From IMG/VR virus record IMGVR_UViG_3300050120_000230, positions 62,001-126,000 of that record: a stretch of DNA of 64,000 nt. One strand, written 5' to 3'. The notes beneath the pieces are model-generated. The model did not search any database. It worked only from the letters and a program-made list of their open reading frames with translations, and was not told the origin of the DNA. Each line of letters opens with the position of its first letter. The stretch's first letter is position 1. This document shows positions 1 to 64,000 of the stretch, one piece after another. Both the position numbers and the translations under genes were made by a program.

Positions 1-98
1 TGCTGGGCGAGTTTTTCGTCTATCCGGGCTTGGAATTGCGATTCCAATTTGTCGGCGGCGGTCTTCAGCGCACGGTCCATGATGGTGTCCTGAAACAT
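1..98 (-). CDS. hypothetical protein, runs off the left edge
   Basis: ATG at 96-98 overlaps the stop of 98..601 (TGATG coupling); frame is open to the window edge (MFQDTIMDRALK...). Confidence 0.5.
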   Translation of the reverse strand, partial: MFQDTIMDRALKTAADKLESQFQARIDEKLAQ

Positions 99-601
99 CA
101 GTCTGCCTGTGCGAGGCGAAGGCTGAGCATGAAACGCTCCCACTCGCTCATCAGGAGAGGATTCTCCTTGATGGCCTGTAGGATCACTTCGAAATCTCGG
201 CCCATATGAATGTAGGTGATGGTCGCATCGACGACTTCGGTCACCGCGTTGTCGTCGATGGCGGGCATCGTGGGTATACCGGCCGCAAAGGTTGCGGTGG
301 CGGCGCCGTAGAGCGATGGGATCACGACGTTCTTGTTGTGCAAAGCACTCTGTGCAGCCTGCCCAATTTTGGCTTGGGCGACTTGCATGGGCTCGCGCGA
401 CTCGAACTGCAAACGCAGTCGATCTTCTTGTTGGCGGAACTCTTCGAGCCATCGATTTTCGATAGCTTGTTCCCGTTCGAAGATTTGATCTTGGGTCATC
501 GGGGTAGCGTCAATTTCCAACGCTTCCATGATTTCCTTAGTATAAACAGTCCTGCTCATGAGTCCTTTGGGGTAATGTGCGTAGTTATTTAGGCTCTTCA
601 C
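98..601 (-). CDS. hypothetical phage protein with C-terminal LMSEWERF motif
   Basis: ORF track; shares its C-terminal motif with 585..848. Confidence 0.6.
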   Translation of the reverse strand: MKSLNNYAHYPKGLMSRTVYTKEIMEALEIDATPMTQDQIFEREQAIENRWLEEFRQQEDRLRLQFESREPMQVAQAKIGQAAQSALHNKNVVIPSLYGAATATFAAGIPTMPAIDDNAVTEVVDATITYIHMGRDFEVILQAIKENPLLMSEWERFMLSLRLAQAD

Positions 602-848
602 GCATTTTTAGAGCAATCGTAAACCGTTCCCACTCACTCATGAGGAACGGATCGTCATGAATAGCATCGATAATCACCTTGAAATGCAAGCCGAGTTGAA
701 AAATATCGGAGGCGTTTTCAATAGAGACCTTGCCTATATTCGTGGGCCGATGCCAGTCGGCCATATTGTTGTGGCCGGAGATGATCCGTTTGAACTCTTG
801 GGCAAAGAGAAGCTCGGTAAGTTCTTTGTCTTCCATTTTCCTATCCAA
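585..848 (-). CDS. hypothetical phage protein with C-terminal LMSEWERF motif
   Basis: ORF track; paralogous C-terminus to the neighbouring gene. Confidence 0.6.
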   Translation of the reverse strand: MDRKMEDKELTELLFAQEFKRIISGHNNMADWHRPTNIGKVSIENASDIFQLGLHFKVIIDAIHDDPFLMSEWERFTIALKMREEPK

Positions 849-854
849 CGAAAC

Positions 855-882
855 GAGGGGCGAAGCCTCAGCCTCGCCCCTC
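855..882 (-). terminator. probable intrinsic terminator hairpin
   Basis: GAGGGGCGA...TCGCCCCTC inverted repeat downstream of the clamp gene; weak U-tract. Confidence 0.5.
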
Positions 883-981
883 TGGTCGCGTCAGGCCGAC
901 TGTGAGCCCTCCTGTCGCTACCGCCACCCGCGTGTGATTGCTCACCTCCCTTTTTGGATGCTGGCAGAGCGGCAGATCAGG

Positions 982-1725
982 TTATCGGTTGGCCCGAATG
1001 AAATAGTTGTAGATGCCGTGCGGGGTCTCGACGGCGATACCCAGCACGCCTCGGTTGGTGATCTTCAGCGTGGTAGGGTGCTGGCCGGTCAGCTTCATGA
1101 TCGAGAGGAACTGATGGGTGTTCCACGTCAGGTTGCCCTTCAGGTCGCCCTTGACGCCAGCTTCGAAGACCATGCTCACCCGGTGGTTCGCGGACTCTTC
1201 GTCGCCGATGTAGAACTGAAGGTCACCGTTCTTCGTCCGGGCGCCAAAGCACTTGTCAACTTCGGCGTAGAGGCTGGCCAGTTGCGAGAACTCGGTGACC
1301 TTGGACTTGGTCGGAACGACCGTAACGTCCCACGGGATGTTCGGAATGGTGGCCTGATCGGGAATGTGCTTCGGGTCCATCATGCGGAAATCGGCGTCGT
1401 TGCCGGTCACCTTGTTGCGGAACTCGAACTGCTCGACGGTCATGAGACCATCGCGTTCCTTCTTCTTCACGTTGAAGGTCGCGTCGTCGGTCAGATAATT
1501 CGGGAAGTTCAACAGGCCGCTGAGCAGATTGATGTTGGTCACACCAAACTCGCCCTCGAACTCGGCCAACGGTTGCTTCAGCGTGGCTTCGATGAAAAGG
1601 GTCTTGGTTTCATCGCAACCCTTGATGACCGTTTCTTCGTTGGTGCCAGTGACACGCAGCGCCTCAGTCAGGCCGCCAGTCTGCTTGACCAAGTCAAGAA
1701 GAACTTCTCTCATAGGTATCTCCAA
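982..1725 (-). CDS. probable sliding clamp / polymerase processivity factor (gp45-like)
   Basis: 247 aa, beta/alpha pattern and size typical of clamps, FGVTNINLLSGLL segment, lies downstream of the family B polymerase. Confidence 0.6.
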   Translation of the reverse strand: MEIPMREVLLDLVKQTGGLTEALRVTGTNEETVIKGCDETKTLFIEATLKQPLAEFEGEFGVTNINLLSGLLNFPNYLTDDATFNVKKKERDGLMTVEQFEFRNKVTGNDADFRMMDPKHIPDQATIPNIPWDVTVVPTKSKVTEFSQLASLYAEVDKCFGARTKNGDLQFYIGDEESANHRVSMVFEAGVKGDLKGNLTWNTHQFLSIMKLTGQHPTTLKITNRGVLGIAVETPHGIYNYFIRANR

Positions 1726-1758
1726 TCAATATAGACAGTGTAAGGGGGTCAGTAAGGG

Positions 1759-1986
1759 TTAGACAATATCTTCGTGTAGGTCGCAGGTATTAAGTCGAGT
1801 AGTTGCTTTCAGGAAAGTGTGAAGGGCACACTTGCCCAATCCTGAAATAGATTTGTCTTCAGTTTCGCTGAAATGCACGCAGTCACCACAGCTTCCGGGG
1901 ATCACGCCGAAACGAATTGGGTTCTCGTGCTTGCGAAATCCAGCAAGCTTGCCCATGACAATGGAAGTATCGACTTGGACGGTCAT
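1759..1986 (-). CDS. small Cys-rich hypothetical protein
   Basis: CxxC...C...C pattern; start overlaps the upstream stop. Confidence 0.5.
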   Translation of the reverse strand: MTVQVDTSIVMGKLAGFRKHENPIRFGVIPGSCGDCVHFSETEDKSISGLGKCALHTFLKATTRLNTCDLHEDIV

Positions 1987-2471
1987 ATTTGGAACAGCTT
2001 GAACAGCATGGCTGCCTGTTCATCTTCGAAGGAGAACACAAGGAACGAATGCTTCGGGCGCTTGCGTCTGTCCGCGAAAAGTTTCAACGACCAACTGCCT
2101 CGGGTTTGGGTATGAATCCATTCCGAGATCGACGCGAAATCGTATTGTGCCGTGATTCGCTTCGAAATTACGTTCTTGAATTCCTGATCGGGAACGAACC
2201 GCGTGAGGCTTTCCGGCGAGCAATCCATGATGATTTTTAGGCGTTGGCGATGTTCCCACGAACGCCCGTCAACTTCTTCTGCGTCTGGCTCGGGTGCTTC
2301 GAGTTTCAGGATGTGACACGGAACTTCATACCGAAATCGATGTCCGAAATCGGTGGTCGTGAGAACGATGAATGTGCCCTCTTTCGCAAGTTCAAGAAGG
2401 GCTTCGTTGGTCAGTTCCTCATCAAGAGAAGACAAAGAATTCATCTCCCATGGCTTCCACGGTTTCACCAA
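1983..2471 (-). CDS. hypothetical protein of the FKxxW-like family
   Basis: C-terminus FSFEDEQAAMLFKL; exact start uncertain because it overlaps the end of the polymerase gene. Confidence 0.6.
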   Translation of the reverse strand: MVKPWKPWEMNSLSSLDEELTNEALLELAKEGTFIVLTTTDFGHRFRYEVPCHILKLEAPEPDAEEVDGRSWEHRQRLKIIMDCSPESLTRFVPDQEFKNVISKRITAQYDFASISEWIHTQTRGSWSLKLFADRRKRPKHSFLVFSFEDEQAAMLFKLFQI

Positions 2472-5223
2472 GGTCCCACTTCAGAACGCCCAACAGGTTG
2501 TCCAACTTGTTGTCGATGATGGTCTGCTCCATCGCCTGATGGTCGAAGGGTAGGTTCTTGAACCACTGCGGAATGTGCGGCTCGTCGATAGGATAGGCGA
2601 TGCTGTCGATCTTCATCAGGTTCGGCTTGAGCTTGCACACGATGATCTTGGCGCCGTCGCCGATCCGCATGGAGTAGCGGTCGCCGCTGCTCTCACACAT
2701 CGTGTTCCAGTTCATGGCTGCCTTGACGTGGCCGGGCATGTTGACCTTGGCTTTGAAACCCGCCTTCATCTTCACCGCTTCGGACAGGCTCATGTTGCGG
2801 CCTGCGGCGTAGCGTTGGACGTAGTCGGTCAGTGCCGAGACTTTCTTCGGTGTGCCTTTTTCCCAGCCCGGCCGCGTGGAGAATTCCTTGCGGAACGTGC
2901 GGATTTGGTCGAACAGCATTTCCTTCTCTTCACCGCAAAGAAGGTCCATCAGCAATTTCTCAAGGAACGCCTGCATGAACTTGGGCGTGTCGGCGCGCTT
3001 CATGTCGAGGCCCATGGCCTTCAGCTTGCCGGGCTTGCCCTTGGTGTCCTGACGCTTGCCGTCCTTGTCATACATCAGCACGGCGTATTTCTTCTTCTTG
3101 ATGAAGAGTGCCTTGGAGGCCACCAGTTCGCGGCCTGCCGCGATGATGGCGCCACGAGCCAACGTCGTGTTGAACGTTTCGTGCATGAACTCGGGGAAAC
3201 TGCCGTTCACTTCTTCCGCAATGGCGTCGTAGAGAACGATGATGTTCTCGCGGGTCCATTCGAAATCTGCGTAGCGAGGGTCGTTCTTCAGAACTTCGTA
3301 GGCGCTGAAATACGAGCTATCGGTGTCGGCATAATAGATAGCAGCACCGCGATAATCGTACTCGCCCGTGATGACTTCGTTGATCTTCGCGTTCATGTGG
3401 CGAGCGATAGAACGGCCGGTCAACGTCACCGACTGACCAAGACGTTCGTCATAGAACCGCAGACCTTCGTTCAGAAGGGCGCCGTAGAGGGAGTTCAGCA
3501 AAATCTTACGAGCTTGTTGGCGCTGGTTCCAGAAACCTGCCCAGAAGAGGTGTTCCTTCTTCTTCGCCGGGTCGGTCTCAGCGTCGGCCAAGTTTTCGTA
3601 GTGAAGCTGTTTGCCCTGCATCTCCTGACGTTCGGAATACCACTTTGCCAGAAGCAGCGGGATCATGCCTTCCTTGTCCGTGCTGAACAGGGTGCCGTTG
3701 GCGGTGATGCAGACTTTGTTCTTCGGGTTGAAGACGTAATCGAACAGGTCCCGGCCAGACATGGTCTTGCTGGTGCCGTCTTCGAAATCGAGCGTCACCG
3801 GAGCGCCGTCTTTGGCGTGCATGTGATCGACTTCGAGCGTGCGGAAAATACCTTCCCACGCTTCGGCCCGGTCGATGCCACTGGCGATGCGCTGGGCGAC
3901 AAGTTCCATGGTCTCGGTCAGCCGAACTTGGCCGATGATCGTTTCCGGGCTCATGTTCAGGGCGCGGATGGCAGACGGATACAGCGAGTTGATGTCGCAG
4001 CAGCCAATCTCGTTATGCAGGCCCTTCTTCGGGTCAGCCACGTAGGCTCCGACCACCGGTGTCCGGTCATCGTCATCGTCCGACTCGGAATCATCGTCCT
4101 TGTCGAGCGCATACTCTTTCGGGCGGCGGTTCGGCACGACGAAGCCCATGTCGTGCATTTCGTTGATGATCGCCTGCTCGACGAGGGCCACCGATCCCAT
4201 GGTGGTCTTCAGAAGCACACAATTCGAGTGCGCGACCTGATTGGCCAGTTCGATGAACTTCTTCTTCTCGTCGATCTTGACCAGCAGCATCGTGTCTTGC
4301 CGGTTGTATTCGATGAATCGCTTGAAATCCTTCTTGTAGAGATCGTCGAGCGTGCCTTCGTAGACGGTCTTGTTCTCTCCAACTTCAATCTCGCCGACAT
4401 AGTCGAGGCGATAGGAGTGAAGCTGTTGCGGGTTGTGCTTCTGATAGAGTTCAAGGTAGTCAAGGTGAACTCGGCCCACGAGATCGTAGGTCGTGTGCAT
4501 CCGCTTGAACTTCATATATTCGCGAACCCGAGGAAGCTGGTTCCACAGGCAGAGATCGCGCGTCGAATCCTTACTCATCACTCGCGTGATGCGGTTCACG
4601 AGGTATGGAATATCGAAGCCCGTCGAGTTCCAGCCGGACAGCACATCTGCGTCGTCGATCAATTCAATGAACGACTTGAGAAGGTCCACTTCGTTGTCGA
4701 AGAGCACTGTGTCTTCAAACTGATCGACGATTGCCTGTGCTTCTTCGAGGCTGTAGGTCGGCGGGCACAGCACCATGGTCATCAGGCGCTTACCCAACGT
4801 CGTGTGCAGCGTAATGGCGGTGACCGGATTGAACGGATCGTCGGTAGGCGCGAAGCCGCGTTTCGGGTCGAAATCAACCTCGATGTCGAAGAAGCCGACG
4901 TTCAGTGTCGGGGCTTCGATGCCCTTGTAGTGGTCGGCGAGCGAGCGGAACACCGGGTTGATGTCGCTCTCGAAAATGCGGGGCGGTTTCTTGTTGGTCG
5001 GGGCGAACTGGATGCGGCCGACTTCCTTACGGAACTTCTGGCCGTTGTTGCTTGTGAACTTGCGGCAAGTGTCTCCGAAAATGGAAGTGTGGCTACCCTG
5101 CGGGTGCTCGTAATAGAAAACGTGCTCGGCATCGAACTCCGTCAGGACTCGTTCGTTGTTGATCCGTTCTGCGACGTAGATTTTGTCTTTCTGACGATCA
5201 TAGATCGCATCCACATAACTCAT
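2422..5223 (-). CDS. family B DNA polymerase (T4 gp43-like)
   Basis: Exo motifs FDIE and WNSTGFDIPY; Pol motifs DINSLYPS, KILLNSLYG, YADTDS, KKKY. Confidence 0.97.
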   Translation of the reverse strand: MSYVDAIYDRQKDKIYVAERINNERVLTEFDAEHVFYYEHPQGSHTSIFGDTCRKFTSNNGQKFRKEVGRIQFAPTNKKPPRIFESDINPVFRSLADHYKGIEAPTLNVGFFDIEVDFDPKRGFAPTDDPFNPVTAITLHTTLGKRLMTMVLCPPTYSLEEAQAIVDQFEDTVLFDNEVDLLKSFIELIDDADVLSGWNSTGFDIPYLVNRITRVMSKDSTRDLCLWNQLPRVREYMKFKRMHTTYDLVGRVHLDYLELYQKHNPQQLHSYRLDYVGEIEVGENKTVYEGTLDDLYKKDFKRFIEYNRQDTMLLVKIDEKKKFIELANQVAHSNCVLLKTTMGSVALVEQAIINEMHDMGFVVPNRRPKEYALDKDDDSESDDDDDRTPVVGAYVADPKKGLHNEIGCCDINSLYPSAIRALNMSPETIIGQVRLTETMELVAQRIASGIDRAEAWEGIFRTLEVDHMHAKDGAPVTLDFEDGTSKTMSGRDLFDYVFNPKNKVCITANGTLFSTDKEGMIPLLLAKWYSERQEMQGKQLHYENLADAETDPAKKKEHLFWAGFWNQRQQARKILLNSLYGALLNEGLRFYDERLGQSVTLTGRSIARHMNAKINEVITGEYDYRGAAIYYADTDSSYFSAYEVLKNDPRYADFEWTRENIIVLYDAIAEEVNGSFPEFMHETFNTTLARGAIIAAGRELVASKALFIKKKKYAVLMYDKDGKRQDTKGKPGKLKAMGLDMKRADTPKFMQAFLEKLLMDLLCGEEKEMLFDQIRTFRKEFSTRPGWEKGTPKKVSALTDYVQRYAAGRNMSLSEAVKMKAGFKAKVNMPGHVKAAMNWNTMCESSGDRYSMRIGDGAKIIVCKLKPNLMKIDSIAYPIDEPHIPQWFKNLPFDHQAMEQTIIDNKLDNLLGVLKWDLGETVEAMGDEFFVFS

Positions 5224-5259
5224 GATAAATACCTACGGTGACGATATATTTAGGCAAGA

Positions 5260-5967
5260 ATGTCCAAGAAAAAAACTACAGAAGAATTTATTTTTCAGTC
5301 CCAGAAAATCAATGGTGACCGTTATGATTACTCTTCGACTACTTACCTAAGAGCCCATGAGCATGTTGTAATAACCTGCAAAGAACATGGGTCATTCAGT
5401 CAACGAGCATGTGACCATCTTCATCAACAACAAGGATGCCCCAAATGTGCTCATAACTATCCACTGGATCGAGATGCTTTCATCCAAAGAAGCCGTGCGA
5501 TGTATGGAATGAAATTCCAAGTCATATCGGAATTCAAAGGAGTCAAGTATTCAATAACGTTGTCTTGCGAAAACCACGGGGATTTCAAGATAAAGGTCGC
5601 CCAATCTCATTTTCAAAAAGATGGTGGTTGTCCAAAATGCGTTCTTCAAAAAAGACTTGATAACCTGAAACCCGGAAATACCAGCAAGATCGAGACTAAG
5701 TGGCTCGATGATTTAGGTGTTCCTTTGCGTCAACATCGAATTGATTTGATCGAGGGTAGCGTAGTCGTCGATGGTTTCGATCCGAACACAAATACTGTGT
5801 ATGAGTGCTACGGTTCTTATTGGCATGGCAACCCAGAACTATATTCACCGGAAGACATCAATCCAACCCTCGGTGTGAGTTTCGGCCATCTTTACCAAAA
5901 GACCCTGCGGCGGGAAACTGTTCTCCGCGCCGCAGGATTCAATTTGGTCATGCGTTGGGTTCGTTAG
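5260..5967 (+). mobile_element. free-standing homing endonuclease-like gene (Zn-ribbon repeats plus Vsr/PD-(D/E)xK-like domain)
   Basis: two CxxHG...GCPKC units; VDGFD...YECYGSYWHGNP; AT-richer than flanks; opposite strand to neighbours; TAAATA at 5226-5231. Confidence 0.75.
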
Positions 5968-6227
5968 CGGCGGCCGGTGACTTCGAGAATTTCTTCGACG
6001 GTGTCGAACTGAATCTTCTCTTCTTCGATGGACGCCTTGTAGGCAACGCGGGCGGCCTTCATCAGGGTGCCCGGCTTCCAGCCGAACTCTTCGGCGATGG
6101 CCTTGGCGGTGTCCTTGAGACCAGCCTTCAGGTCGTCGGTTTCTTGGAACACGCGCATGGCGGAATCCATGAAGTCCTTCAGCTTGACGCGGTCGGTCGA
6201 AGTCAGGGTTTCGGTGTCGATGGCCAT
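5964..6227 (-). CDS. small dsDNA-binding protein (T4 DsbA / GapR-like)
   Basis: 87-aa helical protein with DLKAGLKDTAKAIAEEFG...LMKAARVAYK pattern; TTGACA-N18-TAAGCT promoter upstream. Confidence 0.65.
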   Translation of the reverse strand: MAIDTETLTSTDRVKLKDFMDSAMRVFQETDDLKAGLKDTAKAIAEEFGWKPGTLMKAARVAYKASIEEEKIQFDTVEEILEVTGRR

Positions 6228-6336
6228 GATGGCTAATTTCCTAATGCAAATGGGTAGGACAGATGCCGGGTAATTCCGGCTGACTTCTGAAGCTTAGCGA
6301 GTCTCGGACCCGCCTGTCAAATATGGTAAACGAGAA

Positions 6337-6543
6337 TCAGAAATTGGGGCCGCAGGAGGCGAGAAAACCAGTCGCAGTCATTTCGAGAAAGATGCGACCG
6401 TTGCGAGCGTGGATCAACATCCGGGGCAACATGGCGAAAGTTTTCTCACCATCTTCGAAGAAAGCCTCGCCATCACATTCGATAATTTCATCCAAAATGA
6501 ACTCATCGACAGCAACACGCATGTTGTCAGAAATCGAAGACAT
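6337..6543 (-). CDS. hypothetical protein
   Basis: ORF with purine-rich RBS. Confidence 0.45.
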   Translation of the reverse strand: MSSISDNMRVAVDEFILDEIIECDGEAFFEDGEKTFAMLPRMLIHARNGRIFLEMTATGFLASCGPNF

Positions 6544-6558
6544 AATACTCTCTTTTGC

Positions 6559-6586
6559 TTGACGTATCGGTAATTCGTGAGAAACT
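6559..6586 (+). promoter_or_regulatory. early-type promoter TTGACG-N11-CGTGA-GAAACT
   Basis: same motif and spacing recurs at 11254-11281(-), 14266-14293(+) and 41672-41699(+). Confidence 0.75.
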
Positions 6587-6614
6587 TTGATTATAGCAAT
6601 GACGGAGGCACATT

Positions 6615-6968
6615 ATGAGCTTGGCGGACAAACTTACGGACGGACAACTGGACTGCTGCATCGCCGAGTTCAAGCAACGCGGTGGCTTTGTCATGACCCG
6701 CGAGCAGGTTCGCAACATGCTGCGGGGCGAAAACCAACGGTTCCTCTGCCGCAAGCTGATCTCGGGCTACCCGGACGCGACACCGAACTCCGACCATGGC
6801 CTCGACACCTATGAACGCCACATCCTGCTGGACATCTTCGCCGAGCGCATTCTCGGTCGTCCGGCGTGGCCGATGATCGGCGAAATCGGCACCGAACATC
6901 ACGACACGTTCACCAGCGCCATCGTCAACGCCATTCACACCGGCAAGGTCGCCGGTTACGCCAACTGA
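6615..6968 (+). CDS. hypothetical early protein
   Basis: GGAGG RBS and the conserved promoter upstream. Confidence 0.7.
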   Translation: MSLADKLTDGQLDCCIAEFKQRGGFVMTREQVRNMLRGENQRFLCRKLISGYPDATPNSDHGLDTYERHILLDIFAERILGRPAWPMIGEIGTEHHDTFTSAIVNAIHTGKVAGYAN

Positions 6969-8020
6969 TTCTTCCGCTTCGCTTTCACCGCATTCGGCAC
7001 ACCCGGCGTTTCCGGGTTGTCGATTGACGAGAGAATGACCGGAGCTTGCTTGAAACTCGGTAGGTCCCACTTCGCGGTGAAATCTCGCAGTTCTCGCAGC
7101 GACAGGCCGTGGGCCTCGGCATAAGCCTTATCCCCGCCAGCGGCCATCAGAGCCCCGGCAAACGCCACTCTAGGCGCCACGTTGGCCGCCAGCAGAGTTT
7201 GCAGCACAACCGTTTCCATCCGAGAGTTTGAAGTGGCCTCGCGGATGTAGTCGTCGAACGCTTGCAGGGCCTCCGGGTAGATCGGTTGGATCAGATCGTA
7301 GACCGCCTGCGCGAACACACGAATTTCATACTGGGCGTGCGGGTCGAGCCGCAGCTTCAGAAGGTGCATCATGTTGTGCAAGTTCTGGGTCCAGTAGAGT
7401 TCGGTATAGTTGCCGACCGGAAGCACGGTTCGCGCCATCTCACGGGCAATGCCGTTGAACTCTTCGTCGAAGAGAGCGTCATCCTCATCGTAGGGGTCGT
7501 AGATCACTTCCCCAGCCTTGAAGGCGGCGTCGTCTTTCTCACCCAGCAGAGCTTGGTAGATGTCGTAGTTGTGGTCGTAAGCCGCCTGCATCATCCAACG
7601 CACGCCGGTAGTGTTAGGGCCGCTCAGAGCCCCCGCACGACCCTGCTTGTTGTCGCTGCTCTGGGACTGGATCATATCCGGTTCGGGTAGGTAGAACTCG
7701 TCGGTCATGACGGAGTAGCGGCCGGAATATTCGTTGAGGCTGGCGGTACGGTGACGAACCCACTGCCGCATGACGAAGATCGGCATCTTGATATGAAGTT
7801 TGATTTGGCACATCTCGAACGGCGAGGTGTGCTTGTGCCGCATGAGGTAGCGGATCAGGCCACGATCTTCGAGGACAGTCTTCGTGCCGTCGCCATAAGA
7901 GACGCGGGCTGCCTGAACGATAGAAGCGTCGGTGCCCATCGTATCCACGATACCGACGAAGCCGTGATCTAGCACGGACACGTATTTGGGATCACCCGCA
8001 ACTTCAATCTGCTTCGTCAT
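6956..8020 (-). CDS. thyX: FAD-dependent thymidylate synthase
   Basis: AARVSY, HTSPFE, RHRTASLNEYSGRY, HAQYEIR motifs; has a C-terminal extension. Confidence 0.95.
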   Translation of the reverse strand: MTKQIEVAGDPKYVSVLDHGFVGIVDTMGTDASIVQAARVSYGDGTKTVLEDRGLIRYLMRHKHTSPFEMCQIKLHIKMPIFVMRQWVRHRTASLNEYSGRYSVMTDEFYLPEPDMIQSQSSDNKQGRAGALSGPNTTGVRWMMQAAYDHNYDIYQALLGEKDDAAFKAGEVIYDPYDEDDALFDEEFNGIAREMARTVLPVGNYTELYWTQNLHNMMHLLKLRLDPHAQYEIRVFAQAVYDLIQPIYPEALQAFDDYIREATSNSRMETVVLQTLLAANVAPRVAFAGALMAAGGDKAYAEAHGLSLRELRDFTAKWDLPSFKQAPVILSSIDNPETPGVPNAVKAKRKNQLA

Positions 8021-8192
8021 AATTTGCCTTCAAACAATTCAGGTATGCAATGACCGCATCGGGATAAGCTTTGCCGGTAATACGGCGCGGCCCCTCTGGG
8101 GTGGCTCGATATAATTCCAACCTACCGGGCGACCCGATCAGTTGGCCATAATATTCGACTCCGTCGATGATGATAGTTTCAGTCCGAGTCAC
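8004..8192 (-). CDS. small hypothetical protein
   Basis: GTG at 8190-8192 fills the gap in an overlapping gene string; start uncertain. Confidence 0.4.
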   Translation of the reverse strand: MTRTETIIIDGVEYYGQLIGSPGRLELYRATPEGPRRITGKAYPDAVIAYLNCLKANYDEAD

Positions 8193-8475
8193 AGCTATCT
8201 TCGGTAGCTTCCGGTGGGTCGGGTTGTTTCGCACCGTCGATGGTGGAGAACTCGGCGCGGCCGTAGTTCTTGTCCGCCTTCGCAAGGCGGGCGGAAGCAC
8301 GCGTCAGCGCCTCGACGAGGGCTTGCGTCGCACCGTTGGTCAGTTCATGCGACGTGGTCGTGTTGCCCGTCCTGATCTCAAGCGTGAGGCCATAGTGGCT
8401 CTTGAGAACGCGGACGGTGGTTCCCCACGGCGCCGCACAGGTGGCGTAGAATTCTTCGAGAAGTTGGCCGGTCAT
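8179..8475 (-). CDS. hypothetical protein
   Basis: ATGA overlap with the stop of 8472..8705. Confidence 0.55.
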   Translation of the reverse strand: MTGQLLEEFYATCAAPWGTTVRVLKSHYGLTLEIRTGNTTTSHELTNGATQALVEALTRASARLAKADKNYGRAEFSTIDGAKQPDPPEATEDSCDSD

Positions 8476-8705
8476 TTTGTCAATCCCCGAACCGCCCACA
8501 TCACCGCTTGTTCGGCGTTGGTGACACCCAGAGAAGCTTCACGGCTCGGGCCGCTAGCGACGATCACATCGATCAGGGCTTGGCCTGCATCCTTGATCGC
8601 AACCATCTGAGTTTTCTCTGCATCAGAGAGCACGCGATATTGATGGCGGGCGGCATTGTTCGTAGTGCGCTCGTCAGAGGCACTGTCTACAGTTTCGGTC
8701 ATCAT
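8472..8705 (-). CDS. Acb2/Tad1-like nucleotide-signal sponge protein
   Basis: YRVLSDAEKTQMVAIKD...SREASLGVTNAEQAVMWAVRGL resembles the Acb2 (T4 Vs.4) helical-hairpin pattern. Confidence 0.65.
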   Translation of the reverse strand: MMTETVDSASDERTTNNAARHQYRVLSDAEKTQMVAIKDAGQALIDVIVASGPSREASLGVTNAEQAVMWAVRGLTK

Positions 8706-8745
8706 GAAATCCCTAAAATATGGTAAACCATATCAGGAATTGGGG

Positions 8746-9087
8746 TCAGATGTCCGTATCTTTCGGCGGATCGAGATCGCTCAGAGCGTTGAAGATCGTG
8801 CCCATGGCGGCGTCTTCGTCGGCTTGCACGCGGCGGTTCATTTCGTCGTAGATTTCGTTCACGCCTTTTTGGATGGCGAAACGGATTTTCTGGACGTTGA
8901 GAATGACGCGAGCTTCTGCAAGGCGCTTGCGCTCGGGGCCACGCATGACCTTTGCAAGCTCTTCACCCCGAAGGATGCGCTCGTTACCAGCGAAGTCGGT
9001 AACTTTAGCCAAAACGATGAATTCCAGAGGAACTTCATCGGGGTCAATGTTCTGGATAATATCGTCGAACAAATCACTAGGACTCAT
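8746..9087 (-). CDS. hypothetical late protein
   Basis: AGGAG RBS before the ATG at 9087; TAAATA at 9112-9117. Confidence 0.65.
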   Translation of the reverse strand: MSPSDLFDDIIQNIDPDEVPLEFIVLAKVTDFAGNERILRGEELAKVMRGPERKRLAEARVILNVQKIRFAIQKGVNEIYDEMNRRVQADEDAAMGTIFNALSDLDPPKDTDI

Positions 9088-9148
9088 GGGAAAGTCTCCT
9101 TGCACTGGGAATATTTATCCCCATGCAGAAGAACTCTTCGGCTTCCCT

Positions 9149-9415
9149 TTACCGAAGAGTTCCTAAATCACGCATACTTGAAATGTGTTCAAGTGCGGCA
9201 AGTATAACTGCCGCAGCTTTGACCATGTCTGCCTCGAAATCGTCGGCCAGAGGCTTTGTGTGCTTCCGGCTGGAACCGCTCGTCAAATAGGTCGCCGAGA
9301 TGGCGATCCAATCGTTCGGAGAGTTCTTCTCATCCCATTCCGAGCCCGGCAGGTTGAAGTGCCGTTCACGTTCGGAAAGGATGAGATCGACGATCTCTTG
9401 GCGACGCTGGGACAT
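9149..9415 (-). CDS. small helical protein, possibly all-alpha NTP-pyrophosphatase-like
   Basis: ILSERERH...DWIA...DMVKAAAVILAALE pattern. Confidence 0.5.
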   Translation of the reverse strand: MSQRRQEIVDLILSERERHFNLPGSEWDEKNSPNDWIAISATYLTSGSSRKHTKPLADDFEADMVKAAAVILAALEHISSMRDLGTLR

Positions 9416-10174
9416 TTAGCCGTTGGCCTTCTTGGCACGGCTCGGTGTCGCACGCTTTGCAGACGCCTTGGCTTTCGCCTTCACGGGCGTCTTGGCTTCG
9501 GTCACTTGGACCTTGGCCGGAGGCGGCACGCGCTTGGGCTGCGGACGCAGATGCGGCGCGTGCTGATAGGCACGTTCACGCTTGTTGGCCGCGTCCTGTT
9601 CCAGCATTTGAGCTTCCATCAGCAGGCCGTTGGCGATGCCGATGTCGTTCTCACTGGCTTGAGCGTTGTGGTTCGACGTGTGGGGGTTGAACTTTTCCTG
9701 ATTCGCGAACGGATCGACCGGGGTCTTGTGCTGGCCGACCGGCGAGGTGCGCGGTTGAGACGGAGCGGTTGCCTTGGCCGACTTGGCTTCGTTCAGCGCG
9801 TCCACGGCCGCATATTCATCCGGCAGAACCTTGCCCATCGCTTGCAGGATTTGACGCAGAGCGAACGGGCGATTCGGTTCGGGGAACATGATGACGTTGT
9901 TCACCGGCACGGGGATCAGCAGACCAGCTTGGTGCAGGGATTGCAGAACGGTGTCGGTGGTGTCCGGCATCAGGCGGCGTGCGAGCACGTTGCCGAGATT
10001 GGGATCGCCTTGGCCTTCGGGGCTTTCGACGACGGACATGAGAGCCTGTTCCCAACGCGGGGGCAGGTTGTCGGTGGAAACCACGAGGGCGTGGTCTTCA
10101 CGGTCGGGGATTTGCATGAACACGACAACGATACGTTGGTCGGTGTTTGCAATACGAGCGAGGTGTCTTTTCAT
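9416..10174 (-). CDS. hypothetical phage protein with Lys/Ala-rich tail
   Basis: GGGAG RBS, biased codon usage, coupled to the next gene. Confidence 0.7.
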   Translation of the reverse strand: MKRHLARIANTDQRIVVVFMQIPDREDHALVVSTDNLPPRWEQALMSVVESPEGQGDPNLGNVLARRLMPDTTDTVLQSLHQAGLLIPVPVNNVIMFPEPNRPFALRQILQAMGKVLPDEYAAVDALNEAKSAKATAPSQPRTSPVGQHKTPVDPFANQEKFNPHTSNHNAQASENDIGIANGLLMEAQMLEQDAANKRERAYQHAPHLRPQPKRVPPPAKVQVTEAKTPVKAKAKASAKRATPSRAKKANG

Positions 10175-10201
10175 TTGGTCTCCCAGAGGGGTAATGGGCC
10201 G

Positions 10202-10456
10202 TTAAGCCGCTGCTTCTTCTTCAGCAGGAGCTTCGGCGACCGGCGGGGCGGAATTGGCTTCGGCGAAGTCGAGGAATGCGGCGATCTTTGCGCGCACGGC
10301 CCGAACTTGTTCGATGGTGTTCCAGCCCTTGAAGGCGCCCTGCTCGCACGCGAAGTCGATGATCTTCAGGGCATTGGTGATGTCTTGGAGACCAAGGGTC
10401 GGGTCTTCGGTAGTAGTTTCCGAGGTGTATTCGACCGTTTCGGTTGCGTCAGTCAT
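10202..10456 (-). CDS. small acidic hypothetical protein
   Basis: AGGAG RBS; LQDI..ALKIIDFACEQGAFKG motif. Confidence 0.7.
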   Translation of the reverse strand: MTDATETVEYTSETTTEDPTLGLQDITNALKIIDFACEQGAFKGWNTIEQVRAVRAKIAAFLDFAEANSAPPVAEAPAEEEAAA

Positions 10457-10636
10457 CTTAGAGAAATCTCCTAAAAGAATGTAATATGCTCAACGTATAT
10501 GGTTAACAGAGAGCAAGTCAAAATAAATCGTTGCCTTTCAACAGCAACGACTCAAGAAATAGTTAGGTAATGGTGGGTGAGAACTTGATGATAACGCCAT
10601 AATAGAGGGCGTTTTCTAGGAAATCCAAAAGAAACG

Positions 10637-11230
10637 TTAGGATTTCCACCCAGAGCAAACGTCGGTCCTATGCACTCTACGCAAATACGTCGATTTGCCG
10701 GTGATATTGCATGGCATGATACCGCGCCTGTATTCTTCTCTGGTCGCAATATGCGTTCGCGAGAACTTACAGGTGTGGCAAATACGAGGGACATCGACCT
10801 TGATTTCTTGGTCTCCGCTAAGAAGAAGAGCGTAATCGCCTTTGGCGTGGCCGACGAGGATCAAACCATCTTCATGCTCGATCACGGCCCAACTATGGGC
10901 GGCGAGATTTGCGGCTTGGTAGCGATTGTGCGTGCCGAGTTTCGACATCGCATTTTCCCACTGTTCCTTCGACAGTTCTCCGGGGCCTGAAACCACCGGG
11001 AGCGACGCCATGAACTCTGCCTTGGCCGCCCAATCGGTGCGGTTCTTGGCGGCTTGGGTCTTCGCCGAATCAATCGCGGCTTCGAGTGTCTCGCCATCGG
11101 ACATGCCATATTTGGCATCTTCGTCGGCTTCACGCAGTTCAATCAATCGCGGACGCATTTCGCTGCGCTCCGCGACTTCACGAGTCTCTACGACTTCGTC
11201 CGTGAGCTGATTGATGATCGCGCAGAACAT
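10637..11230 (-). CDS. hypothetical early protein with Cys-rich C-terminus
   Basis: AGGAG RBS; conserved promoter at 11254-11281. Confidence 0.7.
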   Translation of the reverse strand: MFCAIINQLTDEVVETREVAERSEMRPRLIELREADEDAKYGMSDGETLEAAIDSAKTQAAKNRTDWAAKAEFMASLPVVSGPGELSKEQWENAMSKLGTHNRYQAANLAAHSWAVIEHEDGLILVGHAKGDYALLLSGDQEIKVDVPRICHTCKFSRTHIATREEYRRGIMPCNITGKSTYLRRVHRTDVCSGWKS

Positions 11231-11253
11231 TGGGACTCCTAAATGCGATCTTT

Positions 11254-11281
11254 AGTTTCTCACGTAAGTCGATTTCGTCAA
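11254..11281 (-). promoter_or_regulatory. early-type promoter TTGACG-N11-CGTGA-GAAACT
   Basis: reverse-complement copy of the recurrent motif. Confidence 0.75.
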
Positions 11282-11309
11282 CCAAAAGAAACGGCTTGAG
11301 AGTTTCCCC

Positions 11310-11912
11310 TCAAGCCGCCGCTAGTTGTTCAAACGTGACCGAACCGTTTTTGGACTTGCCACGACGCTTCGGCTTGATGAGGATGTTCTCCTCGGGCCAC
11401 ATCAAATGTTCCACCCACGAGTGGTGCGGAACCGCGAGCGGGAACTCGCGGCGCCTTGCGACCATCTCGTAGTAGGACGGCCGATGGGGCTTGATCTTCG
11501 GTTGAATACGGAAGTCGCAGCCCTTACGGCTGTTACAATCGTAGCAGGCCGAAGTGAGGTTTTCCCAAGTCGAGCGCCCGCCGAAGGTCTTCGGCGTGAC
11601 GTGGTCGAGATTCAGGTCATCCTCGTGGAACTGGCCCTGACAGTAGGCACAGCGATAGCGGTCCCTCAGCTTGATGTTGTCCGGGCTCAATTGGACACCG
11701 AGAGACGGGCGGATGTAGCGGGTGGTCATAACGACCGCCGGAACCTGCATCTCCATGCTCGGGCTATGCACGACCCAGTCTTCGTAGGTCGCGAGCACGT
11801 TCACGGATTGAAGCCAGATGGCCTTGACCGCGTCTTGCCAGATGAGAGAGGAAACCGGAAGGACGCTCACAGGCAGTCCATCGGCGTTGAGAACCAGAGT
11901 ATCACCAACCAT
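11310..11912 (-). CDS. HNH endonuclease (McrA-like)
   Basis: TLVLNADG N-terminus; RDRYRCAYC...LDHVTPK..GG.STWEN..SACYDCNSRK; AGGAG RBS before the ATG at 11912. Confidence 0.9.
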   Translation of the reverse strand: MVGDTLVLNADGLPVSVLPVSSLIWQDAVKAIWLQSVNVLATYEDWVVHSPSMEMQVPAVVMTTRYIRPSLGVQLSPDNIKLRDRYRCAYCQGQFHEDDLNLDHVTPKTFGGRSTWENLTSACYDCNSRKGCDFRIQPKIKPHRPSYYEMVARRREFPLAVPHHSWVEHLMWPEENILIKPKRRGKSKNGSVTFEQLAAA

Positions 11913-11979
11913 TTTTCTCTCTCCTTTCTTCAGTGTCTTTTCGGGATATTTATTCCCGAAAAACCCACTGTTTCGGGAG

Positions 11980-13197
11980 CTAGTGCTTGGTGAAGTTCTC
12001 CATTTTGAGACCTTCGGGGGTGAAGCGCAGATCGACGGATGAAAGATAACCACCCTTGCCAGACCCGGTATCAAGGAAGACGGCTCGGCCGCCTTGCTCG
12101 TTGGTCTGTGTAATCGGGGCGACATACGAGCGTGCGTCATGGCCCACGAACACGGTTGTGTTCGATGGCACTGCTTCAACCCAATTGTAGGTCCGGCGCG
12201 GACGATCCGTCGCCGTGAAAGGGGTGGGCGACGGTTCGAACTCACCGAACAAGGAAAAGTTTTCCATGCTCTTGTGATCCTGTGCTGCGGTCCACCACGA
12301 GGGATGGATGGCGGCATGTGTGAATACGTAGTTATCTAAAGTGAGTGTCAGCGCGGAACGGGCAACCAAACCACGGAACCGAGCCATCCAGCGATCCCTA
12401 CGAGGATTGCCGAGATTGCTCAACGCAGTTGTGGTGACCTTATTGCCTTCACTCAAACGCATCATATGCCTGCCGCGTTCGGTTTGGTCAATCCATCGAG
12501 CGATTTTTCTCTCGTGGTTACCCACAATGAGTTCGCCGTGGCCCCGCATTACTGTCCGATAGACTTCGTCCGCGCATTCGAGCGAACCCGGTCCATAGTC
12601 AACAACGTCACCCAAGAAAATAATAAAGTGACGACGCAAACGAGCCCAATCGATGGCGGCCAACAGAGAATGGTGCATCCCATGAATGTCACCGATGACG
12701 GTGATACCTTGGAACTTCCGCGCCAAAACATTCACTTCATTGTTGGCCAGCTTCGTAACTGGTTCGAGACTGCTGGTTCGTAGATCGATGACTTCGGCCA
12801 CTCCATCACCGCGCAAGATATCTCGCTCGGCTGAAAGGAACCGTTGCCGCAATTGCGGATCAGCGGCAGAATTGTCGCAAACCAGATAAAAGACCGGAAC
12901 CCCGGCTGCCAACCCGATATTGGCCAGCGCGACACGCCCGTCTCGTCTCAGGTTGGCGGCGTTGACGATTACGCGCTCCCCAAGCTTCAGTTTAGTTTCG
13001 ACCCGCCGATGGATTTCAGAGAAGACAACCCCGTCGATGTCTCGACGATATGTGTCTCCGCTCAGTTCAAAGCGAACGGCATCTGCACTGATGATTTCGT
13101 AGGCCGGGAAATAAGAAGCCAACTTCTCTTCATTTTCAGAAGGCGTAGGGCCGACTGTAATAACGAGACAGTGCAGGGGAACTAGTTTGTTCATCAT
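11980..13197 (-). CDS. polynucleotide kinase/phosphatase-like protein (kinase-like plus metallophosphoesterase, no ligase domain)
   Basis: GDIHG, GDVVDYG, GNHE, VGH, DTG phosphoesterase motifs; N-terminal domain has Pnkp kinase layout with a degenerate P-loop. Confidence 0.8.
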   Translation of the reverse strand: MMNKLVPLHCLVITVGPTPSENEEKLASYFPAYEIISADAVRFELSGDTYRRDIDGVVFSEIHRRVETKLKLGERVIVNAANLRRDGRVALANIGLAAGVPVFYLVCDNSAADPQLRQRFLSAERDILRGDGVAEVIDLRTSSLEPVTKLANNEVNVLARKFQGITVIGDIHGMHHSLLAAIDWARLRRHFIIFLGDVVDYGPGSLECADEVYRTVMRGHGELIVGNHERKIARWIDQTERGRHMMRLSEGNKVTTTALSNLGNPRRDRWMARFRGLVARSALTLTLDNYVFTHAAIHPSWWTAAQDHKSMENFSLFGEFEPSPTPFTATDRPRRTYNWVEAVPSNTTVFVGHDARSYVAPITQTNEQGGRAVFLDTGSGKGGYLSSVDLRFTPEGLKMENFTKH

Positions 13198-13272
13198 TGC
13201 ACTCTATATACTGTGCGACTCCACGTCAAAATTGTTGTGTAAGAAACGGCACAGTCATGCTAGGGTAAGATC

Positions 13273-13917
13273 ATGAAAGATTATGCCATTTACCTCGACC
13301 TTGACGGGGTCCTCGCTGACTATGATGGAGGTTTCCGTAGGGACCACCCGACCTTCAAGATCGACCCATCTCTGAACCGATCATCTCATCTCTTGCCGGG
13401 CTCCGGCTCCGAGCGCAAACGCGCAGCCTATGAACTCATCAAGGGCACGACGTTCTACGCCAATCTGCCCCTGATGCCCGGTGCGGAGAAACTCTACAAC
13501 TTCGTGCGTGACTCGCGGCCGATCATTCTGACGGCGGCTCCGAAATTCGGGGCCGGAGAAGAAGAATTCCACATCAATCCACATTGGCTGGGCGCCGCTT
13601 TCCACAAACGGAACTGGGTTGAGACCGTCTTCCTCCCCGCCGCCTCGTATGAACGGGCGTCTCTTTGGGGCAAGATTCTGACAAACATGACCTTCGACCA
13701 GCAAACCTCCCCGCGCCCTCGTATCCGTCTCGCCGATGATCGGTTCATCTGCACGTCCAGCGCGCGCAAGTTCCAATTCATGCATCGTAAAAAGTCGGAG
13801 CACCAGATTTTGGTTGACGACCGGCCCGATAACATCGAAGCTTGGAGGAACGCCGGTGGGATCGGAATCCTACATACGAGCGTCGATGACAGTATTGAGC
13901 AACTGAAGGCGCTGTGA
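13273..13917 (+). CDS. HAD-family 5'(3')-deoxyribonucleotidase
   Basis: YLDLDGVLAD, ILT, LVDD...NIEAW..AGGIGI. Confidence 0.85.
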   Translation: MKDYAIYLDLDGVLADYDGGFRRDHPTFKIDPSLNRSSHLLPGSGSERKRAAYELIKGTTFYANLPLMPGAEKLYNFVRDSRPIILTAAPKFGAGEEEFHINPHWLGAAFHKRNWVETVFLPAASYERASLWGKILTNMTFDQQTSPRPRIRLADDRFICTSSARKFQFMHRKKSEHQILVDDRPDNIEAWRNAGGIGILHTSVDDSIEQLKAL

Positions 13918-14249
13918 TTATGGAACTTAACGCCCAAACTCAGGTCCAAGCGAAGCAATTCGCGTCGAAGCTGCGTGCAATTCTCAACAAGATCGAGAAC
14001 GGCGGCTTTCAGATCGACGGGACCGGAGATACTCTCCGGGCGTTCGTCGGCATGACCGTGACGACTCTGGGCACCGATGCCTATGAAGAGGCTCGCGAAG
14101 CCATCGAGGCCGCCGTGGGCGAACAAGCGCAAGTCGTGGCCCTGATGAAATCCATCGTGGCCCGGATCGATGGTCTCAACTCCATGAACGATCATACTCT
14201 CAGCCTTGCCGAAAAACTCGGCATTACCGGCGGGATCAAGTGGGTCTAA
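13914..14249 (+). CDS. hypothetical protein
   Basis: coupled to the upstream gene. Confidence 0.55.
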   Translation: MIMELNAQTQVQAKQFASKLRAILNKIENGGFQIDGTGDTLRAFVGMTVTTLGTDAYEEAREAIEAAVGEQAQVVALMKSIVARIDGLNSMNDHTLSLAEKLGITGGIKWV

Positions 14250-14265
14250 TACTCACCGATTATCG

Positions 14266-14293
14266 TTGACCACCTCAGTATTCGTGAGAAACT
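14266..14293 (+). promoter_or_regulatory. early-type promoter TTGACC-N11-CGTGA-GAAACT
   Basis: recurrent motif with identical spacing. Confidence 0.75.
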
Positions 14294-14325
14294 ACCTTAT
14301 CGACCGCTGATAGGGAGTTCTTCGC

Positions 14326-14712
14326 ATGACTGACAAGGCCCGCGCTGAGATCGTTGCCGGAGTCATCTACGAACAACTCGGTGGCTCGAAATTCATCGCC
14401 ATGACCGGCGCCAAGAACCTGATCTTCGGGACCGATGGTCTCGGCTCGCTGTCGTTCAGCATCGGCCGCAACAGCAGCAAGGCCAACCGGGTCAAGATCA
14501 CGCTGGCGGGCAGCGATACCTACACCGTTCGTTTCTCCCGCTTCACGGCGCCGAAGGTGACCAAGATGTTCAATGACGCCGGTGAAATGCTCGGCGTCGA
14601 TGTCGTCATGGACACCGACAAGGAACTGAAGCTGATCGACGGCGTCTACGCCAACATGCTGCGCGAGGTGTTCACCGGGTTCACCGGCCTCTACACCAGC
14701 CTGCGAGGCTAA
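14326..14712 (+). CDS. hypothetical early phage protein
   Basis: GGGAG RBS, strong codon bias, QLGG.KFIAMTGAK motif. Confidence 0.75.
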   Translation: MTDKARAEIVAGVIYEQLGGSKFIAMTGAKNLIFGTDGLGSLSFSIGRNSSKANRVKITLAGSDTYTVRFSRFTAPKVTKMFNDAGEMLGVDVVMDTDKELKLIDGVYANMLREVFTGFTGLYTSLRG

Positions 14713-14716
14713 TATC

Positions 14717-15214
14717 TTGAGGCACATCGCCCACGAACCACCGTTGGAAAACGTCTATCCAGAGTTCTGGAAGATGAACGATACCGCGCGCGCCGCGCTG
14801 CTGTCGTCGAACGACCTTCAATGGATAATGACGTGTATCTCGCGTGACTTGCGGATGACGTTCGATATCGGCAAGAGCGACCAGTGGAACGGGCTGGCGT
14901 GGTCCAACACACTCCTGCATGAAGGCAAGGACGACTTCACCAGTGGGTGGACCTTCGCACTGCATCTGCGGATGAAAGACCCGCTGACGCCAGCGATCCT
15001 TCGAGAACATCTTCTGCTCAGCCGAGTCCATGTCGGGCAGGGCGAGCATCGCATGAGCGGGCTCGATAACAACGGTCGAAATATTGTGCTACGGTGCTAC
15101 CTACTGGCCGACGATTTCGCCACGCTGATGTTTTGGAGGAAAAGCATCGGCATGGATACCGAACCCGGCCCGACGCACAGCCGTCCGCCAAAGAACATTG
15201 TCAGTCGAGTCTAG
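14717..15214 (+). CDS. hypothetical protein
   Basis: ORF in a co-directional string; start uncertain. Confidence 0.55.
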   Translation: MRHIAHEPPLENVYPEFWKMNDTARAALLSSNDLQWIMTCISRDLRMTFDIGKSDQWNGLAWSNTLLHEGKDDFTSGWTFALHLRMKDPLTPAILREHLLLSRVHVGQGEHRMSGLDNNGRNIVLRCYLLADDFATLMFWRKSIGMDTEPGPTHSRPPKNIVSRV

Positions 15215-15223
15215 GGGGAAGAA

Positions 15224-15622
15224 ATGATAAACGCAGCAGCAGTTCGCAGCCTGATGGGAGAAGTGCTGAGTGAACACGGCCTTCTCGTGCAAGGCTTTGC
15301 TCACACCTACGGAATCGACGTTGCCCTGCTTGCGCGAGATGAAGAACTCGTTCGTAGCTGGGTCGCCGATCTTCCCGGTGAGTTTCTCTTCGAAGGAGGC
15401 GGTGGCTGGTCGGCCCTCAACCTCTGTCAGAACAAAGATGGGTCCATGTGGACCGGAGCCCAGATGACGACAGAGACACTCTTCGTCTTGGCATCGGCGC
15501 TCGGCATGGCCAAGTTTTTGGCGCCAAAGGAAATGTGGTCATCGCTGCCGGGTGGGATGCCCTACGTGGTCTTCACGTTGACTGGGTTTCCCGCGACGGC
15601 AGATCAAACCGTCGAAGCTTGA
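15224..15622 (+). CDS. hypothetical protein
   Basis: AGGGGG RBS; GGGGWSALNLC...MWTG motif. Confidence 0.7.
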   Translation: MINAAAVRSLMGEVLSEHGLLVQGFAHTYGIDVALLARDEELVRSWVADLPGEFLFEGGGGWSALNLCQNKDGSMWTGAQMTTETLFVLASALGMAKFLAPKEMWSSLPGGMPYVVFTLTGFPATADQTVEA

Positions 15623-15751
15623 GATCGGCCAATCCACTTTCGCGCTTCATCTCGTTTCGAAACTTGTTACGATTCGAGCGAGCACGAACGACTTCGGGTT
15701 CCTCCAACGGAGGGAGAGCCCACGGATAGGGTTTATTCCACGGTTGCTTGG

Positions 15752-16015
15752 TCATTTTTCAATTTCCGGCAGGTTTAGTTTCAGAATGCGGACGTGGTCC
15801 ATCACTTCGTCCATGTTTTTCTGCATACCCTTGAGGACCGATTCGAGAGTAAGAAGTTCGAACTTCAGGAGTTCGTTGACTCCTCGCAGCGTGGCGCGAT
15901 CTGTTTTCAGATCGGCGATTTCTTGGTCTTTCTCAGCGAGCGCAGCTTCATGCTTGCGCTGAAGTCGAGTCAGAGGCGTATCAATCCTGTTCTGGGTCAC
16001 CTTGGCTCCATTCAC
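15752..16015 (-). CDS. coiled-coil hypothetical protein
   Basis: heptad pattern; overlapping gene string. Confidence 0.55.
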   Translation of the reverse strand: MNGAKVTQNRIDTPLTRLQRKHEAALAEKDQEIADLKTDRATLRGVNELLKFELLTLESVLKGMQKNMDEVMDHVRILKLNLPEIEK

Positions 16016-16394
16016 TCATTTGTGTTTTGAAATTGAACACATCAATCCAAGACGACAGGCCGATGAAAACGTGGCCATTCTCTCGCGGCCATAGTCGAGA
16101 TGCCCGCCATGGCCCGGTTAGATTGGCGTGACACCATTCACCGATTTCATCGACAAACTCGCAGGTTTCGAGAGTTCTGAATTCGGGATTGCTTGCACGA
16201 TCCTGCGTGCACATGCGAAGCCAAGTCTTGTAATTCAGATAGACGTATCCGGGCGGGATGGTGACCCGCAGCGAGAACGGCTCGATATGCGATAGGACCA
16301 GCGGCCCCTTCCGACGAAGCACAACCACAGGCTTGGGAGCCTTCGCCACCTTGGGCGGGAACTCATCGGAAGGGAGACGCCTGAACGGATGCAT
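15981..16394 (-). CDS. hypothetical protein (distant FKxxW-like family)
   Basis: IGEWCHANLTGPW...DVFNFK; TGATG coupling. Confidence 0.55.
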   Translation of the reverse strand: MHPFRRLPSDEFPPKVAKAPKPVVVLRRKGPLVLSHIEPFSLRVTIPPGYVYLNYKTWLRMCTQDRASNPEFRTLETCEFVDEIGEWCHANLTGPWRASRLWPRENGHVFIGLSSWIDVFNFKTQMSEWSQGDPEQD

Positions 16395-16750
16395 CAGGCT
16401 GTCGCGGCCACCTTGGGACGCGGCCTACGCCCACGCCGCTTGCCTTGGGCGATCATTCCACCGGTCTCGTTGATCCCGTAGATGCCGCCCAGACGATCCA
16501 GAGGCATACCGTCCACCGCGACCACGTCGTGGGACTTCAGGGTGCGCTTCTGGCCGTCCACGGTGGACAGGGTTTCGAAAATGACCGTGTTGCTGGCCTC
16601 TTGCACTCGCACCGATTGAATGAAGAATGTGCCCCGCGTGCGGGCAATGGCCCGGCCGGAGATGTCCACGCCCATGTAATAGGCGTCCAATTCGGTGTTC
16701 TGCTTGATGATTCCGGCTTCGATGAGTTTGCGGACGAGGGCAATATTCAT
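16394..16750 (-). CDS. hypothetical protein with basic C-terminus
   Basis: overlapping gene string; KRRGRRPR tail. Confidence 0.65.
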   Translation of the reverse strand: MNIALVRKLIEAGIIKQNTELDAYYMGVDISGRAIARTRGTFFIQSVRVQEASNTVIFETLSTVDGQKRTLKSHDVVAVDGMPLDRLGGIYGINETGGMIAQGKRRGRRPRPKVAATA

Positions 16751-17421
16751 TTAATATCTTTCTTCAACAATGCTTCAGTCTGACTCCGCACGTATTCGTA
16801 GAGAGCCATTTTCACGTAAAAAATGTCGTTTTCGTTCTTCAAATACAGTCTACGACGCTTCGAAAATGTGTAGAGATAGCGCCGGTCGTTCTTCTTGTTG
16901 TGGAATAGTTCGAGCACCCGTTCGTCTAGGTGATCGGCGAGAGCTTTTTCGTATTGCTCCTTGAACTCGATGCAGTAGCGATATTTGCCCCAAAACAAAC
17001 TGTCGCGAAGCAGGAGTTTATTGTTCTGAGAGAGCGCCGTGACCTGATCTAGGTTCTCCGGCCGGAACACATCTGTGATGTGCTTGCGGTTCTTCTCGAT
17101 GAAGTGTTTGGCAGCCTCCTGATCCTTGAAGAAGAAACTGAAGGTGTGGCCACCATTGTTCATCGAGCGCCAGCCGGATTTTTCCGGGCAATGCCGCATT
17201 CGGGCGTAATAAAACACCTTGCGGGCTTGTCTATGTTCCAGCCACGCTTGATAGATTCGTTTGTCTTCGACTGAGTTTCCACCCCAACAAACCTTGTCGG
17301 GACGCTTCAGGTCTTCGAATACCAGAACCTTGAAGGGATACTCGTTCCAGAAAATACGAGTGATTGGCTGATAGTTGATATTCTTGTGCTTGTCGAAATC
17401 GCCAACTAGGCTAGTCATCAA
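16747..17421 (-). CDS. hypothetical protein with internal duplication
   Basis: IFWNEYPFKV and LFWGKYRYCI repeated modules. Confidence 0.65.
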   Translation of the reverse strand: MMTSLVGDFDKHKNINYQPITRIFWNEYPFKVLVFEDLKRPDKVCWGGNSVEDKRIYQAWLEHRQARKVFYYARMRHCPEKSGWRSMNNGGHTFSFFFKDQEAAKHFIEKNRKHITDVFRPENLDQVTALSQNNKLLLRDSLFWGKYRYCIEFKEQYEKALADHLDERVLELFHNKKNDRRYLYTFSKRRRLYLKNENDIFYVKMALYEYVRSQTEALLKKDIK

Positions 17422-17500
17422 AATCTCTTAATGAAAAATGACAGCAACAGATCATGGTTAATGCCATGACCCTTAAAATAAGCACCTGAAATTGGTGCCG

Positions 17501-17539
17501 GTAGACAACCCCGAGGCCGTAATTGACCTCGGGGTCTAC
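17501..17539. terminator. hairpin downstream of clpA
   Basis: GTAGAC-AA-CCCCGAGG...CCTCGGGGTCTAC inverted repeat; no clear U-tract. Confidence 0.45.
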
Positions 17540-17551
17540 ATAGCAGTTCTG

Positions 17552-19816
17552 TTAGCTGCTGACCACGATTTTTTGGTCAACCACATCGATTTTCGCGACA
17601 CCAGAGACCTTCAGGTTCCCGGTCACCATGAGCCGAGAGAGCGGCTTCTTGATGTTGTCGTTGATGACGCGTTTCAGCGGGCGGGCGCCCATCTCTTCGT
17701 CGAAACCATTGGCGGCGAGCCATTCCCGAGCTTCCGACGACACGTCGAGGGTGACGTTGCGATGGCCGGTCATCTCGGCGAGTTGCCCGATGAACTTGTC
17801 CACGATCAGGAGGATGTGCTCACGCTTCAGACGGTCGAACTTCACGATGGCGTCGAGGCGGTTACGGAACTCCGGCGAGAACATGCGCTTGATGACCGGT
17901 TCGTCGGCATCCACGCTCTTCTGGGCTCCGAAGCCGATCTTGTTGCGAGCCAGTTCGGCCGCCCCGGCGTTGGAAGTCATGATGAGGATGACATTGCGGA
18001 ACGAAACCGTCTTGCCAGTGGACGAAGTCAGCTTCCCGTCGTCCATCACCTGAAGCAGGATATTGAACACGTCCGGGTGAGCCTTCTCGATCTCATCCAG
18101 CAGAAGGATGGAGTGCGGGTTGGTGTCCACGTCGTTGACCAGCTTGCCACCGCCAGCGTCGCCTTCACCGTAGCCGACGTAGCCCGGAGGCGCCCCGATC
18201 AGCTTGGCGACCGAATGCTTCTCCATGTATTCCGACATGTCATACTTGAGCAGCGGGATGCCGAGCGTTTCCGCAAGCGTTCGGGCGGCTTCCGTCTTAC
18301 CCACGCCGGTCGGGCCGGTGAACAGATAAGCGCCGGACGGGAGATTGGGCTCGCGCAGACCCGCGCGGGAAACGAACACCGCGTCAGTAAGCGCCGTCAG
18401 CGCCGAGTCTTGACCGATGACCTTCACCTTGAGATCGTCTTCGAGACGAGTGAGCTTTTCGGTCTCGTCTTCGGCAACTTCCCGAGCCGGGATGTGAGCG
18501 ACCTTGGCCACTTCCACTTCGATCTCGGCGACTTCGATGACCGTCTTGCGTTGATCGGCCGGGAGAATGCTTTGGCGGGCGCCCGCGTTGTCGATCACGT
18601 CAATCGCCTTGTCCGGCAATTGAGCGTTCGTCACGTAGCGCGTCGTCAGGTCCACCGCCGCGTCCAAAGCTTCATCCGTATAGGTGACGCCATGGAACGC
18701 TTCGTAGTTGCCCTTCAGGCCGCGCAGGATCAGCTTAGCGTCATCGGGCGACGGTTCATTGATGTCCACCTTCTTGAAGCGGCGCTTCAGAGCGCCGTCT
18801 TTTTCGAAGTGCTTGCGGTATTCTTCCTGTGTGGTCGAACCCATGCAGCGCAGGGTGCCCTTGGCCAGCGCGGGCTTCAGAAGGTTCGCCACGTCCAACG
18901 AACCTTGGCTACCGGAGCCAGCACCCATGACGGTGTGGATTTCGTCGATGAACAGAATGGCGCCGGGGATCATCTCGACAGCCTTGATGACTTGCTTCAT
19001 CCGCTCTTCGAAGTCGCCTCGGAAGCGAGTGCCTGCCACGAGGCTGCCGATGTCGAGCGAGAACACCTTGGACTCGGCGACCACGTCCGGCACTTCCTTG
19101 CGAACGATCTTGAGCGCCAGACCTTCGGCCAGCGCGGTCTTACCGACACCGGGTTCACCAACGAGGATCACGTTGTTCTTGGTGCGGCGGGCGATGATCT
19201 GAATGATCGTCATGATCTCGTCGGCGCGGCCGATCAGCGGATCGATCTTGGCGTCAGCGGCCTGCTTGTTCAAGTTCGGGGCGTATTGTTCGAGGAAAGC
19301 TTCTGCTTCCTCCGGCGTGCCCATCGGCACTTGTTGCTGCGGGCTATCGGCTCCGGCGTTTTCCCGCCGGTCAGCGCGCTTCGAGCCGTGAGAGAAATGT
19401 TTCTTCACCGCCAGCGGACTGACACCCATCTTCAGAAGAAGCGTAACCGCGAAATTGTCTTCGTGGGGCATTTCCAGCAGATGCAGGAACAGGTCTTGCG
19501 GGGTGGCCTTACCACGACCGGACATCGCCGCATAACCGACTGCGCGCGTGATGACTTCATCGAGACTTGCTGTGGGGCGCGGCTGGGTGAAGGTGATGGG
19601 ATAGGCGTCCGTGTCGAGATGCGCGCTGATCTCTTCGAGAACTTCCACCGCATCGACGTTCAGGGCGGCCAGTGTCGCGACCACTTCGACTCGCTCAAGA
19701 AGCGAAGCGAGAAGGTGTTCCATGGTCACATATTCGTGGCCCTTGAGACCGGCAAGCGCCTGTGCCCGGTAGATGGTTTCGACTGTGTTGTCATCGGGTC
19801 CGAGTTCATTCGACAT
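17552..19816 (-). CDS. clpA: ATP-dependent Clp protease ATP-binding subunit ClpA
   Basis: N-domain ([10 protein letters not shown]), two Walker A motifs ([16 protein letters not shown]), IGF ClpP-docking loop, no ClpB middle domain, GARPL. Confidence 0.93.
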
Positions 19817-19828
19817 AAAATGCTTCTT

Positions 19829-20320
19829 TCAAATGTTTTTCGCGCGTCGTGCCTTGGCTGTCTTGAGAGACAGTGGGCCTACCAAATCCACGAAGCGGAC
19901 CCCGTTGAGGTGATCGGTTTCATGAAGGTAGCAGCGGGCTGCGAGATTTTCAAACTTTTCGTTTACGAGATTTCCCGACGAATTCGTGAACTGAGCTTCG
20001 ATGGAAACCGGGCGGGCAATTTTCAGCCACAGGTCGGGGAAACTGAGGCAGCCCTCAAGGTCGCGATCTTTCTTGGTGGAGATCGACACCACCGTGGGAT
20101 TGAAACACGCGCGAGGTTGGCCATCCGTGTCCATGACGAACATGCGATAGAGCAGCCCGACTTGCGGTGCGGCCAATCCCACTCCCCGGTTCGAGAACAT
20201 CATCTCGAACATATCCGCCACCAAAGCTGATGGATCGGTCGGGGGCTTGGAAAAATCGAAAATAGGGGCGACGAGACTAAGGATTGGATCGTCCTCGTCC
20301 ACCAAGCGAAGCTGACTCAT
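19829..20320 (-). CDS. def: peptide deformylase
   Basis: GVGLAAPQ, EGCLS, HETDHLNG. Confidence 0.95.
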   Translation of the reverse strand: MSQLRLVDEDDPILSLVAPIFDFSKPPTDPSALVADMFEMMFSNRGVGLAAPQVGLLYRMFVMDTDGQPRACFNPTVVSISTKKDRDLEGCLSFPDLWLKIARPVSIEAQFTNSSGNLVNEKFENLAARCYLHETDHLNGVRFVDLVGPLSLKTAKARRAKNI

Positions 20321-20432
20321 TTCACCTTTCAAGACTGGCCGGGGCCAATCATGATCGAACTCACCTTACCGACTACCCGATCACGCACTCGGCCACTGAA
20401 AATCTCGTATACCAAATAGATAATACGGACAA

Positions 20433-21260
20433 TCAGTTTTGCAAGCTCTTAATTTCGCGGAGAAGTTCGATTTGGCGTTCGTTCACCAGTGAGGGAACTG
20501 TGACGCTTATTGTGACGATATGATCCCCACGCACGTCGCTGCCGATGACCGGCATCCCCCGGCCGGAAATCCTGATCTGGTGGCCGGTCTGGACACCCGG
20601 AGACGCTTCCACTTCGATCTCATCGCCGTCGATGGTCAACACTTTGAGCTTGATGCCAAGCATGGCGTCGATGGCGTTGATCGAAACGTCGGAGAACAGA
20701 TACTTGCCGTCGCGGCCGAACGGAAGGTCCGGGCGGATCGAAATGGTCACGAAGAGATCACCGGGCGGCGTGCCAGCGTGCACGTTCTCGCCAGCACCAG
20801 CCACGCGGATGCGCGTCCCGTTATCAACGCCTGCCGGAATCTTCAGACGGATTTCTCGATCCAGCAGCTTGAGGTTCACTTCGCAGCCACGGAACGCGTC
20901 GATGAATCCGATAGCGCAGTGCGAGGTGTAGTGACGGTTCGTCGTTTGCTGGCGGCGCTGCATCTCACGGATCATCGCTTCGATGTCCGGCGGCGCCCCT
21001 CCAAAACCAAAATGGAACTCATGGGCGCCATTTTGCTGACGGTGGCCAAAATCATGAGTAGGATTTCTCAGCGCGGCACGTTTTTCTGCGGTGTTGACCG
21101 CATTGTAGGCCGAGTTGATTTCTTTGAAACGACCTTCAGCACTAGGGTCACCGGCGTTGGCATCGGGGTGATGCTTCTTCGCTAGAGTTCGGAATGCAGA
21201 TTTGATTTGATCGTCGTTAGCATCCTGTGCAACGCCGAGGACGCTATAGGGATCGTTCAT
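20433..21260 (-). CDS. dnaJ: DnaJ-family co-chaperone without Zn finger
   Basis: J-domain with HPD; C-terminal KIPAGVDNG and PGDLFV; no CxxCxGxG repeats. Confidence 0.9.
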   Translation of the reverse strand: MNDPYSVLGVAQDANDDQIKSAFRTLAKKHHPDANAGDPSAEGRFKEINSAYNAVNTAEKRAALRNPTHDFGHRQQNGAHEFHFGFGGAPPDIEAMIREMQRRQQTTNRHYTSHCAIGFIDAFRGCEVNLKLLDREIRLKIPAGVDNGTRIRVAGAGENVHAGTPPGDLFVTISIRPDLPFGRDGKYLFSDVSINAIDAMLGIKLKVLTIDGDEIEVEASPGVQTGHQIRISGRGMPVIGSDVRGDHIVTISVTVPSLVNERQIELLREIKSLQN

Positions 21261-21649
21261 TTTGCTTTTGGCAAAGCCTTTGCTTCTTCTTGGAGGCGGC
21301 TGGGATCATTCACAACTCCCGTAAGGAAGTCGATGATTGCCTTCTGCTGCTTGATGTAAGTCTTAACATCAACCAGATTCCCAGACAATTTCTTAAAATT
21401 GGCCTCATCAAGGGTGAACAGAGTCACATTACCGCCATTCGCCTGAAGACTGGCGCCTAGAGCTTTCAACTCGTCAGCGTTATAGACCTTCCACTCGACA
21501 GACTGTGGCACCACGGGGTCGGCCTTGGGCACATCGATATGCGGGACAATGGAGACAGGCTGAATAACGACACGCGGCGGGGGTGCCGTGGCACATGCGG
21601 CAAGGCTCGCCGCCAGTGCGACGATCATCAAAAAACGAGGCGTTCTCAT
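21257..21649 (-). CDS. probable outer-membrane spanin (lipoprotein)
   Basis: signal peptide with LAAC lipobox, Pro-rich linker, coiled-coil; overlaps the i-spanin-like gene. Confidence 0.65.
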   Translation of the reverse strand: MRTPRFLMIVALAASLAACATAPPPRVVIQPVSIVPHIDVPKADPVVPQSVEWKVYNADELKALGASLQANGGNVTLFTLDEANFKKLSGNLVDVKTYIKQQKAIIDFLTGVVNDPSRLQEEAKALPKAK

Positions 21650-22062
21650 TTGGTGATCTCCTGAATCTCAGCAAAGATGCCGTTGGTGGTGTCGTTCGCC
21701 CACTTCTCGACGGCTTCGGGGTGGGCTACGGCGATTGTGTCCGCATCGTAGTTGTTGATCGCTTGGTGCTGCACTACACCGGTCTGACGGATATCGGCGA
21801 TCTGTGCATTTGTCGCAGCTTCGGCCGCTGCAACCCGCTTCGCCTCGTCATCCTTTGCCGCATTCAGCGCCGCGACGGTATCGGCATTGGCTTCAGATCG
21901 CCCGGCGGTGTGCGCGTCCGAGATTTCCTTCGCGATATGGGCCTCATACGCTTGGTATGCTTTGTAGGCGCCGAACAGCAGGCTGATGACGGCAAAACCG
22001 ATGCCGATCTTCAGACCCCAACTCTTGAAACCACCCTTAACTCGATCAAAGAAACTACTCAT
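21646..22062 (-). CDS. probable inner-membrane spanin
   Basis: N-terminal TM helix followed by Ala-rich coiled coil; GGAGG RBS; TAAATA at 22087-22092. Confidence 0.65.
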   Translation of the reverse strand: MSSFFDRVKGGFKSWGLKIGIGFAVISLLFGAYKAYQAYEAHIAKEISDAHTAGRSEANADTVAALNAAKDDEAKRVAAAEAATNAQIADIRQTGVVQHQAINNYDADTIAVAHPEAVEKWANDTTNGIFAEIQEITK

Positions 22063-22181
22063 GTCAGACCTCCGAGCAGAATCCAGTATTTAGTTATGGT
22101 AATCGTCGTATTTAATCGTTGACGAAACACAAATCGGAGATACCCTGAAATTCTCTTTCACTTTCAACGAGGAGGCTCAGA

Positions 22182-22595
22182 ATGGTTGTCGTGCTGGTTA
22201 TAGCAGCGATCTTAGCGTTCCTGCCTCGTTGGTTCTGGAAAGTGCTGGCCGGTGCTCTAGTCGGCCTGTTCGTCATCACTCGATTGATGATGCCGACATC
22301 GGAAGCTGAACGTTTTGGACACTTCGTTGGCCACAAAGCAGGCGGCCGTGATCTCCAAATAGAGATGGTGGCCGACAATCAGGGTCATCATGACTTCACC
22401 GTGACCAACAACAGCGGCCTGCTGGTGGAAAACGTCATGCTGGCTTGTCAGAACACCGCCGGTGATACCTACCCGGTTCGGTTGGATGCCATCATCCGTC
22501 CCCACACCACCATCACCGAGTCCACCTATGACATCCATGGTGAGCCGAGAAGCACATGTGGATTCTCTTCGTGGGATGCATATCGGGCTAGCTAG
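22182..22595 (+). CDS. membrane-anchored hypothetical protein
   Basis: two N-terminal hydrophobic helices; GAGGAGG RBS; TTGACG promoter upstream. Confidence 0.7.
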   Translation: MVVVLVIAAILAFLPRWFWKVLAGALVGLFVITRLMMPTSEAERFGHFVGHKAGGRDLQIEMVADNQGHHDFTVTNNSGLLVENVMLACQNTAGDTYPVRLDAIIRPHTTITESTYDIHGEPRSTCGFSSWDAYRAS

Positions 22596-22599
22596 AAGA

Positions 22600-23320
22600 G
22601 AGTCTGAAGGCGAACATACGTCCGCCTTCAGGGATTAGCTCGTCTCTATGCTCACTACGTTCGCATTCGTCTCGCTATCCATCTTCTGTAAGCCCGAAGG
22701 GAAGATGAACGTTATATCCTAGATTTTAAGTTGCCTTTCTCTCCCCCGCACAGCCCCGAAGGGGCGGGCAAGAGAGAGAATGACGGCTACATCCTGAGTT
22801 TCGTAGCTGCTCAACCCGTGGTGCTCCGACCTCTCGGAAGCTGGCGGTTCCCCGATACCAGCTATAGCCACGCATCTCGACCTAACTCACCGGACTGTCG
22901 GATTGGGGGCCTAGTCGAACTGGATGTGGCAAACAGCCTTTTGCATCCGCCGACGCCTTGCGTCCTCGGTAGTCATTATTTGATCTGAACGGTTTTGTGT
23001 CTCACGCGCCCGCCGGTTGAGAGACGGGTCACGTATGGGGAGGCGCCAAAGTGCTCAAGGCACACTTCCCCTCTTTGTTTTGAGCGGCTAAGCCGCCCTG
23101 CGATTTCGTGAACGAGATGTTCACCGAGCTTGCCCATCCAAAAATGTTCGCTAACATGGAGTTGCACCATGCCGGACAGAAGAGGTGGTCTCGTTTCGGC
23201 GCGCTGCCATCGAACCGGTCTTTATATTACCAGCCAGATTTGTTGGGTGGGGTGACCCTATACTTCCCCTGCGCTATGGCAAATGCCCCGGTAGGGCAGA
23301 TTGAAGTCGGACTGTAGAAT
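22600..23320 (-). ncRNA. candidate large structured non-coding RNA (~720 nt)
   Basis: no credible ORF; more than a dozen hairpins with nested long-range stems; two C-UUCG-G tetraloops on the minus strand; strand and ends uncertain. Confidence 0.55.
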
Positions 23321-23328
23321 CGAGTCAG

Positions 23329-23718
23329 ATGATGAGTCAAAATGAATCACGAAAAGACATCATCGTTCGGCATAGAGCTTACGAAGATGAGAACCTCGAC
23401 AGTTATCGTTCTTCGACGGGCGGATTTCGGATATTGGACCTCTATACAGCTAGTTATGCTCTAGTTGCACGCTCATCTTTTAACCATCCACCACCGTTTC
23501 GATACATGTTCATCAAAAATCGAGCGGGTGGAGATGCTGCGTCGATGCGGTCTTACATCCGTAGCTGCATGAGTTTCGCAATCCTTGAAAGGATCATCCC
23601 CGATATCGACTTCCTGTCCTCGGACGTTGGAACCAATGTCGATCTGGCGTTCAATAATCGACGGGATTTGGCTCTTTTCAGGGTGATGTTTCCTGATACG
23701 GCCACTCTGCGAAGATAA
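23329..23718 (+). CDS. hypothetical protein (FKxxW-like C-terminus)
   Basis: LAFNNRRDLALFRVMF. Confidence 0.5.
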   Translation: MMSQNESRKDIIVRHRAYEDENLDSYRSSTGGFRILDLYTASYALVARSSFNHPPPFRYMFIKNRAGGDAASMRSYIRSCMSFAILERIIPDIDFLSSDVGTNVDLAFNNRRDLALFRVMFPDTATLRR

Positions 23719-23752
23719 ATAAGGTCGCAGTTAAACAGGAGCGACCATCTCA

Positions 23753-23935
23753 ATGGCCCAGATTCAGAAGCAAACGATCACGATCACTCTCAGTAAGCTC
23801 GTGAAGACCGGCGACACCGCCGCAGACATGGGGCCGGAAGGCTTCGAAGCGGCTCTGGAAGCCGTCGTCACGGAATTGGTGGACGACGGCTCGGTGATCG
23901 TCGAAGTCGATAGCCTCACGCCGCCGACAGCGTAA
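23753..23935 (+). CDS. small late protein
   Basis: TAAATA at 23716-23721; AGGAG RBS. Confidence 0.65.
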   Translation: MAQIQKQTITITLSKLVKTGDTAADMGPEGFEAALEAVVTELVDDGSVIVEVDSLTPPTA

Positions 23936-24407
23936 CCACTACCGGATCGATGAGGCTGGACTGATAGTCATCTTCGATCCGGTAGATCAATTCGCGGAAG
24001 GACCGTTTGGCCTCTTCCGCATCAGAATTGGTGAGTCGGCCGTAAAGTTCGGCGACCATGTCATGGATCACTGTGCCGGGTTTCTGAGATTTTGCGATTT
24101 TCTCGCGCATCTCAGTCGGAATTTCGGTGCGATCCCAGAGCGCCTTCACGGCAGCATCACCCGCAAATTGAAAACCGGCGACCGGGTCATAGAATTTCGG
24201 CATCTGACCTTTGGATCGTTGCGGAGCGAACCGCATAGCCATGAAGAGGACGAACGCCCCATAGGGGATCGGGAGTCCTTTCATGAAAATGAAGGGCGCC
24301 AAGCTTTCCCCATCGGTGAACGTCTCAACGAACGGTCGCTCCCGTTCCATGATACTGACGACGATCCCACGATTGAGACAGTCGGACGGGATTTGTTCAA
24401 TATTCAT
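23916..24407 (-). CDS. hypothetical protein
   Basis: overlaps the end of the nucleotidyltransferase gene. Confidence 0.55.
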   Translation of the reverse strand: MNIEQIPSDCLNRGIVVSIMERERPFVETFTDGESLAPFIFMKGLPIPYGAFVLFMAMRFAPQRSKGQMPKFYDPVAGFQFAGDAAVKALWDRTEIPTEMREKIAKSQKPGTVIHDMVAELYGRLTNSDAEEAKRSFRELIYRIEDDYQSSLIDPVVVTLSAA

Positions 24408-25023
24408 CGACCGTCAACGTTTCTTTGGGGTTGAAGTTTTCCAGATCGACCCCGAACATATCTCGCAAGACGCCGGGGCCGGGCGTGAAGCCATAGGCAC
24501 AATATTTCGCGAGCCGGGCTGCGGTGGGGCGAGTGGGTGTGCGATGCAAGGTCAGCGTCTTGGCCGCCAAGGCAGCAGGCGCCCGATCATCGGCCAAGAG
24601 TGATCCGCCATCCGTGGCGAACATCGTCGCCGTCAGATCGAAATCATCGAGCAGTTCATCCGCCGAAGCGTAGTAGCGCCCCTTCACGAACTGGAAAGTG
24701 ACGATCTCTTCGACCTCACCCTCCATGAAGCCCAGTTCGAACTTGTTCGATTTCGGGTGCTTGAACTCGTTGACCACTCGCCACTGAGGCCGCTCGAAGG
24801 TCCGAACGTGTTCTCGAATCGAGGAACACACCCATTCGTGCACTTTCTCGCTCGGGGAGAAAATGTCGATGTCGGAATTACCGATGACCGTCTCACCATC
24901 GGCGAGGCGACGACAAATCCCTCCGGCGACCCACGGGCCGTATTCCAAGTTCAGAAACGGCAGCACAGTCGAGATGCGACGAACGATTGGATTGTCGTCG
25001 GCGAGAAGCGGCAAATGGATCAA
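24397..25023 (-). CDS. Pol-beta-fold nucleotidyltransferase (CCA/poly(A) head-domain-like)
   Basis: VAGGICRR...SDIDIF catalytic signature, LLDDFDLT (RDFT-like), RLAKY...GF. Confidence 0.75.
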   Translation of the reverse strand: MIHLPLLADDNPIVRRISTVLPFLNLEYGPWVAGGICRRLADGETVIGNSDIDIFSPSEKVHEWVCSSIREHVRTFERPQWRVVNEFKHPKSNKFELGFMEGEVEEIVTFQFVKGRYYASADELLDDFDLTATMFATDGGSLLADDRAPAALAAKTLTLHRTPTRPTAARLAKYCAYGFTPGPGVLRDMFGVDLENFNPKETLTVDEY

Positions 25024-25123
25024 AACAAGGCCCGTCTTGCTAATTTAATATGGTTTACGAGAATGGTTTACGGCGGCCTAAGTCCCCTGTCAACCCACCT
25101 CCTAGCTCGCATAAATACCCGTC

Positions 25124-25522
25124 ATGGGTCGTCAATCTATCGTCTTGCTGAGCGTGCAATCCTACGAAGTCATTCATGTGGGTGAACCCGTTCGAGTTGA
25201 TAATTGGTATTCAGACCCGGAACATCTTCACACAATCGCTGTGGTCGCCAGTCATTTTCGCGGCAGAGTGAGTGTAGAGGCGTCGATTAAAGTAAAGCCG
25301 ACAGAGTCGGATTGGTTTCCTGTTCCGTTGAACGATCAATACTACGTTGACTATCCACATCTAGGGTATGGACATGAAACCTCAACTCTTGGTTTCAGTT
25401 TTCCCGGTCGGTATGTTTGGCTTCGCGCCAAGATTGACAGATCGTTGGTGATCCCACTCGACGCAGGCGAACTAATGGTCGCCGCCTGTGGTTTCATTGA
25501 TCGCATTTTGCTTAACATTTGA
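25124..25522 (+). CDS. late protein, probably virion-associated
   Basis: TAAATA at 25112-25117; all-beta pattern; heads the structural cluster. Confidence 0.65.
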   Translation: MGRQSIVLLSVQSYEVIHVGEPVRVDNWYSDPEHLHTIAVVASHFRGRVSVEASIKVKPTESDWFPVPLNDQYYVDYPHLGYGHETSTLGFSFPGRYVWLRAKIDRSLVIPLDAGELMVAACGFIDRILLNI

Positions 25523-25579
25523 TCCCGACGCTACAGTATAGGCGCCGCATAAATACCGATAATATTTGGGGAGATACCT

Positions 25580-27505
25580 ATGCCTTCCGTTGACAGCAGC
25601 CGCGTTAAGACTACCGGAACCGGTGCAATTACCTATGCCGATCAAAACTCGGCCAATTCTGCCGCCGATGCGGCTGCCGCCGATATCGCACCGGATCAGG
25701 TGATTGTCCGCTCTGTTCAGGGCGACAACATCGGCGACGGAGAAGGCATTTTCGCGGGGTCGAACGGCTCCGATAGCGTCATGCTGCAATTCAAGTCGCT
25801 CCAAGCTGGCGACGGAATCAACATTGCGGACGACGGCTTCACGATCACCATCACGAACACCGCCAACAGCGGCGGTGGTGGCGGGGGCGGCGGTGGTCCG
25901 TCTGACGGATACCATCTCACGCTCGGCAATGCGGTCACCGAAGGCGACGGTTCTTGGAGCGGCGGCGCCGTGGCTCTGACCGACAGCACGTCGGTTTCGA
26001 ACGCGGTCGATAAGATCAACACGCTTCTGGGTCTCCTTGTCCCGGCTGGCCCAACCGCTTTCCCCGGCGGCTCGCTGGCTGTCATCAATACGGTCGGTAA
26101 CAACCCTGTTTTGGCGCTCAGCGCCGCAGATCACGCAAACTCCGGTATCTCGGCGGGCTCTTCCGTTACCCGTATCGTCACCTCTTCGGTGTCGAGCAAC
26201 GTCTTCAACGACGTGGGTCCGGGTGAAAGCGGAACGATCACCCTGCTCATCAACAATGCTTCGGCTGCGGCACATACGCTGAACGGCACCAGCGACAACG
26301 GCACTTACAGTGGCCTCGTCATCGCTGACCAAAAAGCGTTCCCTGTTTCTCAGCCGGGTTTCTGGAAATCCATCGACGTGTCCGTTGCGGGCGCGGGTGT
26401 GGCGCCGGGCGTCAACAAAATGAAACTGAGCCACAGCGGCGCGGGCACGACCAATGAAGTCGTGTTTGTGCGCGATGACATGGTCTCCACTCCGACGATC
26501 AGTCCGAGCAGCGTCACGGAATCGTCCAACGGCGCCGTGGCTTTCTCTTCCGGTGTTCCGCACTACGGTGCGAATGCAAACCTGCTGGTCGGGCTCTCGT
26601 TCACGAACCTGTCTGGTGAAACCTACTACGGCGGCACCGATGTCCTCACGGTCTCGGGCACCAACGGCGTGCTGGCCGATCAGACTTTCAGCTATGCAAA
26701 CCTCGGCATCAACACCCCGGTCACCCACCAGATCACTTCGGCTACGGCCGTCACCCCGGTCATCGTTCCGGTCAACGGCACGACCCACGGCTCTGGCCTG
26801 ATCCAAGGCACGATCAAGAATGTGAATGGCGCCAGCGGCGTTACTTCACTTTCCTCTTCCATCGTGTTGGTCAAGCGCGGCGCGGCTGCGAGCAACAAGG
26901 TTGACGAACTTAGCATTCCGGTTGCGGGCCTTGGCTCCGCACCGAACAACAACAATGCAATCCGTGTGAACATCGGGGCGACCGGCGATGAACCGACTGG
27001 TTCGGTTACCTCGTGGGATGCGACGGCTACTCTCCCGACCTACGAAGCGGCGGTTGTCGCGGGCATTCTGTCGAACAATCAGACGAACTATCTGACTGGC
27101 TTCCTACCGGTTGGCCCGAACCTTTCGACTGGCCGTAACGGCGCGCAATACGCCACGTTCAGCTTCCAACGTTCGGCTGTCTCCACGTTCAAGATCAACG
27201 TGACCGGCACCTACCACGGTGTCTGGATCAAGCTGCCGGGCGTCTCGGACAACGGCACGATCTCGCCCAACGCCACCAACGGCTGGTGGGATGCGACCAA
27301 GTCCTACAACGGCGCGGGCGTCCCCGGTAACGCCAGCGACCCTTCAGCGGGTTGCGCGGTCGGCTCGGTCATGGCGGGAGCAAGCGGAGCTTACTCGATT
27401 ACGTTTGGTCCCCAAACCTCCACTAACTCGAACTCGAATACGATCCTCGTTCGCATTCGTCTGGACGCTGGTCAGAGCATCACTGCTCTCAGCTTCAGCA
27501 ATTAA
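25580..27505 (+). CDS. virion structural / fibre-associated protein
   Basis: G/S/T/N-rich, TAAATA at 25550-25555, paralog of 47925..49754. Confidence 0.75.
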   Translation: MPSVDSSRVKTTGTGAITYADQNSANSAADAAAADIAPDQVIVRSVQGDNIGDGEGIFAGSNGSDSVMLQFKSLQAGDGINIADDGFTITITNTANSGGGGGGGGGPSDGYHLTLGNAVTEGDGSWSGGAVALTDSTSVSNAVDKINTLLGLLVPAGPTAFPGGSLAVINTVGNNPVLALSAADHANSGISAGSSVTRIVTSSVSSNVFNDVGPGESGTITLLINNASAAAHTLNGTSDNGTYSGLVIADQKAFPVSQPGFWKSIDVSVAGAGVAPGVNKMKLSHSGAGTTNEVVFVRDDMVSTPTISPSSVTESSNGAVAFSSGVPHYGANANLLVGLSFTNLSGETYYGGTDVLTVSGTNGVLADQTFSYANLGINTPVTHQITSATAVTPVIVPVNGTTHGSGLIQGTIKNVNGASGVTSLSSSIVLVKRGAAASNKVDELSIPVAGLGSAPNNNNAIRVNIGATGDEPTGSVTSWDATATLPTYEAAVVAGILSNNQTNYLTGFLPVGPNLSTGRNGAQYATFSFQRSAVSTFKINVTGTYHGVWIKLPGVSDNGTISPNATNGWWDATKSYNGAGVPGNASDPSAGCAVGSVMAGASGAYSITFGPQTSTNSNSNTILVRIRLDAGQSITALSFSN

Positions 27506-27520
27506 TCAAAGGCATTTGCA

Positions 27521-30500
27521 ATGACCATTTCAGATCAAGATAAGGTAGACTTCCTCTGGAAGAAAGTGATTTTCGGTTACACGAAGACTGCTTCTGGAAC
27601 TGTCAAGCTCGGCTCGAACGAGAGCATTGCCTCGCCGTTCCCTGTGAACCCGGATAACATCTGGGCTGAAGCTGACCAGATCGCGGCGTCTCCTACGGCG
27701 AACACAACCGCGCAGGTTGGTGTCTTCAAGGGTGCAACGCGTATCCAAATGACGGTGGACCCGTCTTCCCCGCCGAACCAAACGTGGTTGGCGACGGGCA
27801 CCCACAATCTGCTCACCAGCCTGATGGGCGACTTCATTTCGCCGATCTACGGCCCCGGCTACAACGTGGCTGCCTATATCGGTGATCCGAACGTCGGCCC
27901 GGCCGCGCGAATTTTCCCCGATACGACGAACGAAGAGTTCGTGTTCGATTACTCGGCGGGCGTGCTGAATTTCCTCGGAAACATTCCGGCTTCGAAGCCT
28001 GCCACTATTGGCTCTGGCACAGTCTCGGTTTCCACGAACGGCGTCTATCTTGAAGCCTATCGCTACATCGGCACCAAGGGCGGCGGTGGATCGAGCGGTT
28101 CATTCGTCTCCAAGACCGGCGACACGATGTCCGGCCCGCTGGTGTTCGACTACACCTCTAACTCTGGCCAAACCGTTTTGGTGTTCTCGAACACTACAGC
28201 AAACGCCTTCGCCGGTATCGGGTCTCTGCAATCCGGCGAAACCCGCATCTTTGCCGATAGCAACAATGCTCTGAGCTTCGGTCACGTCTCCACGACGGAT
28301 GGCGTCACCTATCACGAAGACATGCGTCTCGGCGCTGATGGCGTCCTGAACATCGGCACCGGCAGCGGAGATGGTTTCATTACCGTCGATAACGGCAATC
28401 GCATCGTGTTCGGTGATATCGCCAACGGTTCGGTCAATGAGCAGATGGTTATCGATGCCAATGGCGTCGTCTACATCGGCGGCAACATGGTCTACCACAC
28501 CGGCAACCTCGATCTTGAGTCTCTGACTCTGACGAACACCGGTGTGACCGCAGGCACCTACACCTCCACAAACATCGTGGTTGATGCTCAAGGTCGCATC
28601 CTATCCGCCAGCAATGGTTCGGGCGGCGGCGGTGGTGGCGGCAACGGCACGGTGACCGAAGTCAGCATCGGTGGCTCGACCAGTGTTTCTGTTTCGGGCG
28701 CTCCTATCACGACAGACGGCACGTTCGTCATCGATCTGACCAATACTGGCGTTTCGGCTGGCACCTATGCGAAGGTCAGCGTTGACGCCAAGGGCCGCGT
28801 CCAATCGGGTTCTGGCCTCGCCAGCGGCGACGTGACCTCGGCTCTGGGCTTCACGCCGCTTCAGCACAACGAAACGATCACTGTCTCGGGAGACGTTACC
28901 GGCTCAGGCACGTCTTCGCTTGCTCTGACGCTCACCAACTCCGGCGTCACGGCTGGCACCTACAACAAAGTCATCGTCGATGCGAAGGGCCGCGTCGTCG
29001 GCTCCGGCGCGCTGACCTCGTCGGATGTTGATACGGCGCTGGGCTATACCCCGACCAATGCCGCCACGGCCATTGTCTTCACGGGCGATGTCACGGGTTC
29101 GGGCACCAATCCGATCAACCTGTCTCTGGCCAATACTGGTGTCGCAGCAGGCACATATACTCTCGCAACTTTGGTTGTCGATGCGAAAGGCCGCGTTCTG
29201 GCAGTCTCCAATGGCAGCGCCGTTGGCGGTTCCAACGGAACGGTTACGAGCGTCTCGGCAGTCGGTTCGGCCGACATCCACGTCAATGGTTCGGCGACGA
29301 TCACCACCACGGGTACTTTCACTTTCGATCTGGCCAACACCCCGGTTGCGGCAGGCGTCTACTCGCTCGCCACGATCTCGGTTGATGCCAAGGGTCGTAT
29401 CATCGCGGCGGCCAACGGCACAGCGGGCTCCGGCACGGTTACTAGCGTGGGCGTCAGTTCCACGACGTTGAACGTCTCTGGTAGCCCGGTCACTACGGCT
29501 GGCGTCATCTCTATCGACCTGACGAACACCGGCGTCACTGCTGGCACCTATGAAAAGGTGACCGTGGATGCACAAGGCCGCATTCATGCAGGTGCTGCTC
29601 TCGCAAGTGGTGATGTGACTTCGGCTCTGGGCTTCACTCCGCTTCAACACAACGAAGCGATCACCATTTCTGGCGACGCGGCCGGAACGGGTGCATCTGC
29701 AATCGCTTTGACGTTCGCTAACACTGGCGTCGCGGCGGGCACTTATTCTGCCGCAAACATCGTCGTTGACTCCAAGGGTCGTATCCTCTCGGCTGCCAAC
29801 GGCGCGGCCGGTGGCGGAAGCGGCACGGTTACCTCTGTGGACGTTACGGGTTCGGCCGACATCTCGGCAGTTGGTGGACCAATCACAGTCTCGGGCGCTA
29901 TCGCTCTGGGTCTATCGAACACCGGCGTCGTCGCTGGCACCTATACTCTCACCAACCTGACGGTTGACTCCAAGGGTCGTATCACCTCGATCCAGAATGG
30001 CACCGCTTCCGGCGCCGGAACTGTTACCTCAGTTTCGGTCACCGGCGACGGCGCGATCTCGTCCACCGGCGGGCCGATCACCAACACGGGCACAATCGCT
30101 CTCACGTTGTCCAACACGGGCGTTGCACATGGCACCTACACGAAGGTCATCGTTGATCTCCAAGGCCGTGTGACGGGCTCTCTGGCCCTCGCAAACACAG
30201 ACGTGACGACAGCCCTCGGCTTTACGCCGATTGCCAACACGATCATCGATCTCGGCTACACCCCGCTTCAGCACAACGAAAGCATCACCGTCGTTGGTGA
30301 TGTGGTCGGCGTTGGTTCGACCACTCTTTCGCTGGCTCTGCAAAACACCGGCGTGACCGCAGGCACCTACGAAAAGGTGACTGTGGACGCAAAGGGTCGG
30401 GTTCTCTCCGGCGGCGCGCTCGCCTCCGGCGATGTCACCACGGCGCTGGGCTTCACTCCGATTTCCGGCATCGTCAGCGGAGACGTTACGACGGCGCTGG

Positions 30501-31393
30501 GCTTCACTCCGCTTCAGCACAATGAGACCATCACGGTCTCCGGCGACGCTTCAGCCACCGGCACAACGACTCTGGCTCTGACGCTGGCCACCACTGGCGT
30601 CGCGGCGGGCACCTACACGAAGTTCACCGTTGACACCAAGGGCCGCGTCCTCACCGGTCTCGCTCTGGCGAACACGGATGTAACGACGGCGCTGGGCTTC
30701 ACTCCGCTTCAGCACAACGAAACGATCACCCTGTCGGGTGACGTGGTTGGCTCTGGTGCAAATGCTATCGCCACCACGCTGACGAACACCGGCGTGACAC
30801 CGGGCACCTACACCTCCACGAATATTGTGGTCGATGCGAAGGGCCGTATCACGGCTGCTTCGAACGGCACTGGTGGCGGTGGTGGTTCTCTCGCGATCAC
30901 GAAGGCAAACGCTTCCATCGTTTCCGCAGCTTCGACGCTGAACTTCACCGGTAACGGTGTGACCGTCGTGGACCAAGGTTCTGGTGTAGCTCACATCGAC
31001 ATTCCGAGCAACGTCGAATGGGTTTCGTTCCTGTATTCGGGCACCACGCCTCAGCTTACGGGCGGTGATGCAATTCAAGCCAATTCGGCTGGCGTTGTCG
31101 CGACGATCACTGATGGTTCGACTTCGACCGTCACGTTCACGTTCACCGGATATCCTTTCCCGCCGACCTCCATTGCGGTCATGGGCCAGTCATATACTGC
31201 GAACGTCTTCAACTATCAGAACATGAACCCGACCTTCACGAGCAGTGCGATTCCGGGTGGAAACACCAGTGCGGCTCCGTCGATGTTTGGTGCGTTCTCT
31301 TCGATCTCGTTGAAAATTCCGGGTGGTGTTACGGGGGCTTCTACTACGAGCGCCCTGCAACGTCCGCGCGGTTACGTGATGTTCAAGTTCTAA
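27521..31393 (+). CDS. long fibre protein with tandem repeats
   Basis: 12 copies of L.NTGV.AGTY....VD.KGR interleaved with ALGFTP and GTVTSV modules. Confidence 0.85.
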   Translation: MTISDQDKVDFLWKKVIFGYTKTASGTVKLGSNESIASPFPVNPDNIWAEADQIAASPTANTTAQVGVFKGATRIQMTVDPSSPPNQTWLATGTHNLLTSLMGDFISPIYGPGYNVAAYIGDPNVGPAARIFPDTTNEEFVFDYSAGVLNFLGNIPASKPATIGSGTVSVSTNGVYLEAYRYIGTKGGGGSSGSFVSKTGDTMSGPLVFDYTSNSGQTVLVFSNTTANAFAGIGSLQSGETRIFADSNNALSFGHVSTTDGVTYHEDMRLGADGVLNIGTGSGDGFITVDNGNRIVFGDIANGSVNEQMVIDANGVVYIGGNMVYHTGNLDLESLTLTNTGVTAGTYTSTNIVVDAQGRILSASNGSGGGGGGGNGTVTEVSIGGSTSVSVSGAPITTDGTFVIDLTNTGVSAGTYAKVSVDAKGRVQSGSGLASGDVTSALGFTPLQHNETITVSGDVTGSGTSSLALTLTNSGVTAGTYNKVIVDAKGRVVGSGALTSSDVDTALGYTPTNAATAIVFTGDVTGSGTNPINLSLANTGVAAGTYTLATLVVDAKGRVLAVSNGSAVGGSNGTVTSVSAVGSADIHVNGSATITTTGTFTFDLANTPVAAGVYSLATISVDAKGRIIAAANGTAGSGTVTSVGVSSTTLNVSGSPVTTAGVISIDLTNTGVTAGTYEKVTVDAQGRIHAGAALASGDVTSALGFTPLQHNEAITISGDAAGTGASAIALTFANTGVAAGTYSAANIVVDSKGRILSAANGAAGGGSGTVTSVDVTGSADISAVGGPITVSGAIALGLSNTGVVAGTYTLTNLTVDSKGRITSIQNGTASGAGTVTSVSVTGDGAISSTGGPITNTGTIALTLSNTGVAHGTYTKVIVDLQGRVTGSLALANTDVTTALGFTPIANTIIDLGYTPLQHNESITVVGDVVGVGSTTLSLALQNTGVTAGTYEKVTVDAKGRVLSGGALASGDVTTALGFTPISGIVSGDVTTALGFTPLQHNETITVSGDASATGTTTLALTLATTGVAAGTYTKFTVDTKGRVLTGLALANTDVTTALGFTPLQHNETITLSGDVVGSGANAIATTLTNTGVTPGTYTSTNIVVDAKGRITAASNGTGGGGGSLAITKANASIVSAASTLNFTGNGVTVVDQGSGVAHIDIPSNVEWVSFLYSGTTPQLTGGDAIQANSAGVVATITDGSTSTVTFTFTGYPFPPTSIAVMGQSYTANVFNYQNMNPTFTSSAIPGGNTSAAPSMFGAFSSISLKIPGGVTGASTTSALQRPRGYVMFKF

Positions 31394-31405
31394 GAAAGCA
31401 ATTTT

Positions 31406-33364
31406 ATGTTCATTGACATCCCAGCGAAAGTTATTTCGGGCACAGCCGACACGATCAATGCATTTCAATTCTGGCCGTATGAAACGCCGGGTGACATCTA
31501 TTGGTCGGGCGGCTCGGCGCCCAAATACTATCAGTGGAATGTCACTGTAAACATCACGGAACAAACCCACAGCAGCAATAAGACTCGCAAACCGTTCGCA
31601 TTCAACGGTAGTGATGTGTCTGTCGGTGACTATATGGCAGATACCGTGAATGGTGTTGCGGTGAAAATTGTCAGTATTTCCAGCAAAAGTGACACGCAAA
31701 TCACATGCCTCGTCGAGGATGTGCTGCGTTACAACACTTTCCGCAACCCAAACCAATTGGCTGTTGGTATTTTCGCCGAACGAAGCAGTGTGCTGATCTT
31801 CCAATTGAACGAAGAGGGTCTACCCATCGTCGATAACTCGCCGTCATCGGTGAGTGCCAATTTCTATGCCAATCTCTCTTCTCGCTTCATCAACATGGAG
31901 CAAAGCTATAATTTCGTCCTGAACAAACCCGCTCATGGTTTTGCTTTGGGTGATCTCATCGGCGCTGATCCTCACGGTAATACGTTTGTCTTGGCGAACT
32001 CGGCATACCCGTATCTCATCGGCACGGTGACCAATGTCGATTTGGGACCGGACCAGTTCATGGTCAACCCGTTCCAAAAAGTCATAGATGGATACCCGTC
32101 GCTGATCGGTAACGTCGCGACGATCATCTATGCAGACCCAGTAGACGAAGGCGAATATTCGCTGACCGGACAACAGCCTGTTCTCATCAAGCTGCGTCAA
32201 CAGACGAATACCGTGGTCATTGGGTCCAACCTCGATAGCAATTCGTCCGTCGATGTTGGGAGCACATTCACTCTCAACGGTGAAGAAATCGTGGTCGCAA
32301 ATGTTGGTTCGCCAAATGATTTTGTGACAGCTTGTAATTTGCAGTCGTCGAATACATCGGTCATGGCTGCAATGATTGAAAACGCGCCATCCGTTACGAC
32401 TTCTCCTGCGTTGATTAATGACTTTTCGGTCGTGGCGTTGCAACTGCCAGCCTCGGCAAAAATCAATGGTGTGACGGTCACTTTCACGACTTCGACCAGT
32501 GGTTCTAGTTCTCTTGGTCCCGGTTTCGCTGACCAGTTTGATATTGCGGCCGACATCAATACCGCCGCAATTTCTGGCATTGTCGCTTCTGCCGACTCTT
32601 CCGGTTTGACTCTGCGGAATGATGATCTGGCTCCAATCGTGTTGGAAAACATCGGCGTCGATGGATTGGGAAATCCGTTTGCGGGCGCGCACTCTTCGAC
32701 CGGCTTGGCGTTGCTGACATCTCTGGGCGACAGTTTCATCCAATTGACGGGTAACGGCGCCATTGCCATCAATCTTTTCGATACGGTCAATTCTCCGACA
32801 CAAGACTTTGGCCTCATCAGTGCTGAAAACGGAATCAAAGCCGCTGCCATGACTATCGAGCAGGGCATCCGTGAAGCATCGACCTATGTAGTTTCCAATA
32901 TCGCAGCGCGTGATGCTCTTACCGCTTTTGTCGGTGACCAAGCCTATGTCACCGATCAAGGAAATGGCGAATGGGCGTTCTTCATCTTCACGCTAGATAG
33001 TGTGTGGGTTGAGATCGCCAACAAGGACTCGTCGGAAACCGACGCTCAGTCTGTCGAACTCGCAATCTCCGCGACTTCCAATGCGTCGGCGACTATTCAC
33101 ACGATTTCGAACAACCGTAGGGTCACGTTCGTAACGGTCACGGTTCTTGACGCGTTCAACGCGCCCGCCACGGTCACCGTGGGCGACAGCGCGGATCACA
33201 CACGTTTGATGACCGTAGATCAGAATGATTTGACAGCAATCGGAGATTATTCGACCACTCCGTCATATACCTATGCGGGTGGTTTTGACACCGATATCAA
33301 CCTATACTTTAATGCGGACGGTGCGACTGTCGGCAATGCAATTGTGGCCATCACGTATACTTAA
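31406..33364 (+). CDS. virion structural protein
   Basis: within the structural operon; C-terminal part paralogous to 46827..47909. Confidence 0.7.
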   Translation: MFIDIPAKVISGTADTINAFQFWPYETPGDIYWSGGSAPKYYQWNVTVNITEQTHSSNKTRKPFAFNGSDVSVGDYMADTVNGVAVKIVSISSKSDTQITCLVEDVLRYNTFRNPNQLAVGIFAERSSVLIFQLNEEGLPIVDNSPSSVSANFYANLSSRFINMEQSYNFVLNKPAHGFALGDLIGADPHGNTFVLANSAYPYLIGTVTNVDLGPDQFMVNPFQKVIDGYPSLIGNVATIIYADPVDEGEYSLTGQQPVLIKLRQQTNTVVIGSNLDSNSSVDVGSTFTLNGEEIVVANVGSPNDFVTACNLQSSNTSVMAAMIENAPSVTTSPALINDFSVVALQLPASAKINGVTVTFTTSTSGSSSLGPGFADQFDIAADINTAAISGIVASADSSGLTLRNDDLAPIVLENIGVDGLGNPFAGAHSSTGLALLTSLGDSFIQLTGNGAIAINLFDTVNSPTQDFGLISAENGIKAAAMTIEQGIREASTYVVSNIAARDALTAFVGDQAYVTDQGNGEWAFFIFTLDSVWVEIANKDSSETDAQSVELAISATSNASATIHTISNNRRVTFVTVTVLDAFNAPATVTVGDSADHTRLMTVDQNDLTAIGDYSTTPSYTYAGGFDTDINLYFNADGATVGNAIVAITYT

Positions 33365-33472
33365 CACTATACCACAACAAACCCTATAGGCGGATAAATA
33401 ACTCCACTGCTGTGGCGAGGACATTAAGCCTGTCTGACCCGCACATTCTCAAATCCTATAGGAGAATACTTA

Positions 33473-36400
33473 ATGGCTAATATCAAGAACTTCGGTATCG
33501 TTGGTGTTGGCGCCGGGGTCCAGTTTGGTAAGGGTGGCGCGCAGCTTATCCAAACCACTGGAACCTTTGCTGCGAAGAATGCTGCGGGCAATGCTTTTGT
33601 CCGTTTCCAGATCGCAGATGGCGCCAGCGACGGTGATGCTGTTACGTTCAATCAGCTTACGAACGCCGTAAGCTCGATTGGCAACACCACCACTGCCATC
33701 CAAACCGAACTCGACGCTGTCGAAGCCGGTGCTGGTCTGGGCACCGATGGCTCCTACGTGGCGCCGGTCGGCTCGAACTACCTCGCAAATGCAACGACTC
33801 TGAAGGCAGCGGACGCGCTGCTCGACGCAGCCATTTTTGCGGAAGCCACCACGCGCGCTGCTGCTGACTCGGCTCTGTCGAACGCAATCGCCAACGCGGC
33901 TGCTTCTACGGGCGGCATTCAAGCTGAACTCGACCAAGTCGAAAACTCGGTTGGTCTGGGCACCGATGGCACGCTGACCCTCGCGGCCGGTAACTACCTC
34001 GGTTCCGCAACCGATCTGGTCAATGCAATCGAAACCCTCGACGGCGTCCTCGGCGACACCGCCGCCATCGCTGCTGAAGCGAACTCCACTGCGACACAAG
34101 CGTCCTCGGACGTTGCGAACGCACTGGGTGAAATCACGCAGAACACCACTGACATCGCGAACGTCTCCACTCGTGTTGACGTTCTGGAAGCAAACGAAAC
34201 CTCGGTCACTGGCCTACTGACCGGTCTCCGTACCGATGTTGATTCCAACTCGGCCATTCTCGCTGGTGAAATCACCCGCGCCGAAGCCGCTGAAGGCAAC
34301 CTCAGCAACTCGATCACCACCGAAGTTTCACGCGCCACGGCAGCCGAAGGCGTTCTCACCAACGCAGTCGTCACCGAAACCTCGCGTGCAACTGATGCTG
34401 AAGGTGTCCTGACCACCGCAGTCGTGACCGAAACGTCCCGCGCCACGGCAGCCGAAGGCGTTCTCACCAACGCAGTCGTCACCGAAACCTCGCGTGCAAC
34501 GTCCGCTGAACTGGCTCTGGGCAACTCCGTTGCCGCTGCCAACGCTGCAATCGCCGCCGAAGTCGTCCGTGCAACTGGCGCTGAAGCGGCTCTCGATGGT
34601 CGTCTGACCACCGTTGAAACCGACTACATCAACAAGGACGGCACCGTCGCAATGACCGGCGCCCTCGACATGGGCAACAACGTTATTCATAACGTTTCGA
34701 CCCCGGTTGATGACAACGACGCAGCGAACAAGGCTTTCGTCACCGGCCTCATCGCTGGTATCGGCAACGCCTTCAACTACAAGGGCACTGTCGCACCGGG
34801 CGTCGATGCTGGTAACGCAACTGTTCTGGCTTCCACGCCCGCAGTTGGTGATTACTACAAGGCCACGAGCGACGGTTACCTGATCGGCGCCGACGATGGT
34901 TCGGTTGCTTTCCACGTTTTCCACAACGATGGTGTTGTTCGCAACACTGACGGCGGCTGGGATACGATTGGTCACACCGACTCGACCGTTGCTGGAACGT
35001 CTGGCGAAATCACCGTCACGGGTACTGTTGACACCGGCTACGTGGTTGGTATCGATGCGACCTATACGGCCGCTCGCCATCAAGAAGTGACGGACGAAGC
35101 TAACGCTCGCGCCGCCGCTGACGCCACCCTCACTGCCGCCATCGCTGGCGCTAATGCGGCTGTCGCAACTGAAACCACCCGTGCCATGCAGGCCGAATCG
35201 GACCTGACCAACTCGGTCGTCTCCGAAACGTCCCGTGCAACTACTGCTGAAGGTGTTCTCACCAACGCAGTCGTGACCGAAACCTCGCGTGCAACCGCTG
35301 CTGAAGGTGTTCTCACGAACGCCGTCGTCACGGAAACCTCGCGTGCAACCGCTGCTGAAGCTCTGATCGCAAACTCCGTTTCGACGGAAACCGCTCGCGC
35401 TGAAGGCATTGAAGCCGGTCTCCGCACCGACGTTGACGCAGCTAACGCCGCGATCATCGCCGAAGTGACCCGCGCTGAAGGTATCGAAGCCGGTCTCCGC
35501 ACCGACGTTGACGCCGCAACCGCAGCAGTTGGAACGGAAACGGCTCGCGCCGAAGCCGCCGAAGCCGCACTGGCCAACTCTATTGCTTCCACCAACTCCA
35601 ACGTCTCGACCCTGTCGGGCCGCGTGGATGTTCTGGAAGCCGCTGAAGAGCACGCCGTTTCGGACGAAGCCAACGCTCGTATCGCCGCCGACAACCTCAT
35701 CAACGCCAACGTCGCTGCTGTCGCTTCGAATGTCGCTAACGCGCAATCGGAAATCGACTCCATCGAAACCGGTGCTGGTCTGGATGCAAACGGTCACTAC
35801 GTCGCCAACACTGGTGCTCACTACATTGCGACTGCAACGAGCCTCTTCGATGCAGACAACATGCTGGACAACGCTGTCGCCGCACTGGCAACGGAACTGG
35901 CCACCCTGTCGCAAGACACCATCAAGACTGAAGACGGCCTGAACTCGGTTCACGTCGCTGACGGCCTCATCACGACGAAGTTGGACGTTGCTGGAACCGC
36001 AACCGTGGTCTCGACCATGGTCGCAACCGCCAACACCAACACGGCTCTCGCACTGGACTTCAGCGCGGCAGACGAAGTCAAGCTGGCAGCTTCCGGTACT
36101 TCGGCCGACGTTGATCTTCGCCTCACCGCGCAAGGTTCTGGCCACGTCATCATCGGTGAAACCGGTGTTGGTGTGATCCAAGCTGACGACGGCTACGACA
36201 TGACCATCGCAGGCGGCACGGGTGCAAACCTGAACCTCCAAGGCACCTTGGTCAACGTCCAAGACGGCAGCGGCACCAACGTCGCGGTCTTCGCTGGCGT
36301 TGCTGGTGCAACTGCATGGGCCACCGTCGCGAACGGCAACACCGCTGTCACCTTCGGTGCGGCTGGTGCAGCTTCCAACCTCGATCTCGTCTTCGCACCC

Positions 36401-36835
36401 AAGGGTGGCGGCGTCGTCAATATGTCTTCGGCTCGCGTCATCAACGTCGCGAACGCCACGGCATCGACGGACGCAGTCAACAAGGGTCAACTCGATGCAG
36501 CCCTCTCGACCGCTTCGGTCGGCGTGGTCAAGACTGTCGTCGCCACTCTGCCCGCCACTTCGGGCTCGGTGACCCTCGGCACGATCACGGGCACCGTCCT
36601 GCGCGTCCGCGTTCTGGTCAGTAACACCTACGACGCTGGTTCCACCATCGTTGTCGGTAACTCGACTACCGCGAACGATCTGGCCGCTGACACGGACATC
36701 GATGAAGGCACCGCTGGCATCTATGTCATCGAAACCGCGAAGGACTACTCCGCAATCACCGTCACCGCGACCGTCACGAATACGACTGGTCTGAACGGCG
36801 CTGCGAAAGTCATCGTCGAATATCTGGCTTCGTAA
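33473..36835 (+). CDS. coiled-coil fibre protein
   Basis: 18-aa ETSRATAAEGVLTNAVVT repeats, DA(V/A)N-type neck motifs, TAAATA at 33395-33400, AGGAG RBS. Confidence 0.85.
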   Translation: MANIKNFGIVGVGAGVQFGKGGAQLIQTTGTFAAKNAAGNAFVRFQIADGASDGDAVTFNQLTNAVSSIGNTTTAIQTELDAVEAGAGLGTDGSYVAPVGSNYLANATTLKAADALLDAAIFAEATTRAAADSALSNAIANAAASTGGIQAELDQVENSVGLGTDGTLTLAAGNYLGSATDLVNAIETLDGVLGDTAAIAAEANSTATQASSDVANALGEITQNTTDIANVSTRVDVLEANETSVTGLLTGLRTDVDSNSAILAGEITRAEAAEGNLSNSITTEVSRATAAEGVLTNAVVTETSRATDAEGVLTTAVVTETSRATAAEGVLTNAVVTETSRATSAELALGNSVAAANAAIAAEVVRATGAEAALDGRLTTVETDYINKDGTVAMTGALDMGNNVIHNVSTPVDDNDAANKAFVTGLIAGIGNAFNYKGTVAPGVDAGNATVLASTPAVGDYYKATSDGYLIGADDGSVAFHVFHNDGVVRNTDGGWDTIGHTDSTVAGTSGEITVTGTVDTGYVVGIDATYTAARHQEVTDEANARAAADATLTAAIAGANAAVATETTRAMQAESDLTNSVVSETSRATTAEGVLTNAVVTETSRATAAEGVLTNAVVTETSRATAAEALIANSVSTETARAEGIEAGLRTDVDAANAAIIAEVTRAEGIEAGLRTDVDAATAAVGTETARAEAAEAALANSIASTNSNVSTLSGRVDVLEAAEEHAVSDEANARIAADNLINANVAAVASNVANAQSEIDSIETGAGLDANGHYVANTGAHYIATATSLFDADNMLDNAVAALATELATLSQDTIKTEDGLNSVHVADGLITTKLDVAGTATVVSTMVATANTNTALALDFSAADEVKLAASGTSADVDLRLTAQGSGHVIIGETGVGVIQADDGYDMTIAGGTGANLNLQGTLVNVQDGSGTNVAVFAGVAGATAWATVANGNTAVTFGAAGAASNLDLVFAPKGGGVVNMSSARVINVANATASTDAVNKGQLDAALSTASVGVVKTVVATLPATSGSVTLGTITGTVLRVRVLVSNTYDAGSTIVVGNSTTANDLAADTDIDEGTAGIYVIETAKDYSAITVTATVTNTTGLNGAAKVIVEYLAS
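34316..35365 (+). repeat. two blocks of coding 54-bp tandem repeats
   Basis: GAAACCTCGCGTGCAAC...GAAGGTGTTCTCACCAACGCAGTCGT units at about 34316-34506 and 35216-35365. Confidence 0.8.
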
Positions 36836-36881
36836 GAAGTTGAGGGGGAGGCTCGGGCCTCCCCTTCTATTCAGAATTGAG

Positions 36882-36910
36882 AAAGGCGGGGATCACTCCC
36901 CGCCTTTTTT
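36882..36910. terminator. intrinsic terminator, possibly bidirectional
   Basis: AAAGGCGGGGA-TCAC-TCCCCGCCTTTTTT. Confidence 0.85.
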
Positions 36911-36928
36911 GATGCCTGAGCATCAGAT

Positions 36929-37068
36929 TGGAACCGCGTGCCGGATTTGCACCGGCTATTTCTCACTCTCGGCCAGCTTGCTGGCTTCCGCTATATGACT
37001 ACGATTACCTCGTCCGAAGTCTCAAATACTTTGGAGTCAACGACTTTCGCATCACGGAGTGACGCGGA
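36929..37068 (-). ncRNA. tRNA-like RNA (acceptor stem, T-arm, CCA) with non-tRNA interior
   Basis: 5' TCCGCGT pairs with 3' ACGCGGT-T-CCA; T-arm GCCGG-TGCAAAT-CCGGC; TTGACA-N17-CATGGT promoter upstream. Confidence 0.65.
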
Positions 37069-37135
37069 TTGAACACCCGAAGGCGAAACATCACCATGCC
37101 AATCAACGACGATCTTGTCAACGCATAAATAATGG

Positions 37136-37600
37136 ATGAGCATTCGCCAATTCATGAATATCATCGTCGAATCCTATGAGGATGAAGACGATGAGTATCA
37201 GGCTCCCACGCCAGAAGAGTATACGCTCAAGGCCGGGACGACTGTTTATCATGGCACGAATGGACGGTTTGATGAACGACACGGTCTATCGAGCCCATCG
37301 TGGGTGACCGATTCCATCGAAACCGCCAAATATTTCGCTACGTGGAAGCCAGATGAAGGCAAAGCTCGTCTCACTACGTGGAAGATAAACGGTGATTTGC
37401 GTCTGGCCATCATGACTACGGAATATCTCGACTACTGCCACGAAGACCTTTGCTACGAAGACCCCGAAGACATCCTCGCCCATCTCCGTCGAGAAGGCTT
37501 TGATGGATGGATCATCCCAGACAATTACGGAACTCGGCAGGCTGACATTCTTCTGAATGACGCCAATATGCTGGACTATGTGAAGAGCACACGCCTATGA
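37136..37600 (+). CDS. ADP-ribosyltransferase-like late protein
   Basis: VYHGT, SWVTDSIETAKYFA, GFDGWI motifs; TAAATA at 37126-37131. Confidence 0.55.
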   Translation: MSIRQFMNIIVESYEDEDDEYQAPTPEEYTLKAGTTVYHGTNGRFDERHGLSSPSWVTDSIETAKYFATWKPDEGKARLTTWKINGDLRLAIMTTEYLDYCHEDLCYEDPEDILAHLRREGFDGWIIPDNYGTRQADILLNDANMLDYVKSTRL

Positions 37601-38232
37601 ACCGCCCAGCCAATTTTTCCCACTACATCAAGATCAAAACAACGGAGCCTCTAGACAAGGCAACCATGAAGACGTGGTTCGATTGTGCGAAAGAGTTTCT
37701 TCCGGGTGGCGTTATCGCGTCGGTGCAAACTACGGACGACCAAGGGTCTCTGCGTAGCGCCACCATGGTTCATCGTGAAGTGGGTGGCGCCCACGAATAT
37801 ATCATCCCGCTGTCTCGCGATCTGCTCGACAAGGAAGTGCAACCGGTCATTGACGCATTGGCGTCAGAACTTCCCGATCTGGACTTCGATCTTGAGGTGT
37901 CGTCGGCACAAGCTGGTCTCTTGACCGAACCGGAAGTCATCGAAGTCGCGGACAACAAATACACTGACCTCTGCACTGCATGGGCGCGTAAACAGCACGA
38001 AACATGGCTGCATGATCGTACCGACGCGGGCTGGCGCTATGGCCCCAGCATGAGCGTGAAAAATAAAACTCACCCGCTCCTGCGGCCGTGGCATGATCTC
38101 CCAGATCAATTTCGAAAAATTGATACGTCTCAGCCGCAAGCATTGCTCGATCTTTTGAACGATCAGGGCTACGCGGTGATCGGCAAGGCCGAACTCGAAG
38201 GCATCATGCGTCTGCTCAAAGGCGGCGTCTGA
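37597..38232 (+). CDS. protein with C-terminal RyR repeat domain
   Basis: ARKQHETW....DAGWRYG.....KTHPLLRPWHDLP. Confidence 0.8.
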   Translation: MNRPANFSHYIKIKTTEPLDKATMKTWFDCAKEFLPGGVIASVQTTDDQGSLRSATMVHREVGGAHEYIIPLSRDLLDKEVQPVIDALASELPDLDFDLEVSSAQAGLLTEPEVIEVADNKYTDLCTAWARKQHETWLHDRTDAGWRYGPSMSVKNKTHPLLRPWHDLPDQFRKIDTSQPQALLDLLNDQGYAVIGKAELEGIMRLLKGGV

Positions 38233-38291
38233 GATTCTTATTGCACAGCTACCCTTGTTCCACCAAAGTGGGATGGTTAATTGGGGGCATA

Positions 38292-38501
38292 ATGGAAGTC
38301 GCGCTGGTAATTTGGTTGGGAGGTGGGTTTCTCCTGTGGGTCACCTATCGGTTGACGCACGGGGATGCTTCGGCTGATGTTCACGCCCCGCCACAGAAAA
38401 CCTTGCTCGGCGCCATCATGTGGCCGTTCTATCTGGGCAATTTCTTGCTCCACAAAGCCGGTCAGTTAGTCGGCCTGCGACCTAAAACCGACGACGAATG
38501 A
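38292..38501 (+). CDS. small membrane protein
   Basis: two hydrophobic segments, GAIMWPFY. Confidence 0.5.
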   Translation: MEVALVIWLGGGFLLWVTYRLTHGDASADVHAPPQKTLLGAIMWPFYLGNFLLHKAGQLVGLRPKTDDE

Positions 38502-38538
38502 TGTTGATCTGGTAAACCATACGAGATACGTTTCTGGT

Positions 38539-39894
38539 ATGGATGCTGTCTCGATCATTAATAGCCTCGCCGCCACAACCAAGCGCACCGAAAAAGAACA
38601 AATCCTCATGGGTGCGTTCATGGGTGGGCACCGTGAGTTTTTCATCGCGTCCCAGATGGCCTACGACATTCTGGTGACGTTCGGCGTCAAGAAGGTCGCC
38701 GAGATCGATGATGACGACGATAGTCCCGGCGAGTTCACGTTCGCCGATTTCCTCAGTCTGGCGGGGAAGCTCCGTCGCCGGGAACTCACCGGCCACGCTG
38801 CCCGCGACGCCATCCATGATGCGGCCGAACGCTGCCACATTCCCACTTGGAACACGTTCTATCGTCGGGTCCTTCTGAAGGATTTCCGCTGCGGTGTGGA
38901 CACTTCGACCATCAATCGGGTCCTGAAGAAACTATCGGACACCGAACCGGAAGCCCGGCAATTGATGATCCCGGTTTTCGACTGCCAGTTGGCACACGAC
39001 GGCGCCAAACCAGAACATCAGAAAAAGGTTTCCGGCACCAAGATGCTGGATATCAAACTCGATGGTGTCCGGCTGTTGACGATCCTCGATAAGGAAGAGG
39101 GCACGGTCACCCAATACACTCGCAACGGAAAGGTGAATGCCAACTTCACCGAAATTCGTGAAGGACTGGAAAGTCTGCTCACGACGTTGCCGGGGTCTAT
39201 CGTGCTCGATGGCGAAGTGATGTCGCTGAATTTCCAAGATTTGATGCGACAAGTGAACCGCCGAGAAGGCGTGGACACCAGTCAATCTCGTTTGGCAGTC
39301 TTTGATATCATCCCACTCAAGGATTTCCGTGCGGGTATCTGCAACATCCCCCAGTCCATGAGGCAGCACATTCTCGCCGATCTTGAACAGAGCGGCGATC
39401 TGAAGCAGCACACCAACGGGCTTGTCTACGTCATCCCGAAGGTGACCGTTGATTTGAACACGCCGGAAGGTCAACTAAGTTTCAAGGAGTTCAACAAGCA
39501 AGCCATAGCCGCCGGTTACGAGGGCATCATGGTCAAGGACCCTACCGCTCCCTATGAACTGAAACGCTCGTTCGCATGGTTGAAGATCAAGCCGTTCATT
39601 GAAGTCAGCTTGACCATCGTGGGCTACGAAGAAGGTTCGGGCAAATACGCCGGAATGCTCGGGGCTTGGGTCATGAAGGGCGAAGACGATGGAGTCGAGA
39701 TCGAAACCAACGTTGGCGGTGGGCTCAGCGATGCAGAACGCGTGGAATATTGGGAGAAGCGCGACAAACTGATCGGAATGATCGGCGAAGTTCGAGCCGA
39801 CGCCAAAACGCTGGAAGACGGCGGGACGGTTTATTCGCTTCGTTTCCCTCGCTGGAAGGGCTTCCGAGGCACCGTCCCCGGCGAAAAACTCTGA
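38539..39894 (+). CDS. ATP-dependent DNA ligase
   Basis: KLDGVR, LDGEV, FDII, EGIMVK, WLKIK, SLRFPR. Confidence 0.95.
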   Translation: MDAVSIINSLAATTKRTEKEQILMGAFMGGHREFFIASQMAYDILVTFGVKKVAEIDDDDDSPGEFTFADFLSLAGKLRRRELTGHAARDAIHDAAERCHIPTWNTFYRRVLLKDFRCGVDTSTINRVLKKLSDTEPEARQLMIPVFDCQLAHDGAKPEHQKKVSGTKMLDIKLDGVRLLTILDKEEGTVTQYTRNGKVNANFTEIREGLESLLTTLPGSIVLDGEVMSLNFQDLMRQVNRREGVDTSQSRLAVFDIIPLKDFRAGICNIPQSMRQHILADLEQSGDLKQHTNGLVYVIPKVTVDLNTPEGQLSFKEFNKQAIAAGYEGIMVKDPTAPYELKRSFAWLKIKPFIEVSLTIVGYEEGSGKYAGMLGAWVMKGEDDGVEIETNVGGGLSDAERVEYWEKRDKLIGMIGEVRADAKTLEDGGTVYSLRFPRWKGFRGTVPGEKL

Positions 39895-40286
39895 TGCTGG
39901 ATAGCTACACCGTTCCTATGGAGCGACATGGTCGAGCAAAGTTCAACGCTCGACATTCGCCCGACCGGTGTGAGTTCTACAACAGCGACGAACTCCGGCG
40001 GGCAGGCCATATCCAGTGGTCTCCCGCAAATCTTCGCGACAAAGAAATGCTCGGTGTGTTTCACACGATCCGAACGATAGACGAAATGTATGCTCTCGTC
40101 TCTCAACCGATCACGAGAGAAGTTCTGGAAGAGTCCATGGAGGCCGCGACAACGCTACTCCGCATGAACATGCACTTCGACGCATGGACCAGTATGGAAG
40201 TGTCTGACGGCGTTCAAAATAGGCTGGGATTTTTCTTTCGGCGCCGTGAAGACGCACTCATGTTTAAGATGGTGTGGCCGTCCTAA
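39894..40286 (+). CDS. hypothetical protein of the FKxxW family
   Basis: TGATG coupling to the ligase; ends FFFRRREDALMFKMVWPS. Confidence 0.65.
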   Translation: MLDSYTVPMERHGRAKFNARHSPDRCEFYNSDELRRAGHIQWSPANLRDKEMLGVFHTIRTIDEMYALVSQPITREVLEESMEAATTLLRMNMHFDAWTSMEVSDGVQNRLGFFFRRREDALMFKMVWPS

Positions 40287-40293
40287 ATACAGG

Positions 40294-40932
40294 ATGCGCG
40301 TTGACGATATTTTCCCGCCCGAAGTCATCGACGAAGATATTCGGAAATGGATGGGTGGCGCTCTGGCGGCCGGTGCTCTCGCCGCCGCCCCTGTGGGCAT
40401 GAAAAACGTCCACGATACCAACGCTCAAGCGTCCATCGCCCAAGACATCGCAGTGCTGGCACAGACCATGTGGGGCGAGGCCCGGAACCATGGCACGGTG
40501 GGCATGTTGGCCATCGGCAACGTCGTCAAAAACCGCGCCGAGTCAGATCGCGGCCTGACATTTGGTCACGGAATTAGGGGTGTCGCGCTGAAGCACAAGC
40601 AATTTTCTTGCTGGAACCCGAGCGATCCGAACCGCGACAAAATCGAAGAAATGAAAAAACTGGATCAAGATATCAAGAGCCATGTCTCTCCTGATCCGAA
40701 AGTTCCGTTCGATCAGTGGTTCAAGGCGTTTCAGACAACACCAGAATTCGGTGAGTTTAAGGCGTGGCGTGAAGCTTATTTCTTGGCTCAGAAAATCATG
40801 TTGGACCAAGTTCCAGACCCCACAAAAGGGGCTTTCTTCTATCATACGACCTCCGTTCACCCTCGTTGGTCTATCGGTGCTGAACCGATCAGTCAGGTCG
40901 CAAATCACGTTTTTTATCAACGAGTGCACTAA
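40294..40932 (+). CDS. SleB/CwlJ-like cell wall hydrolase
   Basis: LAQTMWGEARN, V.NR, QFSCWN, DPTKGAFFYH, NHVFY; TAAATA at 40284-40289. Confidence 0.9.
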   Translation: MRVDDIFPPEVIDEDIRKWMGGALAAGALAAAPVGMKNVHDTNAQASIAQDIAVLAQTMWGEARNHGTVGMLAIGNVVKNRAESDRGLTFGHGIRGVALKHKQFSCWNPSDPNRDKIEEMKKLDQDIKSHVSPDPKVPFDQWFKAFQTTPEFGEFKAWREAYFLAQKIMLDQVPDPTKGAFFYHTTSVHPRWSIGAEPISQVANHVFYQRVH

Positions 40933-41036
40933 TCGTCGCGCGACAATTGAATCATTTTGGTTGACGAAACCGTTTCGGTATATATTTTACGCTCCATAGT
41001 TCGCGGGTAACACCGCATACATTGGAGCAGAGCCAT

Positions 41037-41597
41037 ATGTCGCCTTTCGGAATCCGCCCTGACGAACGCGTCGCCGTTTTCATCGACGGCCCCAATCTCT
41101 ATGCGGCAGCCAAACAAGCTCAGGTCGAAATCGACTACAAGAAGATGCGTGAGCACTTCGAAACGTCGTCGCAGTTCATTCGCGCCTACTACTACACCGC
41201 CATGGCCGACGACGAGGAAGAGTTCAACCCCGTCCGTCCCCTGCTCGATTTCCTCGGCTACAACGGCTTCTCGCTGGTGACCAAGCCGATGAAGCAGTTC
41301 ACCGACGAGACCGGCCGCAAGCGCAACAAGGGCAACATGGACATCGAGATCGCGGTGGACATGCTGGGTCTCGCCGACCGCCTCGACCACATCATCCTGT
41401 TCTCCGGCAACGGCGACTTCCGCCGCGTGACCGAAGCCGTGCAGGACAAGGGCGTTCGTGTCACGGCCGTTTCCACGAAGGATGGCGGCTCCACGATGAT
41501 CGCCGATGAGCTTCGCCGTCAGGTGGACAGCTTCGTCGATGTCAAGGATTTGGCCGGTATTCTCGGCCGCGCGCCGCGAGCCGTCACCCGCGACTGA
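41037..41597 (+). CDS. NYN-domain (LabA/DUF88) protein
   Basis: FIDGPNL, KGNMDIEIAVD, SGNGDF, LRRQVDSFVD. Confidence 0.9.
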   Translation: MSPFGIRPDERVAVFIDGPNLYAAAKQAQVEIDYKKMREHFETSSQFIRAYYYTAMADDEEEFNPVRPLLDFLGYNGFSLVTKPMKQFTDETGRKRNKGNMDIEIAVDMLGLADRLDHIILFSGNGDFRRVTEAVQDKGVRVTAVSTKDGGSTMIADELRRQVDSFVDVKDLAGILGRAPRAVTRD

Positions 41598-41639
41598 ACA
41601 ACCCGATTTGCACCCTGTGCCGGTGCATTTTGGAAGACT

Positions 41640-41669
41640 GGGGCGTCCTACGGGGCGCCCCTCTTTTTT
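41640..41669 (+). terminator. intrinsic terminator
   Basis: GGGGCGTCC-TACG-GGGCGCCCC followed by a T-tract. Confidence 0.85.
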
Positions 41670-41671
41670 GG

Positions 41672-41699
41672 TTGACCAAATAGTTTTCCGTGAGAAACT
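41672..41699 (+). promoter_or_regulatory. early-type promoter TTGACC-N11-CGTGA-GAAACT
   Basis: recurrent motif with identical spacing. Confidence 0.75.
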
Positions 41700-41729
41700 T
41701 CAATCAAGAGCGAAACGCGGAGGCACATC

Positions 41730-42089
41730 ATGCAAGTCCACATCAAGAAGATGAACCGGGTGATCGAAACCACCGACGACCGTGGTGGCCTCGGCAAGAC
41801 CATCGGCTTCTACGAAATGAAGTCGGAAGCTGAAGCGGTGGCAAAAGGTCGTGGCTGGTACGGCGGCGATGCTCGCCTGATCTCGACCCGCATCCTGCAA
41901 GTGGTGGAAATCGTGGACGGCTCACCGGTCGCCAAGAATTACGTGCTGGACAACACCTTCTCCGACCCGGTGGCTCTGGAAGTCGATCTGGTGCAGGACG
42001 CCCGAGACAAGCTCGAAGCCGTCCAAGCGAAGGCCAAGAGCACGTTCACGGCTGAAGAACTCGCCATGCTGAAGCTCAATTTGCCCTAA
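41730..42089 (+). CDS. hypothetical early protein
   Basis: GGAGG RBS and the conserved promoter. Confidence 0.7.
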   Translation: MQVHIKKMNRVIETTDDRGGLGKTIGFYEMKSEAEAVAKGRGWYGGDARLISTRILQVVEIVDGSPVAKNYVLDNTFSDPVALEVDLVQDARDKLEAVQAKAKSTFTAEELAMLKLNLP

Positions 42090-42147
42090 CACATATAGGA
42101 AACAGCAGTTTTCTATGCACGTTCCAGCGACGTGTATAGAAACTGGC

Positions 42148-42756
42148 TCAAATCCACGCCAATGTGGCTTCGCCCTTATAGTCGTGGTCCCAGACGAACC
42201 ACGCGAAGGCGATCATCCCAGAGTTCTTCATTTTCTCACCGTTCCGCGTCATCGATAGACGCTTGGAGAACACATAGACGCGTTTGAGCGGTGTGCTCTC
42301 GAACATTTTCTTTCGCCTGCCGCCCTCAAGAAATTGCAGCTTGCAGAGCATGGCTACCTTGCCCGTGGTGAGTAGCAGCGATTGATAGATAAACTCTTCG
42401 GCCAGTTTGAACGGAGGATTCGTGATGATGTTCGCCGGGCGCTCACGCTCGTTATAAGTTTCGATCTCATTCAGGAAGTTCTTGTCTCCCACGCCGTAGC
42501 CCCGATAGTTCAAATCGGTAGCTCTGATCTCGTGGCCATGCGCTTCGAGCACCTTGCAGATGGCGCCGTCGCCGCAAGCAGGTTCCCAGATCAATCCTTC
42601 AAAAGTTTCGTGGGCCAGTAACGCTTCTGTCGCCTCGGGAGGCGTGGGGTAGAAATCGTCATCTGGCCGCCCGGCCGAAGTGCCTACTAGGCTCTGCGCG
42701 CGCTTGAGTTTGGGATCAATAGGAGTGTCGGGGAAAAAGATAAGGGGTTCGCTCAT
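42148..42756 (-). CDS. amino (N6-adenine type) DNA methyltransferase
   Basis: DDFYPTP, WEPACGDG, IITNPPF. Confidence 0.85.
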   Translation of the reverse strand: MSEPLIFFPDTPIDPKLKRAQSLVGTSAGRPDDDFYPTPPEATEALLAHETFEGLIWEPACGDGAICKVLEAHGHEIRATDLNYRGYGVGDKNFLNEIETYNERERPANIITNPPFKLAEEFIYQSLLLTTGKVAMLCKLQFLEGGRRKKMFESTPLKRVYVFSKRLSMTRNGEKMKNSGMIAFAWFVWDHDYKGEATLAWI

Positions 42757-42967
42757 TGCGAAGGTATTTAGTACGGACTTTACTCATCCTGAGTTAGGTG
42801 AAGTCAACGACTATTTCGGTGGTTTTCCACCAATGAAGTTCTAAGGCTGCGCGTGGCACCCCTGCGACCATGAGGGCTGCTTCCGCGTTTTCCGTGGCGC
42901 TTCGAAGAGGGTTCAATAGTTCTACTTGCATCTGAGCGAATTGATGGGGGCTGACCACGCGCAACAT

Positions 42968-44509
42968 TCACTTTTTCTCCGTAATGAGTTGCTTCAGCCG
43001 TTCTTCAACTCTTTCGAGCACACTAGACCAGTTTCGTGGTTCTTCCTGATGGAAGATTTCCACAGTCGGATACCAAGGACTATCGGTGCGATCTTTCAGC
43101 CAGCGCCAGCATCCATCAAATCGTGAAAGCAACCACGTCGGTTTGCCAAGGGCTGCTGCGAGGTGAGCCGTGGACGTATCGACAGCGATCACCAGATCGA
43201 GTTGAGAGATGACCGCTGCCGTATCCAGAAAATCGAAATCCGGTTCGAGGACTTGATGTGGATAAAGTTCTGGCGGCAAGGCAGTTAGATGATCTGTTGC
43301 ACGGTCACCAAATTGTAGACTGAAAAAATCTGCATCTAGTTCCAGTAGGCCGACGAACCACATGAGTTCAATGGATCGCCGATTATCGATGAGTTTCATC
43401 TCGTGGGCGTCACGAGATTGGCCCGCCCAGACGATGCCAACTTTGAGTCGGGAACCTTTGATTTTGCGAGTTTGTATAAGTTCATCGGGCACCGTCAAAT
43501 AGGGAACGGTTGCTGGAATCGTTTCCAATATAGTGCCTAGCAACATCGGCGCGTTCAGCATCGGGCATTCGAAATCATAGTCCAGATCATCCCGACTATC
43601 GACCACCGGAACACCGAGTGCGTCGAACAAACGAAGCAATGGTGTAGGCACAAGAATTGTGAGTTCTAGACCGGCGGCCACCAACAACGGTGCGAAGCGC
43701 ACGAATTGAATGCTGTCCCCGAAACCTTGTTCATGGCAAAACAGAACACGTTTGCCGATCCCGTCTTCCAAATTGGTGAGGATTGGTTTTTGGAACTTGG
43801 CTACATCCGGCTTTGCCATGGGGCAGTCCCAGCGCCGCCCATAGAGCCGCCACCCTGTCGAATAGTCTCCGAGCTTCAGACGTAGTGTGGCTCGATTGAA
43901 ATCCATCTCTGGACTGTCTACTGGTGAATCCGCCGCAAGCGCATCGAACGCCTCCAACGCCTCGTCCTCTCGGCCGATATCGCTGAGCGTGACGGCTCGG
44001 TTCAAGCGGGTTCGAATACGACCAGCGTTGTCATCACCGTTAAGGGCCAAGGCACGGTCGTAGAGGGCCAAAGCGTTCTCATGCTGGCTCAGGCGGCGAT
44101 AGACGTTAGCGAGGTTCATAGCGGCCTCCCAGTGCGCTGGATCGGCATCCAGAGCTTGCAGGAGAGCATCGCGTGCGTCGTCGTGTCGATTTAGAGCAGT
44201 GAACACATTTGCTGCGTTGAAGCAGAGGTTGGCGTCTGCTGAAAAATCTTTCAGACCGTTCAGGGCATAGGTGAGCGCGTGATCGGCTGCCTTTGCTTCT
44301 AGGAACCCGACACAGGCATTGGAGAACCAATCCGCACGAGGTTGCACAAGACTGCTTGCCATGAGCAAAGTGTCTGCTTCGTCAAATCGCCCCAGCGCGA
44401 TGAGCGATAGGCCGGTGACGTGCATGATCTCGGCGGACTGAGCGCCCACTTGCAGAACATCGAGATGTTCGCCTGCAAAATATTTCGTCCAAACGTCTTC
44501 CGGGTTCAT
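42968..44509 (-). CDS. TPR-repeat protein fused to a GT-B (family 9-like) glycosyltransferase domain
   Basis: TPR helices, then EQGFGDSIQFVRF, KVGIVWAG, DLVIAVDTSTAHLAAALG, SPWYP. Confidence 0.85.
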   Translation of the reverse strand: MNPEDVWTKYFAGEHLDVLQVGAQSAEIMHVTGLSLIALGRFDEADTLLMASSLVQPRADWFSNACVGFLEAKAADHALTYALNGLKDFSADANLCFNAANVFTALNRHDDARDALLQALDADPAHWEAAMNLANVYRRLSQHENALALYDRALALNGDDNAGRIRTRLNRAVTLSDIGREDEALEAFDALAADSPVDSPEMDFNRATLRLKLGDYSTGWRLYGRRWDCPMAKPDVAKFQKPILTNLEDGIGKRVLFCHEQGFGDSIQFVRFAPLLVAAGLELTILVPTPLLRLFDALGVPVVDSRDDLDYDFECPMLNAPMLLGTILETIPATVPYLTVPDELIQTRKIKGSRLKVGIVWAGQSRDAHEMKLIDNRRSIELMWFVGLLELDADFFSLQFGDRATDHLTALPPELYPHQVLEPDFDFLDTAAVISQLDLVIAVDTSTAHLAAALGKPTWLLSRFDGCWRWLKDRTDSPWYPTVEIFHQEEPRNWSSVLERVEERLKQLITEKK

Positions 44510-44554
44510 CTTTCAAGTATAAACCGCCCGCCCTTCCTCACGCTAAATATATCA

Positions 44555-45604
44555 ATGCGATACCGTGAAATCATTGGCGAACATGCCCCGACCATCGCAG
44601 ATGCGACAAAGAAGAACGGCATTGATCGGAAGATCGCGAATAAGATGGTAGACCCCAAGGGGTATTTTCATCCCAAGGCGCCCATCTCTGAGCGAGATAA
44701 TCTGTCGGCGTGGTTTTCTGGTTCGAAAGTTGTTGACGAACACGGTCAACCCAAACGAATGTATCACGGTAGTAACACCGCGTTCTCGTCATTCGACCCC
44801 GATAAAGCAAATCCCAATTCACTCGTCGGGCCGGGATTTTATTTCACGTCGAGTCCAGAAGTTGCCGGAGGAACCGGTGGCGCCCAGAACGATGAAGAGC
44901 TACGAGCGAAAGCCGCCTTCAATCAGGCAGGCTACGCTTTTCAAGGCACCAAGTTTGAAATCGCCCCGCTGACACCTCGTCAAATCGAACACTTCCGCCG
45001 TATCTTCAACAGCAAGCAGGTTGAGCACGACTGGCGAAACGATATCGGCTCTCGCGAAAGCTGGCAACGAGCCGACAAAGCGTTCGATCAAGGACCCGAG
45101 GCCCTTGCAAAATGGATCGCGAACGAAGCTCCGCAGTGGGTCAAAGATCGCATGAAATTGCAACCCGTCCAAACGACTACGCCGACCGTGTATCCGGTTT
45201 ATCTTTCGATCAAGCACCCGTTCGAAATGGACCTACGCCTCAACCCGGAAGAGGCACAGGAAATGCGTCGCCATATGTGGGAAGCTTCGAAAGAGTTTTT
45301 CGAAGGCGGCGAGCATGGTGAGACATTTGAGAACGCGACCGGCGGCTATCGTGGCACGAAGCGCGATACCTACGCCGGGGATGTCTGGGAATGGATGTTG
45401 AAGCGAGTTTTCAGTAGTGATCGTGGCCGGGCTACGGCGACCCTAAAGCGCATGGGTTATGACGGTATCCATCACACCGGCGGCCGAAACATCGGCACCA
45501 TGGGCGAACACGACGTGTGGGTGGCTTTCTATCCCAATCAAATCAAGTCGGTCTTCGCCCAGAAGTTCGATGCCGACAGCCACGACATCGGAGAATCACG
45601 CTAG
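44555..45604 (+). CDS. ADP-ribosyltransferase-like late protein (polyvalent-protein ART type)
   Basis: WFSGSKVVD..G.P..MYHGS, GPGFYFT, VYPVYL, GYDGI, VAFYPNQIKS; TAAATA at 44544-44549. Confidence 0.7.
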   Translation: MRYREIIGEHAPTIADATKKNGIDRKIANKMVDPKGYFHPKAPISERDNLSAWFSGSKVVDEHGQPKRMYHGSNTAFSSFDPDKANPNSLVGPGFYFTSSPEVAGGTGGAQNDEELRAKAAFNQAGYAFQGTKFEIAPLTPRQIEHFRRIFNSKQVEHDWRNDIGSRESWQRADKAFDQGPEALAKWIANEAPQWVKDRMKLQPVQTTTPTVYPVYLSIKHPFEMDLRLNPEEAQEMRRHMWEASKEFFEGGEHGETFENATGGYRGTKRDTYAGDVWEWMLKRVFSSDRGRATATLKRMGYDGIHHTGGRNIGTMGEHDVWVAFYPNQIKSVFAQKFDADSHDIGESR

Positions 45605-45605
45605 A

Positions 45606-46079
45606 TCATTTCGGTTTCTTGAGGTTAGCAACAGCTATCGCTAAACTAGATGGGTGAAACTTGGGGACCGACAAAGTTAGCTTTGCCTTCTCATCAGCAG
45701 CAAGGAAGACATGATGACTTCCAAACAAATATTTCCCCACAGGATTGCTTCTGAAATGGCGATGCGTGGCCACTTCTAATACAACGATCTCATCGTCATA
45801 CTCGATGTAGTAAACCCTGATATCGTTGCTGTGGAGATCGGGCAGGATAGTCAGGTGCTTTAGACCATGATCCAGTCTCAAGAAATCTTTCGATGGATCG
45901 CTGTTTCCATATTGATAGATAGGAAGAGAGTTTGCGGTGGTTACGTTCTCACGCAACTCTGCTAACGCCAGTTTGATCTCGGTTTTGAAGCGAGTAAGCG
46001 ACTTGTCGATGTGGAAAGTTGTCGCGTGACGGAAACCAAGTTTCTTCTTCGCAATCGTTTCTGTAGTCTTACGCAGCAT
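45606..46079 (-). CDS. RelE/YafQ-like putative mRNA interferase
   Basis: basic protein; LKHLTILPD...RVYY...VLEVATHRHF resembles the YafQ C-terminal core. Confidence 0.5.
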   Translation of the reverse strand: MLRKTTETIAKKKLGFRHATTFHIDKSLTRFKTEIKLALAELRENVTTANSLPIYQYGNSDPSKDFLRLDHGLKHLTILPDLHSNDIRVYYIEYDDEIVVLEVATHRHFRSNPVGKYLFGSHHVFLAADEKAKLTLSVPKFHPSSLAIAVANLKKPK

Positions 46080-46119
46080 GATACGCGCATAGTCCTAGAA
46101 AATATACTCAGAGTCTATT

Positions 46120-46401
46120 TCAATCGAAATACTTATCCAAAAACGCACTATATTCACTAGGCGTCATGCTAGTAACATCTGTTCCACGATCCACATCAGC
46201 AATATTTGCTTTTGCAATAAGATCAGACACTTTTCTAGAAGAGTCGAATACCAAAGTATCTAGTATGGGAGTGAAATCGATTGGAATACTAAAGACACCA
46301 AACAAGTTTGAGGTGTCCGTTTGCGGCATAGAAAATTGCAGTTGGCCATCGAAGGCTAACGTGGAGGTCAAAAAATCCATAGGTGCCTTGGTAGTCTCCA
46401 T
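46120..46401 (-). CDS. small acidic protein, putative antitoxin
   Basis: directly upstream of the RelE-like gene; AT-rich; TAAATA at 46407-46412. Confidence 0.45.
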   Translation of the reverse strand: METTKAPMDFLTSTLAFDGQLQFSMPQTDTSNLFGVFSIPIDFTPILDTLVFDSSRKVSDLIAKANIADVDRGTDVTSMTPSEYSAFLDKYFD

Positions 46402-46441
46402 CTGAGTATTTATGCGCGCTATCGGATGATGTTGTCTATAA

Positions 46442-46470
46442 GAAAAGGCCCCGAGGTTCGGGGCCTTTTC
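46442..46470. terminator. bidirectional intrinsic terminator
   Basis: GAAAAGGCCCCGA-GGT-TCGGGGCCTTTTC. Confidence 0.85.
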
Positions 46471-46479
46471 CTAGTTCAT

Positions 46480-46710
46480 TTACTCGTCGTTGACGAAGAC
46501 GCCGGTGACTTTCACCGATACGATGGCCGTCAGTGGAATGTAGAGTCGGGGCGCCGTATCCGGCATGTTCGAGAAGATCAGCAGGCCGTTGTCCAGAACT
46601 TCGGCCATTCCAGCGCCGAGATAGGTAGTTCCATCCACGCACACGATGTCGTAGGTATCAGTGGGATTGTCTGAAGCATAAGTGCTCAGAGCCGTAGTAA
46701 CATTCGACAT
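46480..46710 (-). CDS. small hypothetical protein
   Basis: AAGGA RBS; bounded by hairpins. Confidence 0.6.
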   Translation of the reverse strand: MSNVTTALSTYASDNPTDTYDIVCVDGTTYLGAGMAEVLDNGLLIFSNMPDTAPRLYIPLTAIVSVKVTGVFVNDE

Positions 46711-46826
46711 ATCAAAAGTCCTTTACTCGGTTAATACCGTAACTTTGTCTCAAAGCAAGACGATAGTCAAAAAGAAACGCCCCCAAGTTTCCTTGAGGGC
46801 GCCCTTTATTCATTGACGAACTTGGA

Positions 46827-47909
46827 TTAGGCCCAAGTAATCGTGATCTTCGCCGCACCTTGTGTCGGGCTACCGGTGTAGTAGACCAGAACGTCGGTGT
46901 CTTCGGCTGAATCGAACTGATAGACCGGATACACGACGTAAACGCCGAGTGTTTGCAGGTCCACTTCGGAGTTGTCCAGCAGACGGGAGTTGTTGGCCGC
47001 ATCACCAATGGTGATATCGGCGCTGCCGTCGAACACGGTCGTAACTTCGATGCTCACTTCAACGACGCGTGTGCCGTTGCCAACCGTGCCAACCAGATCA
47101 TCGCCGTCACCAACGAAGTTGCTGTTGCTGATCGGAATGGATTGGGTCAGGGCGTCGGTGCGTGCCGAAGCTTGCGTCGCGATGCACTGCCATGCAGAAC
47201 CAGTCCACAGGTAGTCAGCGAACTCACCCGTGCCAGCGTTAGCCGGATCACCGCTGGCGTCGAGGACGTGGGCGATGTCACCGACGTTCGGCACCAGAGC
47301 ATCACGAGCCGTGATGTCAGCGACGACACTGGTCTTGGAAGATTCACCGATAGCAGCGATGCTGGTGTCCAGCGTCGTGCCGATGTAGTGATAGACTTCG
47401 ATGTAAACGCTGTCCGTGGCGACGCCAACAACGCCCGAACCGATAGTGGCGGTGATGCCCGAAGGAATCGTGCCAGTGAAGTTCAGGGTGCCGGAGACGT
47501 AGTCGAAGACGTATTCTTGGCCAGTCGTATCAGGGAAGATACGAGCAGCTTTGGCGCCGTTGGGATCACCGAGCCACACGCGGACGAGATAACCCGAACC
47601 GAAGGTGGTGGGGATGAAGTTCCCCATGCCAGCGCCCCAAGTCACGTTCGCCGGAGAAGTGGTGTCCATGACCAGTGCGATACGTGCAGCGCCGTAATAC
47701 TTGTGCACGGTGGCCGTGGTCGAACTCGGCGGAATGAGAGGAATGCTCGTGGTGTCCGATTGCGTCCACACGTTCGTGGCGTAAACGGGAAGCGGCGAGG
47801 AAACGGTTTCGTTGGAACCAGACTTCGTCAGCGAAGACGCGGTCTTGGAGGTTCCGAAGATCACCTTCTTCCAGAGGAAGTCCAGTTTTTCTGTGTCAGA
47901 AATGGTCAT
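46827..47909 (-). CDS. virion structural protein (mosaic paralog of 27521 and 31406 ORFs)
   Basis: MTISD..K.DFLWKKVIFG N-terminus; VVADITARDAL and terminal beta domain. Confidence 0.75.
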   Translation of the reverse strand: MTISDTEKLDFLWKKVIFGTSKTASSLTKSGSNETVSSPLPVYATNVWTQSDTTSIPLIPPSSTTATVHKYYGAARIALVMDTTSPANVTWGAGMGNFIPTTFGSGYLVRVWLGDPNGAKAARIFPDTTGQEYVFDYVSGTLNFTGTIPSGITATIGSGVVGVATDSVYIEVYHYIGTTLDTSIAAIGESSKTSVVADITARDALVPNVGDIAHVLDASGDPANAGTGEFADYLWTGSAWQCIATQASARTDALTQSIPISNSNFVGDGDDLVGTVGNGTRVVEVSIEVTTVFDGSADITIGDAANNSRLLDNSEVDLQTLGVYVVYPVYQFDSAEDTDVLVYYTGSPTQGAAKITITWA

Positions 47910-47924
47910 TGGTCAATGCTCCCC

Positions 47925-49754
47925 TTAGTTCGTGAAGCTGAGAGCAGTGATCGACTGACCGGCATTCAAACGAATGCGGACGAGGATTTGATTGCCCGTT
48001 GCGGAGGTTGAAGAAGCGGTGCCGAAAGTCATCTGGAAGGTGCCCGAAGAACCGTTCATCACGGCGCCAGAAGCGCAACCAGCGGTCAATTCGCCAGCAC
48101 CACCGGGAACGCCAGCGCCCGCGTAGGCGACAAAGGCGTTCCACCATGCACCACCAACTGCGTTCGGCGAGACGCCGGAGTTGTCGGAGACGCCCGGCAG
48201 GCCGATCCACACACCGGCGTAGGTGCCGGTGACGGTGATCTTGAACTGCGAGAGCGCGGTGCGGTTGAAGGAGAACGTCACATACTGTGCAGCGTCTTGA
48301 CCCGAGAGGTTCGGACCAGCGGGCAGAAAGCCCGTGCTGTAGTTGGTCGTGTCGTTCTTGAGGGCGCCGCCGACGACCGTTGCATCCCAAGTGTGGATGG
48401 AAGCCGATTGGACCCAAGTGTTGGCTGCGAGGACCGGAGTGTTGCCCGTAGCTTGGCCGACGCGAACCGCGTTGCTGTTGCTCGGAGAAGAACCCAGACC
48501 AGTGACCGGGACGCTGAGTTCGTCAACGCGAGTGGTCGTGCCGTTCTTGACCAGAATGACGGAGGACGGAGAGGCAGTGCCACCCTGACCGTTGACGTTC
48601 GTGCCAGCCAGCGAAATCGTGCCCGAGTTGTGCACGTTCGAGGGGTTGACGCTGAGAGTCACCGTGGACATCGCCGTGGCCGTCGTGGTGTTTGCCGCGA
48701 TGGGGGTGGAGATACCGACGTTGGCGTAGGTGAAGGTCTGCGTCGAAAGGATCGAGTTGGTTGCACCAATCGACAACGGCGAACCGTTGAAGTAGGTTTG
48801 ACCAGCGAGGTTCGAAATCGAACCACCGACCGTCAGGGTAGCGCCCGTGTTGTAGTGCGGGACGCTCGACGAGAAGGCGACGGTGCCGTTCGAGAGTTGG
48901 GCCACAGTCGGCGACGTGATCGCCGGAGTTGCGACCAAGTTGTCACGAACGAACGTGACGAGGTTCGTAGAACCAGCGGCCGTATCGGTGATCTTGGCGT
49001 TGTTGACGCCGAGTTGCGTTGCCGCGCCAGAAACCGAGACGTTGACCGATTTCCAGAAGCCCGGAGTAGCGACCGGATAATCTGCTTGGCCGGAGATAAC
49101 GAGGCCGCCGTAGGTGCCGTTGTCTGCGATACCCGTCAGGGTGTGTGAACCAACCGAAGAGTTGTTGACCAGCAGCGAAAGCGTGCCGCTTTCACCCGGA
49201 CCCATGTTCGTGAACGAGTTCGAGCTTGCGAGTGTCGTTGATGTGATACGCGTGACGGCCGTACCGGCAGTGGTGCCGGTGCTGGCGTTGTCTTGCGCGC
49301 CGGAAGCCAAAACAGGCGAAGAACCAACCGAAGCGACGGTCAGTGCGTTTGCGTTCGGGAAGTTCGGCGGGGCGTTCGGGACGAGCTTGCCGAGGATTTC
49401 GTTGAGTTGGTCAACTGCTTCGGAAACCACGGTGCTGTTGGTCAGCGGGACCGCACCGGGGGACCAAGAACCGTCGCCGTAAGCAACGATGTCGCCAAGA
49501 ATAAGGTGGAAACCATCTGCAACGCCTGCGTTTGAGATGGAGTTGCTCAGGCTCGAATCGAGCGCGTTAAGCTGCGAAAGGGTAACAACGTCGGTATTCG
49601 CGACGGCGGCTGCCGCGCGAATAGTGGTCAACGAGATACCATCGGCACTCCGCGCCTCGACAACCGATCCATTCACCTTAAGACGAGGACCAGCCTTGCC
49701 AAGTTGAAGATCGGGGCCAACGCCCGAAAGTCCGAAGTTTTTTGTGTCTGCCAT
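47925..49754 (-). CDS. virion structural protein (mosaic paralog of 33473 and 25580 ORFs)
   Basis: MA..KNFG..GVG...Q.GK.G N-terminus; body ends ILVRIRLNAGQSITALSFTN; TAAATA at 49787-49792. Confidence 0.75.
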   Translation of the reverse strand: MADTKNFGLSGVGPDLQLGKAGPRLKVNGSVVEARSADGISLTTIRAAAAVANTDVVTLSQLNALDSSLSNSISNAGVADGFHLILGDIVAYGDGSWSPGAVPLTNSTVVSEAVDQLNEILGKLVPNAPPNFPNANALTVASVGSSPVLASGAQDNASTGTTAGTAVTRITSTTLASSNSFTNMGPGESGTLSLLVNNSSVGSHTLTGIADNGTYGGLVISGQADYPVATPGFWKSVNVSVSGAATQLGVNNAKITDTAAGSTNLVTFVRDNLVATPAITSPTVAQLSNGTVAFSSSVPHYNTGATLTVGGSISNLAGQTYFNGSPLSIGATNSILSTQTFTYANVGISTPIAANTTTATAMSTVTLSVNPSNVHNSGTISLAGTNVNGQGGTASPSSVILVKNGTTTRVDELSVPVTGLGSSPSNSNAVRVGQATGNTPVLAANTWVQSASIHTWDATVVGGALKNDTTNYSTGFLPAGPNLSGQDAAQYVTFSFNRTALSQFKITVTGTYAGVWIGLPGVSDNSGVSPNAVGGAWWNAFVAYAGAGVPGGAGELTAGCASGAVMNGSSGTFQMTFGTASSTSATGNQILVRIRLNAGQSITALSFTN

Positions 49755-49875
49755 TGTGTCTATCTCCGAAAGGGGACTCCTTTCGTTATTTAGATAGAAC
49801 AGCGTAAGGATTCACATCCCCGATTACTTCGAGAACGGACTCAGGCCAATGGTCTACTTTTATTTATACAGGAGG

Positions 49876-49908
49876 AAAAAGAGTGGAGGGGAGCCGAAGC
49901 TCCCCCTT
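49876..49908 (-). terminator. terminator after tmRNA
   Basis: GGGGAGC-TTCG-GCTCCCC hairpin followed by CTCTTTTT on the minus strand. Confidence 0.7.
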
Positions 49909-50172
49909 GGGTAATAAGGACACCATCTCTGCCCTCAAAGGAGTTACGCGGCGAGCGCGTAGTCCATGCTAACGTTGTCGTTGGCATTTAGAAATGTGAA
50001 CTGATTGGCGGTCGTTTCTTACCGGGATTCTCGCAAACCTTTTACCGTCGCCAATCGAAAGCTGTTCGCCCCCGCACTTCCCGGTGACAACGCCGGAGAA
50101 AGATTGGTGGAGGCGCGGGGATTCGCACCCCGGTCTTGCCGACTTATTCTGATGTGGTCATCAAATCCAAGG
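49900..50172 (-). ncRNA. ssrA: circularly permuted (two-piece) tmRNA
   Basis: acceptor piece ends CGCCTCC-ACCA at 50105; coding piece starts GGGGGCG at 50073 (G3-U70 Ala identity); tag ANDNVSMDYALAA-stop at 49985-49944; outer ends approximate. Confidence 0.95.
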
Positions 50173-50188
50173 CTATTTAGCGATTTTT

Positions 50189-50428
50189 CTAGGGATAAGT
50201 CAAGCGATCTTCATCGCGGATGTGTGGATGTTTTTCCAACTCCACCAGAAGTTCGAAGATTTGTAGAACGACAAGCAGGCCATCCTTTGATCCGTCGTCG
50301 TATTGCCATTTCTTGTAGATGATCTCGCGCAGCGGATTGAGTATTTTCGCCGAAGCGTTAAGGCGGTGAAATTCGGCCTCGTCCTTGAACCCGTGACGTT
50401 GGACCATTTCTTCAATTCGATTTCTCAT
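50189..50428 (-). CDS. hypothetical protein
   Basis: start overlaps the serS stop. Confidence 0.55.
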
Positions 50429-51945
50429 AGTTTCTTCTTCTTAAAGATTTCGACCAGTCCATCGACGAAATCTTCCAAACGCCCTTCGTCAGAATACCCG
50501 CCGCACATGTTCGGCCCGTCAATCGCGTAGATCGCTTTCGCTTCCGGCGGATTCAGTTCGACCCGTTCCTCAATGCCAGCCGCTTCAAGCTTCGCGTTGA
50601 GGCGTTCGATGAATGCGTTCCGCTCGGCCGCCTCATCACCGCCAATGAGCCATCGGTCATCTCGATTCGCCGTTGGGCTGTTCATATAAGGACGAAGCGC
50701 CTCGGGGATGAGAATTGAGCCATCTTCCCGTTGGTAGGTTTCAAGGATAGCCACCAGCGCGCGCCCGACGGCCACGCCAGACCCGTTGAAGGTGTGGATG
50801 AACTTAGTGCCTTTGGTTTCCCCAGCCGGGCGATAGCGAGCGTTCATGCGGCGAGCTTGGAAATCGCCGCAGTAGGAAATGCTCGAAATCTCGCGGAAGG
50901 CATTCTGGCCGGGTAGCCACACTTCGATGTCGTAGGTTTTGGAGGCCGAGAACCCCATGTCCCCGACCGACAGAAGCATGACGCGATAGTGCAACCCCAG
51001 CGCCTTCAGCATGTGCTCGACACTGCCGAGCATTCGCTCGTGTTCCATTTCGTGAAGAGCCACTTCCTCGGACACGAGTGAGACGAGTTCGACCTTGTTG
51101 AACTGATGCTGCCGGATCATCCCTCGCGTGTCGCGCCCGGCCGAACCCGCTTCCGCACGGAAGCAGGGCGTCAGGGCACAATAGCGCCCGAGTTCACCCC
51201 AGTGTAGCACGCTGTCGCGCACCATGTTCGTCAGGGACACTTCCGCCGTTGGGATCAGATAGCGGCCGTCCGTTGTCTTGAAGAGGTCTTCTTCGAACTT
51301 GGGAAGCTGCCCGGTGCCGAACATCGACTCTTCGCGGACCAACAGCGGCGGCGCCACTTCGGTGTATCCGTTATTTTCCGTGTGGAAATCGAGCATGAAT
51401 TGCCCGAGCGCACGTTCTAGCCGGGCCATTTTCCCTTTCAGGAAAACGAAGCGCGCGCCAGACACCTTGGCTCCGGTCTCGAAATCCATGCCGAGGGGTT
51501 CACCGAGATCGAAGTGTTCTTTCGGTGTGAAAGAAAACGACGGTTTCACACCTTCACGGCGAATCTCAATGTTGTGATCCGCGTCGGGTCCGAGTGGCAC
51601 GCCCTTCATTGGCAAGTTCGGCAGGCGAGACAGATGGTGCATCACGACTCGATGGTCTTCTTCTACCTGCGGGGTGAGTTTTTCGATGTCGGCTTTGACG
51701 GTGACCATCTCGGCCTTCAACGCCTCCACGATCTCCATGGCGGCCTTGTCGCGCATCAACTGCCCGATCTCACCGGAGATCGCATTGCGACGCTGCTGAG
51801 CCTTCTCAAGAGCCTGTAGACCGTTCCTGTGCCGGGCATCCGCCATCAGCAACAGCTTGATGAGCGTTGGGCTTTCCAAGCGATAGTGCAGGCGGGAAAT
51901 AACCTCGCCTTGATTCTCGCGGATATAATTCAGGTCAAGCATCAA
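50425..51945 (-). CDS. serS: seryl-tRNA synthetase with C-terminal extension
   Basis: N-terminal coiled-coil arm, [49 protein letters not shown]. Confidence 0.95.
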
Positions 51946-51993
51946 ATGTCCTCGTCGCCATATCCATAATCAATAACATGCTTCGAGCATCGA

Positions 51994-52947
51994 TCAAGCA
52001 TCCTCCCCGATCCATTCTTGGTCATGCTCGACGTTTGTATCATAAATCGAGAACTCTGAAATGGTCTTCGGCACAACGAAACCGTCTCGTTCCAAGTTCT
52101 GAACCAATCCTTCGCACTCTGTTTTGAAAGCCTCGTAAGTGCCAACGTAGTTGCGCTTCGTAGCCATCATCACGAACTCCGTGGCCGAGATGCGTTTGAA
52201 CGCATTCCGAGATAGGTGGAAGTCGTAGGCGGCCTCGCGAGAACGAAGGTCGGCCAGCGTTTTATCGGTGACCACAATATTGAAGTGGGCTTCGAAGTAG
52301 CAATCCTTCGGCATGATCGGGTTTTTGTGCACCGCAGACGGCGCCGCCGGATGCCAAGGAACGGTCTCCACTTTCTCTCGCACGACCGTAAAGCCACCCG
52401 CCTTAAGGCTCTTCGAAATGCGTCGCACTTCGGTGATGGCGCTCGTGTTGTCGCCCATGTGCAGGCTCGACGTTTGCGTATCGAGCATGATCGTCTTACC
52501 CATGGTATTGTGCATATCGATCAGCAGCGGTTTCACCCCGATCATGGCACAAGCTCGTTTGAAATCTTCGAGCCGCTCGGCCGAATCAGTAACAAGGCCG
52601 CCCGCCACGGTGACGTGGATTTCGTAGGGCAGCGGATAGACGGCCTTACTTTCTCGCGTTTGGAGTTCTTCCCAGTATGCCGCCTTGCGGAACATCATGG
52701 ACTTGATGTCCTCGTGTCCGTAGTCGAGGTCATAGGCGACCGAGAGCGCGCAGAGGATCACATCGGCGACTTCTTCAAGAATGCGCTCTTTGGCCACGAA
52801 CCGATGAGTGGTGGAATGCGCTCCCTCATAAGGAAGCACCACTTTGGCCAGTTCTCCGACTTCTTCGGCGGTTTTCAGCGCCTTTTGCCCGAGAGTTTTC
52901 CTGTCGAGCGACGACAGCTTGGCGATATAGTCGAGAAGTTCGTCCAT
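51994..52947 (-). CDS. MazG-like NTP pyrophosphohydrolase fused to an uncharacterised domain
   Basis: KTAEEVGELA...EEVADV; C-terminal YEIHVTV...REKVE...YFEAH...SRN domain. Confidence 0.75.
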   Translation of the reverse strand: MDELLDYIAKLSSLDRKTLGQKALKTAEEVGELAKVVLPYEGAHSTTHRFVAKERILEEVADVILCALSVAYDLDYGHEDIKSMMFRKAAYWEELQTRESKAVYPLPYEIHVTVAGGLVTDSAERLEDFKRACAMIGVKPLLIDMHNTMGKTIMLDTQTSSLHMGDNTSAITEVRRISKSLKAGGFTVVREKVETVPWHPAAPSAVHKNPIMPKDCYFEAHFNIVVTDKTLADLRSREAAYDFHLSRNAFKRISATEFVMMATKRNYVGTYEAFKTECEGLVQNLERDGFVVPKTISEFSIYDTNVEHDQEWIGEDA

Positions 52948-53342
52948 CACATCCATCTCAATTTGAAAAGTACCGCGTCGTTTTCGCGCTCGAACCCGAT
53001 GCTCCAAGCATCGAGATAATCTACGTCGTTCGCCGCACAATGTTTGGCTTCGAGCAGATCAAACCAGAAGATTATTTCACATGCTCCAATGTGAAACTGA
53101 TCTACCCATTCCATGAAAGACACGGTCGGCCGCAGGAGAAACGGCCCAGACCACGGAGACGGATCGTCATCCAGTTTGGGTCGATTATCGACAGGGTGAC
53201 GCTCGTAGTTTTTGAGGGCGAACTCCGGCCATTCATTCAGCATGACTCTATGGGGTAGGCGCCCAGCCCAGCGATCTACCGGTTTCCAGTTGGCTGCACC
53301 GAGACCGATAGGGTTTATGGCTGACCGCTTCATCCGATCCAT
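52947..53342 (-). CDS. FKxRW-family hypothetical protein
   Basis: ends IGFERENDAVLFKLRWM. Confidence 0.7.
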   Translation of the reverse strand: MDRMKRSAINPIGLGAANWKPVDRWAGRLPHRVMLNEWPEFALKNYERHPVDNRPKLDDDPSPWSGPFLLRPTVSFMEWVDQFHIGACEIIFWFDLLEAKHCAANDVDYLDAWSIGFERENDAVLFKLRWM

Positions 53343-53536
53343 CGCATCTTGAACAGTACGGCATCTTCATCGTTTTCAAAACGAACTGTATGCCGGGAAG
53401 GAGGATGATCGGCGAAATGAAACTCGTGAGGTGCTCGCAGGTTGCTACGACACCATTTCTCGATTTCCGGCTTCAATCTGCCGCCGATATTATCGATGCA
53501 GTCAAGATTTTCAAATGAGACAGTTTTCGATGACAT
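53330..53536 (-). CDS. FKxRW-family hypothetical protein
   Basis: ends VRFENDEDAVLFKMRWIG. Confidence 0.7.
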   Translation of the reverse strand: MSSKTVSFENLDCIDNIGGRLKPEIEKWCRSNLRAPHEFHFADHPPSRHTVRFENDEDAVLFKMRWIG

Positions 53537-53781
53537 CACGACCATCTCATTTTGAAAACGATGAAATCTGCATCACGCCCAAACGCACAATGGTAGCCAT
53601 TGAACACGGCGCCATACTGCGTCAAGTCAGCATTGATGGTGTTTTTTTGTTGTGCCCTGATATTTTTCAGAGACACGCCAAGTGTTGGGTCATACGAGAT
53701 CATATTCAAATGATCTATGAAGTTCTGCCAAAATTTCGGACTGTCATGGTAGCCATTGATTTCGAGGATCATCCGATCCAT
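53536..53781 (-). CDS. FKxRW-family hypothetical protein
   Basis: ends AFGRDADFIVFKMRWS. Confidence 0.7.
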   Translation of the reverse strand: MDRMILEINGYHDSPKFWQNFIDHLNMISYDPTLGVSLKNIRAQQKNTINADLTQYGAVFNGYHCAFGRDADFIVFKMRWS

Positions 53782-54137
53782 CTCATTTTGAACATGACAG
53801 CATCGCGCACATCAGAAAATGAAATCTGCCATCTCTTGACGCCCAATGGCGCGTCTCGATCACCCAGCCATCCGTATCGTTCCATCATGTTTTTGAAACG
53901 CATACACAACGCTTTGTATTCCGCCTCGCCGTTTTGCACCGAATATGGTGAGACTTCGATTCGCCGAAGACGATAGTTTCCGCGAAGAGACCCGGCCCAT
54001 TCTTTGAACATTGGACTGATTACGACGGACCATCTGCCCGCAACGGTTTCTGATTTTTGGAAATCCCAAAGTATCTTGCTGATCGAACGGTCAAGCACGA
54101 CGACTTTGTGCTCTAGGTCCACCGAAGTTTCACCCAC
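53769..54137 (-). CDS. FKxRW-family hypothetical protein
   Basis: ends ISFSDVRDAVMFKMRWIG. Confidence 0.7.
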   Translation of the reverse strand: MGETSVDLEHKVVVLDRSISKILWDFQKSETVAGRWSVVISPMFKEWAGSLRGNYRLRRIEVSPYSVQNGEAEYKALCMRFKNMMERYGWLGDRDAPLGVKRWQISFSDVRDAVMFKMRWIG

Positions 54138-54424
54138 AACAGATGTTCCTCTGTTTGCACGACCACGATGATCCCAGATTTCGGACTTTCGAACAGCAGT
54201 TCGTAGTCAATACCATTGAGTTTGGCCCACTCATCAAACTCGGGCGTCGCCATAGGTTCGAGACCGTAAGAAAGGTTCAATGACCCGTGTTTTTTGATAT
54301 ATTCTTCGGCATCATCCGGCATTTTCGGCGAGATAATTTTGATCCCGGCGACGGCTGGATTGGCGACGAAATGAAACTCTTTGGCCATGGTAAATTCGTT
54401 TACCAGTTCCGACAGCACACGCAA
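54113..54424 (-). CDS. FKxRW-family hypothetical protein (divergent)
   Basis: ends TEEHLLWVKLRWT. Confidence 0.65.
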   Translation of the reverse strand: MRVLSELVNEFTMAKEFHFVANPAVAGIKIISPKMPDDAEEYIKKHGSLNLSYGLEPMATPEFDEWAKLNGIDYELLFESPKSGIIVVVQTEEHLLWVKLRWT

Positions 54425-54427
54425 GCA

Positions 54428-55168
54428 TTATACGATGGGTGGAATTGGATCGCCTAAGCCGCTGTTGCTCCCATCTATGGGAGGCGGGGGCGTAACGCTC
54501 GTGGGTATGGGGTTCAAGATGGCGAGCAGAGCATCGCTACCGGCGGCGCCGATGACGCCTTTGAACGAAATGTCCGAAAACATCTGCACGAGATGCAACG
54601 CATCTGAGTAGTTGTTGAGAGTCAATGCGCTTGCTGAATTGAAATTGTCTTGAGCCGTAATCGATGCAGGCACGGTAGATGGAATGGCCAATATCTGGGA
54701 CACTCTGTCTGCCAGCGCATCCATTGCATCGCCGATTGTCAAAATCGGCAAGCTCGATGGGATCAGGTTCGGATCGCCCAGATTATCGAGAATGTCTCCG
54801 CAAGAGTCGATGGCCGCCACGAAACTTCGAGCCGCGAATTCGGCACCGAATGCAGCAGATATGGATGCAGTATCGTCTAGGTTGCTGATAGACGAGAACA
54901 CCGCCATTCGTTCAACCAACGTCGGAAGATTGGCGGCGATGTAGGTGGACAACGCAGGCATGTTTGTCGGATCGAAATCGTCGAGCATCGTTTTGTAGCC
55001 CAACAAGGTTGTGGACTCGGCCGGAAAGGCACTGGCAGCCGATTGAAGATGAGCTTGAACGTTCGACACTTCCGTAGACGAATTGGCAAGGCGCGGAGCA
55101 AGTGTGGAATCGACGTGCGTGCCAGCTTGAAGCAGAGCGAAGACGGCTGTGACAGCGTCCGTCATCAT
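54428..55168 (-). CDS. hypothetical acidic helical protein
   Basis: ATGA coupling to the upstream peptidase gene. Confidence 0.6.
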   Translation of the reverse strand: MMTDAVTAVFALLQAGTHVDSTLAPRLANSSTEVSNVQAHLQSAASAFPAESTTLLGYKTMLDDFDPTNMPALSTYIAANLPTLVERMAVFSSISNLDDTASISAAFGAEFAARSFVAAIDSCGDILDNLGDPNLIPSSLPILTIGDAMDALADRVSQILAIPSTVPASITAQDNFNSASALTLNNYSDALHLVQMFSDISFKGVIGAAGSDALLAILNPIPTSVTPPPPIDGSNSGLGDPIPPIV

Positions 55169-56022
55169 GCGCTCCTTGGAAGGTTCGCGTGGTATGGAGA
55201 ACTGCCGGTCATCGTGTAACCGATTCGCAGAGAAGAGTTGCCACCGGTCTTACGATTGGCGATGTGCATCCAACCGGGACTGCTATCTCCTTGGAACTCA
55301 AGCAAGAATTGCGTGAACGGGATGTTTGCACTGTTGAGGATTTTCTTCGCAATCTGACGAAGATCGTCCCGGCCGATTCGCGTGCCACCGTTGAAGAAAT
55401 GCAAATCGACGGCTGAGCCGATGTTGTGATCGGAACCGTTCGTGTTGTTGCGAAAACCACTACCGATTTTGAAGGACAATCCACCGCCGTTGGCAGCCAG
55501 CCAATCCTTCAGAGGATCAATAGAGTTCGTCGCAAGGAACTTGAGATTGCAGATCACATCAGCCCGCGCCATGTTTTTGGCAGTGGTGTTGGGAATCGCG
55601 TGGGACAGTGAGGATTGATAGGTCGCGGATGAGAAATCAGCCACGGTGTAGTAGCGCGAGATTTTCGTGGAGTCCGGCGAACTATTGCTGAACTCACCGC
55701 AAGTCACGTCCTTGGATTGGGCATTTGGAGCCGAAACGTTGTCTGAACCGGGGTCTTCCGCATTGGCGGTGGTTGCCCGTTCGATAGCGTCGGCGGTGCC
55801 TTCTCCATATTTCTGAGCCAGATAGGCATGACGTTCCGCAGGGGTCATGTCTTCGGTTTCCATGGAGTTACCCTCGGTCACCAACACGTCTGGCGCCACA
55901 CCGCCGGGGCCGGAGCCCGCGCCGCCGCCATCGACAAAGTGAGAGGACGCGCCGGTGATGACCGAACCCGTCTTCCCATCGACTTTCACGATGCTCCCAA
56001 CTCTGGCGACGGCGAACGACAT
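55165..56022 (-). CDS. M15-like Zn peptidase with short PAAR-like N-terminus
   Basis: SGFR...SDHNIGSAVD...WMH; N-terminus VARVGS...GSVITGASSHFVDG. Confidence 0.7.
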   Translation of the reverse strand: MSFAVARVGSIVKVDGKTGSVITGASSHFVDGGGAGSGPGGVAPDVLVTEGNSMETEDMTPAERHAYLAQKYGEGTADAIERATTANAEDPGSDNVSAPNAQSKDVTCGEFSNSSPDSTKISRYYTVADFSSATYQSSLSHAIPNTTAKNMARADVICNLKFLATNSIDPLKDWLAANGGGLSFKIGSGFRNNTNGSDHNIGSAVDLHFFNGGTRIGRDDLRQIAKKILNSANIPFTQFLLEFQGDSSPGWMHIANRKTGGNSSLRIGYTMTGSSPYHANLPRSA

Positions 56023-56024
56023 GC

Positions 56025-56363
56025 TTAGACCTTCAGCAGGCCGCCGGTCGGAATATCGAGACCGGTGGTCATCTTCACGTATTGCGAGCCCACGTCAGCG
56101 CGGGGCTTGAAGGGATCGGTGACCAAGCGGTCCCGCACGATGCGAAACTTTGTCGTGCCCTCGTCCCCAGACAGCATGAACGGCAGGAAGCCAAGGCGAG
56201 CTTCGCTCGGGCCGACCATCTGCATTTGAACGATGACGGGTTTTGACACCGTAATCGAGCCGTCGTCTTGAGCAACCAGCTTAGCGATGACTTCTTCACC
56301 CGTCGAAAGACGGAAGCCGATGGTGTCGTTGACGGCGACGCCGTCTTTCTTCTCAATGAGCAT
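56025..56363 (-). CDS. small beta-rich (Sm-like pattern) phage protein
   Basis: FRLSTGEEVIAK...KP...QY.KMTTGL; GGAG RBS. Confidence 0.65.
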   Translation of the reverse strand: MLIEKKDGVAVNDTIGFRLSTGEEVIAKLVAQDDGSITVSKPVIVQMQMVGPSEARLGFLPFMLSGDEGTTKFRIVRDRLVTDPFKPRADVGSQYVKMTTGLDIPTGGLLKV

Positions 56364-56600
56364 TACTTCAAAATCTCCAAAAGGTTACTCAATATAGTCG
56401 AGTAGAGCGGCAAATCCTAATTTCATCGGAAAAAGTGCCACCATAATATTTAGGCATTCGATAAGCCACTGACACCCGTAGGTAAATAGAAGATTGCGGC
56501 GTTTGGTTCCAGTCGCGGTCATAAACTACGGTTCTATTGACCGCCTAGAATCACCGTCCGGCTAAATACTGAAAAGCCGATTTCTCGGAGGTCTTACTAA

Positions 56601-59543
56601 ATGGCTACACTCGTTTCACCGGGCGTCGATGTCGAAATCATTGACGAATCGTTCTATGGCGGCGCTGGTCCGGGCACCGTTCCGCTCGTCGTTTTCGCGA
56701 CCGCAGCGAACAAGGCATCTCCTTCGGGAACCGGAATTGCCCCCTATACCGCTCCTTCCCAAGCAGGAAAGCTCTTCCTTGCGACTTCGCAACGTGAGTT
56801 GATCCAGAACTTCGGCACCCCGAACTTCAAGACTGTTCAGGGCACCCCGGTTCATGGCTACGAACTGAACGAATACGGGCTGCACGCAGCCTATCAGTTC
56901 CTCGGTATCTCGAACCGCTGCTACGTTCTGCGCGCAGACATTGACATGTCTCAGCTTGAGGCATCTTCCACGGCTCCGGTCGCCCCGCCGCTTCCCGGCA
57001 CCTACTGGCTCGACCTGACCCAAACCCAATTCGGTATCTTCCAGTCGAACGGTAACCCGTCGTCTGGTCTGGCTTGGGAAACGCAACCGACGCTCGCCGC
57101 GACCGCTGGCAACATCACCACGACGATGGATGACGTGGACGTTCCGTCCGCTTCTTTCGGCGCGGATGGCCAATTCGCTGTCGTCGTCACCATGTCGAAC
57201 AATCTGATCTATGAAAAGCTGAACGGTGCATGGCTGCAAGTCGGTTCGACTGCTTGGGCCGCCGCGCGCCCGACAACGGTCACCGGCCGCTCGAACCCGA
57301 GCCTGATCGCCACGACCGACACCTTCGAGATCAATGGTCACACGGTTGCATTCGATCAGATTTGGGACGGCACCGCCTACACCATTCAAGGCACTGGCGC
57401 CCTTTCGGAAATCGTCACGAACATCAACGCTGCTGCTATCGCGAACATCGTCGCCACCGTCTCCGGCGCTGGCGCTCTGGTTATTCGCGAATCGGCTGGT
57501 GGGAACATCGTTCTCAGCGCCCTGAACGGCACCCCGCTGACCACGCTCGGTTTGGCTCCCGGCCTGACGGCTGGCGTCACCGTTGACCAAACCAACACTC
57601 CGCAATACCCGGCCAACCGTGCCGCAGGTTCGGTGTGGGTCAAGGGTAATCCGCCGAACCATGGTGCAAGCTGGAAAGTCAAGCTTTGGAACGCAACGGC
57701 TGGTGCATTCGTCACCGTCCCGGCTCCGTTCTACCCGTTCAACTCTATCCTGAGCGACGGCAACTCCTCGAAGGACCAAGCTGCTTCGGCCGCATTTGGC
57801 ACTATCGCAACCGGAACGATCTACGTCGGCTTCGACGCTTCCAACGGCACGCAACAACTGCGTCGTTGGAACGGCACTGGCTGGGAAAACCTGATCTATG
57901 AAGCAGGCACGATCCCGCCGACCAGCCCTCCGGCAGACGGCACTTTCTGGTATAACACCAACTTCCGCGCCGACATCATGTATGGCGATGGCAATCAGTG
58001 GCTCGGCTACGCTCGTAAGTTCACGGCAACCGATCCCGCTGGCGTTCTGATCTCGGGCTCCGCTCCGACGACCCAGTCTGACGGCACTGCTCTGGTTGAC
58101 AACGATCTGTGGATTGATTCCAGCGATCTCGAAAACTACCCGATGCTGTATCGCTACGATACGACGTTGGCCCGTTGGAACCTGATCGACAACACCGACC
58201 AAACCTCTCCGTTTGGTATCGTGTTCGCCGACGCTCGCTCGAACTCTGGCACGAACTACACCAACAACCCGCACCCCGGCACGTACAACTACGGTTCGGA
58301 ACTCTCGGTTGATATGGTGCTGTCGAACTTCCTCGAACCCGACGCGCCCGATGCACGCACCTACCCGGATGGTATGCTGCTGTTCAACACGCGTTATTCG
58401 ACGAACAATGTCAAGGAATGGAAGCCCCTCTACTTCGCGCAGGGCGGCTTTGATCCGAACACGAACTTCACCCAATCCACCTATCACAACAGCGGCAGCA
58501 ACGCGATCTTCCCGGTGCTCGGCACCACGGGTATCTGGGTCACGGCAAGCGGCAATGACGTTGACGGCACACCCTTCATGGGTCGCAAGGCCGTTCGCGT
58601 CCTGATCGTTCGCTCGCTCGAAGAGATGATTACTCTGAACGACGATATTCGTTCGGAACTTGTCTACTTCAACCTGCTCGCGGCTCCGGGTTACCCGGAA
58701 CTGATGAACGAGATGGTGACGTTGAACACCGATCAGAAGGAAGTTGCCTTCATCGTTGGTGACACTCCGATCCGTCTGACTCCCGGTGGCACCGATGTCA
58801 CTTCGTGGGCGAACAACGGTAAGAACGTTGCTTCCACTGGTGAAGACGGTCTCACCGTCGCCAACGAATACGTCGGCGTCTACTACCCGTGGGGTCTGAG
58901 CACCGATCTGAGCGGCAATGAAGTGATGATCCCGCCCAGCGCCATCGCGCTGAGCACTCTGGCCTACAACGACCAAGTTGCTTACCCGTGGTACGCCCCG
59001 GCTGGCTTCCGTCGTGGTCTCGTGACCAACGCTTCGTCGGTCGGTTACCTGACTTCGGAAGGCGAGTTCAAGCCCGTCATCCTGAACCCCGGTCAGCGCG
59101 ACGTTCTTTACACCAACAAGATCAACCCCATCGCCTACATTCCGGGCCGTGGTCTGGTGGTCTACGGTCAGAAGACGCTCAACGCGGATCAAACCGCACT
59201 CGACCGCGTCAACGTCGCCCGTCTTGCCAACTACTTGAAGTATAACCTTGACAACATCGTCAAGCCGTTCCTCTTCGAGCAGAACGATTCGCAAACTCGT
59301 GCTTCGGCTCAAGCAACCGTTTCAGGTTTCCTGAATGGTCTGGTTGGTCTGCAAGCCCTGTCTGACTACGCAGTGATCTGCGACGACTCGAACAACACTT
59401 CGAGCCGCATCGACGCGAACGAACTCTGGATCGACATCGCCATCAAGCCGCTGCACGCCATCGAGTTCATCTATATCCCGGTGCGTATTCTCAACACCGG
59501 CTCCGACCTTGCAACGGCCGTCTCACAGACAGTCTCCCTGTAA
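56601..59543 (+). CDS. contractile tail sheath protein (gp18-like)
   Basis: LVSPGV..EIIDES N-terminus; YYPW, PPS, WYAPAG.RRG, LYTNKINPI, YGQKT, DRVNVARL, FLFEQND; TAAATA at 56563-56568. Confidence 0.95.
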   Translation: MATLVSPGVDVEIIDESFYGGAGPGTVPLVVFATAANKASPSGTGIAPYTAPSQAGKLFLATSQRELIQNFGTPNFKTVQGTPVHGYELNEYGLHAAYQFLGISNRCYVLRADIDMSQLEASSTAPVAPPLPGTYWLDLTQTQFGIFQSNGNPSSGLAWETQPTLAATAGNITTTMDDVDVPSASFGADGQFAVVVTMSNNLIYEKLNGAWLQVGSTAWAAARPTTVTGRSNPSLIATTDTFEINGHTVAFDQIWDGTAYTIQGTGALSEIVTNINAAAIANIVATVSGAGALVIRESAGGNIVLSALNGTPLTTLGLAPGLTAGVTVDQTNTPQYPANRAAGSVWVKGNPPNHGASWKVKLWNATAGAFVTVPAPFYPFNSILSDGNSSKDQAASAAFGTIATGTIYVGFDASNGTQQLRRWNGTGWENLIYEAGTIPPTSPPADGTFWYNTNFRADIMYGDGNQWLGYARKFTATDPAGVLISGSAPTTQSDGTALVDNDLWIDSSDLENYPMLYRYDTTLARWNLIDNTDQTSPFGIVFADARSNSGTNYTNNPHPGTYNYGSELSVDMVLSNFLEPDAPDARTYPDGMLLFNTRYSTNNVKEWKPLYFAQGGFDPNTNFTQSTYHNSGSNAIFPVLGTTGIWVTASGNDVDGTPFMGRKAVRVLIVRSLEEMITLNDDIRSELVYFNLLAAPGYPELMNEMVTLNTDQKEVAFIVGDTPIRLTPGGTDVTSWANNGKNVASTGEDGLTVANEYVGVYYPWGLSTDLSGNEVMIPPSAIALSTLAYNDQVAYPWYAPAGFRRGLVTNASSVGYLTSEGEFKPVILNPGQRDVLYTNKINPIAYIPGRGLVVYGQKTLNADQTALDRVNVARLANYLKYNLDNIVKPFLFEQNDSQTRASAQATVSGFLNGLVGLQALSDYAVICDDSNNTSSRIDANELWIDIAIKPLHAIEFIYIPVRILNTGSDLATAVSQTVSL

Positions 59544-59570
59544 GGACTCCTCACCTACCTCCGAAGAACT

Positions 59571-59600
59571 GGGCGGCCTCGCAAGGGCCGCCCTTTTCTT
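59571..59600 (+). terminator. intrinsic terminator
   Basis: GGGCGGCC-TCGCAAG-GGCCGCCC followed by TTTTCTT. Confidence 0.85.
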
Positions 59601-59794
59601 TAGGGATTGAAATCCCACAGCTTCATCGCCCAGTTGGTGCCGTCCGTGGCGACGTGCCAAACTTGGATGAATCCAGCCTCGGGCTTGGCGAAATGTTCGC
59701 GAAACGCGGTGGCGGCTTCGGCTCGGGTGGCAACGTCACGTTCACCGGCTGACGTTGTGATGCGATAAGCGTCTTCGCTCTTTTGCTCAGCCAT
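59600..59794 (-). CDS. hypothetical protein
   Basis: AGGAG RBS. Confidence 0.55.
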   Translation of the reverse strand: MAEQKSEDAYRITTSAGERDVATRAEAATAFREHFAKPEAGFIQVWHVATDGTNWAMKLWDFNP

Positions 59795-60101
59795 TCGAAA
59801 CTCCTATGATTGATACGTCTCTAGAGTAATGTTCCAAGGGCAGGAACGATACCACGGTTTGACTACGTTTGTCCCACCGATATCCAACAAGTTGACCTTG
59901 GATTTCGATTATTCCCTCACGATGCTTGGTGGAGTGGTAGAAAACACGTTTGTTTTGTATACGGGCTAGCACATCCGAGACATCATCATCGGACAACATC
60001 AGTCCGTATCGTTCCATCAAACGAACATGGGCGTGTTGTGTAATGCGGCTCATTTTCCGTTGGCCCGCCGAGTCTCCCACGCAGCGCGGCGGCGCTTCCA
60101 A
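59787..60101 (-). CDS. hypothetical protein
   Basis: ITQHAHVRLMERYG motif; true start probably the downstream ATG near 60053. Confidence 0.55.
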   Translation of the reverse strand: MEAPPRCVGDSAGQRKMSRITQHAHVRLMERYGLMLSDDDVSDVLARIQNKRVFYHSTKHREGIIEIQGQLVGYRWDKRSQTVVSFLPLEHYSRDVSIIGVSNG

Positions 60102-60548
60102 TCCGCATATTCAGTCTCGAATACATATCCGAGTTCTGGTGCATATACTATCTTGCGCGTAGGGTGCATTAGCGCGTGATAGGCGCCGCCGCCGCCGAAT
60201 GGTCGGCCGAAAATGTTGCTCTGTTCGTTGATGCCGCGTTCGCCGCCGAAGGTCATCCAGTGGACTAGGATACGATCCTCTTTCACCCACTTGACCCAAG
60301 CACGCGTGGTTCTCCCACCGGGATGACTTTTGTCCTGCCACGGAAACCGCACCACTACCTCGTCACCGACCTCCAATGAGTTCACCCACGCAGCCAATCC
60401 GTTTTTTCGGAGGCGCTTGATTTTACTCAGACGTTGGCGGGCTTTGCGTTCTCGTTTTCGAATGGCCTCGGGGCTATGCTCAAGTTCCCACATGAGTTCA
60501 AGGTCGCCCTTTTCACCGGGACGCAACTGCTCTGACATACCTAACATG
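60050..60548 (-). CDS. hypothetical basic protein
   Basis: GGAGG RBS before the ATG at 60548; TTGACG promoter upstream. Confidence 0.6.
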
Positions 60549-60621
60549 CGGGTCCTCCGGCTGTCTTGAGAACAAAATACCCCGCTATTAGATTTCGTCA
60601 ACGAAAATAAATACATGTGCT

Positions 60622-60882
60622 ATGCACCGGAGAGGTTCTCGACCTATCAAAGTCTTCGTCAAGTCGAAGATCGGTTTAGAGTGCTTTCTCGTGGAGAACG
60701 ACGATATTTTCGACGCGGCTCTACCTTTCATACGCCGCCTCCATGGCTTGGGCTACAGTAAAGCGATCACCTCGAAGACTCAGAATACAATGGCAAGTCT
60801 ATTGGTTCACAAAGAGACGGCCGAGCCAGCAATGGTCACAAGTTGCCGATTACATACAAAGAACTACCAAAGTAAAAGCTAA
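60622..60882 (+). CDS. hypothetical protein
   Basis: TAAATA at 60608-60613. Confidence 0.4.
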   Translation: MHRRGSRPIKVFVKSKIGLECFLVENDDIFDAALPFIRRLHGLGYSKAITSKTQNTMASLLVHKETAEPAMVTSCRLHTKNYQSKS

Positions 60883-60884
60883 AT

Positions 60885-61104
60885 ATAACTGAACGATGGA
60901 TGTCGTTCCTGCAAGGATTTCGGTCCTGAACCTATAATCTCATGTGTTGGCGACTAGGAGACGTGCGCTTAGCGTGTAAAGGTAAGGGTCGGGTAAGCTC
61001 CGACTGGCATATGGGAATGCGGGAGTTCACCCGCTAAAGCAGTTATGTTTCAACTTCGGTTGGACGTTAGGCGGTCGGGGGTCAAACCTCGGCCGTCTTT
61101 TTTC
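60885..61104 (+). ncRNA. candidate multi-hairpin ncRNA
   Basis: TAAATA at 60880-60885, closing stem ATAACTG/CAGTTAT, consecutive hairpins including two UUCG loops, terminator at the 3' end. Confidence 0.55.
61070..61104 (+). terminator. intrinsic terminator
   Basis: GGCGGTCGGGGG-TCAA-ACCTCGGCCGTC-TTTTTT. Confidence 0.8.
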
Positions 61105-61201
61105 ATTTGCAAATAAAACACCGAGTTTAATGAACTATCCTAAATAAATACACAAGCCGGATGAATAATCGGCAATCAATTTAGATACATGAGGTGATGT
61201 C

Positions 61202-61786
61202 ATCGCTACGCTACAGAATTTTGGAGTCCCTCTCGGCGGCGGTGCTGGTCGCGGTGGTTTGCTCATGCCGAAGACCCGACAGAAGTTCCGCGTGCGTGTC
61301 ACGCAGTTCGGCCCGGTCAACGGTGGACTTGAACTCACCCAACAGGTGGTAACAGTCGGTCGTCCGCAAATGCAGCAGCAAGCGCAGGAAGTCCACTCCT
61401 ACAACTCTATCGGTTACTACGCCGGTAAGGCCGTTTGGCAAGAAATCTCGATGACGGTTCGTGACGATGTTTCGAACGCCGTCAGCCGTCTTGTCGGTCA
61501 CCAGATGCAGAAGCAGATGAACTTCTTCCAACAGACTTCTGCTGAAGCAGGCGCCAACTACAAGTTCGGCATGTTCATCGAAACCCTCGACGGCGGCAAT
61601 GACGCTGTTCTGGAACAATGGATTCTGGAAGGCTGCTTCCTCGCATCCGTCAACTACGAATCGTTCGACTATTCGTCCAGCGACGCAATGACCATCGAAA
61701 TGAGCATCCGCTACGACAACGCGACCCAGCAGGGTGGCCTCATGCCCGTTAGCCCGGAACTCGGCGTCGGCCCGATGCTCGCATAA
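61202..61786 (+). CDS. tail tube protein; probable ATC start
   Basis: LMPK...FRV, RP, YYAGK..W, W.LEGCF...Y...DY, I.YDNA pattern; GAGGT RBS 6 nt before the in-frame ATC at 61202; TAAATA at 61141. Confidence 0.85.
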   Translation: MATLQNFGVPLGGGAGRGGLLMPKTRQKFRVRVTQFGPVNGGLELTQQVVTVGRPQMQQQAQEVHSYNSIGYYAGKAVWQEISMTVRDDVSNAVSRLVGHQMQKQMNFFQQTSAEAGANYKFGMFIETLDGGNDAVLEQWILEGCFLASVNYESFDYSSSDAMTIEMSIRYDNATQQGGLMPVSPELGVGPMLA

Positions 61787-61801
61787 GATCGGAATAGTCC
61801 A

Positions 61802-63208
61802 ATGGTGGATTATTTCGTTCGCAGCCCTCGGCAAGCTACTACCATCTATGGTTTGGATGGTAATAGCGCGCCGAGAAGCAGAAGTCAGTTCTACGTTCGG
61901 TTCCGCAGGACTAGCAATGGCCAAGCGAGTAGCGGATGGCAAGACAATCTGGGGTTCATGGTCAAGTCGTTGGATCGACCGTCCGTGCAACCCCAGCTTG
62001 ACGAAGTCAACCAATATAACAAGAAACGCTGGATCACTACCGGCTTCAAGCTGCAACCCATGCGGATCGTTCTCTACGATACCGCAGACAGCTTGGTCAT
62101 GCGGATGTGGGATGAGTATTCTCGTTGGTATTTCGGCGACTTCAACCAAGACGATGAAACTCAATTTCGATATGACGTGACGACCGCTGATTTCCTCGGT
62201 GATGACATCGGCTTTGGTTTCGTGCCTCGTCCATCGGCGGCGTCAACTGATGGTAAGGACTCTTCACTCGATCTGAACTCACAATTCTTCTTCGATGCTA
62301 TCGAAGTCTATCAAGTCTTCGGTGGTGAGTTCACGCAGTTCGATCTCATCAATCCCAAAATCGGCACGTTTGACCCGGACGAACTCGATTACTCGGCTTC
62401 CGAGCCCGCGACGATTTCGATGACGCTCAATTTTGAAGCGATCATCTATCGCAACGGTGGTGCACCGACACCGATCAGCAGTAATTCCGACATCGCTGCC
62501 GTGTTCGATGAAGACTTCGACGGTGACACCTTCGATGTGACCGGCGCGGCCGTGCGACACAATCTCTCGACGATGTCACCTTCGTTGATCCCGTTCGGCG
62601 TCGATGACTTTCGCCGCGATCCGATCTCGGAAGCTACCGGGCTTTTGGACAATTCGGGTAACACCATCGGCGGCGGCGCCCTTGGGCAATTCGGTAATCT
62701 GGATTTTGGATCACTGCGCGCAGCCGTGCGAGCAGGGAAGGGCATCGCGGGAGATGTCTCCTACTTGGCCAGTGGCAACATCGGCCTATCCACTCTCTTG
62801 AACTTGCCGGTTGGAGGATCGTCCTCAACGATTAACGATCTACAATCGCGCCTTGGCCTGCCGCAACAGTCCCCGCGCGCGATCCTCGGTTCCACACTTG
62901 ACGCTGCCACGGGCGCTCTTAAGGGGCGCGGCGGCGGTAGTGAGTTCGGAGACGACTACATCGACGATAATCTCGTTGGCGGTGTCGCGGCTAGTGCCTC
63001 CATCGACGACAGCAGTATCGGTGACCAATTGACACCAACTGGTCAGAGCGGATTGCTTCTGAACTCGCAGTCTTACGGCGTCATCAATGCACAACGTCCG
63101 AGTTACAGCCAAATTGGCTACAACGACAGCTATTCGACTTCATACAGCAGCAACAGTAGTGATGACAGTCTGTCAATTTCTACTGATTCGGACCCCATCG
63201 ATATCTAA
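61802..63208 (+). CDS. tube-fold baseplate/tail protein
   Basis: VKSLDRPSV....NQYNKKR, LINPKI..FD.DELDYS tube-like motifs; follows the tube gene. Confidence 0.7.
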   Translation: MVDYFVRSPRQATTIYGLDGNSAPRSRSQFYVRFRRTSNGQASSGWQDNLGFMVKSLDRPSVQPQLDEVNQYNKKRWITTGFKLQPMRIVLYDTADSLVMRMWDEYSRWYFGDFNQDDETQFRYDVTTADFLGDDIGFGFVPRPSAASTDGKDSSLDLNSQFFFDAIEVYQVFGGEFTQFDLINPKIGTFDPDELDYSASEPATISMTLNFEAIIYRNGGAPTPISSNSDIAAVFDEDFDGDTFDVTGAAVRHNLSTMSPSLIPFGVDDFRRDPISEATGLLDNSGNTIGGGALGQFGNLDFGSLRAAVRAGKGIAGDVSYLASGNIGLSTLLNLPVGGSSSTINDLQSRLGLPQQSPRAILGSTLDAATGALKGRGGGSEFGDDYIDDNLVGGVAASASIDDSSIGDQLTPTGQSGLLLNSQSYGVINAQRPSYSQIGYNDSYSTSYSSNSSDDSLSISTDSDPIDI

Positions 63209-63654
63209 TGGCAAAGTCTAAGTTCAGTCAGGGACAATATGCTCCCAATCATCCCGAAAAGATCATTGGCAAGACGCCAATTGTCTATAGGTCTAGTTGG
63301 GAAATGAGCTTGATGCGGGTATTCGATGAGAACCCCGCAGTCCTGCAATGGAGTTCCGAAAGCATTTCTATTCCGTATCAAAATCCGTTGACTGGTAAAT
63401 GGTCTTTGTATCTTCCCGACTTCTTCGTGATATATATGGATAAGAACAACGGAAAGCACGCAGAGATCATTGAGATCAAACCGTGGAAGGAAGACCCGAG
63501 AAACCCGGCCAAAGCCAGTGCTCGCACTAGACTGACACAGGCTATCAATCAAGCAAAGTGGACCGCTGCTATGGTCTACTGTCAGAAACGGAAATGGCAT
63601 TTCCGCATCATGACTGAGCGTGATCTGTTCGGCCTACCCGGTAAGAAGAAATAA
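63208..63654 (+). CDS. head completion nuclease (T4 gp4 / TnsA-N-like)
   Basis: YRSSWE, WSSE...IPY, YLPDF, EIKP, N.AKW.AA...C, F.IMTE. Confidence 0.9.
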   Translation: MAKSKFSQGQYAPNHPEKIIGKTPIVYRSSWEMSLMRVFDENPAVLQWSSESISIPYQNPLTGKWSLYLPDFFVIYMDKNNGKHAEIIEIKPWKEDPRNPAKASARTRLTQAINQAKWTAAMVYCQKRKWHFRIMTERDLFGLPGKKK

Positions 63655-63657
63655 CCC

Positions 63658-64000
63658 ATGACCAAAATGATTGAACACACCTTGAATCTTCCGAGCATGG
63701 AAGACATTCTGAAGAGCACTGAGCCCACGGGCGATGCTGACGCAGAATTGGAACTGGAATTTGACAACGCGATCAACGAAGCCGCACTGAGTTCGGCTGT
63801 CGCACTCGCGGACGCGGCGGACAGGCATTTGGCGATCCAAGATGGAGACGGCCATTCGCAAGCGATGGACGAAATCCACAAAGAGACACTGAAGACGGCC
63901 CGTGACCTCGTCGATCTTGGTTTCAACGTCGATCAACGGTCGGCCGCCACCATCTTCGAAAAAGCCAACATGATGTATAAGACCGCACTCGATGCGAAGA
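63658..64000 (+). CDS. partial acidic helical protein, possibly terminase small subunit
   Basis: open frame MTKMIEHTLNLP...DLVDLGFNVD.R.A..IFE to the window edge; function inferred only from pattern and context. Confidence 0.45.
   Translation, partial: MTKMIEHTLNLPSMEDILKSTEPTGDADAELELEFDNAINEAALSSAVALADAADRHLAIQDGDGHSQAMDEIHKETLKTARDLVDLGFNVDQRSAATIFEKANMMYKTALDAK

Follow-up and report, generated by a model that had tools for sequence, protein, structure and literature searches.

What lies between the tail sheath and tail tube genes of this 415-kb jumbo phage, where a first-pass annotation made from sequence alone proposed a self-contained late noncoding RNA of about 200 nt? We studied a 64,000-nt stretch (the window), positions 62001 to 126000 of the IMG/VR record IMGVR_UViG_3300050120_000230, and asked whether the locus encodes a discrete structured RNA, whether its fold is conserved, and whether it belongs to any described RNA class. 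The observation itself holds: the locus carries a folded RNA whose shape is preserved in at least 33 related giant phages and which matches no curated RNA family. The interpretation is only partly supported, since a discrete, structured, noncoding unit is backed by comparative data while transcription, late timing, and a role as protein sponge or assembly RNA rest on inference.

The locus and its predicted transcription unit

The sheath–tube gap contains several elements in addition to the candidate RNA. ORF 56601-59543 encodes a 980-aa tail sheath protein (PHROG 10581, E = 1.8e-257), the frame ending at 61786 encodes a tail tube protein (PHROG 4542, E = 1.4e-52), and 61802-63208 encodes a second tube-like protein. 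The intervening 1.65 kb holds the sheath terminator (59571-59593), two minus-strand ORFs, a conserved plus-strand 86-aa ORF (60622-60882; 73% and 51% identity in L006 and L008, where the prefix L denotes related loci numbered in this study), and the RNA. The nearest cultured relatives are Agrobacterium phage Atu_ph07 and Sinorhizobium phage Phosso, while the PA5oct and Rak2-like jumbo phages are more distant. Every complementary segment listed in the first-pass annotation is present at the stated coordinates. The 225-nt stretch (60880-61104) folds at -81.5 kcal/mol compared to an average of -65.8 for dinucleotide shuffles (z = -3.6; 0 of 200 shuffles fold as well), and we find no conserved ORF, as the ATG of a 31-aa frame at 60942 is not kept in homologs. 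The features are as follows.

60879..60885 (+), CTAAATA promoter-like motif, with an inferred start about 6 nt downstream, near G60891
60891..61103 (+), whole predicted RNA of about 213 nt, from the predicted start to the terminator U-tract; ends inferred
60891..60908 (+), 5′ hairpin P0 (GAACGA/UCGUUC), outside the core
60909..61042 (+), 134-nt core
60909..60912 (+), 5′ strand (CUGC) of P1, the family-wide closing helix
60914..60927 (+), P3 hairpin (AGGAU-UUCG-GUCCU), with GGA/UCC pairs invariant in sequence
60924..60937 (+), invariant block UCCUGAACC-N-AUAA
60931..60934 (+), 5′ arm (CCUA) of pseudoknot PK1
60938..60946 (+), P4 5′ strand (UCUCAUGUG), pairing with 61008-61016
60952..60958 (+), invariant GACU-N′-GG, whose last four bases (UAGG, 60955-60958) form the 3′ arm of PK1
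60961..60975 (+), P5 hairpin (ACGU/GCGU), whose loop bases GCUUA (60967-60971) form the 5′ arm of a loop–loop contact
60976..60984 (+), conserved junction GUAAAGGUA (consensus RYAA-N-GRWA)
60987..61005 (+), P6 hairpin (GGUCGG/CCGACU), whose loop bases UAAGC (60994-60998) form the 3′ arm of the loop–loop contact
61008..61016 (+), P4 3′ strand (CAUAUGGGA)
61019..61034 (+), P7 hairpin (GCGGG-AGUUCA-CCCGC), with loop consensus G-A-N-N-U-N-A-C
61039..61042 (+), P1 3′ strand (GCAG)
61049..61064 (+), small variable 3′ hairpin (UUCAAC-UUCG-GUUGGA)
61069..61103 (+), intrinsic terminator (61069-61098 plus its T-run), a 12-bp stem with 8 G-C pairs followed by T6
61140..61151 (+), CTAAATAAATAC, the tube gene's own promoter-like motif, not part of the RNA

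Motif-level evidence suggests an independent transcription unit. CTAAATA is 8-fold enriched in the window (12 copies compared to 1.46 expected), and ATAAATAC occurs 6 times compared to 0.37 expected. Copies of CTAAATA lie 33 nt before the sheath ATG, 56 nt before the tube start, 24–33 nt before three other ORF starts, and 5 nt before the 5′ end of the phage's permuted tmRNA. By analogy with the tmRNA, the RNA would start near G60891, the first base of the 5′ hairpin. Every subgroup of homologs has a -10-like element at the same short distance upstream, with (C/A)TAAATA in the window's subgroup and TATAAT, TATATT, or similar elements in the others, whose tube genes are instead preceded by ATAAATAC-type motifs downstream of the RNA. 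Late expression is therefore plausible here but is not a family trait. An intrinsic terminator follows the RNA in the window, and a strong terminator also follows the core in L005, L006, L008, L010, L050, and L069, whereas no T-run terminator follows in the Phosso-like subgroup. A search of sequencing runs listed only 3 runs that hold this stretch, all of them DNA from peat and soil metagenomes, and no RNA run, and the transcript and its ends are thus predictions.

Homologs, helices, and tertiary pairings

Homologs are found across one clade of giant phages. A search for tube-protein relatives in IMG/VR yielded 14 loci, and nhmmer with the RNA hit six of them plus Phosso. The invariant blocks supplied a 20-base bait, TCCTGAACCNATAA-N12-17-GACTNGG, which hit 24 IMG/VR and 34 metagenome stretches. 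Two covariance models confirmed 33 distinct members in IMG/VR contigs, metagenome contigs, and Phosso, and rejected L028, a chance hit in IMG/VR. The bait also gave 6 hits in 185,579 prokaryote species genomes, the number expected by chance, none of which matches the covariance model. blastn of the locus against 50,697 phage records gave no match, and the Phosso copy finds only itself. The RNA is present in a single copy in the window's 415-kb genome and in Phosso, and in every locus where flanking genes could be read it lies between sheath and tube on their strand. However, distribution is patchy. The models find no copy in Atu_ph07, PA5oct, a complete 578-kb relative whose tube protein is 77% identical, or a 455-kb relative, and a scan with filters off of the sheath–tube loci of Atu_ph07, PA5oct, L009, L012, L014, L016, and L018 found no divergent copy. 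The RNA is therefore accessory, not essential.

Comparative data support most of the proposed helices. RNAalifold on seven sequences found P3, P4, P5, P6, P7, and the terminator de novo, with compensatory changes at 18 of 46 pairs. We then trimmed 30 distinct cores at P1 and aligned them with MAFFT, which is not fitted to any structure. On this alignment, 82.3% of cells pair compared to 62.3% when shuffled (0 of 500 shuffles reach it), and covariation is 0.521 compared to 0.189 when shuffled and 0.09–0.18 in partner-slid controls. Model-fitted alignments give 88–91% paired. P3 is 89% paired, with GC pairs in 33 of 33 sequences and a variable loop that is often a GNRA or UUCG tetraloop. P4 is 75% paired on the MAFFT alignment and 83–90% on model-fitted alignments, P5 is 91% paired, and P6 is 75–94% paired, and every pair of these three helices shows changes on both sides (all 4 pairs of P5 and all 6 of P6 covary). 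P7 is 98.7% paired, 4 of 5 pairs covary, and its closing G-C is invariant, although P7 is missing in two divergent members, L065 and L070. The 5′ hairpin is present with different sequences in most subgroups but absent in the Phosso-like subgroup, where a -10-like TATATT occupies its place. Likewise, a small 3′ hairpin of different sequence is present in L005, L006, L008, and L050.

Two helices of the first-pass annotation fail. GCAT/ATGC pairs in 61% of cells compared to 55% when shuffled and is no better than the slid controls, and its bases belong to the 3′ strand of the 9-bp helix P4. The outer stem ATAACTG/CAGTTAT (60885-91/61040-46) occurs only in the window's close subgroup and lies mostly upstream of the predicted start. 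Family-wide, the core is closed by P1, immediately 3′ of the 5′ hairpin, with a different, complementary sequence in nearly every lineage: CUGC/GCAG in the window, CUGA/UCAG in L010, GGUCACU/AGUGGUC in Phosso, and CGUUCGC/GCGAAUG, GUUCAUC/GAUGGAC, CUAGUGG/CCACUAG, GGUUGC/GCAAUC, GCUUGC/GCAAGU, AAACAG/CUGUUU, and UGGCU/AGCCA versus UGGCC/GGCCA elsewhere. Own-strand duplexes average -7.7 kcal/mol compared to -3.6 for crossed strands, although the boundaries were picked by eye and this test is partly circular.

We also found two tertiary pairings. CCTA/TAGG, previously listed as a plain hairpin, is instead an arm of an H-type pseudoknot: CCNA (60931-34) pairs with UN′GG (60955-58) in 33 of 33 sequences, with a covarying middle pair (C:G 18, U:A 13, A:U 2), and the 5′ strand of P4 lies between the two arms. 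A loop–loop contact between P5 and P6, which had been missed, is complementary in nearly every member with many different sequences (GCUUA/UAAGC in the window, GAUUA/UAAUC, UUUCUA/UAGAAA, UUUCCA/UGGAAA, CGCUA/UAGCG, UGCGAC/GUCGCA, UACUA/UAGUA, GCAC/GUGC, ACCA/UGGU, and CCCA/UGGG). When loops were delimited by the stems of the model alignment, without regard to complementarity, own-loop duplexes averaged -3.72 kcal/mol compared to -1.16 for crossed loops (0 of 10000 permutations reach that, although the permutation test does not correct for relatedness of the sequences). In fixed columns 69% of cells pair, and 4 of 5 pairs change on both sides. In contrast, a pairing of the P7-loop GUUC with the invariant GAAC was rejected because loop positions 2, 3, and 5 vary without compensation.

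Junction nucleotides are far more conserved than helices. Twenty-six positions are invariant in the 30-sequence MAFFT alignment, and seven more are at least 90% conserved. The invariant positions comprise UCCUGAACC-N-AUAA (also invariant in all 33 sequences), GACU-N-GG, parts of GUAAAGGUA (A70, A71, G73, and A76 invariant, and T75 nearly so), and G, A, and C of the P7 loop. The helices drift freely, and tube proteins of the same phages are only 52–87% identical. This is the signature of an RNA whose three-dimensional core is the functional part.

Comparison with described RNAs and rival explanations

The RNA matches no curated family. Rfam 15 at gathering threshold finds only the tmRNA at 49944-50181 in the whole window, and at E <= 10 positions 60500-61300 give only two terminator-like chance hits of 18.7 and 13.6 bits; the Phosso and Atu_ph07 loci give nothing relevant at E <= 10. 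ARAGORN reports no gene anywhere in the window, and the P7 loop A-N-N-U-N-A does not fit the T-loop pattern U-U-C-R-A. Literature searches for a described RNA at this locus found none.

Several described systems share some aspects of its architecture. Bacterial and phage Y RNAs (YrlA, Yrn1, and phiLo Yrl1/Yrl2) are likewise structured RNAs of about 100–200 nt closed by a terminal stem, in phages rich in RNA-repair and RNA-quality-control genes, but the RNA and Ro60 occur independently of each other, and a pseudoknot and a loop–loop contact are not Y RNA features. P4-P5-P6 has the topology of the purine-riboswitch "tuning fork", a three-way junction whose distal loops pair and whose junction strands are the most conserved part of the molecule. 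However, there are 4–6 Watson-Crick loop pairs instead of two, an extra pseudoknot, outer helices P1, P3, and P7, a total core of 134 nt, no antiterminator, and no Rfam match, and this is a resemblance of topology only. phi29 packaging RNA (pRNA) is also a phage RNA of similar size encoded among virion genes, built around a three-way junction with two loops whose complementarity is maintained by covariation. In pRNA the loops pair between molecules to form a ring on the portal of a small podovirus, whereas here they sit on adjacent hairpins and can pair within one molecule, although sequence alone does not distinguish pairing within from pairing between molecules. There is no sequence or Rfam similarity to pRNA (RF00044 was not hit), and the phage is a myovirus, with terminase genes annotated in its relatives (seen here in PA5oct). 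ROOL and GOLLD are phage-borne, elaborately folded RNAs of unknown function with conserved tertiary contacts, found by comparative analysis, but they are 500–800 nt, belong to Rfam families that did not match, and have different hosts and genomic contexts.

A small-molecule-sensing riboswitch or attenuator is possible but unlikely. The P1-closed core lies close to the promoter-like motif, has covarying helices, invariant junctions, a pseudoknot, and a loop–loop contact, and is followed by a terminator that could control read-through into the tube gene or, in relatives, into the Ph396-Ph397-Ro60 operon; in the Phosso-like subgroup an operon starts 250–680 nt downstream. However, promoter-like motifs (CTAAATAAATAC here and ATAAATAC-type motifs in relatives, motif matches only) lie between the terminator and the tube gene, a covarying extra hairpin separates P1 from the terminator, and downstream genes differ between lineages. 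When the 5′ half of the core is left out of the fold the terminator stays intact in the window, L005, L008, and L050, and so no antiterminator alternative exists. A Y RNA that tethers or gates Ro60, as YrlA and Yrn1 do in bacteria, is more doubtful still. In six lineages a Ro60 (TROVE plus vWA) operon lies directly downstream, and in Phosso, L015, L031, L034/L036, and L067 the RNA is 1–2 kb upstream of a bona fide Ro60 gene (E = 1e-47) on the same strand, which lies between the RNA and the tube gene and is preceded by two conserved unknown proteins. This fits the genomic criterion used to find bacterial and phage Y RNAs (within about 4 kb on the same strand; PMC4201824), and phage Ro60 proteins do bind phage-encoded Y-like RNAs (PMC12135203). 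Conversely, the window's genome (estimated 72% complete) has no TROVE match, most carriers lack Ro60 in the sheath–tube gap, and Atu_ph07 has Ro60 but not the RNA. The GNCGAAN0-1G (bacterial) or GGUCCGA (animal) motif expected in the 5′ strand of the terminal stem is absent from 60880-61104, P1 is variable in sequence, no T-arm or D-arm look-alikes occur among the conserved blocks, and there is no Rfam Y RNA hit even at E <= 10. Ro60-bearing phages also hold a separate conserved noncoding block containing GUCCGAAAGG closer to Ro60, which resembles the CGAA-containing Y-like RNAs of phage phiLo (PMC12135203) and is a better Y RNA candidate. We thus conclude that this RNA fails the Y RNA tests, although it shares a variable "RNA-metabolism" hot spot with such a candidate.

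A new self-cleaving or otherwise catalytic RNA that processes tail-cluster transcripts is also unlikely. The compact fold with two tertiary pairings and strictly invariant junctions amid drifting helices is the conservation pattern of ribozymes, and small ribozymes are common in phage genomes. However, no Rfam 15 ribozyme family matches, the topology does not appear to map onto the HDV, twister, pistol, hatchet, or glmS folds, and the unit has its own promoter-like motif and terminator, so no polycistronic transcript obviously needs cutting. We also considered that the RNA interrupts the tube gene as an intron, because that gene lacks a normal start codon, but homologs with a plain ATG also carry the RNA. 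Finally, the first-pass annotation had named a mere 3′ UTR of the 60622-60882 mRNA as the outcome that would overturn it. That ORF is a real conserved gene and ends exactly at the TAA inside CTAAATA, but the RNA is conserved with compensatory changes in lineages that lack the ORF (L005, L010, L019, and others), the invariant blocks persist across tube-protein identities of 52–87%, and the 31-aa frame and its ATG are not conserved. A 3′ UTR, terminator region, or short peptide without a functional RNA is contradicted by the covariation data and is very improbable.

A predicted trans-acting RNA of giant phages

Together, our results suggest a stand-alone gene for a noncoding RNA of about 210 nt, in a new family restricted, as far as searched, to one clade of soil and freshwater jumbo myophages related to Phosso and Atu_ph07. 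In its anatomy, P3 and P7 flank a three-way junction (P4-P5-P6) that is locked by the pseudoknot and the 4–6 bp loop–loop contact. We consider it somewhat more likely than not that the RNA acts in trans as a folded object rather than as an antisense guide. In this view the helices would serve only as scaffolding, since their sequences change freely, and about 26 invariant junction nucleotides would form one specific binding surface for a conserved partner, most likely a protein of RNA metabolism, with the RNA as cofactor, tether, or decoy in a ribonucleoprotein. The Ro60 operon directly downstream in six lineages is in favor of a link to RNA metabolism. The sequence family, the helices, both tertiary pairings, the synteny, the promoter-like and terminator motifs, and the absence from known families are established by our analysis, whereas transcription, the RNA ends, action in trans, and any binding to a partner and the nature of that partner are inferred. 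An aptamer-like architecture with invariant junctions fits a small-molecule binder or a ribozyme as well as a protein binder, and promoter types differ between subgroups, so timing is not conserved. One possibility, which we regard as unlikely, is that the core is not a protein handle but a self-sufficient functional RNA of a new class. It could be an orphan aptamer expressed as a free RNA that senses or soaks up a small molecule (for example a host immune-signaling nucleotide), an RNA that assembles into multimers through its loop–loop pairing as phi29 pRNA and the ROOL and GOLLD cages do, which would fit its place among the tail genes, or a new ribozyme.

Our analysis also supplies a promoter-like motif for this phage and corrects the annotation of Phosso, where the RNA, around 288,250-288,450 of PV764938.1, lies in an unannotated gap. 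Because Phosso is in culture on S. meliloti, expression, knock-out, partner pull-down, and structure determination are all directly feasible. Structured RNAs with several covariation-supported tertiary contacts and dozens of invariant junction nucleotides are rare, and almost every earlier example turned out to be a ribozyme, a riboswitch, or the core of a ribonucleoprotein. This one sits in giant phages whose biology is full of RNA-level conflict with the host, as they carry tmRNA, Ro60, and RNA-repair genes.

Gene starts and candidate promoter motifs in the window

Window features considered here are:
49944-50181 (-), permuted, two-piece tmRNA
60607-60882, conserved 86-aa ORF (60622-60882) with the motif before it
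61190-61210, region of the tail tube gene start
63208-63654, protein called 'head closure' by PHROG

CTAAATA is 8-fold enriched and ATAAATAC 16-fold enriched in the window (12 sites, for example 5247, 22087, 49787, 56562, and 61140), and most copies lie 9–84 nt upstream of a gene start on the same strand. This is a candidate phage promoter consensus, resembling the T4 late TATAAATA. The phage tmRNA, which is of the alphaproteobacterial type (RF04321, 123 bits), is preceded by TTGACT, an 18-nt spacer, and CTAAATA. This tmRNA hints at an alphaproteobacterial host. The 86-aa ORF has no family match, and ATAAATAC lies only 7 nt before its ATG, so that its mRNA may be leaderless or nearly so, while its stop codon overlaps the promoter motif of the structured RNA.

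The tail tube gene has no ATG, GTG, or TTG start. Its conserved N-terminus begins at ATC 61202, exactly where six relatives have ATG or GTG. An in-frame TGA lies at 61190 and an out-of-frame ATG at 61197. Either this is a rare ATC start behind GAGGTGA, or the assembly carries a 2-nt indel (TCATC). Finally, the 'head closure' protein (PHROG 218, E = 1.5e-42) also matches the Pfam TnsA-like endonuclease N-terminal domain (E = 3e-20).

Members of the RNA family without hairpin P7

Two divergent members of the RNA family lack hairpin P7 altogether, so P7 is peripheral to the core:
L065 (locus of one divergent member), 2255-2384
L070 (locus of the other), 175-297

Noncoding sequence and accessory genes in the gap of related phages

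Coordinates in the loci of relatives are:
L003 (Phosso), 2034-2730, conserved noncoding sequence
L002 (Atu_ph07), 5354-6003, unannotated gap between the Ro60 gene and the tube gene
L004 (PA5oct), 4305-5921, sheath-tube gap

In Phosso, and likewise in the related loci L015 and L067, about 600 nt of conserved noncoding sequence lie between the RNA and the Ro60 operon. This sequence includes GGTCCAAGTCGTCCGAAAGGATG, which resembles the Ro-binding motif, and is a candidate true Y-like RNA. The annotated 81-aa CDS at 2371-2616 overlaps it and may be spurious. In Atu_ph07, by comparison, the 650-nt gap has no Rfam hit and no copy of the structured RNA. In PA5oct the sheath-tube gap holds a Hef-like homing endonuclease gene instead. 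The gap is a hot spot for accessory insertions across this phage group.
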